A DNA stretch of 52,448 bases. It comes from a virus. Taxonomy: Duplodnaviria; Caudoviricetes. Every line of letters starts with the position of its first letter. Position 1 is the stretch's first letter. The notes below the pieces were generated by a model that was not told the DNA's origin, searched no databases, and worked only from the letters and a program-made list of their open reading frames with translations. Shown here piece after piece: positions 1 to 52,448 of the stretch. Location of the stretch: IMG/VR virus record IMGVR_UViG_3300036852_000332, positions 1-52,448 of that record; one strand, 5' to 3'. The position numbers and the translations under genes are program-made.

Positions 1-117
1 ACCCTGCCCCTCGGCGGCGACCCGTCACGGCTCGATCTCGGCCACACCGACGACCGCACTGGCTACGAGGGACTGACCCACGCCGCGTGCAACCGCGGCA
101 ACCGCCGAGCGACGTGA
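1..117 (+). CDS. HNH endonuclease, C-terminal fragment (terminase-associated)
   Basis: Frame 1 reads TLPLGGDPSRLDLGHTDDRTGYEGLTHAACNRGNRRAT*; the DLGH...H..CNR motif and the position just before TerS are typical; truncated by the window edge. Confidence 0.75.
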   Translation, partial: TLPLGGDPSRLDLGHTDDRTGYEGLTHAACNRGNRRAT

Positions 118-208
118 CCGGTTTTTGTTTAGATCGCTGACCGGCGCCGACCCGCTTACCACCGCGCGCGGATTCTGTACGGTTCGGACAAGTGCCCTAG
201 TAGGAGCG

Positions 209-616
209 ATGCCGCAGCCGCCGAAGTTCGACACCAGGCGCCGCAACCCGCGGGCTGGGCCGGTGCAGCTCCCGGCCGAGGGTCGCCGTGGTCGGCCGCC
301 GGTCTGGCCGCTTTCAGCCTTGCCCTCAGCCGAACAGCGGGCACTCTGGGCCAAGTTGTGGCACACCCCGCACGCGGTCGCGTGGGACCGCCTGGGCTGG
401 ACCCGGGTCGTCGCCCGCTACGTCCTGGTCGTGCTCGAGGCCGAAGCCGAGCTGGACGCCAAGGTGCTCGCCCAGGCGGTCGTGCTCGAGGACCGGCTGG
501 GCTTGACGCCGAAGGCGATGCGGCTGCTGCTGTGGGAGATCACCAGCGATGAGGTCACCTCCCAGCGTCAGGCCGGCGGCCGGTACGCCGGCCTTGAGGT
601 CGTCGACGCCGGCTAG
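209..616 (+). CDS. terminase small subunit
   Basis: AGGAG RBS before ATG 209; W..LW.TP.A..W and EDRLGLTPKAM..L.W motifs; directly upstream of TerL. Confidence 0.8.
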   Translation: MPQPPKFDTRRRNPRAGPVQLPAEGRRGRPPVWPLSALPSAEQRALWAKLWHTPHAVAWDRLGWTRVVARYVLVVLEAEAELDAKVLAQAVVLEDRLGLTPKAMRLLLWEITSDEVTSQRQAGGRYAGLEVVDAG

Positions 617-2180
617 GCTGCCGTCGCTGGGCTGGGAGCTGCTCGAGTGGCTCTCCGACGTCCTGCCGTCGCCGTCGGACCCGGAAGCGCCGCTGGTGTT
701 CACCCCGGAGCAGGCGGCGCTGATCGTGCGCTGGTACGCCGTGGACGACCGCGGCCGGTTCCTGTTCCGCCGTGGCTGCTCCCGGCGGTCGAAGGGGTGG
801 GGGAAGAGCCCGGTCGAGGCGGCCAAGGCGATCGCCGAGCTTGCCGGCCCGGTCCGTTTCGACGGTTGGGACGCTCAGGGGCAGCCGGTCGGTCGTCCCT
901 GGGGGACGATGGGCGATCCGCCGGCGTGGGTCCAGATCGCCGCGGTGTCGGAGGACCAGACCGACAACACCTACGGCGCGCTGTACGAGTTCCTCGGCGC
1001 CAACAACGGCCACGCCGCCGAGGCGCTCGGGATCGACCTGGGCCTGACCCGCTGCTTCCTGCCGGCGTTGCGGGGCAAGCTCGAGCCCGTCACCGCCGCG
1101 GCCGGGTCGCGGGAAGGACAACGGGTCACCTACGCCGTCTGCGACGAGACCCACCTGTGGACGCCGCAGAACGGCGGCCTGAAGCTCGCGCGAACCTTGC
1201 GGCGCAACGTCGCCAAGATGCGCGGCCGAAGCTACGAGACGACCAACTCGTTCGCGCCCGGTGAGCACTCGGTGGCGGAGGGCACCCACCGGGCCTGGCT
1301 TGAGGGTGCCGCCGGGTTGTTCTACGACGCGGTCGAGGCGCCCGAAGTCGCAGAGACCGACCCCGACCCGGTCCTGAAGCAGGCGCTGACCGTCCCGTAC
1401 GGCGACTCGACCACCGAAAAGGGCGGCTGGGTCGACCTGGACCGTCTTGTGCTCGAGGTCCGCGACCCGGAGACGACCTGGGAGGACTCCCAGCGGTACT
1501 ACTTCAACCGCAACGTCGACGACCGGCACCAGGCCGTCGCGGAGGCGGCGTGGCGGGCGCTGGCCCGCCCCGACGTGGTCGTGCCAGCCGGGGCGTACAT
1601 CGGTGCCGGGTTCGACGGCAGCATCTCGGAGGACTGCACCGCCCTGATCGGCTGCGTCCTGCTCGACGGCCGGCCACATCTGTTCAAAATCGAGGTGTGG
1701 CACCGGCCGCCCAAGGCGCCGCCGGGGTGGCGGATCCCCCGCCTGGACGTCCGCGCCCGCATCGACGAGGCCCACACGTATTGGCGGGTCGGGCAGCAGC
1801 TGTGTGACCCGGCGAAGTGGGCGACTGAGATCGAGGACTGGTCGGAGACGTACAACACCGCCGACACCGACCGGATCGTGGTGCTGGACACCAACCAGCC
1901 GGGCCGGTTCTGGCGGCTGTGCGACCGGTTCTCCACTGCCGTTGCCGAGGGCGCGGTCACCCATGACGGCTCGCCGGAGCTGGTCGACCACGTCCTGGCG
2001 ATGCACCGCCGCAAGGTCCGCGTCCGCGACCCTGACGATGACGGCCGCACCAAGTTCGTCTTCGTCAAGGGCCCCGACGCCAGGAAGATCGACGCGGGGA
2101 TCGGCGCGGTCCTAGCGCTCGAGGCGGCGATGACGATGCCGGCCGACGACGACTACGACCCCCTCGAAAGCGTCTACTGA
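549..2180 (+). CDS. terminase large subunit
   Basis: Walker A-like RSKGWGKS, Walker B VCDETH, nuclease motifs GFDGS..D and KIDA; start uncertain (TTG 594 possible). Confidence 0.92.
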   Translation: MRSPPSVRPAAGTPALRSSTPARLPSLGWELLEWLSDVLPSPSDPEAPLVFTPEQAALIVRWYAVDDRGRFLFRRGCSRRSKGWGKSPVEAAKAIAELAGPVRFDGWDAQGQPVGRPWGTMGDPPAWVQIAAVSEDQTDNTYGALYEFLGANNGHAAEALGIDLGLTRCFLPALRGKLEPVTAAAGSREGQRVTYAVCDETHLWTPQNGGLKLARTLRRNVAKMRGRSYETTNSFAPGEHSVAEGTHRAWLEGAAGLFYDAVEAPEVAETDPDPVLKQALTVPYGDSTTEKGGWVDLDRLVLEVRDPETTWEDSQRYYFNRNVDDRHQAVAEAAWRALARPDVVVPAGAYIGAGFDGSISEDCTALIGCVLLDGRPHLFKIEVWHRPPKAPPGWRIPRLDVRARIDEAHTYWRVGQQLCDPAKWATEIEDWSETYNTADTDRIVVLDTNQPGRFWRLCDRFSTAVAEGAVTHDGSPELVDHVLAMHRRKVRVRDPDDDGRTKFVFVKGPDARKIDAGIGAVLALEAAMTMPADDDYDPLESVY

Positions 2181-2192
2181 GGAGTTGGCGGT

Positions 2193-2363
2193 GTGCGCGA
2201 GGTCCTCACCACCGCCCTGGACGTCCTGGGCCTGCTCCTGGTCGCAGCCGGCGCGGCGGCGGCGGCCGCTGCGGTGATCGGCCCAGGCCCGGCCCTGGCC
2301 GTCGCCGGGGTGGTGGTCCTGGCCGGTGCGTGGCTCGGGGACAAGCTGGGCGGTGAACGGTGA
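2193..2363 (+). CDS. small membrane protein (56 aa, two hydrophobic helices)
   Basis: GAGGAG RBS, GTG start, GTGA overlap with portal start; common TerL-portal spacer gene. Confidence 0.7.
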   Translation: MREVLTTALDVLGLLLVAAGAAAAAAAVIGPGPALAVAGVVVLAGAWLGDKLGGER

Positions 2364-3562
2364 GCCTGTTCCGCGCACGACGCGACCATGCCGGCGCGAC
2401 CGCGAACGAGCTGATCCCGCCACGGCAGGCGCAGCGGGCCGGGACGGTCGCGGTCACCTCGGACGTGGCGATGCGGCACTCGGCGGTGTGGGCGTGCCTG
2501 CGCCTGCGCGCCGACCACGTCTCGACGATGCCGGTCGACTGCTACCGCGACGTCGGCGGCGTCCAGGTCGAGGTCCCCAAGCCGCCCGTGCTGGTCAACC
2601 CGGGCGGGGAACGGGTCGGAATACAAGAGTGGCTGTACAGCTCGCAATGTGACCTCGACCGGGCCGGCAACGCGATCGGGATCATCACCGAACGGTCCGG
2701 GTTCGGCTCCGGGACCGGCGCCGGCATCGGCCTGCCGGCACGGATCAACCTGGTCCCGTGCTCGGAGGTGTCGATCCGCGTCACCAAGGGCGAGATCGAC
2801 TACTACCGCATCGGCCAGGAGAAATATCAGCCGCAGGACGTGTGGCACGAGAAGCAGTACACCGTCCCGGGCCTGCACGTCGGCCTGTCCCCGGTGGCGT
2901 ACGCAGCGTGGTCGATCGGGGAGTACCTGTCGATCCAGCAGTTCGCGCTTGACTGGTTCTCGGGCGGCGCGCACCCGTCGGCGATGCTGCGCAACACCCA
3001 GAAGACCCTCCTGCCGAAGGACGCCAGGGAGATCAAGGAGCGGTTCAAGGCCGCCGTCGGCGCCGGGGACCTATTCGTCACCGGCGCCGACTGGGAGTAC
3101 CAGATGCTCCAGGCCGAGCAGGCCGGCTCCTCATGGCTCGAGGCGAAGGGCGCCAGCAACGCGGACATCGCGCGGTTCTTCAACTGCCCCGGCGACCTGA
3201 TCGACGCCGCGGTCCAGATCGGCGGGCAGATCACCTACCAGAACATCACCCAGCGGAACCTCCAGTTCCTGGTGATGAACCTCGGCCCGACCGTCGCCCG
3301 CCGCGAGCACGCCCTGTCCAAGCTGCTGGCGCAGCCCCGGTTCGTGAAGCTGAACGCGGGGTCGCTGCTGCGGATGGACCCGCAGACCCGCGCGCAGGTG
3401 CTTGCCGGGCAGATCGCCTCGCGGCAGCTCGCCCCCTCGGAGGCGCGGGCGCTGGAGGACCGGCCGCCGCTGACCGAGGCGCAGATGGCCGAGTTCGACC
3501 GGCTGTTCGGCGCGCCGAACACGACCACGACCACCGCGACCGCAGGAGCTGCCGCGCCATGA
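2360..3562 (+). CDS. HK97-type portal protein
   Basis: SAVWACLRL.A, GLSPV, IARFFNCP..L and EARALED.PP motifs; synteny. Confidence 0.93.
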   Translation: MSLFRARRDHAGATANELIPPRQAQRAGTVAVTSDVAMRHSAVWACLRLRADHVSTMPVDCYRDVGGVQVEVPKPPVLVNPGGERVGIQEWLYSSQCDLDRAGNAIGIITERSGFGSGTGAGIGLPARINLVPCSEVSIRVTKGEIDYYRIGQEKYQPQDVWHEKQYTVPGLHVGLSPVAYAAWSIGEYLSIQQFALDWFSGGAHPSAMLRNTQKTLLPKDAREIKERFKAAVGAGDLFVTGADWEYQMLQAEQAGSSWLEAKGASNADIARFFNCPGDLIDAAVQIGGQITYQNITQRNLQFLVMNLGPTVARREHALSKLLAQPRFVKLNAGSLLRMDPQTRAQVLAGQIASRQLAPSEARALEDRPPLTEAQMAEFDRLFGAPNTTTTTATAGAAAP

Positions 3563-4362
3563 CCGACCGTGCCACGCTGCTCGCCGCCGCCGCCGAGGCC
3601 CGCGCCAAGGCCGCCGAGGCCCGGTCGCTCGAGGAACTGCCCGGCGGCGTCGCCCGCCGCGACGACGTGCTGGCGCCGATGCCCCGGTTCCCGTCGACGT
3701 TCCGGGCCGAGCGGGCCAGCAAGGACGGCCAGGACTACTACCTGGTCGAGGGCTACGCCAGCGTGTTCGAACAGCCTTACGAGATGTGGGACTGGGCCGG
3801 CCCCTACAACGAGGTCGTCGACTCCGGCGCCGCCGACGTCACCCTCGCCGCCGGTCCCGAGGTCGTCTACCGCTTCAACCACGCCGGCACGCCGATGGCC
3901 CGCACGACCAACGGCCGCCTGGAGCTGTGGGCCGACACCGGCCTGGGCGACCGCGCCTGGCTGAACCCCAAGCGCGCCGACGTCGAGGAGCTCTACACCG
4001 CGATCACCGACAAGGACGTGACCGAGCAGTCGTTCATGTTCACGATCGTGCGGGGCTCCTGGTCGCCGGACTACACCGAGTACCGCATCCTCGAGTTCGA
4101 CCTGGACCGCGGCGACGTCGGCCCGGTGACCTACGGCGCCAACCCCCACACCTCGGTCGCCGCCCGAAGCGGGCAGATCCTCGCGGCGCTGCCGCAGCTG
4201 CCTGTCCTGGCCGCCCGCGAAGCCCTCGACCTGCTCACTCACCGCACCGACCTCGCCCAGCCTGCTCCGCCGCCGGCAGACCGAACCGGCGGACGGGAGC
4301 TGGCCAAGGTCGGCCGGTCCGTCTCCCTCGTCCTGGCCGAGCTCGCCCTCGACGAGGACTAG
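3559..4362 (+). CDS. HK97-family prohead protease
   Basis: VEGYASVF, FNH, QSFMF and VGPVTYGANP motifs; ATGA overlap with portal stop. Confidence 0.9.
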   Translation: MTDRATLLAAAAEARAKAAEARSLEELPGGVARRDDVLAPMPRFPSTFRAERASKDGQDYYLVEGYASVFEQPYEMWDWAGPYNEVVDSGAADVTLAAGPEVVYRFNHAGTPMARTTNGRLELWADTGLGDRAWLNPKRADVEELYTAITDKDVTEQSFMFTIVRGSWSPDYTEYRILEFDLDRGDVGPVTYGANPHTSVAARSGQILAALPQLPVLAAREALDLLTHRTDLAQPAPPPADRTGGRELAKVGRSVSLVLAELALDED

Positions 4363-4449
4363 CAACCCCACCTCCGCTTCACGCACCGCACCGGCAGACC
4401 GAACCGGCGTGGTGGTTCCAGGCGCGCGAGCCGGCAGACCGAACCGGCG
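4273..4449 (+). repeat. three 19-bp direct repeats CCGGCAGACCGAACCGGCG
   Basis: Exact copies at 4273-4291, 4391-4409 and 4431-4449. Confidence 0.95.
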
Positions 4450-4524
4450 GCGGAGCAGGAACGGCCAGCGGAACCGTTCCGCCACCCCGCACAGGGGTGG
4501 CACGCCGAAAGGACCCCACCCGTC

Positions 4525-5967
4525 ATGCCCAGCATCGACGAGCTGATCGCCACCATCGAAGTGGAGCTGGAAGGCGCCACCAAGCGGCGCGACAAGGCCA
4601 CCGCCGAGACCAAGGCCATCGTCACCGTCGCCCAGTCCGAAGGCCGCTCCAACCTCACCGAGGAAGAGGACGAGCGGATCACGCAGCTCCGTGAGAGCCG
4701 CGAGCGCGCCAAGACCGACATCGAGGGGATCAAGGGCAAGCTCGCCCAGGCCAACCGCATCAAGGCCGAGGAGCTCGAGGTCGAACGGCAGGCCAAGGAA
4801 ACCACTCCGACCAAGGCCGCGACCCGGACCCCGAAGCCCTACGACGAGCTGGCCCGCGTCGGGCAGGAGGAGCGCGCCTACCACCCCGGCAACGACCGCA
4901 AGGGCGCCCAGTTCATCCGCGACGTCGCCCGGTCGTTCCTCTACAACGACATCCAGGCGTCCGAACGCCTGGCCCGGCACATGCGCGAGGAACGCGTCGA
5001 GCGTGCCCAGCACATGGAGCGTGCCGCCGGCACCGGCGCGTTCACCGGCCTGGTCGTGCCCCAGTACCTGACCGACCTCAAGGCCCCCGCGATCGCGAAC
5101 CTGCGGCCGTTCGCCAACATCTGCAACAAGCACGACCTGCCCGCCGACGGCATGACCGTCAACATCTCCCGGATCACCACCGCCACCTCGGCCGCGTTGC
5201 AGGCCTCGGAGAACACGGCCGTGTCGGAGACCAACATCGACGACACGCTGCTGACCGAGAACATCCAGACCGCCGCCGGGCAGCAGACCCTGTCCCGGCA
5301 GGCGATCGACCGCGGCACCGGCATCGAAGAGACCGTCATGGACGACCTCTTCCGCCGCTACGCCACCGTCCTCGACTCGACCCTGATCGTGCAGGCCACC
5401 ACCGGCCTGTCCGCGGTGGCGCAGTCCACCGCGTTCACCACCGCCACCCCGGCCTTCATGTCGGCGACCGCGGCCGACTCGCTCTACGGCAAGATCCTGT
5501 CGGCCGCGTCCGGGGTCGAGGCGGCGCTGCTCTCCTACGGCGCTCCCACCCACGCGGTGATGCACTCCCGCCGCTGGTACTGGATCCAGTCCAAGGTCGC
5601 CGCGGTGTGGCCCGGCGTCGCGCAGCCATCGATCCCGACCCAGGCCGGCGGCGTCAACACCGCCGCCGGTTACGACCAGGGCGCCCGCGGGGTCCTGCCC
5701 AACGGCCTCCAGGTCATCGTCGACAACAACATCAGCACCGCCAACGGAACCGCGACCAACGAGGACGAGATCTACGTCGTCCCAAGTTCGGAATGTCACC
5801 TTTGGGAAGATCCCTCGGCCCCTGTCTTCATCCGCGCCGAGCAGGCGGCTGCGGCATCCCTCGGCGTGCTGCTGGTGCTTTACGGCTACTTCGCCTATTC
5901 CCTGCGAAGGTACACAAATGGGATGGGCAAGGTGAACGGAACGGGCCTAACTGTTCCTACCTTCTAG
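4525..5967 (+). CDS. major capsid protein (HK97 fold, N-terminal coiled-coil delta domain)
   Basis: Charged helical N-terminus, GLVVPQYL motif, 480 aa, follows the protease. Confidence 0.92.
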   Translation: MPSIDELIATIEVELEGATKRRDKATAETKAIVTVAQSEGRSNLTEEEDERITQLRESRERAKTDIEGIKGKLAQANRIKAEELEVERQAKETTPTKAATRTPKPYDELARVGQEERAYHPGNDRKGAQFIRDVARSFLYNDIQASERLARHMREERVERAQHMERAAGTGAFTGLVVPQYLTDLKAPAIANLRPFANICNKHDLPADGMTVNISRITTATSAALQASENTAVSETNIDDTLLTENIQTAAGQQTLSRQAIDRGTGIEETVMDDLFRRYATVLDSTLIVQATTGLSAVAQSTAFTTATPAFMSATAADSLYGKILSAASGVEAALLSYGAPTHAVMHSRRWYWIQSKVAAVWPGVAQPSIPTQAGGVNTAAGYDQGARGVLPNGLQVIVDNNISTANGTATNEDEIYVVPSSECHLWEDPSAPVFIRAEQAAAASLGVLLVLYGYFAYSLRRYTNGMGKVNGTGLTVPTF

Positions 5968-5992
5968 ACAACTAGGACAAGGGACCTCGGGG

Positions 5993-6550
5993 ATGCGGCT
6001 GTTGCGGTCCTGGCCGGCCCGCATCCCCGAGGGCCGCAACTACGTCACCGATTCCATCGATCGTCTTGTCATCTCCAACCACGACTACCGCCCGCTCGGC
6101 GGCATCGACGACGACGTCCTCCTGCTCGAATGGGACATCGCTGTCGACCTCGAACAGCTCCAGGCGTTCGCCGAGCGGGCCCGCGAGAGGACCGGCCGGG
6201 TCCTGGTCGCGCCGTACCGGATCCCCGCGGACCTGTACCACCTGCCGGCGCCGTGCTGGGCGCACCGCCGCTGGGACGGCACCGGTCAGGGCACCGTCGT
6301 CCCCGAAGGCGCCCGTCCTGTCGAGACCGGCGATGCGACGTGCAACCTGTTCGGCCTGGGGATGTGCTACCTGCCCCGTGCCCTGGTCCGGCGGTTCCTC
6401 GCCGACGGCTACGCCACGCACTTCGGCGACAAGGAGTTCTCCATGTGGCACTACCAGCGGGTGACCCGTGACGTGCCGATCATGTGGGCGGTCCGCCCGG
6501 TGCACCTCAACTACCTGATCCCCGACCTCGAGGAGGCCCCGCGTGACTGA
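5993..6550 (+). CDS. putative GT-A-fold glycosyltransferase-like protein
   Basis: VLLLEWDI (DxD-like), FGLGMCYLPR and D.EFS segments resemble GT2 cores; short and divergent. Confidence 0.5.
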   Translation: MRLLRSWPARIPEGRNYVTDSIDRLVISNHDYRPLGGIDDDVLLLEWDIAVDLEQLQAFAERARERTGRVLVAPYRIPADLYHLPAPCWAHRRWDGTGQGTVVPEGARPVETGDATCNLFGLGMCYLPRALVRRFLADGYATHFGDKEFSMWHYQRVTRDVPIMWAVRPVHLNYLIPDLEEAPRD

Positions 6551-6842
6551 CGAGCTGCCCTACCAGCAGGGCAACCAGGTCCGCCAGCTGTTGAACGAGC
6601 GCGCCAACGCCGAGGCGTACGGGCAGGCGACTCGCGTCGAGGCGGTCGACAAGCAGCTCGCCGAACTCGGCTACAAGCGCCCCGCGCAGGCCGAGAAGGC
6701 CGCCGCCGCGGCCGAGGAACGCGCCGCCGCCGCCGTCGCCGAGACCGGCGACGAGGAGGAGGCGCGCTCCAAGGCGCCAGAGGGCCGCACGACCCGCGCC
6801 AAGGCGACCACCGACCAGGCCAAGGCCGAGAAGAAGGGCTGA
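6543..6842 (+). CDS. hypothetical helical protein (post-capsid)
   Basis: GAGGAGG RBS; L..ER..Y...RV..VD.QL..LG pattern. Confidence 0.7.
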   Translation: MTDELPYQQGNQVRQLLNERANAEAYGQATRVEAVDKQLAELGYKRPAQAEKAAAAAEERAAAAVAETGDEEEARSKAPEGRTTRAKATTDQAKAEKKG

Positions 6843-7067
6843 GTGCGGTTGACGACGACCGATGTAACTCTGCATCTCGACGCCGACGTCCAGGTTCTCA
6901 AACTTGAACCTGGCGATGTGCTGGCTGTTACCCTGCCAGCCCACACTCCGCAGGACGTGGTTGAGGCCATGGCGCAGAAGGTCAGGGCCCGGTTCGACCC
7001 GCTCGGCGTGCCGGTGGTCGTCATGGCCCGTGATCTTGAGTTGAGCATCATTCGTCGCGCGGAGTAG
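6843..7067 (+). CDS. hypothetical protein with atypical codon usage
   Basis: Fills the gap exactly; many A/T-ending codons. Confidence 0.6.
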   Translation: MRLTTTDVTLHLDADVQVLKLEPGDVLAVTLPAHTPQDVVEAMAQKVRARFDPLGVPVVVMARDLELSIIRRAE

Positions 7068-7074
7068 CTGACGC

Positions 7075-7626
7075 ATGCCGGCGGGGTTCGCCACCGACAA
7101 GGTCGCCCTCGGCTACCTGCCGACCTACCTCGGCCTCGCCGCCCGGATCGGCACGTGCGGGCGGGTGTGTGAGGTCGGCGTCCAGGCCGGCTACTCCCTG
7201 GAGCTGTGGCAGGCGCTGTTCCCCGATGGGCTGGTCGTCGGCGTCGACCACAACCCCAACGCGGTGTGGCCCGACGGTGCCATCCGGATCATCGCCGAGC
7301 AGGATGACCCGGCGTTGCCCGCCCTGCTCGCCGAGCAGGGCCTATTGGCCAATCGTGCCTGGTTCGACCTGATCGTTGATGATGCCTCCCATCAGGGCGC
7401 GCTGACCCGGGCGACGTGGGGGCTGCTGTGGCCGCTTGTCCGGCCGGGCGGCTGGTACGTGATCGAGGACTGGCAGGTCGGCTTCGACGGCGTCGGCTGG
7501 GACGTCTTCGACGACTCGATGCTGGACATGGCCCGCGACCTCCTCGGCCTGCTGAAGTGGCCCGACGGCGACGTCGCGCAGGTCACCTACCGGCATGGCA
7601 TGATCATCCTCGAACGGAAGGCGTGA
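7075..7626 (+). CDS. class I SAM-dependent O-methyltransferase
   Basis: VCEVGVQAGYS, VVGVD, FDLIVDDASH and PGGWYVIED motifs. Confidence 0.85.
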   Translation: MPAGFATDKVALGYLPTYLGLAARIGTCGRVCEVGVQAGYSLELWQALFPDGLVVGVDHNPNAVWPDGAIRIIAEQDDPALPALLAEQGLLANRAWFDLIVDDASHQGALTRATWGLLWPLVRPGGWYVIEDWQVGFDGVGWDVFDDSMLDMARDLLGLLKWPDGDVAQVTYRHGMIILERKA

Positions 7627-7628
7627 GG

Positions 7629-8162
7629 ATGCACCCTGAAGCGCGGCAGTTCGTCCACGACACCCTGCACGGCCAGTTCTTCGGCCTGGTCGTCGAGGTC
7701 GGCGGCCGCAACATCAACGGCGGCGTCCGGGGCTTGTTCAACTACCAGGAGTATCTGTCGATCGACCTCGAGCCTGGCCCTGGGGTCGATGTCGTCGGTG
7801 ACTGCCGGGAATGGTCGCCGCCGTGGCCGAACGGGGCGGACCTGGTGGTCTGCTGCGAGGTGCTCGAGCATTCGGACGACCCGGCCGGGGTCATCGCAGC
7901 CTGTGCCGGCTACCTCGCCCTTGGCGGCCGGCTGCTGGTGACGTGCGCGGGTCCGGGCCGTGAGCCCCATTCCGGCCATGATGGTGGTCCGGTCCGCGAC
8001 GGCGAGCACTACGCCAACATCGATCCGCCCGCCCTGGCCCGCTGGCTCCACATCGCAGGCATCCAGGGCAGTTTGATCGAGTATCACGCGGGCGCCTGCG
8101 ACGTGTACGCCACCGGGACCTTCTCCGACGTCCGCGCGGCGGTGGCCAAGCCGACCACATAG
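7629..8162 (+). CDS. class I SAM-dependent methyltransferase
   Basis: VVEVGGRNING, YLSID, DLVVCCEVLEH and LALGGRLLVT motifs; start at ATG 7629. Confidence 0.85.
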   Translation: MHPEARQFVHDTLHGQFFGLVVEVGGRNINGGVRGLFNYQEYLSIDLEPGPGVDVVGDCREWSPPWPNGADLVVCCEVLEHSDDPAGVIAACAGYLALGGRLLVTCAGPGREPHSGHDGGPVRDGEHYANIDPPALARWLHIAGIQGSLIEYHAGACDVYATGTFSDVRAAVAKPTT

Positions 8163-8278
8163 ACGCCGGCCGAACCGGCCACGTAGACGCACCGGCCGGG
8201 CGCGGCTGGAGCCGGGAACCCCGCGCCAGGAGTCCGGCGCGGCACGCTCGCCGCGCCCGGCCGCGCCCGCAGGGGCGG

Positions 8279-8497
8279 TCAGTCCTCGGCGACCCACACG
8301 GTCACCTCGGCCGCGACCGCGCCGCGCAGCAGCCCGACCAGCCGCCGGTGGGCCGCCGCCAGGGCCTGCAGCTCATACCGGCGGGCCGGGTCGTCCGCAG
8401 CTCGGCGGGTGGCCTGGTCGGCCGCGGTCGCCGCGGCGATCAGGAGCGTGTCGAGCTGGGCCTGAGAAAGCCGGACCGTCCGGCTGGTCGCTTTCAT
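8279..8497 (-). CDS. small antisense hypothetical protein (moron-like)
   Basis: GGAGG RBS before ATG 8497; fills an intergenic gap. Confidence 0.6.
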   Translation of the reverse strand: MKATSRTVRLSQAQLDTLLIAAATAADQATRRAADDPARRYELQALAAAHRRLVGLLRGAVAAEVTVWVAED

Positions 8498-8529
8498 CCC
8501 TCCGACTGTTCCCACGACGTCTGCGAGGT

Positions 8530-10668
8530 ATGCCCGTGCCGCTGGCTGCTGAGAACTTCGTCCAGGAGAACTCCGGGACCCTCGCCCCCGCCGGGACGTC
8601 CTGTGTGGTCAGCCTTCCAGCAGGCACGACCGCCGGGAACACGCTGCTGGTGTTCGTCACCAGCGTCGTCGGGGTGACGGCACCCGCCGGGTTTGTCGAG
8701 GACCGCTCGATCATCGCCAACCTCTGGGCGTTCCGGCGCTCCGAGGTCGGAGCGTCGGAGACGTCGTGGACGTTCACGACAAGCACGGCCAGCCGGTTCG
8801 GCTGGTACGTGGCGGAGCTCTCGGGCGTCGACGCGGTCGAGCCACTGGACGCCTCGGTGACCTCCGGCGCGGCGTTCGGCTCGACGTCGGGCGGCGGTAC
8901 CCGCTCGACCGGCACCGCGCCGCTGAACGCGGCCCTGGACACGGTCTCACTCGCCGTGTTCTCGGCGTCTCAGGGCAACGGCTCGACCGAGTCGTGGTCG
9001 TCCTACACGCAGGGCTTCGAGGAACTCGTTGACGTCGCGCCGGGCGCCTCGGCGAGTGAGGGCGCCTACCAGCTCGCCGTCGCACGGAAGTTCGTCACCG
9101 GCCAGACCGGGACGTTCGAGTCCACCGCGACGCTTGCGACCTCCCAGGCCAGCACGCTGACCGGCGCGCTGCTGGTGGCCTACCGGGCGGCCGGCTCGCC
9201 GATCGCAGCACCCCTGGCGCACCTGGCCGGGTTCGAGTGGGGCACCCACGGCGGCGCGACGTCCCATACCGGGTCGACGAGCATGCTGGGCAACGCCCTC
9301 GCCCACACGGGGACGTGGGGCACCGGCTACCTCGTCCAGGCCTCATCGGCGCGGAACTCAAGCTACGGGCTGCAGATCGTCCAGGCCGCCTCGGCGGTGG
9401 CGGTGCGGTGCGGGTCGTTCAACGCACCGTCGGGGTCGCTCGGGCTGAACGTGCGGGTGGTATCGGCGACCGGGACCGTCACCGTGGCGATCGTCGGCAC
9501 CGGCGTCGGCGCCGCCATCTTCTATCTGCTGTATGACGCGTCGGCGACGAAGTTCGGCGTGCGGGCCGGCGCGACCGGCACGGTGTCGTGGGAGTCCGGC
9601 ACGACCGCGCTGAACACCTGGCGGTGGATCGACCTGCGGGTGAAGTCGAACTCGGCGACGTGGCATGCGGACTGGCGGATCGAGACCGCCGCTGACACCT
9701 ACACCGACCAGGCGGCGGCGGAACTCGGCGGGCAGGCCGCGAGTAACTGGGGTTCGATCACGTTCGGGTCCGGCAGCTCCCAGACGGTGACCTTCGACGT
9801 CGACGACGTGGTCCTGTCGGCCTACTCCGTTGTCTACCCGCTCGGCCCCCACGAGGTCCGCCTGCTGCGCGTCGATGCGGCCGGCACCCCGACCGTGTCC
9901 GGCACGTCCAGCAACTTCAGTGTGTTCACCACCAACGGCACCCTGGCCGCATGGAACGCCGCCAACGCCCGCGACGCCCTCGACGAGGTCCCCCCGACCG
10001 TGTCGGCCAGCGCGGACGGGGTGTGCCAGACCGCCGTCGCCGCGAGCGACTACATGGAGTTCCCGATGGCCGCGCCGACCGTCGCCGCTGATGAGATCGT
10101 CGCCGGGGTGCGGATGCTGGCGCCGGCGTGGGGCGGGACCGGGACCGGCACCGGCACGCTCGGGCTGCGCGGCTGGGACGGGACCACCGAGGCGACGCTG
10201 ATCGCCGCGTCGACGTCGTACGACGCCGGCAGCCCGACCGTGTACTCGACCACCGAGCCCAGGTGGCAGTGCGCCATGTGGACGCCGCAGGGTGGCTGGA
10301 CCGCCGCGTTGCTCGGCGCCGCCGCGCTGCGGGTCGGCTTCTCGACCGACGCGACGCCGGACATGGGCGTCCACGCCCTGTACCTGGAGTACGCCACGCG
10401 GAAAACGGTCACGGGCCGGATGTTCGGGGTCGACGGCGACGTGACCGTCGACGCCGCCACCAACCCCAACACGCTCGGGATCCGGAGCCTGGCCACGGCC
10501 ACGCCGGCGGGGGGAGGCGCCACCCTGCACTATGAGGTCAACGCAAACCCGACCGACGTGACCGTCCCGCCCGCGAGCTCGGATGTGCAGGTCACCGACG
10601 CGCCCGACGCCGTGACCGTCAACCGGGTCGAGCTGCGTCCTGATGCCGACCCTGACCAGCCGGGCTAG
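8530..10668 (+). CDS. large beta-rich putative virion structural protein (712 aa)
   Basis: Thr/Ala/Gly/Ser/Trp-rich; lectin-like segment W..IDL....DW....VDDVV; late operon. Confidence 0.65.
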   Translation: MPVPLAAENFVQENSGTLAPAGTSCVVSLPAGTTAGNTLLVFVTSVVGVTAPAGFVEDRSIIANLWAFRRSEVGASETSWTFTTSTASRFGWYVAELSGVDAVEPLDASVTSGAAFGSTSGGGTRSTGTAPLNAALDTVSLAVFSASQGNGSTESWSSYTQGFEELVDVAPGASASEGAYQLAVARKFVTGQTGTFESTATLATSQASTLTGALLVAYRAAGSPIAAPLAHLAGFEWGTHGGATSHTGSTSMLGNALAHTGTWGTGYLVQASSARNSSYGLQIVQAASAVAVRCGSFNAPSGSLGLNVRVVSATGTVTVAIVGTGVGAAIFYLLYDASATKFGVRAGATGTVSWESGTTALNTWRWIDLRVKSNSATWHADWRIETAADTYTDQAAAELGGQAASNWGSITFGSGSSQTVTFDVDDVVLSAYSVVYPLGPHEVRLLRVDAAGTPTVSGTSSNFSVFTTNGTLAAWNAANARDALDEVPPTVSASADGVCQTAVAASDYMEFPMAAPTVAADEIVAGVRMLAPAWGGTGTGTGTLGLRGWDGTTEATLIAASTSYDAGSPTVYSTTEPRWQCAMWTPQGGWTAALLGAAALRVGFSTDATPDMGVHALYLEYATRKTVTGRMFGVDGDVTVDAATNPNTLGIRSLATATPAGGGATLHYEVNANPTDVTVPPASSDVQVTDAPDAVTVNRVELRPDADPDQPG

Positions 10669-10671
10669 CCG

Positions 10672-11370
10672 ATGGCGATGCCGTTGGTGACCGGCGTCGG
10701 CGCCGTCGCGTCCGGCGTCGGCGCGATCAGCCCCGGCCTGCCCGCCTCGGTGTGGGACTCCGACCTGCTGCTGCTGTTCTGTGAAAGCCAGGACACCACC
10801 GCGGTCCCCGCCGTGGCCGGCTACGCCGATGTGGCCGGCTCGCCGGTGTACGTCTCCACCGGCACCCCGACCCGCCTCACGGTCCGCTGGCGCCGCGCCG
10901 TCGCCGGCGAGGCCGCCCCCACGGTGCCCGACGCCGGTGACCACCTCGTCGGCCGGATCCTGGGGATCCGTGGCGCGGCGATGCAGGGCAACCCGTGGAA
11001 CGTGACCGCCGCCGCCGCGGACCTGGTGTCCTCTGTGACCGCGACGATCCCCGGCGCGACCACGACCGTGCCGGACTGCCTGGTCGTCGCGGCGTGCTCG
11101 ACCGGGACCGACGTGGCCTCCACCGCCCACGCCAGTGGGTGGACCAACGCGTCGCTGGCCAACCTCGCCGAACAGGCCGACAACTGGGTCACCTCCGGCG
11201 GCGGCGGCGGCATCGCCGTAGCGACCGGGGAACTCGCCGCCGCCGGCGCCTACGCGGCCACGACCGTCACGGTCGGGGTGGCGAACTTCAAGGCGTGCCT
11301 GTCCATCGCCATCCGGGGCGCGCAGATGCTCGCCGTGCCCGTCCCCACCATCGCCCGGCCCGTCGGATAG
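10672..11370 (+). CDS. putative virion structural protein (beta-rich)
   Basis: DLLLLF and I...TTT....LVVAA pattern resembling the N-termini of 8530 and 11898. Confidence 0.6.
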   Translation: MAMPLVTGVGAVASGVGAISPGLPASVWDSDLLLLFCESQDTTAVPAVAGYADVAGSPVYVSTGTPTRLTVRWRRAVAGEAAPTVPDAGDHLVGRILGIRGAAMQGNPWNVTAAAADLVSSVTATIPGATTTVPDCLVVAACSTGTDVASTAHASGWTNASLANLAEQADNWVTSGGGGGIAVATGELAAAGAYAATTVTVGVANFKACLSIAIRGAQMLAVPVPTIARPVG

Positions 11371-11377
11371 GAGCCCA

Positions 11378-11830
11378 ATGGCGCGCTACTCGGTGACGTC
11401 GAACAAGGCCGGGGTGAACACCGCCAACACGATCATGTGGCAGCTCCGCGCGGTCACCAACCGCGCCTACCTCCTCGAGCTGGGCCTGTCGGTGGCGGTC
11501 GCGCCGACCACCGGCCCGGAGTTCATCCTGTACCGGTCCCTGACCCAGGGAGCCACGCCGACTTCCGTCCAGCCGCAGCCGGAAGGCTCACTCGCGCCGA
11601 CGATGACCGCGCAGCTCGACACGGCGTGGGGCACCCTGCCGACCCTGGCGACCGTGCCGATGCGCCGCTACGCGGTCCCCAACGCGATCGGGTCGGGGAT
11701 TGTCTGGACGTGGTACGACAAGCCGTTGGAGATCGAGCCCGCCACCACTGGCCAGATCATCATCGTCAACGGCAACGCCACTGGCGCGACCACTGGCAAC
11801 CTGGACCTGTACGCCGTACTTGACGGCTGA
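11378..11830 (+). CDS. putative virion structural protein
   Basis: AGGAG RBS; predicted all-beta; in the structural cassette. Confidence 0.6.
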   Translation: MARYSVTSNKAGVNTANTIMWQLRAVTNRAYLLELGLSVAVAPTTGPEFILYRSLTQGATPTSVQPQPEGSLAPTMTAQLDTAWGTLPTLATVPMRRYAVPNAIGSGIVWTWYDKPLEIEPATTGQIIIVNGNATGATTGNLDLYAVLDG

Positions 11831-11897
11831 GAGGAAACGAATGCGCCGAAGGGACTGGCCCCATGTGACCCCCCTCGGCTAGGCGGGAGGACCGGCC

Positions 11898-13736
11898 GTG
11901 CCGGCTATCTCATCCCAGTCGATGCGGGCGCTGTACCCGTTCCGTGACACCCACCACAAGAAGACCGTCCGCCTCCTGGCCCGGACGCGGCTGCTGGTCC
12001 AGCCGCCCGCGCTCGCCCCCGGCGCGCAGGTCACCTTCGACGCCGTCGGCCCCTCGTCGGCGGGGCAAGGCCAGACCGGCACCACGACGCCGATCACCTG
12101 GTCGCACACCTGCACCGGCACCAACCTGGTCCTGCTGGTCGGTGTGGTCGTCGCCGGGACCGACACCGGCGTCACCACCACGGTCACCTACAACGGCGTC
12201 GCGTGCACGTCGATCGCCAAGCGGCACTCCAACGACGGCACCGCCGGCTACGCCGAGCTGTTCTACCTCATCGCCCCCGCGACCGGCGCCAACACCGTCT
12301 CGGTGGCCGTCGCCGGGGGCGGCTGGGAGGGCTTCGAGGGCGGCTCCATCAGCCTGGCCGGCGCCGACCAGGCCAACCCGATCGCGCACTCCGCCACCGC
12401 GGTCGGGACCGCCACCCCCGCCAGCGTCGCGGTCACCAGCGCGGCCGGGAACATGGTCGTGGACCTGGTCTGCTGCGGTAGCGCGGTCGCCGCGTCGAAC
12501 CAGACGTCGCGGTGGCTGCTCAACCGCTCGGCCGCCAGCGCCGCCGGGAACGCCGCGCAGGCGACCGCCGACGGCGCCGCGTCGGTGACGATGACCCGGA
12601 CGGTCACGTCGGACTGGTGGGCGGCGATCGCCGCCGACGTCGCCGTCGCGAGCGGCGCCCCCGCCACGAACGCCAACGCCGAGGCGGCCACCGCGCAGCC
12701 GTGGACTGCCGCCGACGCCCTCGCCGAGGTCGACCCGGCAGTCGGCGCCGCTTCGGTCCCGGTCACCGCGGCTGACGCCGGGGCCTCGGTCGATGCGAAT
12801 GCCGGGGCCGCAGTGGTCGGCTTCGCCGCCGCCGACGCGAGCGCTGCGCTCGACGTCCCGGCGGGCACGGCCACCGTCCCGGCCACCGCCGCCGACGCGA
12901 CCGCGAGCCTCGAGGCGGCCGCCGGCACCGCCACCGTGCCGTTCACTGCGGCGGACGCGACCGTCTCGACCGTTACCGGCACCAACGCCGACGCCGGTCC
13001 CGCCTCGCTGGGCTTCACGGCCGCCGACGCCTCGGTCGCACTCACCGTCGACGCCGGCACCGCGACCGTCCCAGCCACGGCAGCGGACGCGCAAGCCTCG
13101 GTCGGTCCGGCGGCTGGTACCGCGAACGTGCCGCTGGCCGCCGCCGACGCCGCTGTTGCCCTGGACGTGCCGGCCGGCACCGCAGCGGCCCCGTTCACGG
13201 CGGCGGACGCCACGGTTTCAACGGTCGCGCAGACCAACGCCGACGCCGGCCCCGCCGCAGTCGCAATTGCAGCTGCGGATGCCCTGGCGTCGATCGCCCC
13301 GGCCGCTGGCACGGCTACGGTCCCGTTCACGGCCGCCGACGCGGTCGCGACCAACTCGGTCAATGTCGATGCGGGCGCGGCCACGATCAGCATCACCGCT
13401 GCGGATGCGGCTGCCGTCGTCGCCGTCAATGCCGAGGCGGCCAGCGTCCCGGTCACGGCCGCCGCGCCCGGCTGGGGCATCACCGCCGGCTCGCCAGCCG
13501 TTGTGCTTGCGGCCGCGGATGCCGTGGCGAGCCTCGGCGCCCTGGCCGGTGGTGCGGTGGTCGCCTTCGTCGCAGCCGACGCGGTGGTCTACATCCCGCC
13601 GCCGGTGCCGCCGCCCCACTGGGTCGAGGGCGCGGCCGGCGCCAGCGGTGTGGCTGACGGTGCCGGCGGCGGCACCGGCACCGCGGAATTGGTCGGTGCC
13701 GGGACCGGGATCGCTGAAGGGCAGGGAGGCGTATGA
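11898..13736 (+). CDS. repeat-containing fibre-like protein
   Basis: N-terminal beta domain followed by about 14 repeats of 20-24 aa ending in (T/A/V)AADA. Confidence 0.7.
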   Translation: MPAISSQSMRALYPFRDTHHKKTVRLLARTRLLVQPPALAPGAQVTFDAVGPSSAGQGQTGTTTPITWSHTCTGTNLVLLVGVVVAGTDTGVTTTVTYNGVACTSIAKRHSNDGTAGYAELFYLIAPATGANTVSVAVAGGGWEGFEGGSISLAGADQANPIAHSATAVGTATPASVAVTSAAGNMVVDLVCCGSAVAASNQTSRWLLNRSAASAAGNAAQATADGAASVTMTRTVTSDWWAAIAADVAVASGAPATNANAEAATAQPWTAADALAEVDPAVGAASVPVTAADAGASVDANAGAAVVGFAAADASAALDVPAGTATVPATAADATASLEAAAGTATVPFTAADATVSTVTGTNADAGPASLGFTAADASVALTVDAGTATVPATAADAQASVGPAAGTANVPLAAADAAVALDVPAGTAAAPFTAADATVSTVAQTNADAGPAAVAIAAADALASIAPAAGTATVPFTAADAVATNSVNVDAGAATISITAADAAAVVAVNAEAASVPVTAAAPGWGITAGSPAVVLAAADAVASLGALAGGAVVAFVAADAVVYIPPPVPPPHWVEGAAGASGVADGAGGGTGTAELVGAGTGIAEGQGGV

Positions 13737-14053
13737 GACCGGTCCTGCTGCGCGCCGAACAGCACTGGACATGCCCCAACTGTCCCGCGACCACCGTGAC
13801 GCACCTGCCGCCGGGGACGGCCGCGTCGCAGATGCACACCTGTCCCGGCCTGCGGGGCCTGACCGCCCCCATGATCCCGGCCGGTCAAGACTGCAAGGTC
13901 GAAGCCGTCGAGTGGGGCGACTACCTGCACGGCGAACTCGCCCAGCGCGACGCAGAAGGCCGGCCCATGTCCGCGGTCGTGACGACCAGGGCGGACGGAT
14001 CGAACGACACGGCGGTGCTCGCGCCGAGCGCCCGATGGAACCTGGAGGACTGA
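13733..14053 (+). CDS. Zn-ribbon-like hypothetical protein
   Basis: WTCPNC...HTCPG; translationally coupled on both sides. Confidence 0.7.
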   Translation: MRPVLLRAEQHWTCPNCPATTVTHLPPGTAASQMHTCPGLRGLTAPMIPAGQDCKVEAVEWGDYLHGELAQRDAEGRPMSAVVTTRADGSNDTAVLAPSARWNLED

Positions 14054-14295
14054 TGGCAGAGCCGAACCCGCTGGCCGGGCTGACCGCCGAGGAGGCCGAC
14101 GCCGCGATCGACCGCCTCGCCGCCAAGGCCGAGGAGGCCGAGGCCCACGCCAAGGCCGTCCGCGCGCACCTCAAGGCCATGAAGGCCGCCCGCCGCGACC
14201 TGGTCGAGCCGGTCCCGCTCGAGCGGCGCGGTGCCAGCTCGACCGACGCGCAGGCCGAGCCCGCGCAGATCACCACGGAGGCGAGCGGGGGATGA
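14053..14295 (+). CDS. small coiled-coil protein
   Basis: GGAGG RBS, TGATG coupling, 80 aa. Confidence 0.7.
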   Translation: MAEPNPLAGLTAEEADAAIDRLAAKAEEAEAHAKAVRAHLKAMKAARRDLVEPVPLERRGASSTDAQAEPAQITTEASGG

Positions 14296-14792
14296 CCTGG
14301 ACCGCAACCGAAGGCTCCCACGTCTTCCGCGCCTTCGTCGCCGACACCCTCCTGGCCAACTCCTCGACCGGGTACACGGGCCTGGACAGCGACTCGTGCA
14401 AGGTCGCGCTGTACGGCAACACCGGCACCCCCGACCGCAACGTCGCCGCGAACCTCACCGGCTACAACGCGGCGACGTCCCAGTGGGTCCTCGCCAACGA
14501 GATCAGCGCGGCCGGCTGGGCCGCCGGCGGGCTGGTCCTGGCCGGCCCGACGATCAACCAGGGCACCGCCAACACCTTCTACTTCGACGGCACCGACCGC
14601 GCATCCTCGGCCACCACCACCCTGACCAACGTCTACGGCTGCCTCAACTACGACGACACCGTCACCGGCGGCACCGTCGCCAAGGTGGGCATCTCGTTCC
14701 ACTTCTTCGGCGGGGCGCAGAGCGTCACGGCCGGTACGTTCACGGTGATCTGGGCCGCCCCGACGGCGGCGATCTTCTCGGGCACGGTCTAG
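14292..14792 (+). CDS. putative virion structural protein
   Basis: KVALY, NEIS..G..AGG..L and FGG..SVTAGTFTV.W pattern seen in phage structural proteins. Confidence 0.7.
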   Translation: MTWTATEGSHVFRAFVADTLLANSSTGYTGLDSDSCKVALYGNTGTPDRNVAANLTGYNAATSQWVLANEISAAGWAAGGLVLAGPTINQGTANTFYFDGTDRASSATTTLTNVYGCLNYDDTVTGGTVAKVGISFHFFGGAQSVTAGTFTVIWAAPTAAIFSGTV

Positions 14793-14798
14793 TCCACT

Positions 14799-15701
14799 AT
14801 GGCTGACCTGCTGCGGATCCTCGTGCGAAGCGGCGCCAAGCCCTACGTGATCTTCGCGACCGAGAACGGCCCGAACGACCTCGACACCGGCGTCCCGGTC
14901 GTGGTCGCGACCCGCCCCGACGGCACCACCCTCTCGCCGGCGCTGGTCGCCAGCCACGCAGGCGCCACCAATAGCGGGAAGTACGAGGTCACCTACCCGC
15001 CGCAGACGGAGCTGACCCGCACCCGTCTGGACTGGACCGGCACCATCGGCGGCGTCACGGAGACCCTCACCACCTGGGTCGACGTCGTCGGCGGCCACCT
15101 GTTCACCGTCGCCGACGCCCGCGCGTTCAAGGTCGCCGGCACCGCCGTCCTCGCCGATGTGGTGAAGTACCCCGCAGGCGACGTGATCGCCGCCCGGGAC
15201 GAGATCACCGACGACTTCACCGCACGTGGCGGGGTCGCGTTCGCGCCCCGGCACGCCCGCGAAACCCTCAACGGCGACGGCACCAGCCGGCTGATCCCCG
15301 CCGAGATGCTGCCCCACCGCGTCATCAGCGTGACCGTGAACGGGGTCGCGTTCACCGCGGGCGAGCTCGCCGACATCGGGTTCGCCCCCGGCGGGATCCT
15401 GGTCCGCACGGCCGGCGGCACCTTCCCGTCTGGCACCATGAACATCGACGTCGAGTACGCCCACGGCTACGCCCCGACCCCCCCCGCGATCCGCCGGGCG
15501 GCGCTGCACCGCCTGGCGATGCTGCTCAACCCCTCCTCGGCGGCGTCATCGGCGGTCACGTCCTGGACCAGCCCCGACGGCACGTCCTACTCCTACGACC
15601 GCGTCGGGCAGTCCCGCGGCGGGATGACCTACCACTACGGCATCGGCGTGATCGACGGGCCCTTGAACTTCTACGGCATGGCCGGCATGGCGATCGCCTG
15701 A
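14799..15701 (+). CDS. head-tail adaptor with N-terminal Ig-like extension
   Basis: C-terminal V.YAHGY...P..IRRAAL motif; N-terminal G.Y.V.Y...W beta domain. Confidence 0.7.
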   Translation: MADLLRILVRSGAKPYVIFATENGPNDLDTGVPVVVATRPDGTTLSPALVASHAGATNSGKYEVTYPPQTELTRTRLDWTGTIGGVTETLTTWVDVVGGHLFTVADARAFKVAGTAVLADVVKYPAGDVIAARDEITDDFTARGGVAFAPRHARETLNGDGTSRLIPAEMLPHRVISVTVNGVAFTAGELADIGFAPGGILVRTAGGTFPSGTMNIDVEYAHGYAPTPPAIRRAALHRLAMLLNPSSAASSAVTSWTSPDGTSYSYDRVGQSRGGMTYHYGIGVIDGPLNFYGMAGMAIA

Positions 15702-16165
15702 TGGCCTCGGCGTCCAACCGTGCCGCGAAACGCGGCATCCGCCAGTACCTGGCGACCACCGGAGGCCTCGGCGCCGCCGACGGCGTCACCATCCGCTCCG
15801 CCATGGTCGACCCTGAGGAGTTCACCGGCGACCTGGTCATCCTCGGCGACGTGGTCGCCCCCCAGGCCCAGGCCGGCCTCGCCACCCGCGCGAAGACCCC
15901 GACCGTCACGTGCTGGGTGATCGTGACCCGCCCCGGCGCCGACGAGGACGCCATCGACGCCGCCGGCGACCGCGCCGAGCAGCTCATGGCCCTGGTCGAG
16001 GCCGCCCTTGACGCCGACCGCTCGGCCGCCGGGTCCGTGCTGCCACCCGGCCAGGTCGTCGTCGCCACGTCGGGGCTCGAGGAGTCACCGGTCGAGATCG
16101 ATGGCTCGGCGGCGAGGCGGGCGACCATCGGATTCCAGCTCTCCTGGACCAGCCACATCACGTAA
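15701..16165 (+). CDS. tail terminator / completion protein
   Basis: Size, synteny and RA..L...VE.AL..D pattern. Confidence 0.6.
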   Translation: MASASNRAAKRGIRQYLATTGGLGAADGVTIRSAMVDPEEFTGDLVILGDVVAPQAQAGLATRAKTPTVTCWVIVTRPGADEDAIDAAGDRAEQLMALVEAALDADRSAAGSVLPPGQVVVATSGLEESPVEIDGSAARRATIGFQLSWTSHIT

Positions 16166-16182
16166 TTGTCCGCCTGACCTGC

Positions 16183-16268
16183 GATAATAGACGTAAGTGG
16201 CCCCCGCGCTGCGCAAACAGCCGGGGGCCGTGGCCGACACGAACGGAGCGTGCCGAGCATGGCCGAGC
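16183..16268 (+). promoter_or_regulatory. HNH-gene leader, copy 1 (-10 GATAAT plus two hairpins)
   Basis: GGCCCCCG/CGGGGGCC stem, then 38 nt identical to 31032-31069. Confidence 0.75.
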
Positions 16269-16771
16269 CTACCTACTCACCATCCGCCCTGCCGCCCAAG
16301 CTGACGGCCAAGATCAGCCTTGATGAGGCCGGCTGCTGGCTGTGGACCGGGGTCATCACCGACCAGGGCTACGGACGGCGGATCTGGCCACCCACCGGTG
16401 CCAGCCACGGCAGAACATGGTTCGCGCACCGGCTGGTCTACACGCTGCTGGTCGGCCCGATCCCCGAAGGGCTCGTGCTCGACCACCTCTGCAACGTGCG
16501 GCGCTGCGTCAACCCCGCGCACCTTGAGGCCGTCACGCTTGCGGAGAACAGTCGTCGCGCCTACTCGGCTGGCAGGCCGAACACGAACGGGAAGTGCCGG
16601 AGCGGTCGCCACCCATGGGTACCGATCAACATCTACACCGACCCGAAGACAGGCCACCAGCGCTGCAACGAATGCCAGTTGGAGAAGTCGCGAGAGCAAC
16701 GGGCAAGGCTGACGGCGGCAGGCTTGCGCCGGAAGGCCCGGCCAGGTCCAGGGCAGGCATCGCTGCTTTGA
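16250..16771 (+). CDS. free-standing HNH homing endonuclease
   Basis: CWLWTG, AHRLVY, LDHLCNVRRCVNPAHLEAVT..EN and a C-terminal Zn finger. Confidence 0.92.
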   Translation: MPSMAEPTYSPSALPPKLTAKISLDEAGCWLWTGVITDQGYGRRIWPPTGASHGRTWFAHRLVYTLLVGPIPEGLVLDHLCNVRRCVNPAHLEAVTLAENSRRAYSAGRPNTNGKCRSGRHPWVPINIYTDPKTGHQRCNECQLEKSREQRARLTAAGLRRKARPGPGQASLL

Positions 16772-16860
16772 GTAAGTAAGCCCAGCACTGCCAGAGGGCA
16801 CCCATCGCCTGGGTGTCCTCTGGCATGCCCTGCGTGTCGTCCACCTAGAAGGAGGCCGCC

Positions 16861-17211
16861 TTGGCGACCTACGTGGCCACTACCGTGCCGCTCAACGGGC
16901 TCGTGCTGAGCACGCTGCTCGCCGCCGCCGCGACGCCCGCCTCGGGCGACCTCGCCCCCACCGGCACGGGGGTGAAGCTGGTCGTCCAGAACACCGGCGG
17001 CGGCGCCTGCGTCGTCACGATCCCCACGCCGGGCACGTTCGAGGGCGACCTGAGCCCGCTGCCGTCGCGGGTGTCGGTCTCGATCCCGGCCACGACCGGC
17101 CTGGCCGAGATTCCATTGACAGATGCGCATAGGGACCCGACCACCGGGCTGGCGACGATCAACTACTCCACGGTGACCGGCGTCAAGGCGATCGTGACAA
17201 GGAACCCGTGA
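16861..17211 (+). CDS. hypothetical structural protein
   Basis: AAGGAGG RBS with TTG start; beta-rich. Confidence 0.7.
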   Translation: MATYVATTVPLNGLVLSTLLAAAATPASGDLAPTGTGVKLVVQNTGGGACVVTIPTPGTFEGDLSPLPSRVSVSIPATTGLAEIPLTDAHRDPTTGLATINYSTVTGVKAIVTRNP

Positions 17212-17648
17212 TGGGCGTGCGACTGCGGCACCCGACCCTGCCGGCGGACCAGGTGATCGAGGTCGACCCGATCGCGGTCCCCCACCACCAGGCCGCCGGC
17301 TGGCAGGTCGAAGAGGGCCAGGACGAGACCGGCGAGGTCTGGCCGGCGGAGCTGCAACGCTTCGAGGGCCAGGAGCAGGTCCGCCTGCGCCACCCGGAGC
17401 TCGACGCCGAGATCACCGTCGCGCGCAGCGCGGTTCCGGTGCACCAGTCCACCGGCTGGTACCAGGTCGAGGAAGACGTGCCGCTGCCCGACGACCTCGG
17501 CGACCTGACCGTCGATGACCTGCGGGACCTGCTCCGCGCCCGGGACCTGCCGGTGTCGGGGACCAAGGCGGAGCTGGTCTCCCGGCTGCGTGCCGCACCA
17601 GCGGAAGAGGAGCCGGCCACCCCGGCCGACCAGGAAAGCGAGGAGTAG
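17208..17648 (+). CDS. SAP-domain protein with an internal duplication
   Basis: LTVDDLRDLLRARDLPVSGTKAELVSRL is a SAP motif; two copies of VRLRHP.L...I.V...AVP.HQ..GW.VEE. Confidence 0.8.
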   Translation: MMGVRLRHPTLPADQVIEVDPIAVPHHQAAGWQVEEGQDETGEVWPAELQRFEGQEQVRLRHPELDAEITVARSAVPVHQSTGWYQVEEDVPLPDDLGDLTVDDLRDLLRARDLPVSGTKAELVSRLRAAPAEEEPATPADQESEE

Positions 17649-18131
17649 ATGGCCGCTCCCAACATCACCGCCAGCACCCGCTACGCGCGGTTCGGCGTCA
17701 CCCGCGTCGTGTACGCCCCGGCCTGCGCCAACATCGCCTCGCCGACCCGGGCCGAGATAAATGCGGGTACAGACCTTTCGAACGAAGTGTCTGAAATCAG
17801 TGGATTCCAAGTTACGAGCAACTTTATCGATACGCCTGACTTGGGAACTTCGTTCACCGCCAAGGTTGCGGGGCGGACCTCGGCGGATGACTCATCGATC
17901 ACGATGTACGCTTCGGTCAACTCGGTCGACGTTCGCACTCTTCTCCCAAGGGGCACAACGGGCTTTCTGATGTGGTTCGATGAGGGAGATGTCGCAGGCC
18001 GCCGCTTCGACATATACCCCATTACGGTCGGATCGGTCCCCAAGGACAGAAGTATCGAAGAGGCCAGCCGAATGAGCGTAAATGTCGCTATCACCAGGAC
18101 GCCCGCTGAGAATGTGGTCGTACCGGCCTAA
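17649..18131 (+). CDS. major tail protein
   Basis: PTRAEINAGTDLS and GRTSADDSSIT pattern of actinophage tail tube proteins; synteny. Confidence 0.85.
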   Translation: MAAPNITASTRYARFGVTRVVYAPACANIASPTRAEINAGTDLSNEVSEISGFQVTSNFIDTPDLGTSFTAKVAGRTSADDSSITMYASVNSVDVRTLLPRGTTGFLMWFDEGDVAGRRFDIYPITVGSVPKDRSIEEASRMSVNVAITRTPAENVVVPA

Positions 18132-18162
18132 CGAGACAACCAAGACAGTCGCACGTCCGCGA

Positions 18163-18246
18163 TAGAATGACGCAGTAAGCGGCCCCGGCGGTGGTAAGAC
18201 CCCGGGGCCTGGCCAGCACCTATAGCGAAGGCCGGTGCCGACAATG
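18163..18246 (+). promoter_or_regulatory. HNH-gene leader, copy 2 (-10 TAGAAT plus two hairpins)
   Basis: GGCCCCGG/CCGGGGCC stem, then TGGCCAGCACC...GGTGC. Confidence 0.7.
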
Positions 18247-19029
18247 CCCAAGGGTATCCCTGGATCAGGGTCGCCGTGTTCAGCGCCTGACTGCGACCAG
18301 CTCGTCGGACCGAAGGGCGCGCGCGGGCTCTGTCCCGCGCACTATGGGAGCTGGCGCAGGCACGGCACGCCTCCGGCGAAACCAGCTCGCACCACGCTCT
18401 CCACCTGCACCGTCGTCCTGCCGTCCGGGGAGACATGCCCGCACCCGCATCAGGGCAACGGGTACTGCCGTGTGCACAACTGGCGGTTCAAGCGCTACGG
18501 CGACCCGCGGGCGGACAAGCCCATCCGTGGGTGGCATCCACTTGCGGCCGAGTGCACCGTCCCCGGCTGCCCTGAGACCCCGAAGGCTCTTGACCTCTGC
18601 CCGGCGCACTGGGACCGCTGGTACCGGACGGGCGATCCCGGCCCGGCCGAGATCTTCAAGCCCCGCGAGGGATGCGACGTTTCAGGGTGCCCGGATCCGC
18701 ACGTGGGCCTGGGGTTCTGCAAGTCGCACCTGCGCAAGTTCCACCTGTACGGCGATCCAACTCATGCGGAGCATCCGGGCAGGTGGGCCGGCGATGACGT
18801 CGGCTACGACGGCGTGCACAAGCGACTCCGCGCACTCCATGGGGAAGCTGCCGCGCATCCTTGCCGACGGTGCGACAAGCCAGCCAAGCACTGGGCCTAC
18901 GACCACGCCGACCCGGACGAGCGGCAGGACCCCAGACGCGGGCCGTACAGCATCGATCCGGCCCACTACCTGCCGCTGTGTGTTTCCTGCCACAAGACAT
19001 TTGATCTGAAATGGCGGGCGACCTCGTGA
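18235..19029 (+). CDS. HNH-like endonuclease with four tandem Cys/His Zn-finger repeats
   Basis: Four C....C...(L/Y/F)C..H units, then Y...H..L, CRRC, WAYDH and LCVSCH..FD. Confidence 0.8.
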   Translation: MPTMPKGIPGSGSPCSAPDCDQLVGPKGARGLCPAHYGSWRRHGTPPAKPARTTLSTCTVVLPSGETCPHPHQGNGYCRVHNWRFKRYGDPRADKPIRGWHPLAAECTVPGCPETPKALDLCPAHWDRWYRTGDPGPAEIFKPREGCDVSGCPDPHVGLGFCKSHLRKFHLYGDPTHAEHPGRWAGDDVGYDGVHKRLRALHGEAAAHPCRRCDKPAKHWAYDHADPDERQDPRRGPYSIDPAHYLPLCVSCHKTFDLKWRATS

Positions 19030-19502
19030 GGATCGACTGGACCGATGGCCGGTTCGTCGACCCGGCCCAGCTCGACGCGTTCCATGCGCAGACGCTGCCG
19101 GTCGACCCGCCGTGCGGCAGCCACGACGGCAAGGTTGTTGCGGTCGGCTGGCGGGTGGCGTGGATCGATGAGGACCTTGCCGAGCTGGTCTGGCGCGCGT
19201 GGCGTCTCGGTGTCGTGACCGAGGAGAGCTGCCAGGACGCCCTCGACGATGGCACGCAAGCGCTGCTGGGCTTCGGCGATCCCGACCAGCTTCGGCAGTT
19301 CCTTGAGCTGGCTGTTCCGTTGTCCGACGTGCCCGGTGGCCTGTTCGACCGGGCGACGGGCTGCAACCTTGACCCGGACGCTGACGGGATGTGGGAGTAC
19401 TCGCTGTTCCCGCACCTTGGCGGCCGTGGCTGCGAGCTGTCAGTGTCAGTGCTGTTCCCGCGTTCGGACATCGCGGCGCTGGTCGCGAGTCTCCGCCGCT
19501 GA
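19011..19502 (+). CDS. hypothetical protein
   Basis: Fills the gap after the HNH gene; ID..LA.LV...W..G..T..SCQ pattern. Confidence 0.65.
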   Translation: MAGDLVRIDWTDGRFVDPAQLDAFHAQTLPVDPPCGSHDGKVVAVGWRVAWIDEDLAELVWRAWRLGVVTEESCQDALDDGTQALLGFGDPDQLRQFLELAVPLSDVPGGLFDRATGCNLDPDADGMWEYSLFPHLGGRGCELSVSVLFPRSDIAALVASLRR

Positions 19503-19579
19503 CCTGAGTCGCGTGGGCGCGGGAGGTCGTGGCCCGCTACGAACCGGTCGAAGGCAAGCTGTAGCCGGGGAGGACCCGC

Positions 19580-20008
19580 ATGGCGATCGTCCGGGTGAAC
19601 CGCAACCTCGAGGCGGAGATGACCCACAGCCTGTCCAACCGCGGGCCGATGGAACGGGCCCTCGGCGGTGCGGCGTCCGACATCGCCCGGACGGCGCGGG
19701 GGATCGCGCGGCGGGAGTTCTACCGCCGCGGCGGCTATGCCCGGGGGATCCACGCCGAGACGGGCCTTGACGAGCGGGGTGAGCTGGTCGGCCGGGTCGT
19801 GGCGACCGATTGGAAGTCACATTGGGCGGAACGGGGGTTCACGGCCAACGGACGGCGGGTTCCCGGCAAGCACATCCTGGCCCGCGCGGCGGCGCAGGAG
19901 GGCTATCTTGCCCTGGCCGGGGTGGCCGCCGGCAGCTTCGGCGGCCGTGGACCGGCCAGGCGGGCGATCGGTGGGCGTCGACGCCGCGCGATCGGTGCGA
20001 GGAGATGA
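19580..20008 (+). CDS. HK97 gp10-like neck/tail completion protein
   Basis: Basic protein; H.AERG....PG.HILARA motif; GGAGG RBS. Confidence 0.65.
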   Translation: MAIVRVNRNLEAEMTHSLSNRGPMERALGGAASDIARTARGIARREFYRRGGYARGIHAETGLDERGELVGRVVATDWKSHWAERGFTANGRRVPGKHILARAAAQEGYLALAGVAAGSFGGRGPARRAIGGRRRRAIGARR

Positions 20009-20011
20009 CCT

Positions 20012-20455
20012 GTGACCGCTGACCCCACCCCGATCCACCCTGAGCCCGAACCCGAGCCGGCCGAGGAAGAATCGTTCGACCTCGACCTGGACGCCTACCG
20101 TGCCGCCCACGCCGAACAGGCCGGGACGCCGCGGCGGGTCCGGTTCGGCGGGCAGGCGTACGAGTTCCCGCCGGAGTGGCCGGTGGAGATGGGCGACCTG
20201 CTCACCGAGGGCCGCTTCGGCGCGGCGGTGCGGCTGCTGCTCGGCGCCGAGCAGGGCAACCGGTTCATGGCGACGAGGCCGCCGATGACGCTTGGGGAGT
20301 TCACCGAGCTGACCGACCGGCTCTACGGGATGGAGCCGGGGGAATCGCCGGCCTCGCCCGCCTCCTCCAAGGCTGGTTCACCGCGGTCGAGGCCGACTTC
20401 CAACGGTTCTACCAGATCGACCTCCGGCAGGCGTGCTGGGGCGAGGAAGCGGTAG
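20012..20455 (+). CDS. tail assembly chaperone (G)
   Basis: Upstream of the tape measure; slippery G GGG GAA at 20338-20344. Confidence 0.85.
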   Translation: MTADPTPIHPEPEPEPAEEESFDLDLDAYRAAHAEQAGTPRRVRFGGQAYEFPPEWPVEMGDLLTEGRFGAAVRLLLGAEQGNRFMATRPPMTLGEFTELTDRLYGMEPGESPASPASSKAGSPRSRPTSNGSTRSTSGRRAGARKR

Positions 20456-20541
20456 GCGGCCGGCGGCTGGCCGCGCTGGTCCGCGGGCTGCCGCCCGACG
20501 CGGCGTTGCACCGCGCCCGCGCGGCTAGGAACGGTCCCTGA
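20338..20541 (+). other. -1 programmed frameshift extension of the tail chaperone (GT)
   Basis: -1 frame reads GGIAGLARLL...VEADFQRFYQIDL...LVRGLPPDAAL, typical of actinophage T segments. Confidence 0.85.
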
Positions 20542-20680
20542 GCTGCGCGGCCCGGTCTTGGTAGGACTTGGCGAGGCTGCGGTTGGAGCGGATCAGGGAC
20601 AGCTGCGACCAGACCTGGACGCCGACCCAGCCGAGCCCGACGACGACGGCGAGGACAGCGACGGCGATGACGACCCACAT
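20525..20680 (-). CDS. small antisense single-TM membrane protein (51 aa)
   Basis: GGAAGGA RBS before MWVVIAVAVLAVVVGLGWVGV; TACGCT -10 upstream. Confidence 0.65.
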   Translation of the reverse strand: MWVVIAVAVLAVVVGLGWVGVQVWSQLSLIRSNRSLAKSYQDRAAQLRDRS

Positions 20681-20738
20681 GGGCCGGTCCTTCCATTTCG
20701 GGGTTCTTGCACCCTGAGCGTACGCCGAGGGGAGCGTC

Positions 20739-23700
20739 GTGGCACTCAACGCCGGTGACGCCTACCTCTCCGTGCATCCGCAGCTCGCCGCCGACGCCGG
20801 CCGGCAGCTCGCCCGGCAGGTCCAAAACCCGGCGGCACGGGCCGGCCAGGAAGCGTCCCACCACTTCGGCCGCTCCTTCGCCAAGGGCATCGGCACCGCC
20901 GGCAAGGCCATCGGGATCGGGATCGCCGCGGGGTTGGGCCTGGCCGTCGCCGCCGCGGTCAAGCTGGTCCCGGTTCTGCGCCAGTCGGTGCAGGGCTGGC
21001 GTGACCACCTCAAGGTCGTCGCGCAGACCACCCAGACCTTGAAGACGATGGGCGGCGCCGCCCACGTCACCGTCGGTCACGTCGCCGCCCTCGCCGACGC
21101 GCTGGAACGCAAGACCGCCATCGACAACGACGTCATCCAGTCCGGCGCGAACCTGCTGCTGACGTTCGCCAACATCCGCAACGAGGTCGGCAAGGGCAAC
21201 GACGTCTTCGACCGGGCGACCAAGGCCGCGGTCGACATGTCGGTGGTGTTCAAGCAAGACATGAAGTCCAGCTCGATCCAGCTCGGCAAGGCCCTCGACA
21301 ACCCGATCAAGGGGCTCACGGCGCTGTCCCGGATCGGCGTGAGCTTCAGCGCCGCCGAGGCCAAGCAGATCAAGAGCCTGGTCGCCCACAACAAGACCCT
21401 GGAAGCGCAGAAGATCATCCTGGCCGCGGTCGAGCGGCAGACCACCGGGTCGGCGGCGGCGTCGGTCACCGCGTCGGACCGCATGGCGATGGGCTGGCGG
21501 AACCTCAAGGACACCATCGGCAAGCTCCTGCTCCCCGTCGTCGACCGGTTCGAGAACCTGCTGGGCGCCCAGCTCCTCCCCGACCTCCAAGCCCTGGCTG
21601 TCAAGCACGGCCCCGCCGTCCAGCGGGTCCTGATCGGCGTCGCCAAGCAGCTCAAGGTCGCCTTGCAGACCTTCGAGGTCCTCGGCGCCAGCGCCGGGGT
21701 CAAGGCGTTGTTCCCGCCGTCGTTCGCCGCCAACGTCGACCAAGTCCTCGCCGGCCTCGCAAAGGTCGGGCCGAGGATCAAGCAGCTGTGGCAGGAGGCG
21801 ACCAGGACCGGCCCGGCGCTGTCGGCCGCCGGCGGCGGCAGCCACGTCTTCGCCAACTCCTTGGCGATCATCGGCCCGGTCCTGGACGTCGTCGCCCGCA
21901 ACGTCCACAACGTCCTGCCGTGGCTGCCGGCCCTGGTCGCCGGGTTCCTGGCGTTCCGGGCGGTCCGCACCGTCATCGGCCCGCTGGGCGACCTCGGGAC
22001 CGCGATCCGGAACTTCGCGACCCCGGCGCTGGTCGTGGCGACGTTCGCGCAGGCGCGGGCGCAGCGGGCCCTCGCCGCGGCGATGCTGGAGACGGCCGGT
22101 GCGGCGGTGGCGTCGTCCGCCGCGCAGGCCGAGGCGAACGTCGTCGGCCAGGCGGGGCTGCTGCTCGCGGTCCGCCAGCGCGCCGCGCTGCTCGCGACCG
22201 CTGCCGCGCAGCGGGTCACCGCCCTCGCGGCGGCGACGAGCCTGGCCCAGTTCGGCCTGTTCGGCGCCGCGCTCGCCGTCGTCGCCGGCCTCGCGCTCAA
22301 GATGAACTCCGAGCTGCACAAGGCCGCCGCCGCCAGCGAGCAGACCGGCCGGGCGATGACGATCGGCGGGAAGGGCGGCCAGTTCTTCGCCGACCGGCTG
22401 GGCCAGCTCGACACAGCGCAGCAGGCCGCCGCGCGGGCGACCCGGGATGCCGCCGCGGCGTCGGCGTTGCACGCCGGGAAGCTGCGGGACGAGCAGACCG
22501 CGGTCGACGCGCTGCGCGACGCCCTGGCCGGTGAGGAAGGCGCCGAGCTGGACGTCCGGCAGGCCAAGATCAACGTCTCGACGGCGCAGCAGCGCCTGAC
22601 CGAGCTGGTCAAGGGTGGCCGCAAGGGCAGCCTGGACTACAAGCAGGCCCAGATCGACCTGAAGCGCGCCCAGATCGAACTGCGGGAACGGACCGCGGCG
22701 TACCGGGAGGCGCAGCTCAAGGCGAACGCGGCGATGACCGGGGCGATGCTGGCCACCCAGCGCGCCACCCCGCCGACCAACAGCCTGACCGAGGCCGCGC
22801 GCCGCTCCGGCGCGCGGCTGGGCATCATGGGCGACCGCGCCCGGGACGCCGGCACCAAGACCGGCGAGTTCGGCCGTGCCGTCGCCGGCTTGAAGGGCAA
22901 GGGCATCGCGATCAAGGCGACCGCGAGCCTGACCGGGTTCGGCGCGCTCGGCGGCCCGGTGCTGGTCGCCGCCGCCCACGGCCGCGCCGGCGGCGGCCCC
23001 ATCGTCGACGGCGTTCGGTCGCGGGACTCGACGCTGGTGATGGTCCGCAAGGACGAGCACGTCTGGACGCCCGAAGAGGTCGATGCGGTCGGCGGCCACG
23101 GCGCGATGTACCGCATGCGCGCCGACGCCCTCGCCGGCGGGTTCCGCGGCTACGCTGCCGGCGGTGCCGTCGACCCGACATTCTCCGCCACCGGGCTGGA
23201 GGCGGCGACCCGGGGCGTCCGCGCGATCCCCGGGGTGGTCGAGCGGATCGTGACCCGCGCGTCGCTGGCGATCGTCCGCAAGGCCGTCAAGGCGCTCGAG
23301 GCCGGCTTCGGCGGCGTCGGCGGCAAGGCGGGGATCAAGGCGTTCATCCTGGCGACCGACCGGTTGCCGTACCGGTGGGGCGCCGCCGGCCCCGGCGCGT
23401 ATGACTGCTCCGGCCTGGTCGGCGCGGTGTACGGCAAGATGCGCGGCGACCCGGCCGCCGGCCGTGGCCGCCGCTACTTCACCACCGCCTCGATCTCGAC
23501 CGGCGTGCCGGGGATCCGCTCCGGGTTCGGCGGCCTGCTCAACATCGGCGTCACGTCCGGCAGCGGGCACATGGCCGGGAACTACGGCGGCCTCGGTTTC
23601 GAGGCACGATCGACCAGAACGGGGATCTTCACCGGCCGTGCGGCCCGGTCGCCGGCGTCGTTCGCCCGCCACTTCCACATGGCCCGCGGCGGCGCGGTCG

Positions 23701-24023
23701 AGTGGGCCGAGCTGCTCGCCCGGCTCCCAGGCTTGGACGTCGCTGGTGACGCCGGCGCGCTGAACGTCGTCCAGGGCCGGTTCCGCGGCTACGACGCTGG
23801 CGGGTGGCTGCCGCCTGGGCTGTCGCTGGCCTACAACGGCACCGGCCGGCCGGAGCCGGTCGGGCCGGCCGCCCGGACGATCAACGTGACGGTGCCGCTG
23901 ACGGTCTACGGGGAGATCACCCCGGCGCAGCGGGCGCAGATGCACGCGATCGCCGAGGAGATGGGGGAGACCGTGGCGGCGGAGCTGTCCGACGCGCTCG
24001 CCCGCCGCGGCTCAGGCGTCTAG
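20739..24023 (+). CDS. tape measure protein with NlpC/P60-like peptidase motif
   Basis: 1094 aa, Ala-rich and helical; QLGKALDNP.KG motif; PYRWGAAGPGAYDCSGLV. Confidence 0.93.
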   Translation: MALNAGDAYLSVHPQLAADAGRQLARQVQNPAARAGQEASHHFGRSFAKGIGTAGKAIGIGIAAGLGLAVAAAVKLVPVLRQSVQGWRDHLKVVAQTTQTLKTMGGAAHVTVGHVAALADALERKTAIDNDVIQSGANLLLTFANIRNEVGKGNDVFDRATKAAVDMSVVFKQDMKSSSIQLGKALDNPIKGLTALSRIGVSFSAAEAKQIKSLVAHNKTLEAQKIILAAVERQTTGSAAASVTASDRMAMGWRNLKDTIGKLLLPVVDRFENLLGAQLLPDLQALAVKHGPAVQRVLIGVAKQLKVALQTFEVLGASAGVKALFPPSFAANVDQVLAGLAKVGPRIKQLWQEATRTGPALSAAGGGSHVFANSLAIIGPVLDVVARNVHNVLPWLPALVAGFLAFRAVRTVIGPLGDLGTAIRNFATPALVVATFAQARAQRALAAAMLETAGAAVASSAAQAEANVVGQAGLLLAVRQRAALLATAAAQRVTALAAATSLAQFGLFGAALAVVAGLALKMNSELHKAAAASEQTGRAMTIGGKGGQFFADRLGQLDTAQQAAARATRDAAAASALHAGKLRDEQTAVDALRDALAGEEGAELDVRQAKINVSTAQQRLTELVKGGRKGSLDYKQAQIDLKRAQIELRERTAAYREAQLKANAAMTGAMLATQRATPPTNSLTEAARRSGARLGIMGDRARDAGTKTGEFGRAVAGLKGKGIAIKATASLTGFGALGGPVLVAAAHGRAGGGPIVDGVRSRDSTLVMVRKDEHVWTPEEVDAVGGHGAMYRMRADALAGGFRGYAAGGAVDPTFSATGLEAATRGVRAIPGVVERIVTRASLAIVRKAVKALEAGFGGVGGKAGIKAFILATDRLPYRWGAAGPGAYDCSGLVGAVYGKMRGDPAAGRGRRYFTTASISTGVPGIRSGFGGLLNIGVTSGSGHMAGNYGGLGFEARSTRTGIFTGRAARSPASFARHFHMARGGAVEWAELLARLPGLDVAGDAGALNVVQGRFRGYDAGGWLPPGLSLAYNGTGRPEPVGPAARTINVTVPLTVYGEITPAQRAQMHAIAEEMGETVAAELSDALARRGSGV

Positions 24024-24164
24024 TTCCCACAGTTCGGCCCATTTCCGGAGCGACTCAGCGATTAGCTCGGCTTCGAGGCGTTCGAAATCCCAGGGCGTAT
24101 CGGTCTTGACTGATGCCCATGTGATCTGCTGCCGGGGATAGCCGGTGCCGCTGATCTCGTCCAT
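24012..24164 (-). CDS. small antisense hypothetical protein (50 aa), probably leaderless
   Basis: MDEISGTGYPRQQITW...WELDA*; TACACT 7 nt before ATG; fills the gap. Confidence 0.5.
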   Translation of the reverse strand: MDEISGTGYPRQQITWASVKTDTPWDFERLEAELIAESLRKWAELWELDA

Positions 24165-24181
24165 GCAAGGGAGTGTAGCCG

Positions 24182-26794
24182 GTGGGTGACGGGGCAGGCG
24201 GCGCCGGGTACGTCACCCTGCTCCCCACCAGCGACGTGTCGGGTGCGCGGAACATCACCGGCACGACGCCCCTGGCCGCGCAGATCAACGACAACAGTGA
24301 TGCGACGTTCGTGCGGATGGGCACCGCCGGGCAGGGCTACCCCAACATTTGGTTCGCCACGGTGATGGGCGACCTCGCGGTCGCCGTCGACGGCATCTCC
24401 AAGAAGATCAACCGGTTGCGGTGCCGCGCGAGGATCGGCCGGCAGTCCGCCGACGCCGGGCACTGGCAGAAGGCGTCGCTGACGGTCCGGACGACGACGC
24501 CGAGCATCTCGCCGTCGGGGCCCAGGGACGTCTGCCAGACCGCCTCGGTGGGGCCGCTGGCGTTCACGGGGGCGTGGCGCCCGGCCGACCCGTTCGGCCA
24601 CCCCTGGACCCAGGCCACGGTCAATGGCGTCCAGATGGAGTCCTACGGCTACGTCAACCAGGTCGGCAGCTCGGCGTTGACGGCGTTCCTCGTCTTTTAT
24701 GAATGGTATTTGGACGTCGACATCCGTGAGCGGCCGACGATCACCGGGACGCCGACGATCACGGGGGCGTCGACGACCCGGCCGCAGGTCGACTTCGTCT
24801 ACGCGCCCAATCCTGACGGCGACCCGATGGCCCGCGGCCAGGTCAAGGTCTTCACCGCGGCCCAGTACGGCGCCGCGGGGTTCTCGGCGGACACGAGCGC
24901 GAGCTACTGGGACTCCGGGGAGCTGCCGACCGCCAGCACGAGCTTCAAGGTGGGGCGGGACCTCGCCAACGGCGTCACCTACAAAGCCTATTGCCGGGCG
25001 GCGCAGCTGATCAACGGCGCGGTGTGGTGGACGACGTGGGCGGCGAGCTCGGCGTTCACGGTGTCGCTGGGCCCGCCGGCCGACCCGACCCTCACCGTCA
25101 CCGCCGACGACGCCAACCAGCGGGCCGTGCTCACCGTCGCGGCGAACCAGAACATGCTGTCCGCCGACGACTCGGACTTCGAGGCGACGGCGGGGACGTG
25201 GACGGTCACGACCAACTGCGCCGCGGTCCGCTCCACCACCTTCGCGGTGACCGGCGGGATCGCCAGCTTGCGGCTGACCGCGTCGACGGCGGCGAATATG
25301 GCCGTGCAGATGGCCGGGGATACCACGCCGCTGGTCGCGGGGCGGACCTACACGATCTACTCGCAGTGGCGGGCCGGCACGACGGGGCGGGTGTGCCGCG
25401 TCGAGCTCGACTGGAAGAACGCCGCCGGCGGCGTCATCTCGACCCTGGCCGGCAACAACGTCACCGACACATCGGCGAACTTCGGCAGCGTGTCGACCAC
25501 CTCGGGGGTCGCGCCGGCGGGGACCAGGAGCGGGGTGCTGCGCCTGGAGGTCGACGCGCCCGCCTCGGGCGAGCAGCACTACGCCGACCACATCGGGTTG
25601 TGGCCCGGCTCGAGCGGCGCGTGGACGTCCGGGGGGCAGCAGGCCGTCTCGACGGTGCTGCTGGAGACCCTCGACGCCGCCGCGTCCAGCCTGAACCTCC
25701 TGCAGAATCAGGTGGCGACGTGCGGTGCGGTGGAACGGTCGACGGCGGGGTTCTACGGCCGCGCCGCAAGCGACGGGGTCGTGTTCGACGACGCGGTCGG
25801 GGACGGCACCGGGGAGGGCTCGATCCGCTGGACCAGCGGCATCAGCTTCTCGAACCTGGACGTGGGGATCAACCAGAACGCCCTGGCCCTGTTCGATCCG
25901 TCCTACGCCTTCGGAGTCGTCCCCGGCAAGAGCTACACGTTCACGCTGTCGCTGAAGGCGTCGGCGTCGTTCTCTTCGAAGCTGTTCCTGATGTGGCACG
26001 GCCCGACCGGGACGGCGCTGTCGAGCTCGTCGACGACCATGACGATCACCACCGGGTTCGTCCGCTACACCGTGACCGCGACCGCGCCGGCCGGGGCGAT
26101 GTGGGCCGGCGGGTCGGTGGAGAACACCGCCAGCGTCAGCGGGGTGCAGGTATGGGCGTCGCGGGCGATGCTCCGCGAAGGCGGCACCAGCACGGACACG
26201 TGGGTGCCGGGGCAGCTCGCCGAGGCGCAGTGGCGGACCTACCCCGGCTGGGCCGACAAGACCCTCGGCGGCGACGAGGCCCAGGAAGAGACCGTCTACG
26301 ACTACACCCTGCCCAGGGGCCGGCCCAGGCAGTACCGCGTCCGGGTGATCAACTCGGTCACGGGGACGGCGGTCGCGTCGACCAGCTACGCCTACGGCGC
26401 CGCCGAGGTCTCCAACGCCGGCGGCTGGTACCTCGTCGACCCGTACCACCCGTGGCTGTCGCTGCGGGTCCTCACGCCCGATTTGACCCTGGACACGAGC
26501 GAGAACGCGACTGTGTACCAGCTGCAGGGGCGGGACCGGGCGGTCGTGCTGGCCGACAGTGTGTTCGGCGACGACGGCACCGTCACCTTCACCAGCCTGA
26601 CGCGGGACGAGGGGCTCAGGTTGCTGGCATTGAGCCGTGAGCAGCACGCCCTGCTGCTGCGCTCCCCGTTCGCCGATGAGCAGTGGTGGATCCGCTTTGT
26701 TGACCGGGCGCGGGAGTTCGAGGGCGGCACCGACGCGTCGGTGCCGGTCAGGCAGTGGCGGGTCCGCTACTACGAGGTCGAGCAGCCGGCATGA
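24182..26794 (+). CDS. minor tail protein with FN3/carbohydrate-binding-like domains
   Basis: Follows the tape measure; N.L..DSDFE...W and V.PGK.YTF (CBM4-like) segments; Dit-like C-terminus. Confidence 0.75.
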   Translation: MGDGAGGAGYVTLLPTSDVSGARNITGTTPLAAQINDNSDATFVRMGTAGQGYPNIWFATVMGDLAVAVDGISKKINRLRCRARIGRQSADAGHWQKASLTVRTTTPSISPSGPRDVCQTASVGPLAFTGAWRPADPFGHPWTQATVNGVQMESYGYVNQVGSSALTAFLVFYEWYLDVDIRERPTITGTPTITGASTTRPQVDFVYAPNPDGDPMARGQVKVFTAAQYGAAGFSADTSASYWDSGELPTASTSFKVGRDLANGVTYKAYCRAAQLINGAVWWTTWAASSAFTVSLGPPADPTLTVTADDANQRAVLTVAANQNMLSADDSDFEATAGTWTVTTNCAAVRSTTFAVTGGIASLRLTASTAANMAVQMAGDTTPLVAGRTYTIYSQWRAGTTGRVCRVELDWKNAAGGVISTLAGNNVTDTSANFGSVSTTSGVAPAGTRSGVLRLEVDAPASGEQHYADHIGLWPGSSGAWTSGGQQAVSTVLLETLDAAASSLNLLQNQVATCGAVERSTAGFYGRAASDGVVFDDAVGDGTGEGSIRWTSGISFSNLDVGINQNALALFDPSYAFGVVPGKSYTFTLSLKASASFSSKLFLMWHGPTGTALSSSSTTMTITTGFVRYTVTATAPAGAMWAGGSVENTASVSGVQVWASRAMLREGGTSTDTWVPGQLAEAQWRTYPGWADKTLGGDEAQEETVYDYTLPRGRPRQYRVRVINSVTGTAVASTSYAYGAAEVSNAGGWYLVDPYHPWLSLRVLTPDLTLDTSENATVYQLQGRDRAVVLADSVFGDDGTVTFTSLTRDEGLRLLALSREQHALLLRSPFADEQWWIRFVDRAREFEGGTDASVPVRQWRVRYYEVEQPA

Positions 26795-26870
26795 GGCGGC
26801 GGACAGGCCAGAGAATCACGAGGTCCCATGCTTAGCCGGACATCCATCCGGGACCTGCCCGCCGACCAGA

Positions 26871-27236
26871 TTCTAGATTCTAGTGAGGTTCGAGGGCACG
26901 AGTTGCCTGTTGGATGCTGGTGGGACCTAGCCAGGGGCGCATGGCCTCGAAGATCCGTTCGACCTCAGAACGCCGCTGAACGTAGTAGACCCAACGCTGC
27001 CGCATCGACAGCGGGCTCGCTTTGACCGGCACGATCTTCCCCGCGCCCCATATGGCTTGGAACCGTTCTAGAGGCTCCCGCTCGCTTTGACCCACGGCAA
27101 GGCGGGTTGCTCGGCTGCTCGGCGTCCAATAGATGCCGCCTTCGCCCTCGAAGAACCCGGCGGCCCATGCGATCTGGGTGTCGTCTGGCATGGCGCTAGT
27201 CTAGCTGATCTAGAATCTAGTACCTAGAATCTAGAA
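26871..27236. mobile_element. LAGLIDADG cassette bounded by 13-bp inverted repeats
   Basis: TTCTAGATTCTAG (26871-26883) and CTAGAATCTAGAA (27224-27236) are reverse complements. Confidence 0.55.
26880..27191 (-). CDS. single-motif LAGLIDADG homing endonuclease-like protein
   Basis: IAWAAGFFEGEGGI motif; L.V.Q.E...LE.F....G.G.I pattern. Confidence 0.85.
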   Translation of the reverse strand: MPDDTQIAWAAGFFEGEGGIYWTPSSRATRLAVGQSEREPLERFQAIWGAGKIVPVKASPLSMRQRWVYYVQRRSEVERIFEAMRPWLGPTSIQQATRALEPH

Positions 27237-27249
27237 AGTAGGCGGCCAG

Positions 27250-28371
27250 ATGCTCCCGGTCTCCGACGACTTCACCGCCCGCTGCGGAACCGACCACACC
27301 CTGGTCACCACCGTCCACGTCCTCCAAAACGACGCCGAGGTCCAACAGCTCGACGCCACCCTCGCCGGCTCGGTGACCCGCGAACGCAACGTCGACATCC
27401 GCTCCACCATCGACCTGCAGCTGGTCGACCGGGACGGCACCTTGACCCCCACCAGCCCGTCGCACCTGCTCGCGCCGCTGGGCAACGGCATCCGGGTCCG
27501 CACCGGCGTCACCTGGGACGACGGCCGCGACCCGGAGCTGGTGGCGGTGTTCACCGGCCGGCTTGGCGACTCGGGCGGGACCTGGCCGGAGGTGCCGCTG
27601 AAGGCGTTCGACCGGATGCGTGACCTGGCCCGGCAGGGGTTCACCCTGCCGATGTTCATCCCCCCGGGCACGAGGTACGACGCCGCGATCGAGCAGGTCA
27701 TCAACGGCCTGCTGCCCAGCCCCGACGTCAACTTCGCCTCGAGCGACTTCTTGGTGCCGGCCGGGGGCTTGACGTTCATGGAGGGCGACAACCCGGCGCA
27801 GAAGGTCCGCGAGATGGCGCAGTCGATCGGCCAGGTCATCTACGCGGACACGCTCGGCGTCTTCCGGATGCACGCCGAGCCGGACCCGCAGGACGCCCCG
27901 GTGGTGTGGTCGTTCGCCGACGACGACGGTTCGGTGATCGAGGACAAGGGCGTCGACGCGCCCTGGTCCGACGGCGACTCCTACTCGGTGGTCGTGTGCC
28001 GCGGGGAGAACCTCACCAACGGCGCGGTGGTCGTCGGGGTGGCGGAGGACACCGACGTGACCTCACCGACGTACGTGGGCCGGTTCGGCCGGGTCGTCTA
28101 CCCCATGACCAGCCCTTATGTGGCGACGAACGCGCAGGCGGTCGCGGCCGCGCAAGCCCGGCTGCAGCTCGTGAAGGGCATCGCCAGGAAGGTCGTCCTG
28201 CGGTGCCTGCCGCTGCCGTTCCTCGACGCCGGCGACTGCGTCCACCTCAGCTACAGCCGCTCGGGCATTAACGCGAACTTCGTCATCGACCGGCTCACGT
28301 TGCCGCTCGGCGCCAAGGGCGGCGCGATGGAACTGACGCTCAGGGCGAGGCAGGAGCTGCCCGACCAGTAG
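27250..28371 (+). CDS. minor tail protein (Tal/DUF5047-like)
   Basis: LAPLGNGI, Y.VVV.RGE, SPTY..RFGRV and P.LDAGD motifs. Confidence 0.8.
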   Translation: MLPVSDDFTARCGTDHTLVTTVHVLQNDAEVQQLDATLAGSVTRERNVDIRSTIDLQLVDRDGTLTPTSPSHLLAPLGNGIRVRTGVTWDDGRDPELVAVFTGRLGDSGGTWPEVPLKAFDRMRDLARQGFTLPMFIPPGTRYDAAIEQVINGLLPSPDVNFASSDFLVPAGGLTFMEGDNPAQKVREMAQSIGQVIYADTLGVFRMHAEPDPQDAPVVWSFADDDGSVIEDKGVDAPWSDGDSYSVVVCRGENLTNGAVVVGVAEDTDVTSPTYVGRFGRVVYPMTSPYVATNAQAVAAAQARLQLVKGIARKVVLRCLPLPFLDAGDCVHLSYSRSGINANFVIDRLTLPLGAKGGAMELTLRARQELPDQ

Positions 28372-28645
28372 CAGCCCGGTAGCGGATGACCTCGACGGCG
28401 GGTAGGTGCCGCATCGGGATCGTCCGGGTGACGCTGGCAACCTTGCCGGTCCCGTCCTCGCGGTAGCGGAACCCGTCGCGGCGCAGCCACAGGTCGACCA
28501 CCATGTGGACTGGCCCCTCCCACGACCCGGCGCCGTGGACCGACTGCGGCGTCCAGGTGACCCGGATCTCGGAGCAGTCGTCCGGTTCGATGTCGTGGGC
28601 GCGCAGCCACTGCTCGAACTCGGGCCAGAACACGCCGTCGCTCAT
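28340..28645 (-). CDS. antisense hypothetical protein, probably leaderless
   Basis: TATCCT 6 nt before ATG; WLRAH.I.P pattern. Confidence 0.65.
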   Translation of the reverse strand: MSDGVFWPEFEQWLRAHDIEPDDCSEIRVTWTPQSVHGAGSWEGPVHMVVDLWLRRDGFRYREDGTGKVASVTRTIPMRHLPAVEVIRYRAATGRAAPASP

Positions 28646-28665
28646 GGCGGGAGGATAGCGCGCCA

Positions 28666-29340
28666 GTGAAAGAGGCGATGCGCAGGCTCGGCAATCAGCT
28701 CCGCCCCAAGACCGCCCTCCCCGCGCAGCTCACCCACGGCACCGTCACCGCGATCGACACCGGCACCAACACCATCTCCGTCGACCTCGGCGACCCCGCC
28801 AACCCGTCCACGAACGTTCCGGTCCTCCCCGGCTACTACCCGACCGTCGGCGACTTCATCCTGCTGCACAAGATGGGGCCGTATCTCGTCGCGGCCGGGC
28901 CGGCGTCGCCGGTCACCGCGCCCGCGGGCGGGTACGAGGTGCTGCAGCTCACCGAGTGGACGGCCAATTCGACCACGTTCGGTGGCTCGGAGACCGACCT
29001 GTTTGTCCCCGGCGCCGGCGTCACGGTCCCGGCGAACCACTACTTCCGGGTCTCGTTCACGTGGCGGTCGGTCTCGATCGACGCCACCGAGGCGTTGGAG
29101 TTGCGGATCGTCGAGGCCGGCGTCGCGCAACGCCAGGCCGTCTCGCTGAAGCCGCCGGCCGCGAACGTCGGCTCGGAGGGCGCTTCGATGTTCTACGCCG
29201 CGGTCAACGGCGCAAGCCCCCTGTCGGCCACCTACAAGGTCAAGGGCCAGCGCACGACCGGCGCCGCCGGGACCGCCGTGGTGCATGCCGCGGCGACGTA
29301 CCCCGCGCAGCTGCTCGTCGAGGACCTGGGATCGATCTAG
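28666..29340 (+). CDS. minor tail protein
   Basis: GTV.AI...OB-like Y.PTVGD N-terminus; C-terminal LLVEDLG. Confidence 0.75.
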   Translation: MKEAMRRLGNQLRPKTALPAQLTHGTVTAIDTGTNTISVDLGDPANPSTNVPVLPGYYPTVGDFILLHKMGPYLVAAGPASPVTAPAGGYEVLQLTEWTANSTTFGGSETDLFVPGAGVTVPANHYFRVSFTWRSVSIDATEALELRIVEAGVAQRQAVSLKPPAANVGSEGASMFYAAVNGASPLSATYKVKGQRTTGAAGTAVVHAAATYPAQLLVEDLGSI

Positions 29341-29350
29341 GAGGATTCGC

Positions 29351-29662
29351 ATGGCCGGCAAGGACGTCACCGCGGCCGACATCGCCCGGCAGGTCGCCGC
29401 CATCGCGATCCGCGCGGCGATCCTCGACGAGCACGTCCGCACGGTGAAACGGTTCATGGACACCAAATCGGTCTCAGACCTGAGCGGCCAGTACAACATC
29501 ACCACCGACGACGGCAACCTCTACAAGACCGTCGTCGCTGAGCTCGGCACGCTCATGGCGGTCTACCGCGGCGAGGTGGCGCAGACCCCCGCCCACGACT
29601 TCCGCGTGTTCTGCGATCAGGTGAGCGGCCTCGGCGTCGCCGAGCAGTTCCGCCAGCAGTAG
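29351..29662 (+). CDS. hypothetical protein (tail-associated)
   Basis: AGGAGG RBS, ATG 29351. Confidence 0.7.
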   Translation: MAGKDVTAADIARQVAAIAIRAAILDEHVRTVKRFMDTKSVSDLSGQYNITTDDGNLYKTVVAELGTLMAVYRGEVAQTPAHDFRVFCDQVSGLGVAEQFRQQ

Positions 29663-29712
29663 CCCGCACGCCCAGCGCCCTTCCCCCGAGGGCCTCTACC
29701 CTCGGGAGCACC

Positions 29713-29985
29713 ATGCGCCTCGCCCTGCTCACCGCCGCCGCCTCAAGCGTCCTGGCGCAGGCCACGCCGGGGGTCCCTGACGAGGTCGGCCGCTGGCTGA
29801 ACTACGGCACGCTCGGTCTGCTCACGATCGGCTGGCTCTCGGGGAAGATCCGAAGGGGCGCCGACTACGACCAGCTCCGCGCCGAGAACGACCGGCTGCG
29901 GCAGGTGTTCGAGGACCGGGTCCTGCCGGCCCTGATCAAGACCAATGAGCTGGTGTCCCGCCTCGCCGAAGAGCGGAGGCCGTGA
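29713..29985 (+). CDS. membrane protein, holin-like
   Basis: Hydrophobic segments followed by a coiled coil; start of the lysis region. Confidence 0.55.
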   Translation: MRLALLTAAASSVLAQATPGVPDEVGRWLNYGTLGLLTIGWLSGKIRRGADYDQLRAENDRLRQVFEDRVLPALIKTNELVSRLAEERRP

Positions 29986-29989
29986 GGGC

Positions 29990-30409
29990 ATGACCAAGGC
30001 CGCCCTGTGCGTCGCCTGCTGGGACATCGTCTCGCCCCGAAGGGCATGGCAGACGGATCGTTCCTGGCGCTGGTGCGAGTGCGGCCACACGGGCGTTCGC
30101 TGGCGGGACGGCGCCAAGGGGCTGGTGGAGGTCACCTCCCTCCACGGGGCCGAGGGCGTCCACGTGCTCGGCCTGAACAACCTGTTCCTCACGTCAGCGA
30201 TCCAGATGAGCCGTGCCGGGCTGACGTTCGAGGAGTGGCGGCACCTGCACGAGCTGACCAGCGAGCGGGTCGAGCCGCACTACCTCTTCCACGCCGACAA
30301 GCGCAACTGCTGGGCGCTAGTCGTCCGCCCGTCCGAGAGCAGCGACGTCTCCTTCATCGAATATGGCACCGCGAAACGGGACAACCTCACCGGAAGCGGG
30401 GCATCCTGA
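29990..30409 (+). CDS. hypothetical Zn-binding protein
   Basis: CVAC...W.WCECG motif. Confidence 0.65.
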   Translation: MTKAALCVACWDIVSPRRAWQTDRSWRWCECGHTGVRWRDGAKGLVEVTSLHGAEGVHVLGLNNLFLTSAIQMSRAGLTFEEWRHLHELTSERVEPHYLFHADKRNCWALVVRPSESSDVSFIEYGTAKRDNLTGSGAS

Positions 30410-30594
30410 TGCGCTGGCCGTGGCAGGCCGAGACCGAGAAGATCACAGCGTCCCGGGTCCTTGTCGCGCGGGCCGAACGGCTCACCGAACGGCTCGAACA
30501 GGCCGTCGCACGGCTCGAACAGGCCATCGAACAGGACGGGGGGGAGGGCGGTGACGCTGAGTGGCGGACCGGGCCGAGCGGCATCGTTCGCTGA
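30409..30594 (+). CDS. small coiled-coil protein
   Basis: TGATG coupling; MRWPW start. Confidence 0.55.
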   Translation: MRWPWQAETEKITASRVLVARAERLTERLEQAVARLEQAIEQDGGEGGDAEWRTGPSGIVR

Positions 30595-30970
30595 GCTGGT
30601 CAAGGTCGTCGAGACGTTGCGCGACGAGGTCAAAGGCCTCCGCCGCGACCTGGTGCCGCGCAAGGCGCTGCGGAGGCAGTGGCGGATCGCCGCAGCCCTA
30701 GTCGTCCTCGGCCTGGTCGTGACGTTCGCTGGCGGTGTCGTGACCCGCAACCTGACCCTGGCGGCGTTCCGCCGTGACGTGGTGACATGCTTCCTGCAGC
30801 CGGCACGGCTGACCGAACGGACTGCGGCGGCGTGCGCGCGCAAGTTCGCGATCCATGACGAATACCGGGAGCAGCAGGCCGCCGGCCGGGCGCGGCTGGC
30901 GGAGTACGAGCGGCTGAAGCAGCGCGTCGCCCAGCTCGAAGCCGAGGTCGCCAAGCTGGAAAAGAAATAG
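30551..30970 (+). CDS. membrane protein (lysis cassette)
   Basis: One TM helix flanked by coiled coils, with two Cys. Confidence 0.65.
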   Translation: MTLSGGPGRAASFAELVKVVETLRDEVKGLRRDLVPRKALRRQWRIAAALVVLGLVVTFAGGVVTRNLTLAAFRRDVVTCFLQPARLTERTAAACARKFAIHDEYREQQAAGRARLAEYERLKQRVAQLEAEVAKLEKK

Positions 30971-30982
30971 CCGCTGACCTGC

Positions 30983-31069
30983 TAGAATAACCCTAAAGAG
31001 CGGCCCCGGCGTGTAGTGAGCACCCGGGGCCTGGCCGACACGAACGGAGCGTGCCGAGCATGGCCGAGC
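30983..31069 (+). promoter_or_regulatory. HNH-gene leader, copy 3 (-10 TAGAAT plus two hairpins)
   Basis: GGCCCCGG/CCGGGGCC stem; 38 nt identical to 16231-16268. Confidence 0.75.
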
Positions 31070-31656
31070 GTACCTGTTCGATCCCTGGTTGCGACAGAAC
31101 CGTCATCGCGCGTGATCGCTGCAGTACCCACTACTGGCACTGGTGGAAAGTCAACCGCGACATCGCGGCGATGCCCTCGGTAGAAGAGCGATTCTGGTCG
31201 AAGGTCCGCAAGACCGAGACGTGCTGGCTGTGGATGGCCACCAGGAACAACCAGGGCTACGGCGAGTTCTGGGTCGCCGCCGCAGGCAAGAAGGTTCTGG
31301 CCCACCGGTTCGCCTACGAGCTGCTGGTCGGGTCGATTCCCGAGGGCTTGACGCTTGATCACGTCCGGGCGAACGGCTGCACATCGCATGCTTGTGTGAA
31401 GGCCATCGCCGATGAGCATGGCCTACCGCATCTGGAGCCAGTCACCGAGCGGGAGAACATCCTACGCAGCGACAGCTTCAGCGCGCGGAACGCTCGTAAG
31501 ACGCATTGCCCGGCTGGTCATCCCTACGATGAAGTCAACACCTATGTCAGCCGACAGGGCGGTCGCAACTGCCGGACTTGCCACCGGCAGCAGGAACGGG
31601 ATCGCAGGCACCGCCGGATCGAGGACGAGCTGTTCAAGCTGAAGGGCAGGCCGTGA
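31051..31656 (+). CDS. free-standing HNH homing endonuclease
   Basis: ERFWSKV, CWLW, AHRFAY, LDH, HLEPVT.REN and KTHCPAGH...CRTC. Confidence 0.92.
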   Translation: MPSMAERTCSIPGCDRTVIARDRCSTHYWHWWKVNRDIAAMPSVEERFWSKVRKTETCWLWMATRNNQGYGEFWVAAAGKKVLAHRFAYELLVGSIPEGLTLDHVRANGCTSHACVKAIADEHGLPHLEPVTERENILRSDSFSARNARKTHCPAGHPYDEVNTYVSRQGGRNCRTCHRQQERDRRHRRIEDELFKLKGRP

Positions 31657-32567
31657 TCTTCGGCGTCGACTACTCCGCTGGCGTCCCCGCCGTCGCTGCG
31701 CTGCAGGCCGCCGGCGTGCAGTTCGTCGCCCGCTACGTCAGCCCCGGCGACCGCAGGAAGGACCTGACCCGCGCCGAGGCCGACACCGTTCGCGGCGCCG
31801 GCATCCAGGTCGTGACCGTGTACGAGGACACCGTCGGGGACGCCCGGGGCGGCCGCCTCGCCGGCGTGGCCAACGCACGCTTCGTCAACGCCGAGCTGCC
31901 CCGGCTCGGCGCGCCGCCGGGGGCGCCGTGCTATTTCGCGGTCGACTTCGACGCCCAAGGCGCCGAGGTCCAAACCGCGATCGCCTACGTCCAGGGCGCC
32001 GCCTCGATCCTCGGCCTCGAGCGGACCGGAGTGTACGGCGGCTACTGGGTCGTCAAGGCGTGCCTGGACGCCGGGGCGTGCACGTATGCCTGGCAGACGG
32101 TCGCCTGGTCGGACGGCTGGTGGGACCCGCGGGCGCAGCTGCGGCAGCGCAACGGGCAGCTCATGGTCGGCGGGATCGAATGCGACCGCGACTACGCCCT
32201 GACGGCCGACTACGGCCAGTGGAACCCAGAGGAGGCCGACATGCCGCTGACCGAAGCCGAGTGGGAACGCCTGGGCAAGCTCGTCGACGCGAAGGTCAAG
32301 GCTCACACCGACCGGATCTACGGGCTGATCTACCGCGGCGACGCCGGCGAGCCGGACGCCCACCCGGCCAACCTCGAACAGATCCGCAAGGAACTGGGCG
32401 AGGATACCGCCGACGTCCTCACCGCCGTCAGGGCTGGCGCCACCCTGTCTGACGCCCAGGTCGAGCTGCTCGCCGGGCTGGTCGCCGCCAAGCTCGAGGT
32501 CGCTGGCCACCCTGCCTACGAGGGCGAGGCGCTCATCTCGATCCGGCCGAAGGAGGCTACGCCATGA
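31653..32567 (+). CDS. endolysin, DUF1906/GH25-like glycoside hydrolase
   Basis: GVDYS, FVARY, KDLT..E, YFAVDFD, GVYG and AWQT.AWS motifs; GTGA overlap. Confidence 0.85.
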   Translation: MIFGVDYSAGVPAVAALQAAGVQFVARYVSPGDRRKDLTRAEADTVRGAGIQVVTVYEDTVGDARGGRLAGVANARFVNAELPRLGAPPGAPCYFAVDFDAQGAEVQTAIAYVQGAASILGLERTGVYGGYWVVKACLDAGACTYAWQTVAWSDGWWDPRAQLRQRNGQLMVGGIECDRDYALTADYGQWNPEEADMPLTEAEWERLGKLVDAKVKAHTDRIYGLIYRGDAGEPDAHPANLEQIRKELGEDTADVLTAVRAGATLSDAQVELLAGLVAAKLEVAGHPAYEGEALISIRPKEATP

Positions 32568-32803
32568 ATACGATCAGCCGCTACAAGAAGGCTCTGGCCG
32601 CCCTGGTCGTCGGCGTGGCGGCCGCGCTGGCGCTATTGCCGACCGACGCCGACCCGCGCCTGCTGGCCCTGATCCCGGTCGCGAACCTCCTGGCGGTCGC
32701 GCTCGCGCCCCGCAACGCCGACCCGCCGACGGGGATGATCGAGAACGTCCGGCGGCCGACGACGTACCGGCCTGTCCGGCGGCCCGGCGACCCGCTCGAG
32801 TAG
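32564..32803 (+). CDS. holin
   Basis: RY.KAL.A followed by two short TM segments and P.N; follows the lysin. Confidence 0.7.
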   Translation: MNTISRYKKALAALVVGVAAALALLPTDADPRLLALIPVANLLAVALAPRNADPPTGMIENVRRPTTYRPVRRPGDPLE

Positions 32804-32924
32804 TCTTCGTCCGTGCGGCAGGGTGCCCGGGAAATATGGTGAATACCCGGGAACGCGCGGGTCGCCTCGCTCTGTTCTGCGCCTTGAGGTCCGCGCGGGT
32901 ACGACCCCTGCCGCACCTCGCTCC

Positions 32925-33173
32925 TCAGCGACGGCCCAAGCACGAGCGGCAGTACCCCTCCGCGGCGACGGCCTCGACGGCCGCGTCGCGCAGCAGGTCC
33001 GAGACCGTGGTGCACTTCCGGCTGGCGACGTCCCGGAGCGCCGCGGCGAGGGCGGGTTCGAGGCGGACGGAGACCATCTCGCCGAGGCGGCGCGGTCCGG
33101 CGGGCTGGCCGGAGCCTTCGACGACCTCGCCGGCGTGCCGCTGGGCGGTCTCGCGGCGTTCGGTCTCGCTCAC
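32925..33173 (-). CDS. ribbon-helix-helix DNA-binding protein
   Basis: MVSVRL.P.L...L...A......VSDLLR.A. Confidence 0.75.
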   Translation of the reverse strand: MSETERRETAQRHAGEVVEGSGQPAGPRRLGEMVSVRLEPALAAALRDVASRKCTTVSDLLRDAAVEAVAAEGYCRSCLGRR

Positions 33174-33502
33174 CGGCCCAGCGCGGCAGCGAGGCGGCAG
33201 CCTTCAGCGTGGGGCTGCTGGCCGACGGCGGGGCTGTCGGCGAGCACGCCGCAGACCGGACAGGCGGGGTACTCCCGGCCGCCTTCGCAGTGCGTCCCGA
33301 GCCATTGCAGCTGGGCGAGCAGGCCCCGTAGGTGTCCGATCTCGGCGTGGCTCCGGTCGACCTCAGCGATCAGCCACCCAAGGTGACCGGCGAGCGCGGG
33401 CCACTTCTCGTGCCACAGCTCGCGGGCATGCAGCTCCTCGAACGTTGCCTTGATCTCGACGATCGTGTCCGCGCGGTGTGCCGCGCTTGGCCGCGCGCTC
33501 AC
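33170..33502 (-). CDS. hypothetical protein (Ead/Ea22-like helix plus Zn finger)
   Basis: WLIAEV.R; CPVC...H...C; GTGA coupling. Confidence 0.65.
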   Translation of the reverse strand: MSARPSAAHRADTIVEIKATFEELHARELWHEKWPALAGHLGWLIAEVDRSHAEIGHLRGLLAQLQWLGTHCEGGREYPACPVCGVLADSPAVGQQPHAEGCRLAAALGR

Positions 33503-33909
33503 TGCCGCGTCCTGATCGCTCGGGCGATGAAGCAGCCGGGGGAGTGCGGGCCGGGCTTCAGCACCCGGCATGCCGGGCAGATCGCCTGGGCGGGCGCGCC
33601 GGCCGCGTCGGCGGCGGCCCACTCGACCGCGGCCAGGTGGCCGCGCAGGTGGTCAATCTCGGCGTCGCGGTCGGCGAGAACCTCCGCCCCGGCTTGCGCC
33701 GTCGTACGCCATTCGTCGGCTTCGCCCCGCCACTGCTCGACCTCGGCGATCAGCCAGATGACCATCTGCTCCATCTCGGCCATTGGGGCACGCAACTCGA
33801 CGGGCTGCCAGTCGTTGTCCACCTCACGGGCGGCAACGGGATAGCGTGCCTTGATCTTGGGCAGCCGATCGGCCGTCCGTTCGCCGCTTGCTGCTGGTAG
33901 GTTTGCCAT
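33499..33909 (-). CDS. hypothetical protein, paralog of 33170-33502 and 46222-46587
   Basis: WLIAEV, AGAEVLADRDAE and CPAC...H...C. Confidence 0.7.
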   Translation of the reverse strand: MANLPAASGERTADRLPKIKARYPVAAREVDNDWQPVELRAPMAEMEQMVIWLIAEVEQWRGEADEWRTTAQAGAEVLADRDAEIDHLRGHLAAVEWAAADAAGAPAQAICPACRVLKPGPHSPGCFIARAIRTRQ

Positions 33910-34037
33910 GCCCACTCCCTTGCCTCTCGGTGGGCCGCCCGGTGATGGCTCGCGCCGCCGTCGCCGGGCACCTCCAAGGTCCGAGCGTATGCTTCGTACG
34001 CGACAGGGGCCAGATCATCTCTGCCCGGCACGACCAG

Positions 34038-34068
34038 CCCCGCCCTCACGCCGAGGGCGGGGTGTTTT
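34038..34068 (+). terminator. intrinsic terminator-like hairpin
   Basis: 10-bp stem CCCCGCCCTC/GAGGGCGGGG with 5-nt loop, followed by TGTTTT. Confidence 0.6.
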
Positions 34069-34348
34069 GCGTTTCCGGCCCATCGGATCCGGGCTGCTCC
34101 CACCAGACCCTACGTGGCCGTCCATCAGACAGGTGGAGAATCGGTTCGCTCTGATCCTTCGCCGCCGCCTCGTCCTCGGCGAGGACGAGCAGGCAATCAG
34201 GGCAATCAACCTCGCCCTCTTCGGGCTGCGGCTCCCCCGGTTTGACGTAGAGCCAGTTTCCGCGCAGGCCACACTTCGTGAGCGCCTGCCATCTGGTGTC
34301 CAGCACCGCGTGCTGGCGATCATCGAACCGGCGCTTGATCGTCTTCAC
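34046..34348 (-). CDS. hypothetical Zn-binding protein
   Basis: H...T.CG...DCPDC; GTGA coupling. Confidence 0.6.
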   Translation of the reverse strand: MKTIKRRFDDRQHAVLDTRWQALTKCGLRGNWLYVKPGEPQPEEGEVDCPDCLLVLAEDEAAAKDQSEPILHLSDGRPRRVWWEQPGSDGPETQNTPPSA

Positions 34349-34554
34349 GGGATCCGCCGCTCCGGCGGCGGGCCGACCAGCTCGGCGACCCGTGCCCGCA
34401 GCCGCTCGACCGCCCACGCCGGGATCGGCGACCGGTCGTCCGGGGCGTCACGCCACCGCTGCACGGTGGCCGGGGCGACACCGAGGAAGGTGGCCGTCTC
34501 GCGGACGGACAGGCCGGCGGCGGACTGCAACGCCTTGAACTCAGCACCGGTCAT
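34345..34554 (-). CDS. XRE-type HTH protein
   Basis: MT..EFK......GLS..E.A..LGV...TV.RW.....PIP. Confidence 0.8.
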   Translation of the reverse strand: MTGAEFKALQSAAGLSVRETATFLGVAPATVQRWRDAPDDRSPIPAWAVERLRARVAELVGPPPERRIP

Positions 34555-34730
34555 GCGGCACCGACCTTGCTGTGGGCCGTGCAGAATAGATCGCGGTCGA
34601 GTTCTGCCCGGTCGTCGGTGTAGACGTCACAGTCGGGGTGCTCGCAGAACCAGAAATCCGCAAGGCGGGCGCATGCTTCGTCGCGGACGTAGAGATCCGT
34701 GCTCGCTAGGTCCGAATCGTGGCGGATCAT
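34551..34730 (-). CDS. small Cys-rich hypothetical protein
   Basis: GGAGG RBS; CEHPDC...C..H. Confidence 0.6.
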   Translation of the reverse strand: MIRHDSDLASTDLYVRDEACARLADFWFCEHPDCDVYTDDRAELDRDLFCTAHSKVGAA

Positions 34731-34858
34731 CGGGTCACCTCCCTGCGGATCTCCCTGTGCGGGTAGGAGATCCAGTCCGCGTGCGAGGCGAGGCAGTCGT
34801 TGCAGGTGTCCCACTCGGTTCCGGTCGTGGCGCCGCGGCTGGTGCAGGCCCTGGCCAT
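34727..34858 (-). CDS. small Cys-containing peptide (43 aa)
   Basis: First ORF after the promoter; AGAGGGG RBS; ATGA coupling. Confidence 0.55.
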   Translation of the reverse strand: MARACTSRGATTGTEWDTCNDCLASHADWISYPHREIRREVTR

Positions 34859-34892
34859 CGGATTCCCCTCTGCTGTGCTCGTCTGTAGGTAC

Positions 34893-34921
34893 AGAGTACC
34901 CGCGAATGAGTACAGTGTCAA
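34893..34921 (-). promoter_or_regulatory. sigma70-type promoter TTGACA-N17-TACTCT
   Basis: Consensus -35 overlapping the integrase stop codon; exact 17-bp spacer. Confidence 0.85.
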
Positions 34922-35928
34922 GGGTGCCGCGCCGGCTCGGGGGAAGGCGAGCCGGCGCGGGGGTCGGGCAGCCCCTCGACCGCGTCCCACGCGTCGGCGT
35001 CGTAGGCCGACACGTAGCGCTGGGTGGTCTTCGGGTCGGCGTGGCCGAGCAGGTGCTGGACGGCATGGAGGTTCCGCCCGTGGCCAGCAGCGAGAACCTC
35101 GACCGCGAACGTGTGCCGCAACGCATGCGCCGACTCGGTGATTTGGGCCACCTTGAGCGCGGCGTTCAACTCCGCCCCGACCGTCTTGCGCGACAGGCCC
35201 CGGTCGGGGTGGGCATGCTGCGCAAGCACCGGCCCGAGGACTGGCCGGCCGGCCAGGGCCAGGTGGAGGATCTCGGCGACGAGCGAGGCCAGCGGCACCA
35301 CCCGCGGCCGGCCGCCCTTGCCGATCACGTCCAGGTGCGGGTGGTGGCCCAGGACCACGTGCTCGATCCGCAAGGACGCCATCTCGGCGACCCGCAACCC
35401 GGCGCCGTAGCCGAGCCAGACCTCCAGCCACACCCGCGGCGTTGGCGCGGCGGTCTCGAGCAGCCGGGCAATCAGGTCCAGGCCCAGGCTACGTGGCGGG
35501 CCCGGGTGGACCCTCGGCATGACCATGCCGGCGAACGGGTCGCGCCCCACGTGCCGAGTGGCATAGGCCCAACGGTAGAACGCGCGCACCGACGCGGCCT
35601 CCCGCGCCTTGGTCGAATCGGCCAGGTACGGGCCCCGTGAGTTGCCGCCGGGGACGGCGGGACGGGCCAGGAATCGGCGCAGGTCCCGTTCAGTCACGCG
35701 GCCGGGCTGCTTGCCGCAGTGCGCCCAGAACGCCCACAGACAACGGTGGTACTCCTCGAGGGTCCGTGGTGCGCGGGCGGCATCCTCAAGATGGGCGCGG
35801 TAGGCGGCCCACAGGCGCGCGCGCTGATCGGCAGGCACCGGGAGCCCCCCCAGGTCTCGGTCCTTTGCGGCCCCCGCCACCGAAGTGGGCACGCTAGCAA
35901 GGCGCCCGAAGGGCGCGGCACTGCTCAT
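34918..35928 (-). CDS. int: tyrosine integrase/recombinase (Xer-like)
   Basis: GLRVAE, GKGG, HALRH, LLGH and TQRY give the full R-K-H-R-H-Y catalytic set. Confidence 0.93.
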   Translation of the reverse strand: MSSAAPFGRLASVPTSVAGAAKDRDLGGLPVPADQRARLWAAYRAHLEDAARAPRTLEEYHRCLWAFWAHCGKQPGRVTERDLRRFLARPAVPGGNSRGPYLADSTKAREAASVRAFYRWAYATRHVGRDPFAGMVMPRVHPGPPRSLGLDLIARLLETAAPTPRVWLEVWLGYGAGLRVAEMASLRIEHVVLGHHPHLDVIGKGGRPRVVPLASLVAEILHLALAGRPVLGPVLAQHAHPDRGLSRKTVGAELNAALKVAQITESAHALRHTFAVEVLAAGHGRNLHAVQHLLGHADPKTTQRYVSAYDADAWDAVEGLPDPRAGSPSPEPARHP

Positions 35929-35941
35929 CGTCGTGTTCTAG

Positions 35942-36337
35942 CTACGCCGCGCGCAGTGGACGCACTAGGCGAAGTGCGTAAGCGGACCTATTCCTCTTTG
36001 TGCCCACTGCCTGAACGAAAGCGGCGCTAGCCGCCGCGCCCCCCACGGCGGCGAAATCACGGTGGTCCTCGGCGGTGAACCCCTCCGGCCGCAGGTCCGC
36101 CGCCTCGTAGGCCTCGAACGGGTCCAGGCCCAGCACCTCAACCAGGCGGTCGACCAGTTCGCGGTCGACGCGCACCGGGCCGCCGCGCTCGATCCGGGTG
36201 ATACCGGCGGCGTCGAAGACCCTGCCCGACTCGGGTAGCCGGCCGAGCTGCCGGGCCAGCTCGCTCTTGGAGTAGCCGCCTTGTCGGCGTGCCTGGGCGA
36301 CCAGCCGGCCGAAGTCGTGCGCGTCCATTCGTGCCAC
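35942..36337 (-). CDS. immunity repressor (XRE HTH)
   Basis: FG......R...G.S..ELA..L and I.RIE.G; divergent from Cro and upstream of int. Confidence 0.82.
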   Translation of the reverse strand: MARMDAHDFGRLVAQARRQGGYSKSELARQLGRLPESGRVFDAAGITRIERGGPVRVDRELVDRLVEVLGLDPFEAYEAADLRPEGFTAEDHRDFAAVGGAAASAAFVQAVGTKRNRSAYALRLVRPLRAA

Positions 36338-36382
36338 CTCTCGTGCCCGCGCCTGGACCGGTTGGCGCCCGTCCCTGGCATG

Positions 36383-36500
36383 AGCTTACAAGCGTACGCA
36401 CACAATTACTAGGCCTCTGAGCAGCAATGCCGGTGAAAATCCCTTGTGCGGCAATGCTTGTGAGGGATTGACAAGCGTACGCGCACAAGCGCAAGCTACC
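36383..36500. promoter_or_regulatory. divergent promoters and operators of the immunity switch
   Basis: ACAAGCGTACGC(A/G)CACAA at 36388-36405 and 36471-36488; TTGACA at 36468-36473; leftward TAAGCT at 36383-36388. Confidence 0.8.
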
Positions 36501-36545
36501 AACCTGCGGCGGCAGAGTTCATCCCACTTGTTAGGAGCAACCGAC

Positions 36546-36794
36546 TTGAGCGATCAGGACAGGACGAGCCCCTACGGCCGGGTGATTCGTCGGCTCCTCA
36601 AGGAGCGCAAGTGGAGCCAGATGGAACTCGCCCGCCGCTCAGGCCTTGGCCTCCAGGCCGTCAACGCGATCATCACCGGCCGTAGCCCGCGTCCCCAGAC
36701 CAGCAGCATGGACGCCATCGCTGAGGCGTTCGGCGTCCCCCGCGCCGAGCTGTACGCCGAGGCGCCAGAGGGAGTGACCAATGGCGCCGCGTAG
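36546..36794 (+). CDS. Cro-like XRE HTH protein
   Basis: AGGAG RBS with TTG start; WSQMELARRSGL....N.I..G...P......IA.AFGV. Confidence 0.85.
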   Translation: MSDQDRTSPYGRVIRRLLKERKWSQMELARRSGLGLQAVNAIITGRSPRPQTSSMDAIAEAFGVPRAELYAEAPEGVTNGAA

Positions 36795-37371
36795 CAAAGA
36801 CCTCTACTTCATCCAGGCGGCCAAGGTCGACCTCATCAAGATCGGCTCCAGCTTCAACGCGGTCCGGCGCACGGAAGGCTTCCAGGTCGGCAGCCCGGTC
36901 GCCTTGCGGCTGATCGGCGTGATCGAGGGCGCTGGTACATCAGAACGTGAACTACACCGCCGCTTTGCCGCCGCTCACGCCCACGGCGAGTGGTTCCACG
37001 CGACGCCTGAACTGCTCGCCTACGTTGCCGAGCATGCCCGGCCGGCCCGCTCGAAGACCGAACGAGTCGAGCCGTCGCGTGACCCGACCGAGGCAGCCAA
37101 GCCGTTCGCCTGGCGCGACCTCGCCCGTAAGCGGCGTCGCTTCCTGGAGCTCACCTGCGCCGAGGTTGCAGACGCGATCGGCGTGGGGGAGCCGACGCTC
37201 TGGCGCTGGGAGACCGGCAAGGGGCCGCAACCCCGCGTCCACCAATTCGAGGCGTGGGCCGCCGCGATCAAGGTGGATCCGGTCGCGCTGCTTGCGGCGA
37301 AGGAAGAAGACGCGATGGTGATCGCAATGGCCCCGGATTCCGAACCGGCCACGCCGAGGGGGGCAGCGTGA
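36781..37371 (+). CDS. T5orf172/MUG113 (GIY-YIG-like) domain fused to an XRE HTH
   Basis: LYFIQ...IKIG.S....R...Q.GSP...E..LH.RF.....GEWF; C-terminal VA..IGV...L.RWE.G. Confidence 0.8.
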   Translation: MAPRSKDLYFIQAAKVDLIKIGSSFNAVRRTEGFQVGSPVALRLIGVIEGAGTSERELHRRFAAAHAHGEWFHATPELLAYVAEHARPARSKTERVEPSRDPTEAAKPFAWRDLARKRRRFLELTCAEVADAIGVGEPTLWRWETGKGPQPRVHQFEAWAAAIKVDPVALLAAKEEDAMVIAMAPDSEPATPRGAA

Positions 37372-37523
37372 ATCGGCAGGCGCACACAACGAGGTGGCTG
37401 ACCGTCCTGGTGCTGACGAACTACGCCTGGCACGCCGGCCACATCACGACCGAGGAATACCTCGATCAGGAACAGATCCTGGAGCACCGGATCTGGGGGA
37501 CGGCCGCCAACGGCGCGGCCTAG
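37368..37523 (+). CDS. small hypothetical protein
   Basis: GTGA coupling. Confidence 0.5.
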   Translation: MNRQAHTTRWLTVLVLTNYAWHAGHITTEEYLDQEQILEHRIWGTAANGAA

Positions 37524-37617
37524 ACAGCCAGACGGCGCCACCGAGCGCGGGCTGCCAAGTGCGCGCCGATCGGGACGCCGCCAACCGGAAGGGCCTTCCA
37601 CAAGGGAGCGTAACCCA

Positions 37618-38268
37618 TTGAACCAGCCGGAGACCACCACCATGCCGGTCCACCGCGCGACCGCGAACGACCGGACCAGCGCCAAGGAGACCGCCGCCCT
37701 CGACCGGCTCGCCGCGCGGCTGCCCAACGGCGGCACCGCCGCCGCGCTGGACCTGGTCCGCGACTTCGCCTACGCCCTCGGCAACGCCACCGCGCGCAGG
37801 TGGTGCCAGCAGCTCGTCCGCGACGCCCGCAAGCTCCCCGCCCCGCCCAAGCGCGCCGACGGCAACCGGTTCGACGGCGACGGCGTGGCGCCGGCGGACC
37901 TGCCGGCCGAGGCCTTCATGTCCGGCGCCCTGGTCGACCTGTGGGGCGACTGCGAGGCGCTGCTCCGCGCCCGCGACGGCCTCTGGAACGCGGCCAGCAC
38001 GCCGCCGCCGGGGCGGGAACTGGCACCGGTCCGGACCGAGCCGATGCAGCGGGTGCCGGCCGAGGACCGGTTCCGCGCTCACTACAACGACGTCGCGGCG
38101 ATGACCCGCTGGGCGGCCGAGCACGACGACAGCGCGCCAGGGTGGATGGACCGCGCCGCCGCGGCGCTGGACGCCGAGCGGCGTACCGCCGGCCTGGTCG
38201 GCCCCGACGACGACACCGAGATGGTCGTGCTCGAAGGCGACCGCCGCACCGGAGGCGGTGCGCGGTGA
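37618..38268 (+). CDS. hypothetical protein
   Basis: GGGAG RBS; GC3-rich coding frame. Confidence 0.7.
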   Translation: MNQPETTTMPVHRATANDRTSAKETAALDRLAARLPNGGTAAALDLVRDFAYALGNATARRWCQQLVRDARKLPAPPKRADGNRFDGDGVAPADLPAEAFMSGALVDLWGDCEALLRARDGLWNAASTPPPGRELAPVRTEPMQRVPAEDRFRAHYNDVAAMTRWAAEHDDSAPGWMDRAAAALDAERRTAGLVGPDDDTEMVVLEGDRRTGGGAR

Positions 38269-38546
38269 GCGGCCGCCTGGACTCCTTCCTCGCCGGCATC
38301 CACGCCATGGACCGGCCCGCCTGGTACGTCTCGAACGAGGACCAGTCCACCGTCGCGCTGCGCGAACTGTTCGCCCTCGACGGCATTGACTTGGATGACC
38401 CCGCCCAGGCGCGCGCGGCGGTGGCGGCCGTGCTGTGGGCCAACGCGCTGATCGACGACGAAGGCGGCAACTGGTCCGGCGTGCTGCGCGGCCTGGCCGT
38501 GACCCTGGCGCGGATGGCGGCGGAGGCTGGGAGGGCCGAGCGGTGA
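38265..38546 (+). CDS. hypothetical protein
   Basis: GGAGG RBS; GTGA coupling. Confidence 0.65.
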   Translation: MSGRLDSFLAGIHAMDRPAWYVSNEDQSTVALRELFALDGIDLDDPAQARAAVAAVLWANALIDDEGGNWSGVLRGLAVTLARMAAEAGRAER

Positions 38547-38779
38547 GCACCCTTGCGGAGTTGCGCGACGACCCGCGCGTCCGGGGCGCGCTCGCCAAGG
38601 CGGTCGAGTGGGCCGAGGCCTGCGACGCCGCCGCCCGCCAGGTGCTCTACGAGTACGTCGAGACCAACGCCAACCCGACGCCCGAGCACTACGTCCGGGC
38701 CACCGAGGCCGCATCCGCCGCCGGGCGGCTGTGGGCGGCCGTCCACGCCGCCACCCGACCCAACGGCGCGAAGGACTGA
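38543..38779 (+). CDS. hypothetical protein
   Basis: GTGA coupling. Confidence 0.65.
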   Translation: MSTLAELRDDPRVRGALAKAVEWAEACDAAARQVLYEYVETNANPTPEHYVRATEAASAAGRLWAAVHAATRPNGAKD

Positions 38780-38782
38780 ACC

Positions 38783-38956
38783 ATGGATCTCACTGAGCTG
38801 TGCGAACTGGTCGGGGATGCGATCGCTGAGGGCACGTTCCCGAGTGGCCGGATCGAAGCCGCCTGGACCGACAGCGCGTCCGTGTGGGTCGAGACGGCCG
38901 ATGGTGAGCGGTTCCGCCTCGACGTGACCTTGGAAGGCAAGGTCGGTGAGCCGTGA
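38783..38956 (+). CDS. hypothetical protein (57 aa)
   Basis: AAGGA RBS; stop overlaps the next start. Confidence 0.6.
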   Translation: MDLTELCELVGDAIAEGTFPSGRIEAAWTDSASVWVETADGERFRLDVTLEGKVGEP

Positions 38957-39141
38957 CCCGGCTCTCCTCGCCGCCGCGGCCCGTGCCCCGGCCGCCGACG
39001 TGGCTGCTCGCGTTCGGCTGGGCCCTCGCCGGGCTGGGCTGGCTCGCCTGCCTCAGCGGGTTCGGGTTCGTCGCGCAGGGCGTCTTCGCCGCGCTCGGGC
39101 TGTGGTGGGCCAGGTGGCTCGCCTCGAAGGACCGGCCATGA
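38953..39141 (+). CDS. small two-TM membrane protein
   Basis: Hydrophobic; coupled on both sides. Confidence 0.6.
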   Translation: MTRLSSPPRPVPRPPTWLLAFGWALAGLGWLACLSGFGFVAQGVFAALGLWWARWLASKDRP

Positions 39142-39377
39142 CCGGCATCCAGGACTCTGGCGGGAGCAGCTTCCGCGTTCCGTCCGCCTACGGGCGGTGC
39201 CGCCGTCCGCGCTGCTACCAGCCACCCGTCGCGGACATGTGGCGAGGCCACGGTGCGCCCGATTCTGACGAGCGCGGCAGCTGGTACGCCTACCGCACCG
39301 AGCACTTGCGCGACTACCGCCGTGAGGTCCGCGACGGGCGCATCCGGTTCCTGCCTCGCCGTGAGGCCGCGTCGTGA
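39138..39377 (+). CDS. hypothetical protein
   Basis: ATGA coupling; C....C..P..A...R...WYAY pattern. Confidence 0.55.
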   Translation: MTGIQDSGGSSFRVPSAYGRCRRPRCYQPPVADMWRGHGAPDSDERGSWYAYRTEHLRDYRREVRDGRIRFLPRREAAS

Positions 39378-39571
39378 CCGCCGCCGCGCACCTCGCCTCC
39401 TTCGAGGCCGCCGGGGACGCCGCCGTCCACGCCCACCTCATGTTCAGCCACCGCGAGCGGCTACGGCAGCTCGGCCTGGACGGTCCCACGCTGGCCGGCC
39501 AGTCGGCCGCGCTGCTGCACCGCCGCGTCCACGACGACGAATGCTACTTCCCCACGGAGGCCCCAGCATGA
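39374..39571 (+). CDS. hypothetical His-rich protein
   Basis: Coupled on both sides. Confidence 0.6.
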   Translation: MTAAAHLASFEAAGDAAVHAHLMFSHRERLRQLGLDGPTLAGQSAALLHRRVHDDECYFPTEAPA

Positions 39572-40083
39572 CCACCCTGGAAAGCCCGATCGTCGGCCTC
39601 ATCCCGGTCCGTGGCGGCGCCTACTCCGTCGATCCTGTCCGGGGACTCGTCTACGGCCCACGCGGCGTCCCGATCGGCAACCCCGATGGCTCCGGTCATA
39701 TCCAAGTCGACGGCCGCTCTCGTCAGCTCGGCCAGCCATTCGCCCACCACCTCATCTGGGAAGCCGTCCACGGCCCGGTTCCTGATGGCTTGGAGATCAA
39801 CCATCGCAACGGCATCAAGGCCGATAACCGCATCGCCAACCTCGAGGTGGTGACGCGGCAGCAGAACGTTCTGCACGCCTATGCGACCGGCCTGAAGTCC
39901 AACGCGGGCGAGAAGCACCCGAGCCACCGGCTCACCGAGGCCCAGGTCCGCGAGATCCGCCGCCGCGCGGATGGTGGCGAGCCGCACAAGCTGCTGGCCG
40001 CCGAGTACGGCATCAGCCGCCGCCAGGTCAACGACGTGGCTGGCCGCCGCGCCTGGGCACATGTCACAGAGGAGTCGGCATGA
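39568..40083 (+). CDS. HNH homing endonuclease with C-terminal HTH
   Basis: HHLIWEA.HG, INH.NG.K.DN.I.NLE.VT...N..H; LTE.QV.EIR...LA.EYGIS. Confidence 0.9.
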   Translation: MTTLESPIVGLIPVRGGAYSVDPVRGLVYGPRGVPIGNPDGSGHIQVDGRSRQLGQPFAHHLIWEAVHGPVPDGLEINHRNGIKADNRIANLEVVTRQQNVLHAYATGLKSNAGEKHPSHRLTEAQVREIRRRADGGEPHKLLAAEYGISRRQVNDVAGRRAWAHVTEESA

Positions 40084-41294
40084 CCGAACTCGATACCTAC
40101 GACGAGCAGGCCGCGCGGGGCATCCGCACCCTCACCTACCGCTACCGCGAGCTGGGTCGGCTCCGTGCCGGGGAGCAGCGCGTCTCCCGCAACGGCAAGC
40201 GCTATCCCGTCAAGCTCGACACGTTCCGGTTCACCTCGACGGACTGGCGGCTCATCCAGCGTGCCGCCGACCTCTACGGCGGTACGCCGTCCCGCTGGGA
40301 AGACGCGCCCGGGTGGAACAAGGACAAGCAGACCGGCCGCCGCCAGTACCAGGTCACCGTCGAGGCTGACCGCATCTTGGTGTCGATTCCCGAACAGCAG
40401 CAGCTCTCCCAGTGCATGGAGCACTGGACCGCCGCCGGTTGCCAGCGCCGCTGCAACGGCGTGGCCATGACCACCGGCGAGCCGTGCGAATGCCGCGCCG
40501 AGATGGCCTCAGGCGCACCGCAGCTCTGCGACCACGTCACCAGGGTCAACTTCGTGCTACCGAACCTGCCGGGGCTCGGCGTGTGGCGACTGCAGTCGCA
40601 TGGCGTGTTTACCGCCTCGGAGCTGCCGTTGCAGTTGGCCATGGCCTCTAGGTACGGCCCGGACCTTGAATGGTGGTTGCGCCTGGACCCGCGCACCTAC
40701 CCGACCACCGACGAGCACGGCAAGCCGGTGACGTTCCAGTATGGCGTGCCGGTCCTGGATACCGACCGGACCCCGGCCGAGCTGTACGCGCTGGCCGCGA
40801 CCGAGCAGGCCTCGCTCGCGCTTGAGGCGCCGACCGCCCAATGGTCCGTGCCGGGCCCCGACCAGGCCCCCCCGGTCGGTGTGCCCGGCGCGGACTTCAC
40901 CGGTGGACGGGAAGGCGCGGCGATGGCCACGGCGCGCCTCCCGGCCCCTGACCCCGACGCTACCCCCGCGTCGGGTGCCAGCCCCGCCACACCCCACCGT
41001 GGCCGTCCCAGGGCTGGCCAGCCGGCCGCCGAGGGTGGCGCCTCACCCTCGGCGCCGGCCCCAAGCTCGTCCGGGGAGGTGGCCGGTAGCGCGAGCGCCA
41101 GCACCCTCGCACAAGGGAAGCACACCTCCCCGGACGACGACCCGGAGGGCGAGGCCGCCCGGCTGTTCGCCGAGCGCGCCTGCACCTGCGCCGACGACCC
41201 CGCCGTTGGGGTGGGTCCCGACCCCGGCTGCCCGATCCACGCCCGCGCGCCGGACGGCTGGCCCCGCGACACCAACGAAGGGACCGCACCGTGA
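40080..41294 (+). CDS. phiC31 gp3-like (recombination directionality factor-like) protein
   Basis: ELGRLR.G...P.KLDTFRFTS, CQRRC.G and GVWRL.S.G..A.EL motifs; low-complexity C-terminus. Confidence 0.7.
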   Translation: MTELDTYDEQAARGIRTLTYRYRELGRLRAGEQRVSRNGKRYPVKLDTFRFTSTDWRLIQRAADLYGGTPSRWEDAPGWNKDKQTGRRQYQVTVEADRILVSIPEQQQLSQCMEHWTAAGCQRRCNGVAMTTGEPCECRAEMASGAPQLCDHVTRVNFVLPNLPGLGVWRLQSHGVFTASELPLQLAMASRYGPDLEWWLRLDPRTYPTTDEHGKPVTFQYGVPVLDTDRTPAELYALAATEQASLALEAPTAQWSVPGPDQAPPVGVPGADFTGGREGAAMATARLPAPDPDATPASGASPATPHRGRPRAGQPAAEGGASPSAPAPSSSGEVAGSASASTLAQGKHTSPDDDPEGEAARLFAERACTCADDPAVGVGPDPGCPIHARAPDGWPRDTNEGTAP

Positions 41295-41602
41295 CCACGA
41301 CCGCGCGGGGCCTCACCCCCGACGAGGAGCTCCTGCTCGCCGAGCTCCGGGCCCGCCACGCGGCCCGGACCCGCGCCCGCCGCGGCGAGCAGCAGGCCCG
41401 TGACCGCCGCGGCGAACCCCTCGAGCCGCTGCTGCGCACCGCCGAGGTCGCCCAGTGGCTGCAGGTGTCCCAGCGGACCGTCCTGGCCTGGGCCGCCTCG
41501 GGCCGGCTGCCGAGCATTACTACCCCCGGCGGGCACCACAGGTTCCGCGCCCCGGACGTCGAACGGGTCCGCGCCGTGATGTGGAAGGACTCCCAGCCAT
41601 GA
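41291..41602 (+). CDS. BldC/excisionase-like MerR HTH protein
   Basis: EPLL..AEVA....V...TV..WA..G.L.SI.TPGGH.RF. Confidence 0.85.
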   Translation: MTTTARGLTPDEELLLAELRARHAARTRARRGEQQARDRRGEPLEPLLRTAEVAQWLQVSQRTVLAWAASGRLPSITTPGGHHRFRAPDVERVRAVMWKDSQP

Positions 41603-41814
41603 CCGCCACCCGTCCCACCTACCTGCGTGCCGGCCAGGTCGCCAAGATCCTGCTGGTCTCGCCGAAGACGATCTCCCGTTGGGCCGCCGAGGGCAAGCTG
41701 CCGCACCAGCGCACCCTCGGCGGGCACCGCCGCTACCGCGAGGCCGATATCCGCGAGCTGATCCGGACCCTCGACCAGACAGGCGGCCAGGGAGGTGAGG
41801 CCGGCAATTCCTGA
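41599..41814 (+). CDS. BldC-like MerR HTH protein
   Basis: VA....V.PKT..RWA..GKL...RTLGGHRRYREA. Confidence 0.87.
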   Translation: MTATRPTYLRAGQVAKILLVSPKTISRWAAEGKLPHQRTLGGHRRYREADIRELIRTLDQTGGQGGEAGNS

Positions 41815-41973
41815 CACTTGAGTCCGCAGCTGCACGTGACCCTTGAACCGCGAATTCGCAACCGTCATTGCTCGTGCCGTCCGGCCGGTGGCACGAGCCC
41901 CATTCCAGGACCCTATTCCCGAGACCGACTGTCCGGCCCGCGGGCGGGCAGGCGGAGATGAGTAGGAGCCAAC

Positions 41974-43932
41974 GTGACGCAGGGCAGGCAGCGATTCTCT
42001 GAGCCAGAGCGAGATCGGCTCTGGGATCTATGGAGTGGTCGCTGTGCCGAATGCGGCAAGCCGCTTGAGGCTGGATGGCACGTCGATCACGAGGTGCCGC
42101 GAGTTGCTGGCGGGCCGACTGCCCTCGGCAACGGCCGGCCGGTCTGCCCGGAGCACAACCTGAAGAAGGGAGCACGAATGGAGTTGCGGCGTGCACAACA
42201 GCAGCTCGTTGAGAAGGTGCTGGACAACGTCGCGCGCCGCAAGACGGTCACGGTCGCGCTGCTGGCGCCCGGTGCGGGCAAGACCCTGGGCTGGGAGGCA
42301 GCGGCCAACGAACTGTACCGGCCGCCGAGGGGTCAGGTCCGGACGGTGGTCGCGCTCGCGCCGCGGCTCAACCTCTGTTCCCAGGCTGAGCTGGAATGGG
42401 CACAGCGCCACTCGGGCTTCCCGAAGCCACGGATGGGCAGCATCGCCCACGCGCCGAACCGCCGACCGCTCCTGAAGCCGGACGAGTGGGGCTACACGAC
42501 GACCTACTCCTCGTTGGTGTCGAAGCCCTGGATGCATGTGGATTTCGCGCAGGAGCACCTCGACCAGTTCCTGCTCGTCCTGGACGAGGCGCAGATCCTT
42601 GGCATGGATGAGGAGCAGGGGACGCAGGCCGCGAAGTACGTTCAGCAGATCCAACCGCTCGCCTTCCACACGATCCTGCTGACTGCCACCCCCGAGCGTG
42701 CTGATGGCCAGCCGCTCCTGTTCGCCTCCTACGGGGAGAAGGACGCCCACGGCTACCGGAAGTTGCTGGCTGACGTGGTCTCGGGCTACCGCGAGGGCAT
42801 CACCGAACGCTACCTGCGGCCGTACCAGGGGGACCTGACCGACGCCACGATGCGTCACCGCTGGGTGGGCGCGGCAGCGGCAGAGGAATGGCGGCTCTCG
42901 GAGAATTCTGACGAGCTGTACAAGTTCATCCGCCAGCCGGAAGTGTGGCAGCCCCTTGTCGACCAGACGGTCGAACGCATCCGCAGGATCAAGCTGCTCG
43001 ATCCGCGGTACTGCGGGCTGATCGCCGCCGCGTACCAGGACGATATCCCTGACATCCAGGCGTACGTGGCGCAGCACCATCCCGACATGAAGGTGCTCGT
43101 GGCACGGTCCGCCGACCCCGGCAAAGAGGGGCTACGGAACCTTGCCCAATTTCGGCAGGGCGGTCATGACCTGCTCATCACCGTCCGAATGGCCTACATC
43201 GGCTATGACCATCCGCCGATCACCGCCATCTGCGTCCTGACCAACTTCCGGGACAAGGGGCACCTATACCAGCTTGTTGGCAGGGGCATGCGCGTGTGGA
43301 GGGAACGGCCGGCCTCCGAGCAGCACCTCTACGTGATCGCCCCGCAGGACAGGAAGATGCAGGACTTCCTCGTCGAGCTGCGGGCAGAGACCGAGGCTGG
43401 CCTGCGCGAGCGAGCCCACCGAGAAGGCGGTGATCCGCCTGGCCCGCCACGGCTGGGGCAGGTTGAGGAGACCCACATCGGGGACACCGCCACGATCGGT
43501 TTGGAGCCGGACGGCGACCTGGAGCCGGCGGAGCGGACCTGGCTGCGTGAGCAGATGGAACGGCACCACCTCGTGATGGCTCCCGAGTCAGGCGTCGCCA
43601 GCCTCTTGCGGGCGGCAGGTGGGCTCATCCTCGGAAGGTCCGCAGCCCCACCGGCCGAGCCCGTGGTTGCGGCCCCCGTGGCGACCAAGACGCGGGAAGA
43701 GCAGCGCCGGGAGAAGGGCGTTGCATGCAGGACGGCAATTGCTCGCTATCTCGCACAGCATGAGGGTCTCACCTCGCAGGGAACGCCGGTGCAGTTCCGG
43801 GACCGCGTTCGGTACCTAAACAACTGGCTCAATGGCGAACAGCGAGTGCCGAACGTCGAGCACCTCAGCCTTGAACAGTGGGACGAGCGTCTGCGGATCA
43901 TCCAGTCGTGGCCGAGCGGCGGCGCGCCATGA
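41974..43932 (+). CDS. HNH nuclease - SF2 (DExD/H) helicase fusion
   Basis: CAECG..WHVDH..P...GG.T...N....C..HN.KKG; PGAGKT, LDEAQ, TAT and QLVGRGMR. Confidence 0.88.
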   Translation: MTQGRQRFSEPERDRLWDLWSGRCAECGKPLEAGWHVDHEVPRVAGGPTALGNGRPVCPEHNLKKGARMELRRAQQQLVEKVLDNVARRKTVTVALLAPGAGKTLGWEAAANELYRPPRGQVRTVVALAPRLNLCSQAELEWAQRHSGFPKPRMGSIAHAPNRRPLLKPDEWGYTTTYSSLVSKPWMHVDFAQEHLDQFLLVLDEAQILGMDEEQGTQAAKYVQQIQPLAFHTILLTATPERADGQPLLFASYGEKDAHGYRKLLADVVSGYREGITERYLRPYQGDLTDATMRHRWVGAAAAEEWRLSENSDELYKFIRQPEVWQPLVDQTVERIRRIKLLDPRYCGLIAAAYQDDIPDIQAYVAQHHPDMKVLVARSADPGKEGLRNLAQFRQGGHDLLITVRMAYIGYDHPPITAICVLTNFRDKGHLYQLVGRGMRVWRERPASEQHLYVIAPQDRKMQDFLVELRAETEAGLRERAHREGGDPPGPPRLGQVEETHIGDTATIGLEPDGDLEPAERTWLREQMERHHLVMAPESGVASLLRAAGGLILGRSAAPPAEPVVAAPVATKTREEQRREKGVACRTAIARYLAQHEGLTSQGTPVQFRDRVRYLNNWLNGEQRVPNVEHLSLEQWDERLRIIQSWPSGGAP

Positions 43933-44540
43933 GCACGCGGGTCATCAGCAACGCGGCGCGCAGCCATGAGGAGGAGCTGCGCGACCGGCTGCGGCTGGCT
44001 GTCCGTCGGGACGGTGGCGACCCGTCGTCGTTCTTGGAGCTGCTCTCGGATGCCGTGGCGGAGCGGATCTGGGAGAAGCTCGGCACGACCCGGTCCTTCC
44101 GGGAATTCGTCGAGGCGCCGATCCCTGACGGACTCGGTCTGGACGAGGCCACGCTGTCACGGCTGATCGCCTTCTCGCACCACCACGAGGACAAGGACCC
44201 AGGCTTGCGCGAGAGCTTGGCCGGCATGCGACGGTTCGTGCGCAGCGAGCTAAATCCCAAGGCTCCCGAACATGTAGGGCGTGGACATAGCTCTGATAAT
44301 ATCAAACCTAACTCTGGTGGAGACAGCGAGACCTATTGGCTGCGCCGGCTCAAGCGGGACGCCCCGGAGCTTGCCGAGCGCGTCCTTGACGGTGAGTTGT
44401 CCGCCAATGCCGCCGCGATCAAGGCTGGCCTGAAGCCCCGCAAGATCAGCGTCAGGATCGATGACGTGTCCCTGCTAGCGGGGACGCTGCGCCGCCGCCT
44501 GACCGCCGATCAGCTCACCGAACTACGGGGGCTGCTGTGA
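43929..44540 (+). CDS. putative DNA-binding protein
   Basis: F.EFV..P.P.GLG and Y.LRRLKRDAP.LA..V..GE.SA.AAA..AG; coupled to the helicase gene. Confidence 0.7.
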   Translation: MSTRVISNAARSHEEELRDRLRLAVRRDGGDPSSFLELLSDAVAERIWEKLGTTRSFREFVEAPIPDGLGLDEATLSRLIAFSHHHEDKDPGLRESLAGMRRFVRSELNPKAPEHVGRGHSSDNIKPNSGGDSETYWLRRLKRDAPELAERVLDGELSANAAAIKAGLKPRKISVRIDDVSLLAGTLRRRLTADQLTELRGLL

Positions 44541-45292
44541 CCGTCCAGGCGATGGCGTACGTGATCGAGCACTCGCGCGCCGACACGATGGCGACCTACG
44601 CGGTCCAGTTCACCCTGGCGAACTACCACGACCGCGAGACCGGCACGGTCGGCCCGGTCGGCCTCAGCCGGCTCGCCAAGGAGTGCCGCTGCGCCCGCTC
44701 GACCGTGCAGGAAGCCATCGTGAGGCTGGTCGAACTGGGCGAGGTGGTCATCATCGACCAGGGCGGCCAAGGCCGCGGACGGTCCAAGACGTACTGCTTC
44801 CCCCGCTTCGATAAAAGGCCGCTCACCGGCCTTTTAGGTCGGCCGGAGTCGGTCTGGCTCGCCGATGATCCACAGGTTCCACAGGCTGTGGACGAAATTG
44901 ATCCACAGGCCGAGAAAAGGCCGGAAAGTGTAGGGAAAGGTACCGGCAGCCGGTCATCACGTATAAGGAATAACCAAGATCCGAGTACCCCTACGCGCGC
45001 ACGCGCGAGAGCAAACGGCGACGATCCACAGCCACAGTCCACAGCCCCCTACCGCCACGACCCGGCGCCACGACCCGGCCACGACCCGGCCGCGTGCGCG
45101 CTGTGCGCCGACCCATCTGGCAAGCCCGCCCCCGCCGAGGCCCGCCGCGGGTGGCGCGAGGCCGTCGGTGCGCGGCCGAACGACTGGCCCGACGGTCCCG
45201 CTGAGCCGCCGCCGCTGGACTCTGAAGCCGAACGCGAGCGGCAGAAGACGGTGCTGGCCGAGCTGATCGAGAAGGGCGGCGAGCGGCCGTGA
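44537..45292 (+). CDS. replication initiator / replisome organizer (N-terminal wHTH)
   Basis: LAN.H....LA..C.....TV...I..L...G.V pattern; internal iteron-like repeats. Confidence 0.7.
   Translation: MTVQAMAYVIEHSRADTMATYAVQFTLANYHDRETGTVGPVGLSRLAKECRCARSTVQEAIVRLVELGEVVIIDQGGQGRGRSKTYCFPRFDKRPLTGLLGRPESVWLADDPQVPQAVDEIDPQAEKRPESVGKGTGSRSSRIRNNQDPSTPTRARARANGDDPQPQSTAPYRHDPAPRPGHDPAACALCADPSGKPAPAEARRGWREAVGARPNDWPDGPAEPPPLDSEAERERQKTVLAELIEKGGERP
44813..45043. other. putative replication origin with DnaA-box-like repeats
   Basis: Six nnnTCCACA 9-mers (one inverted) and three AAAAGGCCG copies (one inverted). Confidence 0.6.
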
Positions 45293-45543
45293 CCGAGCGC
45301 TACGTCCCCGACCAGCCAGCCGTCGACTGGGCCCGTGCAGCGGTCGAGCACACCCTTGCGCGGATGGAGCAGCACCATCGCTGGATGGTCGACCACCGCC
45401 CGCCGGCCGAGTCGGCCGGCTACCTCAAGGCGATCCGTTGGGCCCGCCGTTCCCTGATCGGTGGGCAGGGCTGCGTGATCGCCGCGTTCGACCAGCGCCT
45501 GCCCGAGATCGCCCGGCTGATCGACCAGGGTGAGCCCCGGTGA
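45289..45543 (+). CDS. hypothetical protein
   Basis: GTGA coupling. Confidence 0.65.
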   Translation: MTERYVPDQPAVDWARAAVEHTLARMEQHHRWMVDHRPPAESAGYLKAIRWARRSLIGGQGCVIAAFDQRLPEIARLIDQGEPR

Positions 45544-45693
45544 CCCCGCGCTGGCTGGTCACCGGCGAGCGGCAGTGGTGCGCGACCGAGCGCCGCTGGT
45601 TCGACCCGTTCACCTGCCGCGGCGCGTGCCTGGCGTGCCGGCGGCAGCTGATTGCCGAAGCCGATCGACGACTCGCACGACAGGAGGCCTGAC

Positions 45694-45906
45694 ATGGCCG
45701 GCAAGAACGTGACTGACCCCGAGCTGAAGGCGATGGCCGTGATCGCCGAGGCCCTCGACGACCTGACCGTCCCGACCCGCTACCGGGTGGTCGAGTGGCT
45801 CAACGGCCGCTACGGCCCTGACGGCCCGCCGGTGGCGAGCTTCGACGGCGGCCCGAAGGTCCCCGTCGGCCAGTCCGACGGCCGCGTGGTCGAGGCGCAC
45901 CCGTGA
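45694..45906 (+). CDS. hypothetical protein
   Basis: AGGAGG RBS; DPEL.AM..I..AL..L....R.RV..WL..RY. Confidence 0.7.
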   Translation: MAGKNVTDPELKAMAVIAEALDDLTVPTRYRVVEWLNGRYGPDGPPVASFDGGPKVPVGQSDGRVVEAHP

Positions 45907-46012
45907 GCCCGCACGACGGGCGCGGCTACCGGCGCCGGTCCACGACGTTGCCGTACTTTCAGTGGCTGGTCGCGCTGCTGTGTGGCTGCGAGCGGCGCGC
46001 GGGGGTCGAGCC

Positions 46013-46225
46013 GTGAGCCGCGCGCCGATGACCGCAGCCTGGCTGGACGCGAAGCTCGACCGTGCCGAGCGGACCATCGAGCGGATCGAGCAGACCGTCC
46101 AGAAGCTGGAACACAACCCGGTCGCTGGCCCGCTCGTCGGGTTGCTGGTGGACGCGCGGATCTCGCTGGGTGACCTGCCGGTCCTGGCCGAAGAGCTGCG
46201 CGCCGCGTGGAAGGCGAACCCGTGA
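46013..46225 (+). CDS. hypothetical coiled-coil protein
   Basis: Coupled to the next ORF. Confidence 0.55.
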   Translation: MSRAPMTAAWLDAKLDRAERTIERIEQTVQKLEHNPVAGPLVGLLVDARISLGDLPVLAEELRAAWKANP

Positions 46226-46587
46226 GCTTCCAGCTCCTCGCCGCGCCGGAGCCCCAGCCCGGCCGCGCCGACCTGGACCGCGTCGAGGCCGAGGCCGGCC
46301 AGTTCGTCGCCGGCGGCTGGGTGGCCCGGACGGTGCCCGGCCTGGTCGCCGAGGTCAAACGGCTCCGGGCCGAGGTCGAGGAGTGGAAGATGACTGCCAT
46401 GGCCGGGGCGGAAGTCCTCGCCGACCGTGACGCCGAGCTGCGCGCCGCCCGCGAGGCGATCGAGGCGGGAAGGGCGTTCCTCGTAGCGCTGGCCGACCCT
46501 GAGCCGCTTCGGCACTGGACGGAGGGACGCTACCAACGGCTTGCGGAGAAGCTCGCCGCCTACGACCGGGCGGTGAGCGGGCCGTGA
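46222..46587 (+). CDS. hypothetical protein (Ead/Ea22-like helix)
   Basis: ARTVP.LVAEV.RLRAE motif. Confidence 0.65.
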   Translation: MSFQLLAAPEPQPGRADLDRVEAEAGQFVAGGWVARTVPGLVAEVKRLRAEVEEWKMTAMAGAEVLADRDAELRAAREAIEAGRAFLVALADPEPLRHWTEGRYQRLAEKLAAYDRAVSGP

Positions 46588-46766
46588 GCCATCCGACCGA
46601 CCTTGACCTCGTGGCGTGGCTTGATGGCGAGGAGCGCGGGGAGCCCGAGCACGGTGAGGTCGCCTGTCACGTCATGGCCTGCACGACCTGCGCCGGGGTG
46701 CTGCTCGCCCAGGGCGACGCCGCCTACGAGCTGCTGCGTACGACCTGGCGGGAGCTGGCCCCGTGA
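46584..46766 (+). CDS. stand-alone zf-HC2 (ZAS anti-sigma-like) peptide
   Basis: H....L.AWLDGE.......V..H...C..C. Confidence 0.7.
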   Translation: MSHPTDLDLVAWLDGEERGEPEHGEVACHVMACTTCAGVLLAQGDAAYELLRTTWRELAP

Positions 46767-47386
46767 GCCGCGCGCCCCGTCACCTGGCCCGCCGCGGCCA
46801 GCCGTGGTGGTTCCCGACCCTGCTGCTACGCGGCCTGTACGTGTTCTGCGCGGCGGCGTTCCTGGCGGCACTGGTCTACCGGCCCGAGCCGTTGGCGCCG
46901 GTGCTGGTGCCGCCGGCGGCCGCGCTCGACCCCAGCCCCGCCGTGCCGTTCGGCGCGGGCGAACCCGCAGGAGGTGGCCAGTGGTCTTCCACGCCGACGC
47001 CAAGCGCGACCGTGCCGTCGCCCGCCTCGCGAAATGGACCGGACGCCTCGACCGGTGGGACCCGAACAGCCCGCTTGGCCGCTTCGCCGCCACTCGCCGT
47101 GACGCCGCCATCCGTGACGTTCGGCATGCCGCCAAGCGCGACGTCCTCGCCGGGGTTGACGCCGACCACGTCGGCTTCCGGGTCCCCGCCGACCGCGACC
47201 GTGCCGCTGCCACCTTCAACGCCATCGCCCACTACCGCGCCGCCGTCACCGGCCTCGCCGGCTACCTCGACCACGCGGCCGGACTCCGACGGCCAGCGGC
47301 CGGTGAAGGCGTGCCGGGTCCACAAGAAGCCCCGCCCGTGCGTCGACGGTTATGGAAACGGAAGCAGTCGTGATCGACCTGAATGA
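46763..47386 (+). CDS. membrane protein with a Pro/Ser/Thr-rich tail
   Basis: One N-terminal TM helix, then a PST-rich low-complexity region. Confidence 0.65.
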   Translation: MSRAPRHLARRGQPWWFPTLLLRGLYVFCAAAFLAALVYRPEPLAPVLVPPAAALDPSPAVPFGAGEPAGGGQWSSTPTPSATVPSPASRNGPDASTGGTRTARLAASPPLAVTPPSVTFGMPPSATSSPGLTPTTSASGSPPTATVPLPPSTPSPTTAPPSPASPATSTTRPDSDGQRPVKACRVHKKPRPCVDGYGNGSSRDRPE

Positions 47387-47657
47387 GCAGGCGGTCGTCC
47401 GCGAGATCGTCCAAGCCTGGCTCTCGTGGCACTCCCAGCACATGGAGGTCCCCGCCGCCGAGCTTCCTCATGTCCGCTACGCGCACATCGCGGCCAAGGT
47501 CTTCTACGCCGAGCTGCGCGCCGCCCGTGAGGTCGTCGAGAGTACCCGAGGCCACCTCGCCGCGTTGGACGACCCGGAACCGCTTCCGCACTGGATTGGG
47601 CACCGCCACAAGCTGGCCGCCGCCGCCCTTGCCGCCTACGACCAGGCCGTCTCATGA
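47370..47657 (+). CDS. hypothetical protein, C-terminus paralogous to 46222-46587
   Basis: AELRAARE...DPEPL.HW...LAAYD.AVS. Confidence 0.65.
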   Translation: MIDLNEQAVVREIVQAWLSWHSQHMEVPAAELPHVRYAHIAAKVFYAELRAAREVVESTRGHLAALDDPEPLPHWIGHRHKLAAAALAAYDQAVS

Positions 47658-47872
47658 CCGCCGAGGGGCTGGCCGGTGGCGACCTCGCCCGGGACCTGCG
47701 CCGCGTCGCCGCCCAGCTCGACGCCGGCCGCCGCTTGGCCGCCGAGGTCGCCGAGGGCCACCGGCCCGGCCACACCCGGTACAACCCGCCGTGCCGGGTG
47801 TGCGCGGCCCTGCGCAACTGCGAGGTCGCCGGCCTGTGGACGCCCGAACCCGAGAAGGAGCTGAAGCTATGA
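47654..47872 (+). CDS. hypothetical protein
   Basis: H...H.....C.VC; coupled on both sides. Confidence 0.6.
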   Translation: MTAEGLAGGDLARDLRRVAAQLDAGRRLAAEVAEGHRPGHTRYNPPCRVCAALRNCEVAGLWTPEPEKELKL

Positions 47873-48201
47873 CCGAGAAGCTGGGGATGTGCTCGAAGTG
47901 CGACCGGCGCTGGGGCGGCGACCGCCAAGCGCACTGCCCGACCTGTTGTGCACATTTCGGCAGCTTGCGGGCGTTCGATCTGCACCTTGGCCCGTTGCCC
48001 GCGTCGGGTCCGCAGTCCTGCCGCGACCCCGCGAGGCTCCGCCGCCGCGACGGCACCCCGAAGCTTGTCGACCACGACGGCGTCTGGTTGGAGCCGGCCC
48101 GGAAATCTGAGTGGGCCGCCGCGACACGGCAGCGAGGGTCAGGACGGCGCGCGGCGGCCCAAACGTCCCCGGATGAGTCCGGGGTCGGTGAGGCCTCGTG
48201 A
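47869..48201 (+). CDS. Zn-finger protein (FDxH type)
   Basis: C..C...WGG...HC..C...F.S..AFD.H...C.DP. Confidence 0.7.
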   Translation: MTEKLGMCSKCDRRWGGDRQAHCPTCCAHFGSLRAFDLHLGPLPASGPQSCRDPARLRRRDGTPKLVDHDGVWLEPARKSEWAAATRQRGSGRRAAAQTSPDESGVGEAS

Positions 48202-48359
48202 CCGCGCCCGCGCCGCCGGGGACGCTGCGCCCCTGCGACGGCTCCGGCACGCACGGCTGGGTCGAACCCGCCGTCGTTCCCACCATCTCGGCCCGCCTCG
48301 CCGTGTGGACGTGCGAGGCGGGCGGGTGCCGCTGGAAGCTGGGCGGTGACGGCCGGTGA
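48198..48359 (+). CDS. small hypothetical protein
   Basis: GTGA coupling on both sides. Confidence 0.5.
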   Translation: MTAPAPPGTLRPCDGSGTHGWVEPAVVPTISARLAVWTCEAGGCRWKLGGDGR

Positions 48360-48439
48360 CCGGCTACCTCGCCTGGCTGCTGGTCTGGCTGCTCATCGCC
48401 CGGCTGGTGGGCTGGCTCACCGGGGGGCGGACCACGTGA
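48356..48439 (+). CDS. 27-aa single-TM peptide
   Basis: MTGYLAWLLVWLLIARLVGWLTGGRTT; GTGA overlaps at both ends. Confidence 0.55.
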   Translation: MTGYLAWLLVWLLIARLVGWLTGGRTT

Positions 48440-49581
48440 CCGCCGTCCTCGTCACCGGCCTGGCCGGCTGCGTGGCCGCCGCCGCGCTCACCTTCGGTGT
48501 GCCCCTGGTCCACTTCGTCACCGTCTGGTTCCGGCTGACGACGATCGCGACCACCCTGGGCGCCTACGACTCTTCTCATCAGGCCGAAAGCGCCTCGCAC
48601 CCCAGGACCGGCATCCGCCCGCGCCCACCCGAACGCGGCCACGTCCGCCCCGCCCTCGGCGGCTGGGCGAACGGCCTACCGCGGTGCTGGGTCATCTACG
48701 GCAAGACCGTCCCCCCCTCCGACAAGTTCGACCGGTTCGAGCGCGAGGCCCAGCACTACACCGACCTCGCCTGGACGCTCACCCGCCGCCGCCGGGGCCG
48801 TTCCCTCTTGCTCGCCCAGGCCCCCGCCCTGCCCGAGATCCCCACCCAGCCCGAACCGGCGTTCCTCGCCCCGTGGGTCCTGCCCGTCGGCGACACCGCC
48901 TTGGGCCCGGCGGTGTGGGACGTGACCCGCGCCTACCACCGCCTGGTCGTCGGCCGCACCGGCTCGCAGAAGACCAGCCACGCCGCCTGGCTCGCCGGCT
49001 ACGCCGCCCGGATGCGCCACTGGACCGTCATCCGGATCGACCCCGAGGTCGACGACCCGCCCGGCTGGCTCGACAAGCTCCGCACCCTCGACGCCGCCCT
49101 CGAACGCCAACCCGCCGACGTCACACCGCTGCACCGCTACCTCGTCCTGGTCGACGAGTTCGACGACGTCATGGACGACGCCAAGACCGACGACCACCCG
49201 GCCGAGCGCGCCCAGTGCCGCCGCCTGGTCCGCAAGCTCCTCCGCCACGGCGGCAAGCGCGGCATCCACGTCGACGCCTACGCCCAGGACCCCCGCGCCA
49301 AGGTGCTCGGGTCGGGGATCCGGTCGAAGTTCGGCGCCCGCGCCGCCCTCGCCCTCGACCACGCCGAAATACCGCTCGTCCTCAACCAGACCGTCTCGTA
49401 CGCCCCCGACCAGCCCGGCCGGGGCTGGTTCCTCGTGCCCGGCGCGAAGCCCGCCGACACCCGGTTCCACACCGTCCCGATCCAGCAGCCCCAACCGTAT
49501 TTTCATCCCGCCGATCAGGGGGCGCCGACGACCCGCGTCACCCGAATCTACGGCGCCATCGGCGCGAAAAAGTGGAGGTAA
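48436..49581 (+). CDS. FtsK/SpoIIIE (TraB-like) P-loop ATPase with N-terminal TM
   Basis: HRLVVGRTGSQKT, LVLVDE, R.G.KRGIH...Q.P and PGRG. Confidence 0.82.
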   Translation: MTAVLVTGLAGCVAAAALTFGVPLVHFVTVWFRLTTIATTLGAYDSSHQAESASHPRTGIRPRPPERGHVRPALGGWANGLPRCWVIYGKTVPPSDKFDRFEREAQHYTDLAWTLTRRRRGRSLLLAQAPALPEIPTQPEPAFLAPWVLPVGDTALGPAVWDVTRAYHRLVVGRTGSQKTSHAAWLAGYAARMRHWTVIRIDPEVDDPPGWLDKLRTLDAALERQPADVTPLHRYLVLVDEFDDVMDDAKTDDHPAERAQCRRLVRKLLRHGGKRGIHVDAYAQDPRAKVLGSGIRSKFGARAALALDHAEIPLVLNQTVSYAPDQPGRGWFLVPGAKPADTRFHTVPIQQPQPYFHPADQGAPTTRVTRIYGAIGAKKWR

Positions 49582-49586
49582 AAACC

Positions 49587-49868
49587 ATGGGACGTAACAC
49601 CGCCGACTACCTCGCCGCCGCCCTCAGAGCGGCCGGCGCGCCCGACGACATGATCGCCAAGGCCCGCGACGGCTACTACGACGACTACCGCTCCCCGCTG
49701 GCGACGCCGATCACCCAGCTCGTCGGAGACGCCGTCTCCTTCGGCCTGGCCGAGATCGCCGAACGGGCCCGCCGTGGCGACTTCGACGCCACCCGCGAGG
49801 AGGCCGACGCCTGGGCGCGCTCTGACGACGGCCAGGAGACGTTCCGCCAGCTCACCGAAGGCAGGTAG
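49587..49868 (+). CDS. hypothetical protein
   Basis: GGAGG RBS; A..GYYDDY.SPL.TP...L...G.FDAT.EE.D.W. Confidence 0.75.
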   Translation: MGRNTADYLAAALRAAGAPDDMIAKARDGYYDDYRSPLATPITQLVGDAVSFGLAEIAERARRGDFDATREEADAWARSDDGQETFRQLTEGR

Positions 49869-49871
49869 GCC

Positions 49872-50030
49872 ATGAGGAACATGACCATCGGGCAGATGAT
49901 CGTCTACGTCTTCGCCTTCCTTGTGCTGGCCGTGGTCGTCACGAGGCTGGTCGACAAGTACGTCGGCGTCCCTGTCGCCCACCAGATCTTCCAGGCCATC
50001 GCCGACATGTTCACCGGCGCGTCGAAGTGA
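49872..50030 (+). CDS. small membrane protein (52 aa)
   Basis: TM helix followed by an amphipathic helix. Confidence 0.65.
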   Translation: MRNMTIGQMIVYVFAFLVLAVVVTRLVDKYVGVPVAHQIFQAIADMFTGASK

Positions 50031-50188
50031 TGACCATGGCCGAGTACGAGGCATGGCTGGCACGCCAGTACGACGTCCTCTTGCTGCGCGCCGAGGCCCT
50101 TGAGCGGATGCAAGTCAACGTCGGCCTGCTCGCGGAGAACGAGGAGCTGAAGCGGCGGGTCCGGCAACTGGAGGAGGGCCACCAGTGA
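50030..50188 (+). CDS. small coiled-coil protein
   Basis: TGATG coupling; EN..LKRRV..LE. Confidence 0.6.
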   Translation: MTMAEYEAWLARQYDVLLLRAEALERMQVNVGLLAENEELKRRVRQLEEGHQ

Positions 50189-50415
50189 GCGCCCGGCCGC
50201 GTCCTACGGTCCGCTGTACGGGGCAGATCCACGACGACCCCAGGCATCCCGATTGGTACCGGCTCACTGAGTGCGTGACCAGAGCATCCGCACCGTGGGA
50301 AGGGCCACGCCACGGCTACTGGCGTGGCGGGCAGCAGTGGACTGACCCGACCGCGAAGCCGTGCCCCCGCTGCGGCGGCCGGGTCGAGCTGATCCCGGAG
50401 CCACCTGCCCCATGA
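50185..50415 (+). CDS. hypothetical Zn-ribbon protein
   Basis: C...C...CPRCGG; coupled on both sides. Confidence 0.6.
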   Translation: MSARPRPTVRCTGQIHDDPRHPDWYRLTECVTRASAPWEGPRHGYWRGGQQWTDPTAKPCPRCGGRVELIPEPPAP

Positions 50416-51065
50416 CCGGCCTCGACCCTGCCCTGGCCGGCGTCCTTCTGTGGACCGCCCTGGCGCTGGTCGCCGGCCTGCTCCTGCGCCGCTCACCCGC
50501 CGCCCTGCTGCTGTGGGCCGGCGCCGGGTGGGGCTTCTACCTGCTGGGCCGCAACCCCTACGCCGCCATCACCGTCCTGCTCGTCCTGGCCATGTGGATC
50601 GTGCACCGCTACGGCCTGCGCCACCTGCTCCTCTACGGCGCCCTCGCGTTCGTGTTCGCCACCGTCACCTGGGTCAACCTCGCCTCGGGCATGCTGCTGC
50701 CCGCCGCGCTGGGCGACGCGGTCGGCCGCACGGTGCGGTTCGTCGCCTTCACCGCCACCGCGTACGTCGGATGGCGGATCGTCACCCACCGCCTCGGCTA
50801 CCTCGCCAACCCGCTCGCCTGGGCGGCCGAGTCCCGCCGGGTGCAGCAGCTCGCCGAGCACAAGCGCGCCATGGGCCTGGGTAAGCGTGGCCTGGGCGCC
50901 ATCGGCCGCAAGGCCCGCGAGCTCGCCACTGGCCGACGGCAGCCCGAGCCCGCCATGCCGGTCCGCATCGTCGACGGCCCCGGAAGCGTCGAGACCCCGG
51001 CATCGGTCTCCCACGGCATCCCCGAGCCCCTGTTCAAACCCGAACCATGGTGGAGGTGGCGGTGA
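50412..51065 (+). CDS. multi-pass membrane protein (about 5 TM)
   Basis: Consecutive hydrophobic segments. Confidence 0.75.
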   Translation: MTGLDPALAGVLLWTALALVAGLLLRRSPAALLLWAGAGWGFYLLGRNPYAAITVLLVLAMWIVHRYGLRHLLLYGALAFVFATVTWVNLASGMLLPAALGDAVGRTVRFVAFTATAYVGWRIVTHRLGYLANPLAWAAESRRVQQLAEHKRAMGLGKRGLGAIGRKARELATGRRQPEPAMPVRIVDGPGSVETPASVSHGIPEPLFKPEPWWRWR

Positions 51066-51098
51066 CACCGTCGCGACGAACTGTCACAATGTGGCGAA

Positions 51099-51533
51099 AT
51101 GCGCGAAGTCGCCGTCTGGTTCCTGCTCGCCTGCCTTTCGGCCGGCCTGTTCAAGTTCGTCCTGATCCCCTGGGCGATCGGTCGGCTGCCGACCGACCGC
51201 TACCACGAACACCTCCGCTCACCCGAGTGGGCCGCCACCGTTGCTCGGCTTGGCGCCACCCGGCGTGGCCGCCGCTGCGCCGCCTGCTTAGGTACGCTCG
51301 ACTTGAACGTCCATCACGTATTTTACGTGAATCTCGGATTCGAGAGACTTTGGCAATTGGTCCGGTTATGCGACCGGCATCACCGGATGGTGCATACGGC
51401 CTCCGAGTGGGTCTTCTCAAGCAAGACGCGGGGCCTTTGGCTCACGACCCCATCCGTCATCGTCTGCACACGCCTCACGCACCTTGGCCGGCGTCAACCC
51501 CGCCGTTCCCTCGACGCGCGCTGGCGCGCGTAG
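51099..51533 (+). CDS. HNH nuclease with N-terminal TM anchor
   Basis: VAVWFLLACLSAGLFKFVLIPWAI, then Y..HL.S.EW, CAAC, L.VHH..Y...G.E....L..LC.RHH...H. Confidence 0.75.
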   Translation: MREVAVWFLLACLSAGLFKFVLIPWAIGRLPTDRYHEHLRSPEWAATVARLGATRRGRRCAACLGTLDLNVHHVFYVNLGFERLWQLVRLCDRHHRMVHTASEWVFSSKTRGLWLTTPSVIVCTRLTHLGRRQPRRSLDARWRA

Positions 51534-52063
51534 TAGCAGGTCTTGCAGTAGCGCGTCGGCGTCTTCCGCCACTTGTCGGCGGGAAAGATTCCGTCAAGCG
51601 GGTGGCCGTGCTGGCAACGTTCCCGACGTGCTATGGCTCGGGCGACGTTCACGGCGAGGGACACCGCGTCCAGGTGCGCCGGGTTGCAGCAACGGCGGTG
51701 CAGGCACGTCTTACCGCCACGGCACGCCTTATCGCGGTTGTGGCAGGTGTGGTCGACGGTAAGGCCCTCGGGGATTGGGCCGTTGGTCAGCTCCCAGACC
51801 TTGCGGTGCGCGAGGATGATCTGCTTCGGCCTGGACATCGCGCCGTAGCCGTCCGGGGTGAGACCTCCGAGCCAAGGCCAACACTCGTCCGGCCCCCGTT
51901 GGTCGACCTTGATCCAGACGCGCTGCTCGGGCGTGATATCCACCGGCTGGATACCGGTGTAGCCGTACCGCTTCCAGCGGTGGTAATCCAGCTCGCACAA
52001 GCCCCGGGCGTAGTGCTTACACTCGCAACCCGGATGGGAACAGCGGCGGGTAACCTTCGCCAT
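51494..52063 (-). CDS. free-standing HNH homing endonuclease
   Basis: Zn finger, CWPWLG, AHR.VWE, VDH.C, RRCCNPAHL..V...N and C..GH. Confidence 0.9.
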   Translation of the reverse strand: MAKVTRRCSHPGCECKHYARGLCELDYHRWKRYGYTGIQPVDITPEQRVWIKVDQRGPDECWPWLGGLTPDGYGAMSRPKQIILAHRKVWELTNGPIPEGLTVDHTCHNRDKACRGGKTCLHRRCCNPAHLDAVSLAVNVARAIARRERCQHGHPLDGIFPADKWRKTPTRYCKTCYYARQRASRERRG

Positions 52064-52140
52064 GTCGACGCCTCCACAGGGTGTCGGCCACGGCCCCGGA
52101 CGTTCACGCGTCGCGGGGCCACTCTCATGCTCATTTTCCC
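52061..52140 (-). promoter_or_regulatory. HNH-gene leader, copy 4
   Basis: GAAAAT; GGCCCCG/CGGGGCC stem; TGGCCGACAC...GGAGGCGTCGACATG. Confidence 0.7.
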
Positions 52141-52148
52141 ACAAGAAC

Positions 52149-52237
52149 GGAAGGTGCACCCCGGCCGCCGCCCTACCGCGCGCCAGCGTCGCAAGCTAGC
52201 TGGCGCGCGTCCAGTTGGCGGCCGGGGTGCACCTTCC
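52149..52237. repeat. long inverted repeat (21-bp outer and 11-bp inner perfect arms)
   Basis: 52149-52169 pairs with 52217-52237; 52177-52187 pairs with 52199-52209. Confidence 0.9.
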
Positions 52238-52448
52238 TCGGCCCCGGCGACGAAACGGCGCCCTAGGTCCGACCGCGCGTCCGCCGGCCGGGGCCGGCCC
52301 CTACCTTCCTGGGCCCCGGCGGCGACCAGGCGCCTGGGAGCGGCCCCGTGACCGGCCAGCCCCGCGGACAGCGGCACGACCTGGTCCGCCAGCACACCGT
52401 CCCGGTCACCGTCGAGCTGCACCCCGACGAGATGGACTGCACCGAACT

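Follow-up and report, generated by a model that had tools for sequence, protein, structure and literature searches.

We report a structured cis-element that precedes four HNH endonuclease genes in a 52,448-bp viral record (hereafter the window, meaning this stretch of DNA at its full length) and that recurs in other phages and in bacterial genomes. A -10 box pointing backward out of codons 3-5 of the downstream gene, an asymmetry of wobble pairs between the two strands and the better fold of the antisense strand together lead to the proposal that the element is an antisense RNA gene: convergent promoters are predicted to give rise to a two-hairpin countertranscript of ~70 nt, lying over the ribosome-binding site and the start codon. 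We put the probability of this reading, which is drawn from sequence comparisons, at roughly 60%. Directly observed in the collected copies are how sequence and structure are conserved, how the two strands differ, where the -10 box lies and which genes accompany the element.

Four copies of the element in the window

The window is a whole IMG/VR entry (IMGVR_UViG_3300036852_000332), linear and of ~79% completeness according to CheckV. It is of high GC content and looks like an actinophage; its large terminase shows 35-42% identity to those of Streptomyces, Gordonia, Rhodococcus and Microbacterium phages. Searches for cultured phages near-identical to positions 15500-19500 and for tRNA or tmRNA genes in the window found none. 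The pattern GGCCCC-N8-26-GGGGCC-(N)-TGGCC has exactly four matches in the window, namely the four copies, whereas the reversed control pattern has none, and a tighter version gives two matches against 0.01 expected. A covariance model, R1, scores the copies at 83.3, 60.9, 39.8 and 32.3 bits, with the next match in the window at 17.5 bits. Pattern and model both recover exactly four sites, in agreement with the shared promoter-and-hairpin layout at four HNH genes described in an earlier note on this DNA.

Copy 1 opens with a sense -10-like hexamer, GATAAT, read directly at 16183..16188 (+) and preceded by TGc. It is followed by hairpin 1 (16199..16229 (+)), with an 8-bp outer stem, a bulged C, a 4-bp inner stem and a 6-nt loop, and by TGGCC and hairpin 2 (16231..16254 (+)), in which 16236-41 pair with 16249-54 and the Shine-Dalgarno GGAG occupies the loop; HNH gene 1 (HNH_3; phrog_826) occupies 16259..16771 (+). 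Copy 2 has TAGAAT at 18163..18168 (+) and its structured part at 18181..18239 (+), comprising hairpin 1 (18181-18209), TGGCC (18210-14) and hairpin 2 (18215-20 with 18234-39), ahead of HNH gene 2 at 18244..19029 (+), a member of another family (phrog_5351/1271, with a weak DUF5763 match). For copy 3 the hexamer is TAGAAT, again preceded by TGc, at 30983..30988 (+), and the span 31002..31055 (+) holds hairpin 1 (31002-31031), TGGCC (31032-36) and hairpin 2 (31037-42 with 31050-55), with HNH gene 3 (phrog_826) at 31060..31656 (+). Copy 4, on the opposite strand, has GAAAAT preceded by TGg at 52133..52138 (-), the structured span 52067..52120 (-) with hairpin 1 (52120-52092), TGGCC (52090-86) and hairpin 2 (52085-80 with 52072-67), and HNH gene 4 (HNH_3; phrog_826) at 51494..52063 (-). 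The start codons after the motif thus lie at 16259, 18244, 31060 and 52063(-), and the hexamer precedes the GC hairpin by ~10-12 nt in all four. The hexamer positions previously given for the first three copies (16183, 18163 and 30983) stand, while that of copy 4 is 52138-33 rather than 52140.

Each of the four downstream ORFs matches an HNH-endonuclease PHROG. They had been called dissimilar; three of them are in fact phrog_826 paralogues, 39-41% identical, the one at 18244 alone being of a different HNH family. The reported run of 38 identical nucleotides between copies 1 and 3 is confirmed (50 nt at 94%). HNH genes 1-3 lie within the late region: gene 1 after a head-tail adaptor-like gene and an unnamed ORF, gene 2 directly 3' of the major tail protein gene and gene 3 directly before the endolysin gene; gene 4 is encoded on the opposite strand at the right end. 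The element is absent from the two other HNH-domain genes of the window. One of these (39253-40083) is a fifth HNH_3 gene with the top HNH_3 score of the window, and the other (41974-43932) has its HNH domain fused to a helicase-like protein; both are within tightly packed operons.

Several further features of the window were noted in passing. About 11 imperfect 60-nt (20-codon) direct repeats, rich in GCC and GAC, span 12640-13480 in a long plus-strand ORF (11898-13736 / 12793-14295 frames), which probably encodes an Ala/Asp-rich repeat protein of the head region. Just upstream of copy 4 there is a long GC-rich inverted repeat at about 52160-52245 (feature span 52155-52334) together with a 43-nt direct repeat (52220-52262 / 52292-52334, 77%); these may be a bidirectional terminator or another regulatory site. 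In the tape-measure protein (20739-24023), residues 727-1042 also match an endolysin PHROG, which suggests a lytic domain embedded in it.

Hairpin anatomy and covariation

In its family-wide form, hairpin 1 has a 7-8 bp outer stem (GGCCCCG(G)), a bulged C, a 3-4 bp inner stem and a loop of 5-7 nt. The conserved bulge and the covarying inner stem had escaped the earlier note; the letters of the inner stem vary between copies while its pairing is kept. Hairpin 1 is followed by (N)TGGCC, and hairpin 2 is formed by the 6 nt after TGGCC, which pair with positions -9 to -4 so that the Shine-Dalgarno sequence is mostly in the loop; GAC stands directly before the ATG or GTG start. The second imperfect stem that had been described as spanning the ribosome-binding site and the start region is thus present, but it extends over the spacer and onto the 3' edge of the Shine-Dalgarno sequence and leaves the start codon outside. 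Across the family, the nucleotides flanking the 7-bp form of hairpin 1 covary as U...G or C...A, which are mutual complements on opposite strands, while in the 8-bp form the extra unpaired base before TGGCC is dropped and the spacing is kept constant.

Covariation was assessed in the 33 copies of identical hairpin geometry from which R1 was built. Among these aligned copies 85.7% of the cells are paired, against 70.4% in shuffled alignments and 32-50% with slid partners; changes on both sides are found in 11 of the 17 pairs, and the covariation score is 0.337 versus 0.091, a value reached by none of 500 shuffles. Since the seeds of R1 were chosen by inner-stem pairing, the statistics of the inner stem are biased, while those of hairpin 2 and of the outer pairs are unselected. 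All six pairs of hairpin 2 covary, and the same pairs top the mutual-information ranking. The strict conservation of the outer stem and the bulge is partly by construction as far as the stem sequence goes, the copies having been collected by patterns in which the hairpin was fixed; it is nevertheless more than a mere terminator accounts for, and may reflect a protein partner or a dual use of both strands.

A -10 box facing backward from codons 3-5

In 78 copies anchored on the start codon, and irrespective of which protein family follows, conservation continues into the coding sequence: C at -1 (95%), A at +8 (90%), T at +12 (86%), A at +13 (83%) and C at +15 (78%), with no conserved base past +15. 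Read on the opposite strand, the conserved bases of codons 3-5 spell GnTAnnnT, which we take, from mycobacterial and Streptomyces promoter studies, to be the extended -10 box typical of actinobacteria. A conserved purine stands eight nucleotides downstream of the box, and an A six nucleotides downstream; the antisense start point would be ambiguous, either the A six or the G eight nucleotides after it.

The box stands at the exact place in 63 of the 78 copies, versus 0-1 at 17 other in-frame offsets. Within ±1 nt of this place it is found in 129 of 154 copies, whereas control windows have a mean of 0.5 and a maximum of 3; the remaining 25 copies are devoid of it. A set of 121 matches to the hairpin-only pattern, which is independent of the model, has the box 35-70 nt downstream in 77 of 119 cases, whereas five control windows give 0-16. 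In copies with a start codon shifted by 1-6 nt, the distance between GnTAnnnT and the hairpins is unchanged. All four window copies carry this consensus match in the 5' end of the ORF, where countertranscript control would place an opposite-strand promoter. The predicted antisense promoter of copy 1 is GgTAGGCT at 16266..16273 (-), in codons 3-5, as read from the sequence and supported by the family statistics. By the same family statistics, those of copies 2-4 are GaTACCCT at 18251..18258 (-), GgTACGCT at 31067..31074 (-) and GgTAACCT at 52049..52056 (+).

On the sense side, TANNNT occurs 14-24 nt 5' of hairpin 1 in 33 of the 78 copies, against 1-2 in control windows; this sense -10 box is less conserved than the antisense box and variable in placement. 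A rule-based scan of 15900-18500 on both strands, which demanded a -35 box for sigma-70-type promoters and at least 5 T in 8 nt for terminators, returned neither.

Strand asymmetry of the structure

When read on the sense strand, the helix of hairpin 2 has only 65% of its cells paired and contains many A·C mismatches: in 73 copies 70 cells are A·C and 6 are G·U. At the outermost pair of hairpin 1 the same 73 copies show 30 A·C and no G·U on the sense strand. As a sense A·C mismatch is a G·U pair in the antisense, the stems point to an antisense RNA.

Folding leads in the same direction. The antisense strand has the better fold in 123 of 128 copies (49 of 51 viral and 74 of 77 bacterial), with a mean gain of 5.4 kcal/mol. 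Composition-controlled z-scores for window copies 1-4 are -4.0, -2.5, -2.9 and -5.2 on the antisense strand, against -1.9, -1.2, -2.05 and -2.5 on the sense strand; for copy 3 the fold energy is the same on both strands (-32.8 versus -32.7 kcal/mol). All four antisense sequences of the window form the same two clean hairpins, whereas RNAfold of the four sense sequences gave no consistent second hairpin. Both wobble counts and fold energies are thus those expected of a structure selected on an antisense transcript, as countertranscript control would demand. The predicted antisense RNAs, with ends that are themselves inferred, would span 16190..16260 (-) for copy 1 (~70 nt, two clean hairpins, -39.2 kcal/mol), 18172..18245 (-) for copy 2 (-42.5 kcal/mol), 30993..31061 (-) for copy 3 (-35.5 kcal/mol) and 52062..52130 (+) for copy 4 (hairpins of 10 and 12 bp, -39.6 kcal/mol). 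The base of the antisense 5' hairpin is built, via a G·U pair, from TGGCC and from the GAC that precedes the start codon, which explains the conservation of both blocks.

Both flanks of the GC hairpin bear on where transcription might end. The 9 nt 5' of hairpin 1 contain 3.7-3.9 A on the sense strand, against 1.8-1.9 in a control stretch, and the antisense GC hairpin is therefore followed by a U-enriched tail. In the window copies this tail has only 3-4 U in 9 nt, and termination after the antisense hairpin is accordingly doubtful there. A U-tract after the sense hairpin, as in PeSL-type or intrinsic terminators, was looked for and (N)UGGCC(G/A)AC was found in its place.

Phyletic spread and novelty of the family

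Two pattern scans of viral contigs returned 40 and 82 loci; ~45 of the 83 matches to the wider viral pattern are terminator-like or coding look-alikes and were placed outside the family. The 23 phage records holding a copy have between one and five each, and among cultured Arthrobacter phages Pitbull has three copies, Richie two and Isolde one. Together with the covariation, which is real, this copy number bears out the notion of a portable, structured cis-element advanced in the earlier note.

Bacterial genomes gave at least 120 matches to the hairpin-only pattern, and the full model scores at least 37 bits in 76 of the first 100 bacterial loci among the matches listed. Streptomyces is the host in 39 of the 60 titled model-positive bacterial loci among the matches listed, with a further 11 from Solirubrobacterales, Conexibacter, Gaiellaceae or Thermoleophilia, 7 from other Actinomycetota and 3 from MAGs labelled otherwise; the bacterial pattern fixed the inner stem as GACG, so these taxon counts are not a census. 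After removal of identical sequences and of 21 weak or partial matches, 154 non-identical copies were kept, 62 from phages or viral records and 92 from bacteria, mostly Streptomyces (the bacterial ones being from among the matches listed). In PLSDB there is one true match, 5' of an HNH gene on a Rhodococcus rhodochrous plasmid, and one chance match. A looser genome pattern was discarded, its matches being no better than those of the reversed control.

The earlier note had suspected an undescribed motif and proposed a comparison with Rfam, and the outcome agrees with this: Rfam 15 (4227 models), run over the whole window at the gathering threshold, gave no match. At E<=1, the four window loci gave one irrelevant miRNA match, and 20 copy-bearing loci gave two unrelated sub-threshold matches, both away from the motif. 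Literature searches found no published description of the motif. The Gordonia phage Vardy has a 50-bp motif consisting of TATAAT and a leaderless start (PMC9671010); going by the description in the available part of that source, we judge it to be a different element. On inspection, a tRNA-like minihelix or RNase P substrate was rejected on account of the missing T-loop and CCA, a riboswitch on account of the unconserved loops, and an integron attC site and an IS200/IS605-type single-stranded DNA hairpin were likewise dismissed. The mechanism proposed below is of a known kind, while the family, its portability among unrelated genes and the design with a promoter within codons appear to be undescribed.

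A shorter hairpin, CCCCGC-loop-GCGGGG, followed by the same CCTGGCCGACAC block and by the ribosome-binding site and ATG, was seen in seven viral records of ~60 kb (L005, L007, L019, L022, L038, L042 and L044), and a longer-stem version of it in L020 and L025. Possibly this hairpin represents a relative of the cassette or a degenerate version of it.

Genes downstream of the element

In the window a nuclease gene follows all four copies. The first-round viral set comprised 39 model-positive loci outside the window, of which 34 show, at the aligned start, a reading frame of 40 aa or more; 30 of these were searched against Pfam, the other four, of 40-66 aa, being left out. Nuclease domains were detected in 15 of the 30 (5 HNH_3, 6 HNH/HNH_5, 3 Endonuclease_7 and 1 T5orf172/MUG113), and a further 16 viral ORFs behind copies not in that tally added 9 HNH_3, giving a nuclease in 24 of 46 viral ORFs outside the window. 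Other viral ORFs include an integrase, an MT-A70 methylase, an SLT domain, a weak AAA/clamp-loader match and an HTH protein, and 17 of the 46 have no family. In the cultured phages, annotated HNH endonucleases follow the motif at Pitbull gene 27, Isolde gene 80 and Richie gene 96, and hypothetical genes at Pitbull genes 31 and 65 and Richie gene 47; Pitbull 31 and Richie 47 are each the first of an operon.

The deposited starts of Isolde gene 80 (locus L128, 46237) and of Richie gene 96 (L321/L290, 52435) lie inside the motif, within its spacer or hairpins, and the in-frame starts aligned with the motif are 27 and 45 nt further downstream, respectively. Both deposited starts appear to be misplaced on account of the motif and are probably too early.

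The 63 bacterial ORFs tested are all truncated to at most 124 aa by the 400-nt flanks, so that C-terminal domains are missed; they comprise five DUF772 transposases (IS5-type), two integrase N-terminal domains, one HNH_3, three weak or spurious matches and 52 ORFs without a family. Many of the latter are Streptomyces ORFs of 75-125 aa annotated as hypothetical. NCBIfam gave no name to 14 downstream bacterial ORFs, and exact look-up of nine small ORFs found five, all labelled 'hypothetical protein'. Among four Streptomyces neighbourhoods, the motif is divergent from an HTH_31+DUF5753 regulator in two and from a GntR regulator in one, and in the fourth it is within a low-GC3 island. The Streptomyces chromosomes of loci L286 and L287 combine the motif and an ORF of 75-125 aa, divergent from HTH_31+DUF5753 (WhiJ-like) genes; the small ORF has an N-terminus like M-x-x-x-I-R...LLLP-x-G-R-H-R, occurs in several copies per genome (about 2-6) and matches no Pfam or NCBIfam model.

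The element is thus enriched before nucleases in phages and is not specific to HNH genes. A tally of downstream genes, as the earlier note had proposed, upholds nuclease enrichment in phages but not specificity for HNH genes; likewise, its claim that the element travels with nucleases holds for the phage set (24 of 46 ORFs), while other gene types also follow the element.

Mechanistic interpretation and alternative explanations

The features described above suggest a cassette of ~95 bp in which two promoters would face each other across the 5' end of a gene; transcription from either promoter, the ends of the RNA, its termination and the repression are predicted from these features. The sense promoter, with a -10 box only and located 10-12 nt before hairpin 1, would start the HNH mRNA, while the better conserved GnTAnnnT in codons 3-5 would, opposite the start codon, initiate a countertranscript of ~65-75 nt that would extend backward across the start codon, the Shine-Dalgarno sequence and the entire leader. 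The 5' hairpin of this RNA would present an anti-Shine-Dalgarno sequence in or near its loop, whereas its GC-rich 3' hairpin (GGCCCCG..., with a bulged G) and moderately U-rich tail could act as terminator and 3' stabiliser. Pairing of the countertranscript with the leader, probably loop to loop at first, would block ribosome binding, and the resulting duplex might also become a substrate of RNase III. A nuclease, transposase or integrase could in this way be kept low irrespective of whether it is translated from an mRNA of its own promoter or from a read-through transcript of the late operon; for HNH genes within a heavily transcribed late operon, nuclease synthesis would be capped whatever the source of the mRNA. 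A function of the hairpins in the sense mRNA may coexist with the antisense RNA, since the sense -10 box is also enriched.

The main alternative is that the element acts in the sense mRNA leader only: the 5' hairpin would protect against 5'-end-dependent RNases and hairpin 2 would partly occlude the ribosome-binding site, throttling translation, while the conserved bases of codons 3-5 would serve initiation or a binding protein. This agrees with suitably spaced sense -10 boxes in all four window copies and their enrichment in the family (33/78 versus 1-2), with the location of hairpin 1 at 2-6 nt from the predicted 5' end, with the covariation of hairpin 2 and with the conserved stretch from the Shine-Dalgarno sequence to +15, which corresponds to the known size of the 30S footprint. 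However, the sense strand has 100 A·C cells against 6 G·U, its folds are weaker with poorer z-scores and an inconsistent second hairpin in RNAfold, the Shine-Dalgarno core is mostly in a loop with the start codon outside the helix, and the -10 box on the other strand within the ORF, with its purine eight nucleotides downstream, would be left unexplained. We therefore regard a leader acting in the sense mRNA alone as unlikely, and the ribosome-binding-site-sequestering sense hairpin that the earlier note had favoured becomes the weaker reading in light of the A·C mismatches, the better antisense fold and the backward -10 box.

A transcription-level device, in which the backward promoter gives rise to a longer transcript running leftward and hairpin 1 serves either as an attenuator or as an insulating stop for both directions, would suit the weak U-tail of the window copies; at some Streptomyces loci the transcript would then be the leader of a divergent regulator gene, and an HTH_31+DUF5753 gene is indeed divergent ~150 nt upstream in two of the four Streptomyces neighbourhoods, with a GntR gene in a third. 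Yet the genes upstream of window copies 1-3, Pitbull gene 27 and Isolde gene 80 are co-directional, so that at window copies 1-3 there is no leftward target, and we consider such a device improbable. Very improbable, in turn, is an element acting at the DNA level, be it a protein-binding palindrome (operator) or a recombination or homing junction kept by recent shared ancestry. The nearly invariant sequence of the outer stem, the 38 nt shared by copies 1 and 3 and the multiple copies in phage records, reminiscent of T4-type PeSL cassettes as described in the available part of PMC2839356, could be so understood, but the interior of the palindrome varies and stays self-complementary through compensatory changes, a strand-asymmetric wobble is meaningless for double-stranded DNA, and the insertion sites differ among copies.

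An even chance attaches, in our estimate, to a broader proposal: that these copies represent a very widespread, unannotated, Hfq-independent family of ~70-nt cis-antisense RNAs, forming a portable 'governor' cassette exchanged among selfish and accessory genes of Actinomycetota and their phages, and representing the first case of a general antisense control of homing-endonuclease genes in phages to be described. Such a cassette would consist of two facing -10-only promoters and two hairpins, its promoter within codons 3-5 constraining the N-terminus of the fused protein, and would be used by homing endonucleases, IS transposases, integrases and the small Streptomyces ORFs that adjoin WhiJ-like regulators. 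HNH genes of the free-standing kind rank among the most common accessory genes in actinobacteriophages, and to our knowledge how the expression of phage HNH genes stays harmless is understood only in T4-type phages. If the countertranscript reading is right, one small cassette could explain the control of nuclease, transposase and integrase genes in Streptomyces, in bacteria of the Thermoleophilia class and in phages of Arthrobacter and related actinobacteria. Annotation would gain a new RNA family, Streptomyces engineering a compact and portable repression module, and the study of antisense regulation a testable case in Actinomycetota, the phylum of the hosts here, which as far as we know is without Hfq and ProQ. 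The repeated cassettes are moreover candidate recombination points for the swapping of accessory genes.

Comparison with known systems

A precedent for the proposed arrangement is offered by the antisense control of the IS10/Tn10 transposase by the RNA-IN / RNA-OUT pair. In the RNA-OUT system, as in the proposed cassette, convergent promoters flank the 5' part of a selfish gene, with the antisense one located in the first codons of the ORF; a stable stem-loop RNA of ~70 nt lies over the ribosome-binding site and start codon, and a DNA-cutting enzyme is restrained. In contrast to RNA-OUT, with which there is no homology (nor was any Rfam family matched, RNA-OUT included if it is curated there), the element described here has two hairpins, a fixed GC stem and a bulge, is attached to unrelated gene families and resides in Actinomycetota, which are not known to possess Hfq. 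Plasmid ctRNAs and the antisense RNAs of type I toxin-antitoxin systems, such as Sok, are further cis-antisense RNAs which, like the proposed RNA, are short, constitutive and highly structured, with a terminator hairpin and a likely loop-loop initiation. Unlike for ctRNAs, the targets here would be phage nuclease, integrase and transposase genes and small ORFs rather than rep; the Rfam search gave one unrelated sub-threshold ctRNA match, elsewhere in the Richie locus L129.

The known 'HNH-associated RNA', HEARO or the IscB omega-RNA, is also a structured RNA adjoining HNH-domain genes, but it serves a different class of nuclease as a large guide RNA, and it had no Rfam match here. Homing-endonuclease genes of T4, such as I-TevI and mobE, are restrained by hairpins that sequester the ribosome-binding site. 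The likeness lies in the post-transcriptional restraint of free-standing homing-endonuclease genes inside phage operons; whereas in T4 the hairpin is intramolecular and relieved by a late promoter, the sense hairpin here is weak, with A·C mismatches, and an intermolecular antisense RNA is what the evidence suggests. The promoter-early stem-loops (PeSL), mobile regulatory cassettes of T4-type phages, are comparable, going by the available part of PMC2839356, as small, repeated promoter-plus-stem-loop cassettes next to accessory genes, in multiple copies and plausible as recombination handles. As characterised in that part of the source (PMC2839356), the PeSL stem-loops are sense terminators, whereas the sense hairpin of the present element is without a U-tail and lies 3' of the sense promoter inside the leader, and a second, predicted promoter points backward.
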